The notes beneath the pieces were generated by a model, which ran no database searches, had not been told where the DNA came from, and saw only the letters and a program-made list of their open reading frames with translations. Of a DNA stretch of 42,771 nucleotides, positions 1-42,771 are shown piece by piece. The first letter of the stretch is position 1; each line of letters starts with the position of its first letter. The position numbers were made by a program, and so were the translations under genes. Source of the DNA: Octopus bimaculoides. Lineage: Eukaryota. The stretch covers positions 1,711,702 to 1,754,472 of the forward strand of contig NC_069002.1 in NCBI RefSeq assembly GCF_001194135.2. Reading direction: 5' to 3'.

Positions 1-147
1 TTTTTCTATACATTTAAAAGTATCCTTTTATTTCCACTTGTAGTTCTTAACTCACGTGTGTCTGCCATACCGAAGTTTATCCTGATTCGTTCACACACAC
101 ACACACACACACATGGATATACATATGTGCGTGTCTATGTGTGCATA

Positions 148-300
148 GACCCCACTGCATAACTGGTACTTTTTTTTTACATCGACTCCACTGCATAACT
201 GGTACTTATTTAATCGACCCCGAAAGGATGAAAGGCAAAGTCGACCTCGGCAGAATTTGAACTCAGAACGTAACGGCAGACGAAATACCGCCGAGCATTT
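148..300 (-). mobile_element. SINE family B copy with internal tandem duplication
   Basis: It is the reverse complement of the copy at 22554-22790 (GAGTTCAAATTC B-box, GTCGACTTTGCCTTTCATCC). A 24-nt segment is duplicated at 148-171 and 184-207. Confidence 0.85.
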
Positions 301-1094
301 CCCACATGCAGTGGGACTGAAGTGGAAGGAAGTTGGTAGAATCGCGCCAAAAATACAGGACAGCAGTAGAATGAAAATCCGGAAGTGCAACGCACATATG
401 CGAAGAATATGACCATGAAATTTGAAAGTCCCTTGACATTGCTGGTCACATTTGCGTGAGACAATCCACAAAGCATATTTGTCCCTCCTAAAATATTTAC
501 AGGTTCTATTACCTTTAGTATGTACAATAAATTGTAGTCAATGATTCACTCTTTCTACATTATGTAATTTTTTACAATATATGCTTTACGAAATTTCACA
601 AATATTGTACGTATACATATTCAAAACTACCAGCCCAAATTAGTAAAATATATTTGCTGATGTTTTTTACGAAGCTAAATCTTTGCAATCGGCTCAGAGT
701 CGCCTCCCTCGGTATCTACTACTGAAGACGGTTAACAAGCTAGAAATGCATCTACCAGTCCACAGACAGCGTTCTAAGTCGACTATGGTGTTCCAACGTA
801 TTTTTACTAAAAGCAAGAATTTCTGTAGATGTCAAACTGCAGTAAAATAGCAGTTAAAAGTTGAAATAGGTCTCAAACATATTTAAACTTAACTGTAACC
901 ATGTCCCATTATTGCTTCGCGCGACTGCTTACGCGCGCGCGCACACACATATAGAGATAGATAGATTGATGAATAGATAGATATGGATACATACATATAT
1001 ATATCTACATATATAGCTATATATATTCATACATATACATGTGGATATATATATACACACATATATATATATACATATATATATATGTGCATAC

Positions 1095-1137
<43 letters not shown>

Positions 1138-1836
1138 TGAGTGCGCTTCGACACCATCACAAGCCTTATTCAGTGCTCGGTTGGAACAGACAAGCTTTTC
1201 TTGGCTTCTTCAAAGTCCAGCAGTTGGATGACTTTATTGTTAGTTAGAATCATTTACAATGGAGACCTCGCTTGATTACAGACCGGCTCTTGTACTGTTC
1301 AATTAATTTGAGAGATGTTAAGAACGAAGGGGCGTGAGTCTATGTACACACACACACACACACATATATATATGTATATATATGTATATGTANNNNNNNN
1401 NNNNNNNNNNNNNNNNNNNNNNNNNNNNNNNNNNNNNNNNNNNNNNNNNNNNNNNNNNNNNNNNNNNNNNNNNNNNNNNNNNNNNNNNNNNNNNNNNNNN
1501 NNNNNNNNNNNNNNNNNNNNNNNNNNNNNNNNNNNNNNNNNNNNNNNNNNNNNNNNNNNNNNNNNNNNNNNNNNNNNNNNNNNNNNNNNNNNNNNNNNNN
1601 NNNNNNNNNNNNNNNNNNNNNNNNNNNNNNNNNNNNNNNNNNNNNNNNNNNNNNNNNNNNNNNNNNNNNNNNNNNNNNNNNNNNNNNNNNNNNNNNNNNN
1701 NNNNNNNNNNNNNNNNNNNNNNNNNNNNNNNNNNNNNNNNNNNNNNNNNNNNNNNNNNNNNNNNNNNNNNNNNNNNNNNNNNNNNNNNNNNNNNNNNNNN
1801 NNNNNNNNNNNNNNNNNNNNNNNNNNNNNNNNNNNN

Positions 1837-1879
<43 letters not shown>

Positions 1880-1899
1880 CGCAGCTATGGCGAGAGAAG

Positions 1900-1931
<32 letters not shown>

Positions 1932-2051
1932 AAGGGAGAAGGTGGGAGATTGTTCGGTAGATCGTTAGATTTGTGTTACAAAGTAGAGACAAATAAATAG
2001 GTTAGATAAATAGACGCACAAACAAACAAGCACACACACATATAAACACAC

Positions 2052-2096
<45 letters not shown>

Positions 2097-2174
2097 TGCA
2101 AACACTCGCTCATATAATCTAATATAGTCACAAACAACTATTTTCTGGTCATAAGTCAATAGGTATGCAATAGG

Positions 2175-2310
2175 CCCAAGTTTGGGTTTGTTAAGAAGCT
2201 CGATTTGAAACCGCAATGTGTTGAGTTCAATCCTACTTCGCTGCACCTAGGGGCAAGCTTTTCCCACGATAGCCTTGGAGAATCTGCTGCAATGAAGCGT
2301 CTCAGGTACG
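2175..2310 (+). mobile_element. Degenerate SINE family A head
   Basis: It loosely matches the family A 5' region (gttaagaagctcg...gagttcaatcc...gcacctaggggcaag...atagcc). Confidence 0.45.
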
Positions 2311-2314
2311 TTTA

Positions 2315-2385
<71 letters not shown>

Positions 2386-4115
2386 NNNNNNNNNNNNNNN
2401 NNNNNNNNNNNNNNNNNNNNNNNNNNNNNNNNNNNNNNNNNNNNNNNNNNNNNNNNNNNNNNNNNNNNNNNNNNNNNNNNNNNNNNNNNNNNNNNNNNNN
2501 NNNNNNNNNNNNNNNNNNNNNNNNNNNNNNNNNNNNNNNNNNNNNNNNNNNNNNNNNNNNNNNNNNNNNNNNNNNNNNNNNNNNNNNNNNNNNNNNNNNN
2601 NNNNNNNNNNNNNNNNNNNNNNNNNNNNNNNNNNNNNNNNNNNNNNNNNNNNNNNNNNNNNNNNNNNNNNNNNNNNNNNNNNNNNNNNNNNNNNNNNNNN
2701 NNNNNNNNNNNNNNNNNNNNNNNNNNNNNNNNNNNNNNNNNNNNNNNNNNNNNNNNNNNNNNNNNNNNNNNNNNNNNNNNNNNNNNNNNNNNNNNNNNNN
2801 NNNNNNNNNNNNNNNNNNNNNNNNNNNNNNNNNNNNNNNNNNNNNNNNNNNNNNNNNNNNNNNNNNNNNNNNNNNNNNNNNNNNNNNNNNNNNNNNNNNN
2901 NNNNNNNNNNNNNNNNNNNNNNNNNNNNNNNNNNNNNNNNNNNNNNNNNNNNNNNNNNNNNNNNNNNNNNNNNNNNNNNNNNNNNNNNNNNNNNNNNNNN
3001 NNNNNNNNNNNNNNNNNNNNNNNNNNNNNNNNNNNNNNNNNNNNNNNNNNNNNNNNNNNNNNNNNNNNNNNNNNATATATATATATATATATATATATAT
3101 AAGTGTGTGTGTGTATATTGTTTTATTCTTATTCTACACAAGAGCAGAGTCTTATTGCTGGGTCATTAAAGAACGAAACTCTAATACAAAATATAAGAAG
3201 AAGAAAAAAAGAAGCATTTGCTGATAAAAACACTTAATACTCTGATTCAGTCAATAAGCCAATAGCAGCGAAACTTAGAACTCCCACACAAACATATGTA
3301 TAATAACAATAAGGCAATTATCGCTTTAACAATCTCGACTTCAACACTTCACTCTTACCGCCAACTAACTCCTCCCACCTCAGTGTAGCGAGCAAAAATG
3401 ATTGGCTAATATAAACGTAGGTGGTGCTAGAACGGCTATTTTCCACGCCTACTCTTCTTCTTTGGCTGTAATTATTGTCATGTAAAATATGTTTAACTCC
3501 CCCTCTCTCTCTCTGTGTCTGCGTAATAACCAGCTTGTCAGTGTATATACATATGTATGAGCATGTATCAGTGTTTGTGTATGCGTCTATGTATGCGTGC
3601 GGTCATCTGGCCATGTGTGTGTGTATGTGTGTTCGTCTATAGTAACGTGCGGCAGTGTTCGTTTATTGGTTTGTGTGCGTATGTGTGTGTTTCCGCGTAA
3701 CAAAGTTCTTGTCTCGTCACAAGATTATCCAAGCTTTATCGATAGATCGATGTTTAAAGATCGCGATCATTTTTCTTTCTTTGTTTTTTTTCTTTTTCTT
3801 AGACCCAATATATCTTGGACGTCGCAACCTGATGTGTTTAACCCATGTCAGGCGACATCATTGGCACGTGAATATAAAAGCGAGAGAGAGTTCGATTCTC
3901 ACCGACGTCAATTTCTTTTTTCATGTCGATACATTATACCAGCTCTGGTCTGCGGATTGGAGGAATTACATGAGCGTCAGGTGTCTGTTTTCTTTCTTTC
4001 TTTTTTGTTTCTTTAATATTTTTCATTTTCCATTGGATTTGAATATCTGCATTCTGAGTTCAAATTCCGCCACAGGTTCCCGAGGCTTGAAATGTTCATC
4101 TGACCACGTGAGCAC

Positions 4116-4159
4116 CAGTTGGTCAACATGCAGTTGGTCAACATGCAGTTGGTCAACAT
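4116..4159. repeat. 3 x 15-bp tandem repeat (CAGTTGGTCAACATG)
   Basis: Units read directly at 4116, 4131 and 4146; the last lacks its final base. Confidence 0.95.
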
Positions 4160-4270
4160 CGGCAAATAAGCCCTAAAACCTACACAGATAAATCTGCAAT
4201 GTGATGCCGTGGCTTTCATTCAACACTGGATTAACAATGACAGATTGGAATGGAAGAGATGCCAAAATAA

Positions 4271-4600
4271 AGGTTTCACTCTCAGATTTTGCCTTTTATT
4301 CTTCCTGTAGGAATTAAAAAAAAAATATCAGACAATAAAATCGATAAAATAAGTGTCAGTTAATTCAATCGATAAGAATAAAATACCAGGTAATTTAATT
4401 GATAAAATAAAGCACCAGACAATATAATGGATGAAATTAAAGTACCAGAGCAATTTCATCGATAATTTAATTTATAAAAATCGATAATTTAATTTATGAA
4501 ATTTAAGTATCAGGACAATTGGATCTATAGGAATGAAGTACAGGACCATTGGTAAAATGAAGTACCAGCGCTACAAGCAACTAAATCGATAAAATTATAA
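4271..4600 (+). repeat. Degenerate ~29-30-bp minisatellite derived from the SINE B core (ATCGATAAAATAAGTACCAG)
   Basis: CAG unit ends fall at 4331, 4359, 4389, 4418, 4448, 4513, 4543 and 4568. The array is preceded by a B-like ttttgccttttattc segment. Confidence 0.7.
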
Positions 4601-4614
4601 TTATTTTATATATC

Positions 4615-4803
4615 GGCGCAGGAATGGCTGTAGGTGCAGCAGTGGCTGTGTGGTAAGAAGCTTGCTTCCCAACCACATTGTTCTGGGTTCAGTCCCACCG
4701 CGTGGCACCTTGGGTAAATGCTTTTACTATAGCCTCTGGCCAACCGAAGCCTTGTGAGTGGATTTGGTAGACGGAAACTGAAAGAAGCCTGTCGTATATA
4801 TAT
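4615..4803 (+). mobile_element. SINE family A, 5' half (tRNA-like head), with a duplicated 5' start
   Basis: It reads GGCTGTGTGGTAAGAAG...GGGTTCAGTCCCAC (B-box-like)...GGAAACTGAAAGAAGCC followed by (TA)n, and matches 31422-31824. Confidence 0.9.
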
Positions 4804-5224
4804 CTTGCTTTCATTTTTATCACACCTATCACGTACAAATCTTTTTTTTTTTTTCTGATTGGGTAAAAATGATCAAACTTTTAAAGGCGGTAACATTTGT
4901 AGAAAATTTGTTCCGAAAGAAATCGGATTCAACGTGAAAAAGTACATCAATATAGCAAATTTGAAAACCTTCAATTATTTTGAAAATTTCAAAGATCTAT
5001 GACACCGATATCGATGACAGCTTTTCGCGCGATAAACTTTCTCAATCTATAAAAGTATATTACTCAAACTGAGTATATTACTGTTTGTGTGTTTATCTTA
5101 TACATTCCTGTAACAAAATTTTTACTTGTTATTTTCATATTTTTAAATGCTTGCTATAGCAAGCTATTATTTTGATATGAAGACTATTTATTAGAAATAT
5201 ATCTTTTTGGACCCCACAAAGAAA

Positions 5225-5602
5225 AAAAAAATGTTCCGGATCAACTTCCAACTGTTCTTTGAGTTCACGAGACGCATTCACTCGTGACTGCTTTTGATCT
5301 TCCGTGAGCAAGCGAAGCACAAATTTTGTTGCAACTCTTTTCATTCGCAAGACCTCGCTCAAAATTCGTTGCCAGGAGCTCCAGGACACACCAGTCATAT
5401 CAACAAGTTCGCCAATTGTTCGGTGACGGTCCTCCAAGGCAAGTTCTTGAATTTTCATGATGTTTGCATTCGTTCGGGAGTTCGACGGTTACGCTGAACG
5501 AGATTGGTCCTCGGGCGAAAAGTAACCATTCCTAAAGCGTGAAAACCACTAGAAAACTTGGGCGTTGCTTATGGCAGTTGCTTTGTAAGTTGTTCGAAGC
5601 AT
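5225..5602 (-). mobile_element. Decayed mariner (Tc1/mariner) transposase fragment, N-terminal HTH region; non-functional
   Basis: The minus strand translates to NAQVF*WFSRFRNG..PEDQSRSA*PSNSRTNANIMKIQELALEDRHRTIGEL...QRILSEVLRMKRVATKFVLRLLTEDQK, which fits the mariner motifs (V.EW..RF..G, D..RSGRP, KFVPRLL for WVPHEL). It has two in-frame stops and ends before the DD34D catalytic domain. No TIRs were identified. Confidence 0.85.
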
Positions 5603-6250
5603 ATATATATATGTACGTGTGTGTAGGTGTGTGCTTGACCATCACCACTGCCACCACTACTACCACCACCACCACCACCACCACNNNNNNNNNNNNNNNN
5701 NNNNNNNNNNNNNNNNNNNNNNNNNNNNNNNNNNNNNNNNNNNNNNNNNNNNNNNNNNNNNNNNNNNNNNNNNNNNNNNNGGAAAGAGAGAGGGAGAGAG
5801 AGAGAGAGAGAGGGAGAGAGAGAGAGAGGGGGGGAGAGAGAAACAGAAAGTGTCTCGTTGATTGTGCGCGTGTTTCTGTTCAACTTTAAGAAAGGAAGTG
5901 AAACAGGGGCGCAAAAATTAAAGAAAAGCAATGCAAAAAGGTAGGGAGAGAGAGAGAGGGGGAGAGGCGGAAGCAACAGAGAAGGGGAGGATAAAGGTTT
6001 ATTGAATGAGGAGAGGAAGAGGAGTGTATGAAAGGCAAGAAGTGAAGTAAAACATTGAGACAGGTAAAGAAGGGTGAAAGAGTGATTTAGTTGTGTGAAG
6101 GCTCTGATAACAGTCAGGCAGAGGCTGTGGTTTAGAGTAGCGAGGGACGACGTTAGCAGAGAATAATGAATAAGATAGCATCTGCACACAGTAAGTGACT
6201 TGGTTTATTTAACAGTAATATATACGTATATATGTACGAGATAGTTTTGT

Positions 6251-6342
<92 letters not shown>

Positions 6343-6553
6343 CAGATAGATTTATATATAATATATATATATATACACACACACAAATATATATATATAC
6401 ATATATACATACATACATATATATATATGTGTATATGTATGTATGTATGTATGTATATATGCATAATATACTCAACAGACACATACACAAGCAGACATAG
6501 ACATACATACAATGTTTATACAAAATAAAGGTATATTAACAAAAATTTCAAGA

Positions 6554-6584
<31 letters not shown>

Positions 6585-6954
6585 NNNNNNNNNNNNNNNN
6601 NNNNNNNNNNNNNNNNNNNNNNNNNNNNNNNNNNNNNNNNNNNNNNNNNNNNNNNNNNNNNNNNNNNNNNNNNNNNNNNNNNNNGTGTGTGTGTGCATGT
6701 GTGTATGTATATATGTATATATATATTTGTTAGAGAGGTGGGTATTCTTATATATATGCTTCTGTATAATTGTATGTATATTTAACTGCTAATATTTCTA
6801 CATAAACGACGATTCATTTTCAGACGACCGTTCTTCCTGACACACAAGTCATTGTCAGGAAATTTTGCTGGAAATATACATAGGCATATCATGATTCATG
6901 TTAGTTCCACAGACCCTGTCTTCACTAAAAGACTCTTTTAATAATGTGTTAATC

Positions 6955-7142
6955 GATGGGACACACACACACAAACACACACACAAACACACACATACAC
7001 ATATATACGACGGGCTTCTTTTAGTTTCCGTCTATCAAATCCATTCGTAAGGTTCTAGTAGAGGACACGTTCCCAAGGTGCTACGCAGTGGGACTGAACC
7101 TGGAGTCGTGTAGCTGAGAAGCGAGCTTCTTACCACACAGCC
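6955..7142 (-). mobile_element. SINE family A, 5' half with internal deletion
   Basis: It is the reverse complement of the family A head (cgacgggcttctt...gcagtgggactgaacc...cttcttaccacacagcc). Confidence 0.88.
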
Positions 7143-7654
7143 ATATATATATATACATATATATATATATAGTTACATATATATATATATATATATATAT
7201 ACATACATACACATATATATTTACATANNNNNNNNNNNNNNNNNNNNNNNNNNNNNNNNNNNNNNNNNNNNNNNNNNNNNNNNNNNNNNNNNNNNNNNNN
7301 NNNNNNNNNNNNNNNNNNNNNNNNNNNNNNNNNNNNNNNNNNNNNNNNNNNNNNNNNNNNNNNNNNNNNNNNNNNNNNNNNNNNNNNNNNNNNNNNNNNN
7401 NNNNNNNNNNNNNNNNNNNNNNNNNNNNNNNNNNNNNNNNNNNNNNNNNNNNNNNNNNNNNNNNNNNNNNNNNNNNNNNNNNNNNNNNNNNNNNNNNNNN
7501 NNNNNNNNNNNNNNNNNNNNNNNNNNNNNNNNNNNNNNNNNNNNNNNNNNNNNNNNNNNNNNNNNNNNNNNNNNNNNNNNNNNNNNNNNNNNNNNNNNNN
7601 NNNNNNNNNNNNNNNNNNNNNNNNNNNNNNNNNNNNNNNNNNNNNNNNNNNNNN

Positions 7655-7695
<41 letters not shown>

Positions 7696-7879
7696 CATAC
7701 ACATATATATTTACATACATCCTTACACACTCGGCAATAATCTTTCACTCATATACATCACTCTGTGTACTCTAAGGTATAATCCTTTCTTGGTATCCCT
7801 TAGTTAAACCTTATTGTGACAACAACGATGTTACATAATTTATGGGCGTAGATATTGCAAACCTTGTCTAAAATGTGTT

Positions 7880-8290
7880 GTTTGGCCTACAAGTAATAGC
7901 AATGAAATCTCACTCAAATCACACTGAACTGTGTTTAAAAATTGATACATTAAACTGTATTTAAAAATTGATACATTAAACAATATAGTCTTAGATAGCC
8001 ATCAGCGACCTAGATATCTGGAATTAATATGAAAGAAATAATGGGATGTTGATGGATAAAGATTTGTTGTTACAAATAAATTTTGGCAACAATTAAAAAT
8101 ACTAAGCGACCTATATGGTTACTGGTTTTGCTAGAAATAGCTGAAACCTATCTAAAGAAAAGTCAGGCAAACATTGGTTAAAATGTAGTATCTGATACCA
8201 AAAAGAAAATATACAAAAGGGTGGTCACTATTGGAAATGGTTTGATCTCAGTTTTGTAGCAGCAGTGATATCCTGGGTCTAAACCTCATT
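7880..8290. repeat. Old dispersed repeat fragments, including a 2 x 26-bp tandem duplication at 7927-7978
   Basis: The 26-bp duplication aactgt(g/a)tttaaaaattgatacatta is read directly. 8215-8285 loosely matches the reverse complement of 13197-13260. Confidence 0.45.
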
Positions 8291-8317
8291 GATAACAGTA
8301 GATATATATATACGTAC

Positions 8318-8365
<48 letters not shown>

Positions 8366-8719
8366 TAAAACATAGGGCAAACAATCAGATATTAATTAAT
8401 ATCGATTTATTACCAGGAAGCTAGCACATTTAAAAAATCAGAAAGATTCAGAAACAATATCTGAGATCTTAAGGGATTCAGAGATCTCATATATTTTAAT
8501 TCCCTATAAACATATATATATACATACGTGTATATAAATATACCAGGATTTACATAGACGTCCTTACAAACACACACGCACACATATTGCGTGCGCACAC
8601 ACACACACAAACATATATTTATGTACTTACATGCAAGCATACATGCATGCATGCATATTCACATACATACATCCATGCACTCACACACACATACTTATAT
8701 ATGCACATACACATACATA

Positions 8720-8751
<32 letters not shown>

Positions 8752-9352
8752 NNNNNNNNNNNNNNNNNNNNNNNNNNNNNNNNNNNNNNNNNNNNNNNNN
8801 NNNNNNNNNNNNNNNNNNNNNNNNNNNNNNNNNNNNNNNNNNNNNNNNNNNNNNNNNNNNNNNNNNNNNNNNNNNNNNNNNNNNNNNNNNNNNNNNNNNN
8901 NNNNNNNNNNNNNNNNNNNNNNNNNNNNNNNNNNNNNNNNNNNNNNNNNNNNNNNNNNNNNNNNNNNNNNNNNNNNNNNNNNNNNNNNNNNNNNNNNNNN
9001 NNNNNNNNNNNNNNNNNNNNNNNNNNNNNNNNNNNNNNNNNNNNNNNNNNNNNNNNNNNNNNNNNNNNNNNNNNNNNNNNNNNNNNNNNNNNNNNNNNNN
9101 NNNNNNNNNNNNNNNNNNNNNNNNNNNNNNNNNNNNNNNNNNNNNNNNNNNNNNNNNNNNNNNNNNNNNNNNNNNNNNNNNNNNNNNNNNNNNNNNNNNN
9201 NNNNNNNNNNNNNNNNNNNNNNNNNNNNNNNNNNNNNNNNNNNNNNTATATATATATATATATATATATAGCATTATATTAATTTATTGTTATACCTTCT
9301 TGTATGTTTACATACATACATACATACATGCATACATACATACATACATACA

Positions 9353-9383
<31 letters not shown>

Positions 9384-9616
9384 TTACGCATAGAAACATA
9401 TGCATGTAAATTCCTCTGCTCGCGAGAGTTGCATGCATTTAATTCCAAGAGTATGACAATGTGCATTGAATGACTTTGTACTGGGTGTATATATATATAC
9501 ACACACACACATTCAGTTGGATTGCAAAGCTACAGAATATGGCACAATCCCATACACAGTCACACAAACAGATAATTCTTCCGTATACACGAGATTTTAA
9601 TAGCCCAGTAGGCATT

Positions 9617-9657
<41 letters not shown>

Positions 9658-10044
9658 TTACTGCTTTTCTATGGGATCTATTAATTAACTATATGTAAAT
9701 CATAATTATATTATATTCATAGATAATTACAAATCTACCTTACACCCTTGTTGCCTCAGCCCTACGGGTACGCAGACCCTAATCCCTCTAAACTCTAAGT
9801 CGAATCTCGGACCCTCCCCTCCAACCCCCCTCCACACTCTCAAGGAAACTAACAGATGAACCTCCTAACCCTCATAAAGTAACAAATAAATAATAGACAT
9901 AGACACACAAACATACGCACAAACATATATATGTATGTGTATGTGTATATATACACACATAGATACAAATATATATACATATATATATTTAAATACATGG
10001 CATATGTGCAGATATGAATGTGTGTGTGTGTGTACTTGTGAAAG

Positions 10045-10357
10045 AGCATGTCTCAGTGATTAGAACGTCGGGTTCACAATCATGAGGTAATGAGTTCGAT
10101 TCTGGAACCGAGCTGTGTGTTGTGTTCTTGAGCAAGGTACTTCATTTCACCTTGCTCCAGTTCACTCAGCTGTAGAAATGAATTGTGACGTCACTGGTGC
10201 CAAACTGTATCGGCCCCTTTTCCTTTCCCTTGGATAACATTAGTGGTGTGGAGAGGGGAGGCATGGTATGGATGGGCGACTGCTGGTCTTCCATAAATAA
10301 CCTTGCCCTGAACTTGTGCCTCGGAGGAGAACTTTCTAGGCGCAATCCAATGGTCAT
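10045..10357 (+). mobile_element. SINE family C variant (tRNA-like head, TTGAGCAAG central box, distinct 3' half)
   Basis: It contains GAGTTCGATTC (B-box) and tgtgttcttgagcaagg..ttcatttcaccttgctccagttcactcagctg, shared with the reverse complement of 28623-28890. Confidence 0.8.
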
Positions 10358-10701
10358 ATACATATATATATGCACACACACACACACACACACACACNNN
10401 NNNNNNNNNNNNNNNNNNNNNNNNNNNNNNNNNNNNNNNNNNNNNNNNNNNNNNNNNNNNNNNNNNNNNNNNNNNNNNNNNNNNNNNNNNNNNNNNNNNN
10501 NNNNNNNNNNNNNNNNNNNNNNNNNNNNNNNNNNNNNNNNNNNNNNNNNNNNNNNNNNNNNNNNNNNNNNNNNNNNNNNNNNNNNNNNNNNNNNNNNNNN
10601 NNNNNNNNNNNNNNNNNNNNNNNNNNNNNNNNNNNNNNNNNNNNNNNNNNNNNNNNNNNNNNNNNNNNNNNNNNNNNNNNNNNNNNNNNNNNNNNNNNNN
10701 N

Positions 10702-10742
<41 letters not shown>

Positions 10743-11058
10743 CCAACAACAACAGCAACAACATTTACAACAAAACATAATGAGGATGATTGTTAGATTC
10801 TGTGTATGTGAGGTTGGGTGTTTGTGTATTTTCGGGTGGGCGTTGGCGGTGGGGAGGATGTAATTGAAGACGGATTAAGTTAAATCTTTGGATTATCTTC
10901 AATATCATCATCGTGGGAAAAAAGGCAAAAGAAAAACACAGAAATGAAAGGTTTCGGTGACAACATTATATCGTAAGTCAACATTTACTGGCTGAGATGT
11001 GTGACATGTGTAGCTTGTGGGCCTCTGCCAGTGAGCAGGATTGTGTGTGTTCATGGGT

Positions 11059-11103
<45 letters not shown>

Positions 11104-23668: not shown

Positions 23669-25188
23669 GCTACCGCATAGTTAAACTTAAGATCTTTCCA
23701 CACACACACACACAAACACATTAACACACACACACTACCCCTCCNNNNNNNNNNNNNNNNNNNNNNNNNNNNNNNNNNNNNNNNNNNNNNNNNNNNNNNN
23801 NNNNNNNNNNNNNNNNNNNNNNNNNNNNNNNNNNNNNNNNNNNNNNNNNNNNNNNNNNNNNNNNNNNNNNNNNNNNNNNNNNNNNNNNNNNNNNNNNNNN
23901 NNNNNNNNNNNNNNNNNNNNNNNNNNNNNNNNNNNNNNNNNNNNNNNNNNNNNNNNNNNNNNNNNNNNNNNNNNNNNNNNNNNNNNNNNNNNNNNNNNNN
24001 NNNNNNNNNNNNNNNNNNNNNNNNNNNNNNNNNNNNNNNNNNNNNNNNNNNNNNNNNNNNNNNNNNNNNNNNNNNNNNNNNNNNNNNNNNNNNNNNNNNN
24101 NNNNNNNNNNNNNNNNNNNNNNNNNNNNNNNNNNNNNNNNNNNNNNNNNNNNNNNNNNNNNNNNNNNNNNNNNNNNNNNNNNNNNNNNNNNNNNNNNNNN
24201 NNNNNNNNNNNNNNNNNNNNNNNNNNNNNNNNNNNNNNNNNNNNNNNNNNNNNNNNNNNNNNNNNNNNNNNNNNNNNNNNNNNNNNNNNNNNNNNNNNNN
24301 NNNNNNNNNNNNNNNNNNNNNNNNNNNNNNNNNNNNNNNNNNNNNNNNNNNNNNNNNNNNNNNNNNNNNNNNNNNNNNNNNNNNNNNNNNNNNNNNNNNN
24401 NNNNNNNNNNNNNNNNNNNNNNNNNNNNNNNNNNNNNNNNNNNNNNNNNNNNNNNNNNNNNNNNNNNNNNNNNNNNNNNNNNNNNNNNNNNNNNNNNNNN
24501 NNATGTATATATATATATGTATGTATGTATATATATGTATATACGTCCAGACACAAATATACACATGGGCACATACACACACACATCTTACACACACACA
24601 CACACACACATTACACACACACATTACACACACACACACACACACACACACCTTACATACAAAACAGAGAAGTCAGACAGAAGGTGCCAACGATTTATGC
24701 AGAAAACAGTTTGAAAACGATTGAAGCAAATAAAAAGTGATTGTTTATTATTTTTTTTGTCTTTTTTTATTTCCCTTTGATTTCAATGTTTTATTCTTCC
24801 TTTTCTTTTTGTACTGTTGTTTGTTTTATACGTATTTTTCGTTTATATTTTTATTTTATAAACAAATTCTTACCTTTAACTATTCCTGGTGTTAAGAATT
24901 TCTCTTTACATAGTGTTTGTTGCCAGTGTTGTTGCTGTTCTTGTTGTCATTGCTGGTATTCCTGTTGTATTTGCTTTTACTGCTATTGTTGTTGTTGTTG
25001 CTGCAGCAGCAGCAGCAGTAGTAGTACTAGTAATAGTAGTAGCAGCAGTAGTAATGGTAGTAGTATTAGTATTAGCAGCAGCAGCAGTAGTAGTAGTTGT
25101 AGTTGTAGTTGTAGTAGTAATTATTGTTGTTGCTGCTGCTGTTGTTTAGGCGGTTGTTGGTGCTGTTATTTATGTTGAAGTCTGCGTT

Positions 25189-25221
<33 letters not shown>

Positions 25222-25436
25222 ACAGTAACAACAACTACAACATCAACAGCGGCGGCAATAGTAGCAACCACTACCACCACAGTCAACCACAACATCAATG
25301 ACTCTATCCAAAAGCAACGACAACAAACGGAACAAAGACAACAGCGAAATGAGTTTAAAAAAACAGTAGCATAAAAATAAAAAAAACAATAACAGCAACA
25401 ACAAAAAAAAGGAGTCGTCAGACCATCCAATGACAG

Positions 25437-25473
<37 letters not shown>

Positions 25474-25654
25474 AGCATCAAAACTAGCGAGATAGAAAAT
25501 AAACGAAACGACAAGAACAGGAATGAAAAATAAAATGGAAGCAAAAAACACAAATTTCAAAATGTCGCCAGCAAACATACTTCCGCCAGAAAATCAAATT
25601 TAATTCGATCGAAATTCCTTGATTATTTTATTATTAATTTTCTTTTTATATATC

Positions 25655-25733
25655 GGTGCAAGGAGTGGTTGTGGGGTAAGTAGCTTGCACACCAACCACA
25701 TGGTTCCAGGTTCAGTCCCTTGGAAGAAGCCCG

Positions 25734-25779
<46 letters not shown>

Positions 25780-25969
25780 TCCTCTCACCCACCATCGCTT
25801 GACCACCGATGCTGGTGTGTTTACGTCCCCGTAACTTAGCGTTTCGGCAAAAGAAACCGATAGAATAAGTACTAGGCTTACAAAGAATAAGTCCTGGGGC
25901 TCGATTTGTTCGACCAAAGGCGGTGCTCCAGCATGGCCACAGTCAAACGACTGAAACAAATAAAAGAAT
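25655..25969 (+). mobile_element. SINE family A, head to tail, with internal deletion and internal (TG)n
   Basis: The order is head, gaagaagcccgtcg, (TG)n, body, then the tail ggcggtgctccagcatggccacagtcaaacgactgaaacaaataaaagaat. Confidence 0.92.
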
Positions 25970-28172
25970 GTCTTCTCCTTTTAGTTCTTATTTATTCATT
26001 TTATTTATCTATTTATTTATTTGAGCAACGAGTGCCGTCGGTGAAGTTTGAAACCGTAATTGTAAAGTATGTTGAGTGTTTGTTTAGAGTTTTGTGAGGT
26101 GGACAGAACCGTTTGACGATTCGTTGGCAAAGGTTTGCATCTGAACAAGTCTAAAATCATTCTTAACCTGTTTTGTCTGACGCGTCAAACATTAAACCCA
26201 AACACTTTCATTCTACCCAACAACACCCACCACCACCACCACCACCACCGCCTTCACTATTTCTTCTTTGTCTTTTTCGTCTTCATCGTCTCTCAAATTC
26301 TTCCTCCTCCTTTTCCTCGATAATCACAAGAATTACGTCTCTAACAGCGAATGTTTTCACTTATAAGTGTCTTCTTTTTGTTTGTTTTTTTTTGTTTTTT
26401 TTTTACTTCAATATTTGTTTCTTCTAAATTGTGTTGAAACAAACTGAAATAAAATGAAATAACAAAAACAATAAAAANNNNNNNNNNNNNNNNNNNNNNN
26501 NNNNNNNNNNNNNNNNNNNNNNNNNNNNNNNNNNNNNNNNNNNNNNNNNNNNNNNNNNNNNNNNNNNNNNNNNNNNNNNNNNNNNNNNNNNNNNNNNNNN
26601 NNNNNNNNNNNNNNNNNNNNNNNNNNNNNNNNNNNNNNNNNNNNNNNNNNNNNNNNNNNNNNNNNNNNNNNNNNNNNNNNNNNNNNNNNNNNNNNNNNNN
26701 NNNNNNNNNNNNNNNNNNNNNNNNNNNNNNNNNNNNNNNNNNNNNNNNNNNNNNNNNNNNNNNNNNNNNNNNNNNNNNNNNNNNNNNNNNNNNNNNNNNN
26801 NNNNNNNNNNNNNNNNNNNNNNNNNNNNNNNNNNNNNNNNNNNNNNNNNNNNNNNNNNNNNNNNNNNNNNNNNNNNNNNNNNNNNNNNNNNNNNNNNNNN
26901 NNNNNNNNNNNNNNNNNNNNNNNNNNNNNNNNNNNNNNNNNNNCGATTCCGATGGAAGTCTTTGGAGTTTTTCTTTATTCATTGTGTCTTTGTAATTAAA
27001 GGACGCATAATTTTCGCCCCAACTTTCCGTCACAGACTATGACGGAGGCAAAAACCCTTGACCGTTTCCTAGAAAGAGTAGGAGGAGGAGAAAGAAGAGG
27101 AAGAGAAAGAAAAGGAGGAGGAAAAAACAAGAAAAATAAGAAATATACGCGAGAACAAAAGAATGAAGTAGAGACGGAAGAAGACGAAGAAGAAGAAGAA
27201 GAAGAAGAAGAAGAAGAAGAAGAAGAAGAAGAAGAAGAAGAAGAAAGAAGGAAAGAAAAGAAAAACGGAGAACAAGAAGGGTACGACAGAGTAGAAAGGG
27301 ATGAAGAAGTGAAAACGGATGAAAAAAATATTAAGAAGAAAAAGTAAAAAAATTGAAGACAAGAGGCGAGCAAAAGAGGAAAGATTGCAAGACATAACTG
27401 GACAAAGTTGTAAGAGATTATTGGCAAATACGGGATTTGCTTTTTTATTTATTATACAAATACCGCCAGTGTGTGTGTGTGTGTGTGTGTGTGTGCGTAT
27501 CTATAAGTATCTATATATATGTATGTGTATATTTATAAATACATACAGATATGTGTGTATATGTATATAAGTGTCGCTAGGTTATATATATATATATAAT
27601 GTACATATATGCATATGTATATACATACGTATTATGCATTTATATATGCATACGTATGTGTGAGTGTATACGTGTATACACAAATATATGCATACACACA
27701 TACACATATATGTATATATATGAAAGAATGTGTGTCATTGCATGCAAACGTATTTAAACACGTTTTCATACGTGGTTTATGTGTACGTGTGTGTGTATTC
27801 GTGCGTGTTCTTGAGTGCAAGTGTATTTGTGTTCGTGTATAGGTGTGTATGTGTGTATGCGTGTGTATGTGCGTGGCGGTGTGGAGAGGGGTGTAGAAGA
27901 ATCTAAACTTATAATCCCTTTTGTCGCGGCCGGAGACAATCCATATCAGAATACTTGTTAGATTTGTTTCTTCAGTCGGTTGTTGTGTGTTCTTGTGATT
28001 ATTAAATAAAGACCGTGCAAAGCCAATAGCAACGAGGAACAACGCACACACACACACATGTATATATACATATCTAAACTCTCATATACATTACACATAT
28101 ACACATATATACATGCAGCCTTGATTGCCGTCTAAGAGCTCAAGAAATACCAATACAACTTCCGGTGAAATA

Positions 28173-28236
28173 ATGTCGGAAGATTTTTTGAGATTACAAT
28201 ATAATACCAAATTTTTGATTTCTGTAGCTTCAACAA
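28173..28236 (+). CDS. Candidate upstream coding exon of tll (MSEDFLRLQYNTKFLISVAST+A), or only its last 9 nt (28228-28236) as a micro-exon
   Basis: It ends GCT TCA ACA A|GT in phase 1, which spliced to 29117 gives [12 protein letters not shown], resembling TLX GSTS-RILDIPC. The donor GTGTTA is weak, so this is speculative. Confidence 0.25.
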
Positions 28237-28261
28237 GTGTTATGGTGTTTCTCTCTCTCTT

Positions 28262-28299
<38 letters not shown>

Positions 28300-28550
28300 N
28301 NNNNNNNNNNNNNNNNNNNCTATCTCTCTCTCTCCCTTTCTTCCTGTATGTGTGTATCTGTGTATTTGATTGTTGTATATGTATACAGAGCATAAGTTTT
28401 GATTAGCAAATCTACATCCTAATGTAGATGTTAATGCTTTCATCTAAGAATTAATAGCATTAAATGTACATACTAACACATTTCTCTCTCTCTCCCACTT
28501 CCTTCCTTCCTTCCTTTCTTCCTCGTTCTCTTTATCTCTCTCTGTACTTA

Positions 28551-28582
<32 letters not shown>

Positions 28583-28622
28583 TCTATAGAGGCTGTGTGG
28601 TTAAGAAATTCGTTTTGCAACC

Positions 28623-28890
28623 TGATCAACGGAACAGCTTGCTCGTGAAATTAACGTGCAAGAAGTTGAGGGCTCCACAAACACGTGTACCCTTAACGTA
28701 GTTCTCAAGGAGATTCAGCGTGACACAGACTGTGACAAGGTTGGCTCTTTTTAAATTACAGGTACTACTCATTTTTGCCAGCTGAGTGGACTGGAGCAAC
28801 GTGAAATAAAGTGTCTTGCTCAAGGACATAACGCGTCGCCGGGAATTGAACTCATGACCTTACGATCATGAGGCGAATGCCCTAACCACC
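28623..28890 (-). mobile_element. SINE family C, well preserved, nested between A-type head (28590-28622) and tail (28934-29007) fragments
   Basis: The minus strand reads GTGGTTAGGGCATTCGCC...GAGTTCAATTCCCGG...GTCCTTGAGCAAGACAC and matches 37862-38094. Confidence 0.9.
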
Positions 28891-29116
28891 TGAAACATGC
28901 AAAAGATAAAATATAAGATATATAGTGAATTGAATTTGTTCGACGAACGTCTTGAGTTGATGCTCCAGCTAGCCGCAGTCCATTGACTGAAACAAATAAA
29001 AGAGTAATGGTGTAAATACAAACGCTTGTATGAAAGTGTAACCATTTAATACGATATTCTCGTCTCAATGCAATTATGTTCGTTGCCCCTGATTGCGAAT
29101 ATTTTCTATTTAAAAG

Positions 29117-29198
29117 GTCGGATACTGGTTGATGTACCCTGCAAAGTGTGCCAAGACCATTCCTCGGGTAAACACTATGGAATATACGCTTGTGACGG
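29117..29198 (+). CDS. tll: Tailless/TLX (NR2E1/NR2E2-type) nuclear receptor, internal coding exon: first zinc finger up to the P-box ([28 protein letters not shown])
   Basis: Manual translation from 29119 gives [26 protein letters not shown]+GG, closely matching Drosophila tll ([27 protein letters not shown]) and vertebrate TLX as I recall them. The acceptor is ttttctatttaaaAG at 29115-16 with a branch-like CTGAT at 29089-93, and the donor is GTAAGT at 29199. The exon is 82 nt, phase 1 in and phase 2 out; reading through the donor hits TAA at once. Confidence 0.93.
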
Positions 29199-30241
29199 GT
29201 AAGTTGCTGTCTCAGAAACTACCTTGTTTTATATCTTTGTTCAAATATATACGCAGACACTGAACTTGAGTCAAATCTCAGTCTGACAAAAACAGTAGAA
29301 AATTCTTTCAAATCACCCATCTTTATTATTAAAAAAAAGAAATTAGGAGAAATATTCCTGATAATTTGAGTGAATAGATTTAATTTAAATCATTTTATGT
29401 AAATTAATTATGTATCACAATAATGTAATTATACATTTAATGATGTTTATACTAATGAAACTTCTGTTGAGTTGAATTGAATTATAGGCTATAAGTAACA
29501 TTTTATGTTTTTCTGCTTATATTCTAAATATGTTACCCTTAAAGATGGTTTTAACGGATTCTGTGTAAACTTGGATTGACTGCAACGTAATAATGTGTTG
29601 GTGTTTAATGAACTGTTATTAATTGAGCTCTTAATTATCGTTATATATGTATGTATGTGTATTCCTGTCCCACCTATCCTACCTCTCTTCACCCCTATCC
29701 CACCTTTATCCTACCGTTATTTTCTCCTTTTCACTCAACCTCTTTCTTCCAGTCATTTCATCATGCTGAACCGTTAATCCCTAATCATTTTTTTCTCTCC
29801 GTTTTTTTTCTTTTTTTTTTTACCTCACAATCCTTTTTGTCGAAGATCATAAACTCGAAACGTCAAAGATTTTTTCCATTCTTCCCAAGCGTTAAACTAA
29901 TACATTTACTTGTTGTTCTTTCACTTGTCTTCGTCTTTTCCTTTCTGTAAATTTGAGCTATTCATATATATCCCAAGCACACACACACACACACACACAC
30001 ACGCAAATGAAAAGTGATATGATTGTTTTTTTTTTCATTTGTCTAGCTCGTAAACATCTAGCGTCTTACTAAGTTGAGATCACAGATTTAGTGGTAAGAC
30101 GGTTTGACGTCTATTTTTAGCATACAAGGGATCCACTTAGTGGTATCTCATATTGTTTCATACTAATTATAGTTATTGCGTTTCTTGGTACTAATATCAT
30201 GCATGCACACATACACGTATACACACTTATGTGTGTAAGTG

Positions 30242-30274
<33 letters not shown>

Positions 30275-30792
30275 NNNNNNNNNNNNNNNNNNNNNNNNNN
30301 NNNNNNNNNNNNNNNNNNNNNNNNNNNNNNNNNNNNNNNNNNNNNNNNNNNNNNNNNNNNNNNNNNNNNNNNNNNNNNNNNNNNNNNNNNNNNNNNNNNN
30401 NNNNNNNNNNNNNNNNNNNNNNNNNNNNNNNNNNNNNNNNNNNNNNNNNNNNNNNNNNNNNNNNNNNNNNNNNNNNNNNNNNNNNNNNNNNNNNNNNNNN
30501 NNNNNNNNNNNNNNNNNNNNNNNNNNNNNNNNNNNNNNNNNNNNTTATTATCATCATGATAATCAGCGTTGTAAATTACGTAGAAAATCCTCGCTTTGGT
30601 GATTCTGATAACAATGATGATGATGATGATTGTATTGGTAGTGTTTGGTGGTGACGGTGAGGAAGACGGCGTTGATTATAATATTGCAGGTGATGGACAG
30701 TGCCTTTCTCTTTAGTAATTGTACATCGACATAAACCTTTCACTCATCCTCTTTTTATGAATGTATGTATGTATGTATGTATGTATGTATGC

Positions 30793-30838
<46 letters not shown>

Positions 30839-30914
30839 TTGAGATGGAGAGAGTGAGAGAGAATCGATACATAGATTGTACAGGAGGTGCAAGGTGTGCC
30901 AACGGAAGAGGTCA

Positions 30915-30998
30915 AAGCGATTGCAGGGCAACGTGAAATGAAATATTTTGCTCAAGAACACTGTGCGATCCGAGAATCGAACTCATAATGTGACGATT
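30915..30998 (-). mobile_element. SINE family C head fragment
   Basis: gcaacgtgaaatgaaatattttgctcaagaacac...gaatcgaactcat is the reverse complement of 10090-10160. Confidence 0.7.
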
Positions 30999-31111
30999 AT
31001 GCATGCATACATACATACATACATACATACATACATACAACTTTATATGTGTTTCTATGTTTAGCTCTGTTCAGTTGAATAACTCCATATCTTCGTCCAT
31101 TTCTCAACCAG

Positions 31112-31247
31112 CGCTCCATACGTAGAAACAGACAATACATATGTAAATCCCGTGGCCAAGGTAATTGCCCAGTGGATAAAACACACAGGAACCAATGTCG
31201 AGCATGTCGACTGAAGAAATGTCTCGAAGCTGGAATGAATAAAGATG
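31112..31247 (+). CDS. tll: Tailless/TLX nuclear receptor, coding exon with second zinc finger ([45 protein letters not shown])
   Basis: The translation carries the NR2E signature [17 protein letters not shown]...MNKD; RQY and KSxxQG favour tll over dsf or PNR. The acceptor is tcttcgtccatttctcaacCAG and the donor is G|GTAAGT at 31248. The exon is 136 nt, phase 0 in and phase 1 out. Confidence 0.95.
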
Positions 31248-31421
31248 GTAAGTCTTTCCCCTCGATTTATTTACCAGCTTTAAAAATTTATTTATTTATT
31301 TGATCAATTGCTTGTCGCCTCGTTTTTTACCTGTCTCTCTTCTGGTTTGACAAAAGCATGCACGTTATAAAAAAATAAAAAAAAAACATGATTCTTAATT
31401 CCAGAACTGTTTAATCAGTGA

Positions 31422-31820
31422 GGTGCAGGTGTGAGTGTGTGGTAAGAAGCTTGCTTCCCACCCACATAGTTCCGGGTTCAGTCCCACTGCGTGGCAACTT
31501 GGACAAGTGTCTTCTATAGTCTCAGGTCGACCAAAGCCTTGAGAGTGGATTTGGTAGACGGACACTGAAAAAAGCCCATCGTATGTATATATATATGTGT
31601 GTGTGTGTGTTTCTGCTTGTCCCCTCCCCACAACGCTTGAGAACCGGCATTGGTTCTCGTATCAAGCGGTTCGGCAAAAACAGACAGAATAGGTACCAGG
31701 CTTCAAAAAAAACAAAAAAACATCGAGGGTCGATTCATTCGACTAAATGTTCTTCGAGCTGGTGCCCCAGCATAGCCGCAGTCAAATGACTGAAACAAGT
31801 AAAAGAGTAAAAGAATCAAA

Positions 31821-31824
<4 letters not shown>
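31422..31824 (+). mobile_element. Full-length SINE family A with internal (TA)n(TG)n
   Basis: Head, middle, microsatellite, body and tail (ggtgccccagcatagccgcagtcaaatgactgaaacaagtaaaagagtaaaagaat) are all present. Confidence 0.93.
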
Positions 31825-31888
<64 letters not shown>

Positions 31889-33349
31889 GCAACTAAACGC
31901 AAATCGATTGAACACTTTGAATCTTTTAAGCAGAAATCAGTGTCGGCGTTCCACTGAGTAATGTTTTATCAAATGTCAGGGACGACAGTTTGATTGAATA
32001 AATGGAAATTGCAACTTTAATTATCGTCTTTGACCGTGAAATAAGGGATGTGGAGAGGAGGAGGTCACACTAAACACGTAGCATGAGCAACGATACTCTC
32101 CTAACACAAAGAACATCCGTGCCGTTCACCACCGAAAACGCCATTGTATTCTAACCGTTGTTGTGCCAATACTCGCAATTTGCCAGCATCTCACGAAATC
32201 CATATCCAAACGATCAAGAATGTTCTTTCCGTTGTTGTTTTTGTAGTTGTTGTTGTTGTTTTATTGCATGTTATTTTATATACTTTATTTTATTATTTTT
32301 AGTGCTTTTTGTATATATTTCCCTTGTTTTATTACTTCCTTGTTCACCTACCTTTCCCGTTTCTTTTCCCTCGTTGATTTTTTTTCCTGGCTTTTTTCCC
32401 CCCTTTTCATTTTCTTATATGATTCTTGCACGTATTTCTTCTTCTTCTTCTTCTTCTTCTTCTTCTTCTTCTTCTTCTTCTTCTTCTTCTTCTTCTTCTT
32501 CTTCTTCTCTTTCTTTCTTTCTTCCGTCTTTTATTATCTGCTTTGTTTGTTTACTAATCTAGAGACATATTTTAGAGTATTTGGTGGTAACCAGCCAAAT
32601 CAATTTAGTCTAACAACAGGGGAAGAAACCTATTGATTGCGACACGAAGTTTTCCGGAGCTCTTTTAACGCTGGAGATGCGAAAAATACAACATCTATTG
32701 TTACCACTTCTCAGTCCACCCCACACCCACACCACAGCTAGATTTATTATTGAATAGTAACCATAAACAGAGAATAAATGCTAAATATTTCTTTTCTTCA
32801 CGTTAAAATACCTTGAGATTTTTTTTTCTGGTTTTCTTGTTGCAATTTGTTGTTTCTTTAATTATTAATGTATTTAGATATTTATTTATTTGTTGAATTT
32901 AAACATAACATTCTGATTTCGTTTACTTATGCGGTCATGTTTGTGCCATACAGGCGTAGGCATAACCATGTTGTTGAGAATTTTGTCTTAGAGTCACGTT
33001 ATTCTAGGTTCGATCACAATTGTGTTCGAACTTGAGGGTAAAAGAAAAAGAAGAAGGGCTTATCATAGCATCAGATTGTTCGAAACCTCGACAAGGATAT
33101 TTTGGAGACGGGAAACTATGCGCAAGCTCATCGTCCGGACTGCTATAACAGGCTGTTCTTAAGTCATCGACCGGTAACCCCCATTATAACCATCACCAAC
33201 AGCGTCACCACCACCACTACCACCTCCAACGCCAACACCGCTGGCTCTCTACTGATCAAGGGAGTTCTATTTACTTCAGCACCTCCTCTCCACAAGAAAC
33301 AAGGGCCAACTAGAGGGGCTAAATAACAGTAACATCACCCTTGTATATA

Positions 33350-33665
33350 CGTTTGTGTGTTTGTGTTTGTCCCCATCCACCCACCCTCGGTTGACAACCG
33401 GTGCTGGTGTGTTTACGTCTCCGTAATTTAGCAATTAGGCAAAATAGACTGATAGACTAACTACTAGGCTTACAAAAAATAAGTCCTGGGGGCGATTTGT
33501 TCGAGTAAAGGTGGTGCTCCAGTATGGCCACGGTCAAATGGCTGAAACCTTTAAACAAATAAATAAATATATACTGTGGTCGATTTATTCGACCAAACCC
33601 TTCAAGACGGTAATTACCCCAGCATGGCCGCAGCCTAGTAACTGAAATAAATAAAAGAATACAAG
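33350..33665 (+). mobile_element. SINE family A, 3' half plus a second tandem tail (33576-33665)
   Basis: The body matches 25790-25969, and the module cgattt.ttcga...ccagcatggccgcag...actgaaa occurs twice. Confidence 0.85.
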
Positions 33666-34388
33666 AATAGAAAAATAAATGTAATAAAATACAACAAAAT
33701 AAACAAATAAGGGGTTGCCATAGCTGGAACCCCTTTGATCGGACCTGGTCGGCAGAGGTGGTGGTGGTGGTGCGGGCGGAGGGGGTAAGAGAGGGGGTTA
33801 ANNNNNNNNNNNNNNNNNNNNNNNNNNNNNNNNNNNNNNNNNNNNNNNNNNNNNNNNNNNNNNNNNNNNNNNNNNNNNNNNNNNNNNNNNNNNNNNNNNN
33901 NNNNNNNNNNNNNNNNNNNNNNNNNNNNNNNNNNNNNNNNNNNNNNNNNNNNNNNNNNNNNNNNNNNNNNNNNNNNNNNNNNNNNNNNNNNNNNNNNNNN
34001 NNNNNNNNNNNNNNNNNNNNNNNNNNNNNNNNNNNNNNNNNNNNNNNNNNNNNNNNNNNNNNNNNNNNNNNNNNNNNNNNNNNNNNNNNNNNNNNNNNNN
34101 NNNNNNNNNNNNNNNNNNNNNNNNNNNNNNNNNNNNNNNNNNNNNNNNNNNNNNNNNNNNNNNNNNNNNNNNNNNNNNNNNNNNNNNNNNNNNNNNNNNN
34201 NNNNNNNNNNNNNNNNNNNNNNNNNNNNNNNNNNNNNNNNNNNNNNNNNNNNNNNNNNNNNNNNNNNNNNNNNNNNNNNNNNNNNNNNNNNNNNNNNGGT
34301 GGTAGTGGTGGTGGTGGTGGTGGCAGCAGCGGTGTCTGAGGCTGCGAAAGCTCTTGGATGTATGCGCGTAAGATTATTGTGCATTCCA

Positions 34389-34438
<50 letters not shown>

Positions 34439-34703
34439 TGTGTGAAACTAAACGAACTTAAGTTTGATTCCTTATATTCGTAGGTGTGTGATGGCGACGG
34501 TGTTGTTGTTGGTCACGATAGTGGTGGCGATGGGGGGAGAGAGTAGAGTCGAACTCGATGATGATGATGATGAGGATAGTGGTGGTAGTAGTGGTGGTGG
34601 TGGTAGCGGTGGTGGTGGCACTGGTGGTGGTTGCAGTGGTGAGAAGTTAAATCTATCTATCTATCTATCTATTTATCTCTCTATCTATCTATCTATCTAT
34701 CTA

Positions 34704-34770
<67 letters not shown>

Positions 34771-35483
34771 GTCTGTCCTCCTGTCTCCCTCTCGCATCGA
34801 TAGCTCTGCAGCGAGTGACTGTTTTTTTTTGTTTTTTTTTTTATCAAACTCCTACTGCAAAAGTTTCGGTCCCTTGCTAAATCCTTGTGCGCCCCTTTTT
34901 CTTCAGTTTTTAGCGTGGCTTAGCTTGGCTCCTTTACTCCGTCAAAACCCTAACACAGCATTATCCTCCTCTCACCGTCGCCTCACCTCCTCCTTCTCTT
35001 CGTCCTCTTCGAAATCCCACCACCGCCTGTCTTTCCTCGATTCCTTGGATATGGGTTTCATCGCCTCCCACCCTAACCTCTCCCTTTCTCTTCGTCCTCC
35101 TCTTCGTCCTCACCATTCCTCCCCTACCCCCACATGTCTCATCCTGCAACTGATAATCCCCCATTCCCCCCTCACCTTTCATCCCCATTACCTCACCAAC
35201 ACCCCCACCATCCCAATTTTTCTTGCCTCCAGTCTGACGACAACCAATTAACTCTGCCGACGATCGGTAACACTTTCATGGCGTAAAATACAAGGGGCTG
35301 CGAAATATGGGACTTAAAATAGGGAGGTAAATAAAGGGACCGAATAGAATTAAAGAACGGAGAGGAGGTGTTCTGTGGTGGTGTGTGTTTAGGTGTGTGT
35401 GTGTGAGTCTATGTGAGTGTTTTCCTACATAATTATGTGTGCTTAATGTGTGTATGTCTATATGTATACATGAGTGTGTATAC

Positions 35484-35531
<48 letters not shown>

Positions 35532-36164
35532 NNNNNNNNNNNNNNNNNNNNNNNNNNNNNNNNNNNNNNNNNNNNNNNNNNNNNNNNNNNNNNNNNNNNN
35601 NNNNNNNNNNNNNNNNNNNNNNNNNNNNNNNNNNNNNNNNNNNNNNNNNNNNNNNNNNNNNNNNNNNNNNNNNNNNNNNNNNNNNNNNNNNNNNNNNNNN
35701 NNNNNNNNNNNNNNNNNNNNNNNNNNNNNNNNNNNNNNNNNNNNNNNNNNNNNNNNNNNNNNNNNNNNNNNNNNNNNNNNNNNNNNNNNNNNNNNNNNNN
35801 NNNNNNNNNNNNNNNNNNNNNNNNNNNNNNNNNNNNNNNNNNNNNNNNNNNNNNNNNNNNTTTATTATTCCTTTTGTCTCAGTGTTACCTGAGCACTTCC
35901 ATCTGCAGTCCTGTTTTTATTCTTCGGTTTAACGAAATTATTTTTCGGTTTTACGAAAATATAATATTATGTATGCATGTATGTATGTATGTATGTATGT
36001 ACGGGTGCATGAGTGTACACATATTGTCCATATGTAAATACATGCATACAGATATATATGTATATATATAAAGGAAACAGACAGAAGGAGGGTGAACAAG
36101 ACAGAAGAAAGTGAAAAGCGAAGAAGGGAAAAGAAGAGAAAGTGAGAGATAGATAGATAGATAG

Positions 36165-36248
<84 letters not shown>

Positions 36249-36565
36249 GATAACGTGTGGTTGCGAAACTTGAACGAATTTTCATTAGCCAAAAAAAGAA
36301 CAAAAAAAAACCAATAAAATAAATATGAATAGAATACAATAACTAAAAAATAACTAACACAAAAAAACCTCATTAAAATCTGAAGAGAAAATAAACGGAG
36401 ATTAATATCGGCCACCACAGCCTCCTCCCACTTCTCCTCCTTCCAATCACTTCCTCCAGTCACCCTAAAACCAAGTCAGTATTTATCTCACACTCACCTT
36501 CTGCCGATATTTTTTGTGGGAGGAAACAAGCCTTTAATTATCTAATTTTTTGATTGCTAATTATA

Positions 36566-36820
36566 GGTGTGCGCATGGTATTGTAGTTAAGAAGATCGCT
36601 TTTAGACCATGTGGTTTCGGGTTCGGTTCCGCTGCGGGGTGGGGCTGAGACTTTGGGTAAGTGTTTTCTACCATACCCTCGGGCCGATCAATGCCTTGTA
36701 AGTGATTTTGGTAGACGAAATCTGTGAGGAAGACCGTCATACAGTGTGTGTGTGTGTGTGTGTGCGTGCCCACCTCACCGCTTGACAACCAGTGTTGGTT
36801 TGTTAACGTCCCCATAACTT
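36566..36820 (+). mobile_element. SINE family A, diverged and 3'-truncated
   Basis: The head gttaagaag...gggttcggttccgctgcg is followed by tttggtagacg, (TG)n and cttgacaaccagtgttggtttg. Confidence 0.82.
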
Positions 36821-37023
36821 ATCTTATCGACTCTGAATAACACGACGACGATTATTATGATCATTCTTCTTCTTACTATTATTATTTATTATTATCATCA
36901 TTATTATTATCATTATTATTATTATCATTATTTATATCTGATATAGTTATTACAGTATTTATTCACTTGTATTATTTTCACCTCCGCTTCTTTCATCCTA
37001 TTTCTCCATCACAACCCACACGA

Positions 37024-37059
<36 letters not shown>

Positions 37060-37806
37060 ACACACACACGCACGCATACACAGACACAGACACACACACA
37101 CACACACACACAAACCCACACCCACTGCGTTCGCGTCACACTTACCCCTTGCTCGGAAGCCATATTTTGTTCTACTTTCACTATCATTGTTGACATTACG
37201 GTGAAGCTGTAGCGTTCACCACAATGACATCTCATTCTGCTCCAGGCAGTGAGAAATTATAGTTTTATTTGAATTTCCCAAAACACACAATATGATTTGT
37301 CAAGAGAGGTAAATCACCAGATTACTCCGTTCCTTCCGTACTTATTCCCCCCACGCTCTCTTCACCTTCTTTCTTTTCTTACTTTCTTCAATTTTGTTGT
37401 TGTTGTTGCTTTCTCTTCTTCCCTTCCTCATTTCGTTTTAGACTTCCTGTAAGTAGGCTTCCCTGCTGTCAATCTGTATTTATCCATCATTAATTATTTG
37501 TTGTCTAATTCTATTTAACGAAGATGTTATAACTTCTCGTCCCCCACCCCCTCCCCAGTCACTATTACAACCACCACTACCAATACTCCCATCACCATCA
37601 CCATCACCATCACCATCACCATCACCATCACCAATAACAACGCCAATTCTAACCACACCACGTCAAAAAAAAATACAGAATTCGGCAGAGTTTAAAAGTC
37701 CTTCAATGCCGAGAGAATGGCACCTATTTGGCATTTCGTTCATATAAAACGTCAATATATATGCAAATCAATTGCCTTCTTTTTTCTTGATATTACCACA
37801 CACACG

Positions 37807-37861
<55 letters not shown>

Positions 37862-37863
<2 letters not shown>

Positions 37864-38094
37864 CGATGACAAGATTTCCAGTTAATTCGATCAACGAAAC
37901 AGCCTGCTCGTAAAATTAACACGAAAGTGGTTGAGCACTCCACAGAAACGTGTACATACATGTAGTTCTCAGGGAGATTTAGCGTTATACAGAATGTGAC
38001 ATGGCTGGCGTTTGAACTACAGGTAACAACTCATTTTGCCAGCTGAGTGGATTGGGGTGACGTGATATAAAGTGTCTTGCTCAAGGACAGAACG
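37862..38094 (-). mobile_element. SINE family C lacking its head
   Basis: It is colinear with 28623-28830 (cagcctgctcg.aaattaac...gtagttctcagggagatt...gccagctgagtgga...gtgtcttgctcaaggac). Confidence 0.88.
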
Positions 38095-38994
38095 ATTTTG
38101 GTTGGCTGATCGTACAGTATAAATATACGTCATTGACCCAAAACACCTTTAAGGCTAAATTGACATTACACATCCACCCGTTTAGGTGTAAAAAGAAGTG
38201 CAGCGTGACGACGCTTGCGACATATTTTTGGCCTTTGAAAAACACAGTTGGATCAAGGATTTATATTACTTGGTAGAGGTGAAAAGTAATATTGTATAAA
38301 CGTTCGAGCACCAGAAAGATGCACTGCAGTATCTACTAAGAGGTCATGTGTTCTCTGTTCAAATCCTGCTATGGATGCCGACTTAACATTTTATTCCGCA
38401 GGCTGATAATCTCGATAAAATAAATAGTATAATCGTGGTCTTGTACCTGCATAAACAATTAACAAGTTGGTTCTGATCTTCTTATCGAATGCTTTGATTT
38501 CGATGCTCGAAATGTCTGTCTCCTCGCTCCGAAGTTGCTGTGGTTGTTATTGTCGCTGCAGTGGAGATGGTGCCTGTTATATAATTGACTCTGTGAACAA
38601 CAAAAATAATAAATGAATAAATAAATAGGTAGATAAATAAATAAGTAAAGCAGCCACTGTTGCTTGTTAGCAACTAGTTGTTTGCAGGCGACCAACAATT
38701 GATGTATTAGCGACAATAGATTTGCATGTAAAAGTGAACAAGGTTTTGCCATTAAATATTATATGTACCGGAAGTAGAAGCAATAGTGGTAAAATGTAAA
38801 TAAGCTGACATCGTTCAATGATGAAAACGTTTGGCACACAAAAATGACAAGAGTTCGTTGTGTATATTTATTTCTGTGTGGAGATAAAATAATTGTTTCG
38901 AACTCTTAGCTTCTTCAGCATGTTTGCAGTCAGAATTGCTGGTTGTGTCATTTACTATTCTCAAGCTTTTCGGCAGTTTTTACTGCATCAGGGC

Positions 38995-39066
<72 letters not shown>

Positions 39067-39067
39067 T

Positions 39068-39262
39068 GAAGCAGTGAGCTGGCAGAATAGTTAGCACGAG
39101 GGACGAAATGCTTAGCGGCATTTTGTCTGTCCTTACGTTTTGTGTTCAAATTCCACTGAAGGAGGTACTGGGCTCGATTCATTCGAGTAAACCAAATTGT
39201 TCAAGGCGGTGCCCCAGCATGGCCGCAGTCTAATGACTGAAAGAAGTAAATGATAAAAGATT
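39068..39262 (+). mobile_element. Chimeric SINE: family B head fused to family A tail
   Basis: gagctggcagaatagttagcac...gttcaaattcc (B) runs into gtactgggctcgattcattcga...ggcggtgccccagcatggccgcagtc (A). Confidence 0.8.
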
Positions 39263-39556
39263 TTAAAAAATGATTATTTAGACTGGAATCGCGATTCGTC
39301 TGTTATTCTATCTCTGTTGTTTCTATGTCTCTCTCTCCTCCTCAAGGCTCCAGTTCTTTCACTCTCTCACTCTGTCTGTCTCTCTTTCTGCCTCTCTCTA
39401 CCGTCTCTTTGCTCCATCTCACTCCCACTCTCTCTCCCGTTAACAGCAGTTGTTATTTGTTAGCATATTTTTCTTGCATTTATAATTTTTTTTTTCATCT
39501 CCAAGAGCCTCACATTAAAACTTTTGCTAGATCAATTATTCTCTCCCCTTCTTAGA

Positions 39557-39613
<57 letters not shown>

Positions 39614-39917
39614 CACGCACACAACGAAAGACCATCATTTCCAACAACAACAGTAATAATTCGCTTCCAGCAAAGTAAATAACAACAACAACAACAATGA
39701 TACTAATAATAATGATAACGCTAATAATGCTTTTTTTTTATTCCCCCCCCCCAAGGGCCACAGACGACGTGGTGGGGAGGGAGACGTTATAACAAGTCCA
39801 AATTACAAAATGGGAGGCGTTTCCCATTTTACACAGAATGTGATATGGAAAGAAAAACCCTAAACAAACAAGCAAATGAGAAATAAAGGAAAAGTAGTAG
39901 CAGTAGTAGTAGTAGTA

Positions 39918-39968
<51 letters not shown>

Positions 39969-40087
39969 CACAAAGAAAAAAAGGGGCCGATAAGCCAATA
40001 TATTTAAAATCTACTGATTAAAGTTAATTGGATGCGGTTTCATAGCCGGGGTTGGGGTTAGCAGCATTGACGGTGGCGATTGGGGGG

Positions 40088-40142
<55 letters not shown>

Positions 40143-40463
40143 CATCATCATCATGTTGACGATGGTGGTGGGTGGTGGAGGTGGTTGCGTGTGTCAGAGA
40201 CGGCAAGAAGACTCTCGTTCAGGTCCCATTTTTCTTCCATGCATCTAATAGTCCCCTTCCCACCACCCCGTCCCTATCATGTACACCTCTCACCGCAACC
40301 CTTGCAACTCCTGCAACATGGCTTCCCAGGCAACACTTGAGGATTCTCTCTCTCTCATATATGCGTTTAGCATGTGTTTAAGATTTGTTTATTAAACACA
40401 CACAAACACTAATACATATATATATATATACATGTGTATGTGTGTATTGGATACTTATGTAAT

Positions 40464-40675
40464 TATCCCCCCCCCCACCGCTTCACCATCGGTGTTTGTG
40501 TGTTTACGTCGCTGTAACGGAGCGGTTCAGCAAAAGATGCTAATAGAATAAGTACCAGTTAACATTAATAAGAAAATAATGACAATAAGTACTGGCGTCG
40601 ATTCCTTCCACTAAAAAAAATTCTTCAAGGCGGTGCCCCAGCATGGCTGCAGTTCAATAATTGAAAAGAAGAGAT
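40464..40675 (+). mobile_element. SINE family A, 3' half
   Basis: It reads gtgtttacgtc.ctgtaac..agcggttcagcaaaag...aataagtactggcgtcgat...ggcggtgccccagcatggctgcag. Confidence 0.85.
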
Positions 40676-40811
40676 AACATATTTCACTCATTTTCCCCTT
40701 TCACTTTTGGCAATAATTTTTGTATCTCTGTCTGTCTGTTTGTCTATCTATCTATCTAATCTATCTATCTATGTATCTACGACTATATATCCTTCTAACT
40801 TTGTGTTTATG

Positions 40812-40851
<40 letters not shown>

Positions 40852-40852
40852 C

Positions 40853-40884
<32 letters not shown>

Positions 40885-41297
40885 GACTGTCTCTTTATCC
40901 ATCCATCCATCCATCCATCCATCAATCCATCCATCCATTAGTGTACCCGTGCACCGTTCCATTTCCTAAATTTACTCTCTCTACAGTCATATCTACACAA
41001 ACACACTGTAGAATTAACTCGTCTTTTGATAATCCTCTAAAACCGCCACCACCGCTCCCACAACCCATCCACTAACCCCCTAGCCACTACAATACCCCCC
41101 AATCATCTCACCCCCTCCCAACCATTCGTCCTGTCACCCTGTCTTTCTATCGGCCATCATATTGTCCCTCAGTTCTCCTACGATCCGAACGCGGAGCGTG
41201 TCTTTTCGAAAGCCTGACACAAGGCAATTTGTTCAATGCCAACTTGCTTCTTTGTCAATTATTAACGAGAATGAAAGGAGGAGAACGCATGCGTATA

Positions 41298-41333
<36 letters not shown>

Positions 41334-41365
41334 CATATGTATATGTTTGTATATATATGTATATA

Positions 41366-41430
<65 letters not shown>

Positions 41431-41646
41431 GTATATATATGAATGTATGCGTATATACAGACACGCGCGCGCAAGCACACGCACAACATACACTCACATC
41501 TCTTGGGTGTAGGAGAAATTAGAAAAAGTTAAGAAAAGAAAAAAATATATAAAAAGATGAATATTGACACAGATTTACGCTGAGGAGGGGCCGGACTGCA
41601 CACACACACACACACACGTGCATGTATGTGTGTTTGAATGAATGTG

Positions 41647-41680
<34 letters not shown>

Positions 41681-41789
41681 GTTAGAAGAAAGCGGACATC
41701 CACTAATAATCTAAAACTCCACTTAAGAGCACATACATTTAAGCATACATACAGATATACAGACATACGTAAGTACATACAGCGATGTA

Positions 41790-41836
41790 AGAAGTATGAT
41801 TCCCAACCGTATGGTTCCGGGTTCAGTTCCACTGTG
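41790..41836 (+). mobile_element. SINE family A head fragment
   Basis: It reads aagaagtatgattcccaaccgtatggttccgggttcagtttccactg. Confidence 0.6.
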
Positions 41837-42036
41837 TATAAATCTTCCACCGAGGAGGGAGCCGGTTTCCAACAAAGATACAAGGCTCCATCTTTTGGAT
41901 GTAGTTAACATACACAAATTCACATTTGGAACTTGAAAAAAGTCTTGCATATTTTTACTGTTCCACTCACAGATTGCACTTGTAATATACGAATCAGTCG
42001 GTCGATTTCTCTTTCTGAAAATCCCAGTTATGTATG

Positions 42037-42060
<24 letters not shown>

Positions 42061-42067
<7 letters not shown>

Positions 42068-42116
42068 GCGTGTGTGTGACATGTATGTGTGTATGTAAGC
42101 GTGTGTGTGACATGTA
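42061..42116. repeat. 31-bp-period tandem duplication (tatgtaagcgtgtgtgtgacatgta)
   Basis: Identical 25-nt blocks start at 42061 and 42092. Confidence 0.9.
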
Positions 42117-42771
42117 ATTAATATACTATCATAAGATGCCGTGTGTTTGTTTGTATTGGAATATAATAGGGAAGTGAAGAGAGAAAAGTAAATGAAGCAA
42201 GGGGGAGGACGGGATCATGAGTTGGAGAGTAAAGGGAAGAGGTGGGAGAAAGTATCAGAAAGCTGGAGAAACAAGACAGATAGAGAGAGAGAGAGTGTGA
42301 GAGAGAGGCGGGGGAAGAAGTGTGAGGAGTATCTTGTTAGCCTGTTTTTGGTGGTTCAAAACCATCTAACAGTCCTATTGTGATGGATCCGGTACAGTGC
42401 ATTGTGGGATGTTAAAAGCACAGGGCTGTATCACTAATAACAGCAACAACGAAAATGACGACGACACCACCGCCATCGTCATAATCATCGTCGTAATCAC
42501 CATCACCATCACCATCATCATCATCATTATCATCCACGTCGTCGTTATCGTCCTCATCATCGACATCCTCACCGTCATCCTCACTATAACCCATCATCAT
42601 CATCATCATCATCATCACGACCACCAATACCATCACTCACCCCTCCTCCCATCATTATCATCATTATCATCATCATCATCACCCTCCTCCTCTTCCTGCT
42701 CCTCCTCCTCTTCCTGCTCCTCCTCCTCATCATCATCAACTTTTCAATATTCGACTGCTTTCTCTCATACA

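Follow-up and report, generated by a model that had tools for sequence, protein, structure and literature searches.

The tailless (tll/NR2E1) gene of Octopus bimaculoides seems to lack 19 nt in the middle of its first zinc finger, and this apparent loss is very probably the work of an assembly gap that hides an ancient, constitutive micro-exon. The DNA analyzed here (the window, 42,771 nt at its full length) would be part of an octopod tailless/NR2E1 orthologue. In protostome tll, two old introns are proposed to split the first zinc finger and the P-box region. Intron A would interrupt the Gly codon of C-D-G (phase 2), and intron B would separate FFK from RSIRR (phase 0). The 19-nt constitutive micro-exon between these introns would encode C-A-G-F-F-K, which includes the last of the four zinc-binding Cys residues of finger 1 and begins the recognition helix. 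It would sit in unread DNA between two contigs (the gap at 30275–30544), and the gene would only appear 19 nt short. The spliced product of exon A, the micro-exon, and exon B (82 + 19 + 136 = 237 nt) would read ...TGTGACGG-N-TGYGCNGGNTTYTTYAAR-CGCTCCATACG....

Two sequenced exons on the + strand flank the missing piece. Exon A (29117–29198, 82 nt) has its acceptor ag at 29115–29116, preceded by tttaaaag, and ends with TGT GAC GG before a gtaagt donor in phase 2. It encodes the first three Cys of zinc finger 1, and the break falls within the Gly codon after Cys-Asp. Exon B (31112–31247, 136 nt), preceded by ccatttctcaaccag, starts after a cag acceptor in phase 0 with CGC TCC ATA CGT AGA (RSIRR) and ends with AAA GAT G before another gtaagt donor. 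Its 45 residues and final G comprise the remainder of the recognition helix and zinc finger 2. Reading and translation therefore confirm the junction described in an earlier note on this DNA, in which exon A stops at CD-GG in phase 2 and exon B starts at RSIRR in phase 0. When the two exons are joined through six X residues, the product matches the Pfam zf-C4 profile (PF00105) with 84.6 bits against a cut-off of 21.1, and the match is collinear and gap-free over profile positions 2–70. Since this match accommodates exactly six X residues, the hole consists of six residues and the third base of the Gly codon, namely the 19 nt that had been claimed to be absent. Of the P-box C-D-G-C-(A/S)-G-F-F-K, C-D-G (in part) is the only segment sequenced in the window.

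The two exons do not form a coding sequence on their own. When exon A is joined straight to exon B, the frame shifts and translation stops at a TGA at 31212–31214 on the + strand, which is the outcome predicted earlier for skipping of the micro-exon. Two acceptors nearer to exon A had been dismissed, and both indeed fail. One ends at 31074 and keeps the frame but runs immediately into TGA, and the other, which ends at 31064, does not keep the frame.

The missing residues are not encoded in the sequenced DNA. The absence of a TGY-GCN/TCN-GGN-TTY-TTY-AAR string from the sequenced intron, reported in the earlier note, holds in both protein-motif and DNA-pattern searches. A six-frame search for C.GFF[KR] gave no match on the gene's strand in the whole 42.8-kb window, and the looser motifs.GFF. 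and C.[GAS][FCY][FY][KR] gave none on the + strand of 29199–31111. Matches to the loose motifs elsewhere (GFFK at 1203–1214 and C.GFF on the minus strand at 39852) are unrelated. The DNA pattern AGNTGYGCNGGNTTYTTYAARGT was not matched on either strand of the whole window, even when three mismatches were allowed. The searches were extended to the minus strand and to the whole window in order to catch a misplaced contig. That the micro-exon lies in the sequenced intron, too diverged or too finely split to be recognized, is a purely formal possibility whose probability is close to nil. The loose protein motifs and the DNA pattern with three mismatches were both empty on the + strand between the exons, and the CAGFFK peptide is invariant across all protostome orthologues examined.

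The sequenced 5′ part of the A–B interval (intron A, 29199–30274, + strand) is free of the micro-exon, and its contig terminates there in a (TA)n microsatellite. It is followed by a scaffolding gap of 270 N at 30275–30544, whose length is an estimate. The left edge of the gap is a perfect (TA)13.5 microsatellite, a typical end point of a short-read contig, and no reading frame crosses the gap. The sequenced 3′ part (intron B, 30545–31111, + strand) contains the two decoy acceptors ending at 31064 and 31074. It is rich in microsatellites, including (ATG)n, (TATG)n, (ATA)14, and (CATA)n, and carries a weakly repeated segment at 30928–31001. Exons A and B are located on separate contigs (28320–30274 and 30545–33801) that are joined by scaffolding alone. 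The window contains 21 N runs with a total of 8012 bases (18.7%), so the loss of a 19-nt feature in a gap is unremarkable and the prior chance that a short feature is hidden is high. Because no sequenced part of the window contains the micro-exon, we place it by elimination and by orthology in the unread stretch 30275–30544. It would thus be present in O. bimaculoides, within this gap, and would be included in every productive mRNA. An exact look-up in other assemblies of the ORFs at 29068–29202 (exon A) and 29651–29950 (intronic) returned no match.

An exon of the predicted kind is found in relatives. Contigs of protein-search matches to the DNA-binding domain (DBD) were fetched together with named genomes. 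The probes were 79, 369, and 184 aa long; the latter two were synthetic chimeras, used only as bait, of the window DBD with oyster contig L001 or with the Argonauta hinge and ligand-binding domain (LBD). A 19-nt exon N-TGY-GCN-GGN-TTY-TTY-AAR lies between the same two exons in seven of the seven orthologous loci tabulated. In the octopod Argonauta hians (L006), exon A ends at 32531, the micro-exon occupies 33420–33438, and exon B starts at 33652, which leaves 888 nt for intron A and 213 nt for intron B. The sea slug Elysia chlorotica (L005, RQTK01000815.1) has the micro-exon at 42673–42691 between an exon A that ends at 41564 and an exon B that starts at 49061 (introns of 1108 and 6369 nt). 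In a bivalve contig nearest to Mercenaria (L003, ENA ERZ25069866), the corresponding positions are 7735, 8090–8108, and 10202, with introns of 354 and 2093 nt. Two further spiralian contigs show the same arrangement: L002 (Logan ERR14368248; exon A end 7806, micro-exon 8188–8206, exon B start 10115; introns of 381 and 1908 nt) and L004 (ENA ERZ25072999; 9561, 9796–9814, and 10034; introns of 234 and 219 nt). The nemertean Lineus longissimus (L008) has exon A ending at 11597, the micro-exon at 13506–13524, and exon B starting at 13972 (introns of 1908 and 447 nt). In the horseshoe crab Tachypleus tridentatus (L010), exon A ends at 9127, the micro-exon lies at 13783–13801, and exon B starts at 14053 (introns of 4655 and 251 nt). 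Several of the matched ORFs begin exactly at ...Q/RSIRR and represent exon B alone. The oyster contig L001 was uninformative as evidence, as it contains only 871 nt upstream of exon B and includes neither exon A nor the micro-exon.

The exon boundaries of the window agree with those of these seven loci in position and phase. A long pyrimidine tract and ag stand in front of all seven micro-exons, whose donors are gtaagt, gtgagt, gtaaga, gtaagc, gtgagg, and gtatgt. The micro-exons of Elysia, the Mercenaria-like bivalve, Lineus, and Tachypleus share the length, phase, peptide x-CAGFFK, and canonical splice sites of the Argonauta exon, which reads ctctttttcag/CTGTGCAGGATTTTTCAAG/gtaagt between exons A and B. 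In the Argonauta, Lineus, and Tachypleus loci, a single string on the + strand encodes CAGFFK, and this string is the micro-exon. The annotated proteins of these three species (P0134, P0139, and P0153, respectively) contain CDGCAGFFKRSIRR. When the Argonauta micro-exon is put between exons A and B of the window, an uninterrupted DBD results (...YACDGCAGFFKRSIRR...). The prediction of a frame-restoring 19-nt exon, composed of the last base of the Gly codon and CAGFFK, is therefore borne out at the predicted boundaries in seven loci, including one from an octopod.

The relatives say less about where in the A–B interval the exon lies. The sequenced minimum in the window is at least 1076 nt for intron A and at least 567 nt for intron B. 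These minima are compatible with the introns of relatives, which range from 234 to 4655 nt for intron A and from 213 to 6369 nt for intron B and are too variable in length to predict the position of the micro-exon. Sensitive blastn between the Argonauta and window introns gave only low-complexity matches. Since the introns cannot be aligned, the expected position of the micro-exon cannot be mapped onto the gap. One point weighs against placement in the gap: the 567 sequenced bases before exon B, about 130 nt of which are microsatellite, exceed the 213-nt intron B of Argonauta, and lineage-specific insertions would be needed here. The earlier suggestion of the gap at 30275–30544 thus stands in so far as the exon exists at the predicted boundaries in relatives and is absent from the sequenced bases, while its location follows by elimination only.

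The sequenced exons belong to a gene that is under purifying selection. The best matches to the DBD are NR2E1-like proteins of Haliotis and other molluscs with 90% identity, and the full-length sequence of an Argonauta protein with a nearly identical DBD falls with mollusc NR2E1 in similarity searches. The closest full-length relatives appear to be NR2E1/Tll, not PNR, DSF, or FAX-1. The Argonauta protein in question (P0134; GCA_054771915.1, BAAFZT010000065.1) is deposited as ‘photoreceptor-specific nuclear receptor-like’. Exon A is 87% identical to that of Argonauta at the nucleotide level, with 11 synonymous and no non-synonymous codon changes. Exon B is 83% identical, with 18 synonymous codon changes and one conservative change (I to L). 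These identities, combined with introns that cannot be aligned, assign the window to an octopod genus other than Argonauta. The 29 synonymous changes against one conservative replacement over the 72 codons of both exons indicate purifying selection, and hence a functional gene that needs the 19 nt.

This codon pattern cannot be reconciled with a pseudogene or a shifted-frame protein. A true lack of the 19 nt, which would leave a pseudogene or a divergent protein with an incomplete first zinc finger, would fit the failure to find the coding string anywhere in the sequenced DNA of the window. It would also fit the protein searches, which returned no octopus Tailless protein, Argonauta being the only cephalopod found. 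We nevertheless regard it as highly improbable. Both exons are intact and show the above excess of synonymous changes, their splice sites are intact, no alternative acceptor opens the frame, and the closest relative found, Argonauta, has the micro-exon. A micro-exon hidden by the gap is the preferred reading. The window and the Argonauta locus share an upstream exon, the boundaries and phases of exons A and B, and a DBD that differs by one residue. They differ in that the Argonauta micro-exon is sequenced and annotated, whereas the corresponding DNA in the window is unread.

The gap also separates the two exons physically, and exons A and B could come from different loci or paralogues, with an A–B interval that is an artifact of scaffolding. 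The two exons do lie on different contigs linked only across an N run, and Tll-like paralogues exist in spiralians, such as the second proteins of Mizuhopecten and Pinctada (P0151 and P0233). Such mis-scaffolding has hardly any probability in our assessment. One and the same orthologue, Argonauta P0134, is the closest match to both exons, and the window is collinear with a single Argonauta locus. An upstream exon, a non-coding core, exon A, exon B, and two downstream blocks occur in both in the same order and orientation, which supports the scaffold join of the two contigs.

The upstream coding exon of the same gene (23079–23165, + strand, 87 nt; cag/AC CGG CTG ... AGA ATA G/gtaagt) encodes (N)RLVLTKCPPAVDSVTEYEHNCNSLHSRI-G, an N-terminal extension found in octopod sequences only. 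It matches Argonauta L006 at 24810–24940 by blastn, and its translation matches residues 10–40 of P0134. Other mollusc Tll proteins run from MNKxxGTSS directly into RIL..., and octopods seem to carry an inserted N-terminal exon. The conserved non-coding core at about 27900–28035 (about 31310–31440 in L006) lies approximately 1.1 kb upstream of exon A. It contains TAATCCC-TTTGTCGCGGC-GGAGACAAT ... GTGTGTTCTT-TGATTATTAAATAAAG, lies within TA/TG repeats of low complexity, and may be a regulatory element of the intron. The downstream blocks at 31992–32203 and 32554–32686 lie in the next intron and are 70–75% identical to L006 34751–34965 and 36490–36628. An interspersed repeat about 100 nt long has copies at 4684–4796, 31472–31583, and 36650–36724, and it matches at least eight places in the 72-kb Argonauta locus with 76–93% identity. 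No exon for the ligand-binding domain (PF00104) is present in the 11.5 kb downstream of exon B. This absence from the window is expected because the next exon in Argonauta is about 27 kb downstream, with the LBD exons more than 27 kb away.

The two flanking introns have been retained to different degrees in various lineages. The micro-exon is common to a chelicerate, a nemertean, and three classes of molluscs, and the simplest reading is that introns A and B were both present in the protostome ancestor. A mollusc- or cephalopod-specific origin of the micro-exon was considered and is ruled out by Lineus and Tachypleus. In the annelid Owenia fusiformis (L007, 8322 onward), only intron A is present, and the exon starts with ag/A TGT GCT GGA TTC TTC AAG CGT TCC. 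Many further ORFs start with CAGFFKRSIRR, as expected with intron A only. The ORFs P0024, P0274, and P0345 read CDGCAGFFK-V...-QRSIRR and thus have intron B only. In the hemichordate Glandiceps and in crustacean-like ORFs, the whole region lies in one exon with neither intron. All four combinations of introns A and B survive, in different lineages. The protein of L004, which keeps both introns, is nearest to Owenia among the named proteins compared, and the intron state may vary within or near annelids, as Owenia has no intron B and L004 has both. One Logan contig contains a Tll-paralogue-like ORF (P0103) that reads ...SRNAGFFKV, followed by a short in-frame intron and KRSIRR.... An N stands there before AGFFK in place of the expected zinc-binding C, which could reflect a shifted acceptor or an artifact of the ORF frame. 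Judged by these sequence comparisons, the micro-exon is best described as an old protostome gene structure with no cephalopod or neural speciality.

Alternative micro-exons of the nervous system are 3–27 nt long, depend on Srrm3/4, are mostly multiples of 3 nt, are alternatively included, and alter surface loops. The tll exon resembles them in that it is very short and in that its gene acts in the nervous system and the eye. It differs from them in that it has a length of 3n + 1, contributes a Cys that coordinates zinc as well as part of the recognition helix, and is by all signs constitutive. The earlier note had raised the idea that the micro-exon is also skipped under regulation, with the resulting mRNA, which carries a premature termination codon, lost to nonsense-mediated decay (NMD) as an on/off switch for DNA binding by Tailless. 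The exon is not a multiple of 3 nt and is essential for finger 1. Skipping gives the TGA at 31212–31214 upstream of further exon junctions, given that the Argonauta LBD exons lie more than 27 kb downstream. However, a premature stop upon skipping is true of any constitutive exon of such a length and is uninformative. No protein with a clean A–B join was found among the 257 retrieved sequences with an RS(I/V)R motif, and the proteins devoid of CAGFFK are mis-annotations caused by read-through or decoy acceptors. The seven orthologous micro-exons look constitutive, with long pyrimidine tracts and consensus donors. UGC upstream of ag marks Srrm-dependent neural micro-exons, and a reading by eye of the seven orthologues found no consistent UGC motif just upstream of ag. 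With strong splice sites and no skipped isoform in the retrieved proteins, the switch is unsupported, and we consider it very unlikely. We judge it similarly improbable that regulated skipping occurs in some cell types of cephalopods or other protostomes, where it would either gate Tailless through NMD or give a finger-less product. Constitutive inclusion of the micro-exon is the preferred reading.

Public gene models treat the micro-exon unevenly. Deposited proteins of Argonauta, Lineus, Tachypleus, and many RefSeq molluscs include CAGFFK. Models of Elysia, Plakobranchus, Taenia, Paragonimus, and Schistosoma bovis do not have it at the A–B junction. The Elysia model EGW08_017632 (P0002) reads CDG-LQQTFPSLILSQ-RSIRR through a false upstream acceptor, although the genome has the micro-exon at 42673–42691. 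The Plakobranchus model P0157 is devoid of finger 1. In Taenia solium P0018, Paragonimus westermani P0026, and Schistosoma bovis P0061, CDG is connected to RSIRR through a few spurious residues. The expectation that automated annotation would miss the micro-exon therefore holds for at least five spiralian models, and it does not hold for the several public models that include the exon. A search of the library of papers available to it found none linking micro-exons with tailless or NR2E1. The micro-exon is nonetheless already captured in public gene models and is not new biology. Isoform X1 of Haliotis rufescens (P0001, RefSeq, 89 aa) ends with ...MNKDGK by reading into the intron that follows exon B, and its product consists of the DBD only. 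What varies between isoforms here is this next intron and not the micro-exon.

For the octopus, the practical meaning is that the Tailless protein of any gene model based on the present assembly will be frameshifted, truncated, or finger-less, and that the cause is the gap and not the biology. More widely, a dropped micro-exon can distort inventories and phylogenies of nuclear receptors; in PMC4388693, for example, BgTLX was reported as ‘incomplete’ and left aside. A minor evolutionary point is that chelicerates, nemerteans, and molluscs have the micro-exon in common.
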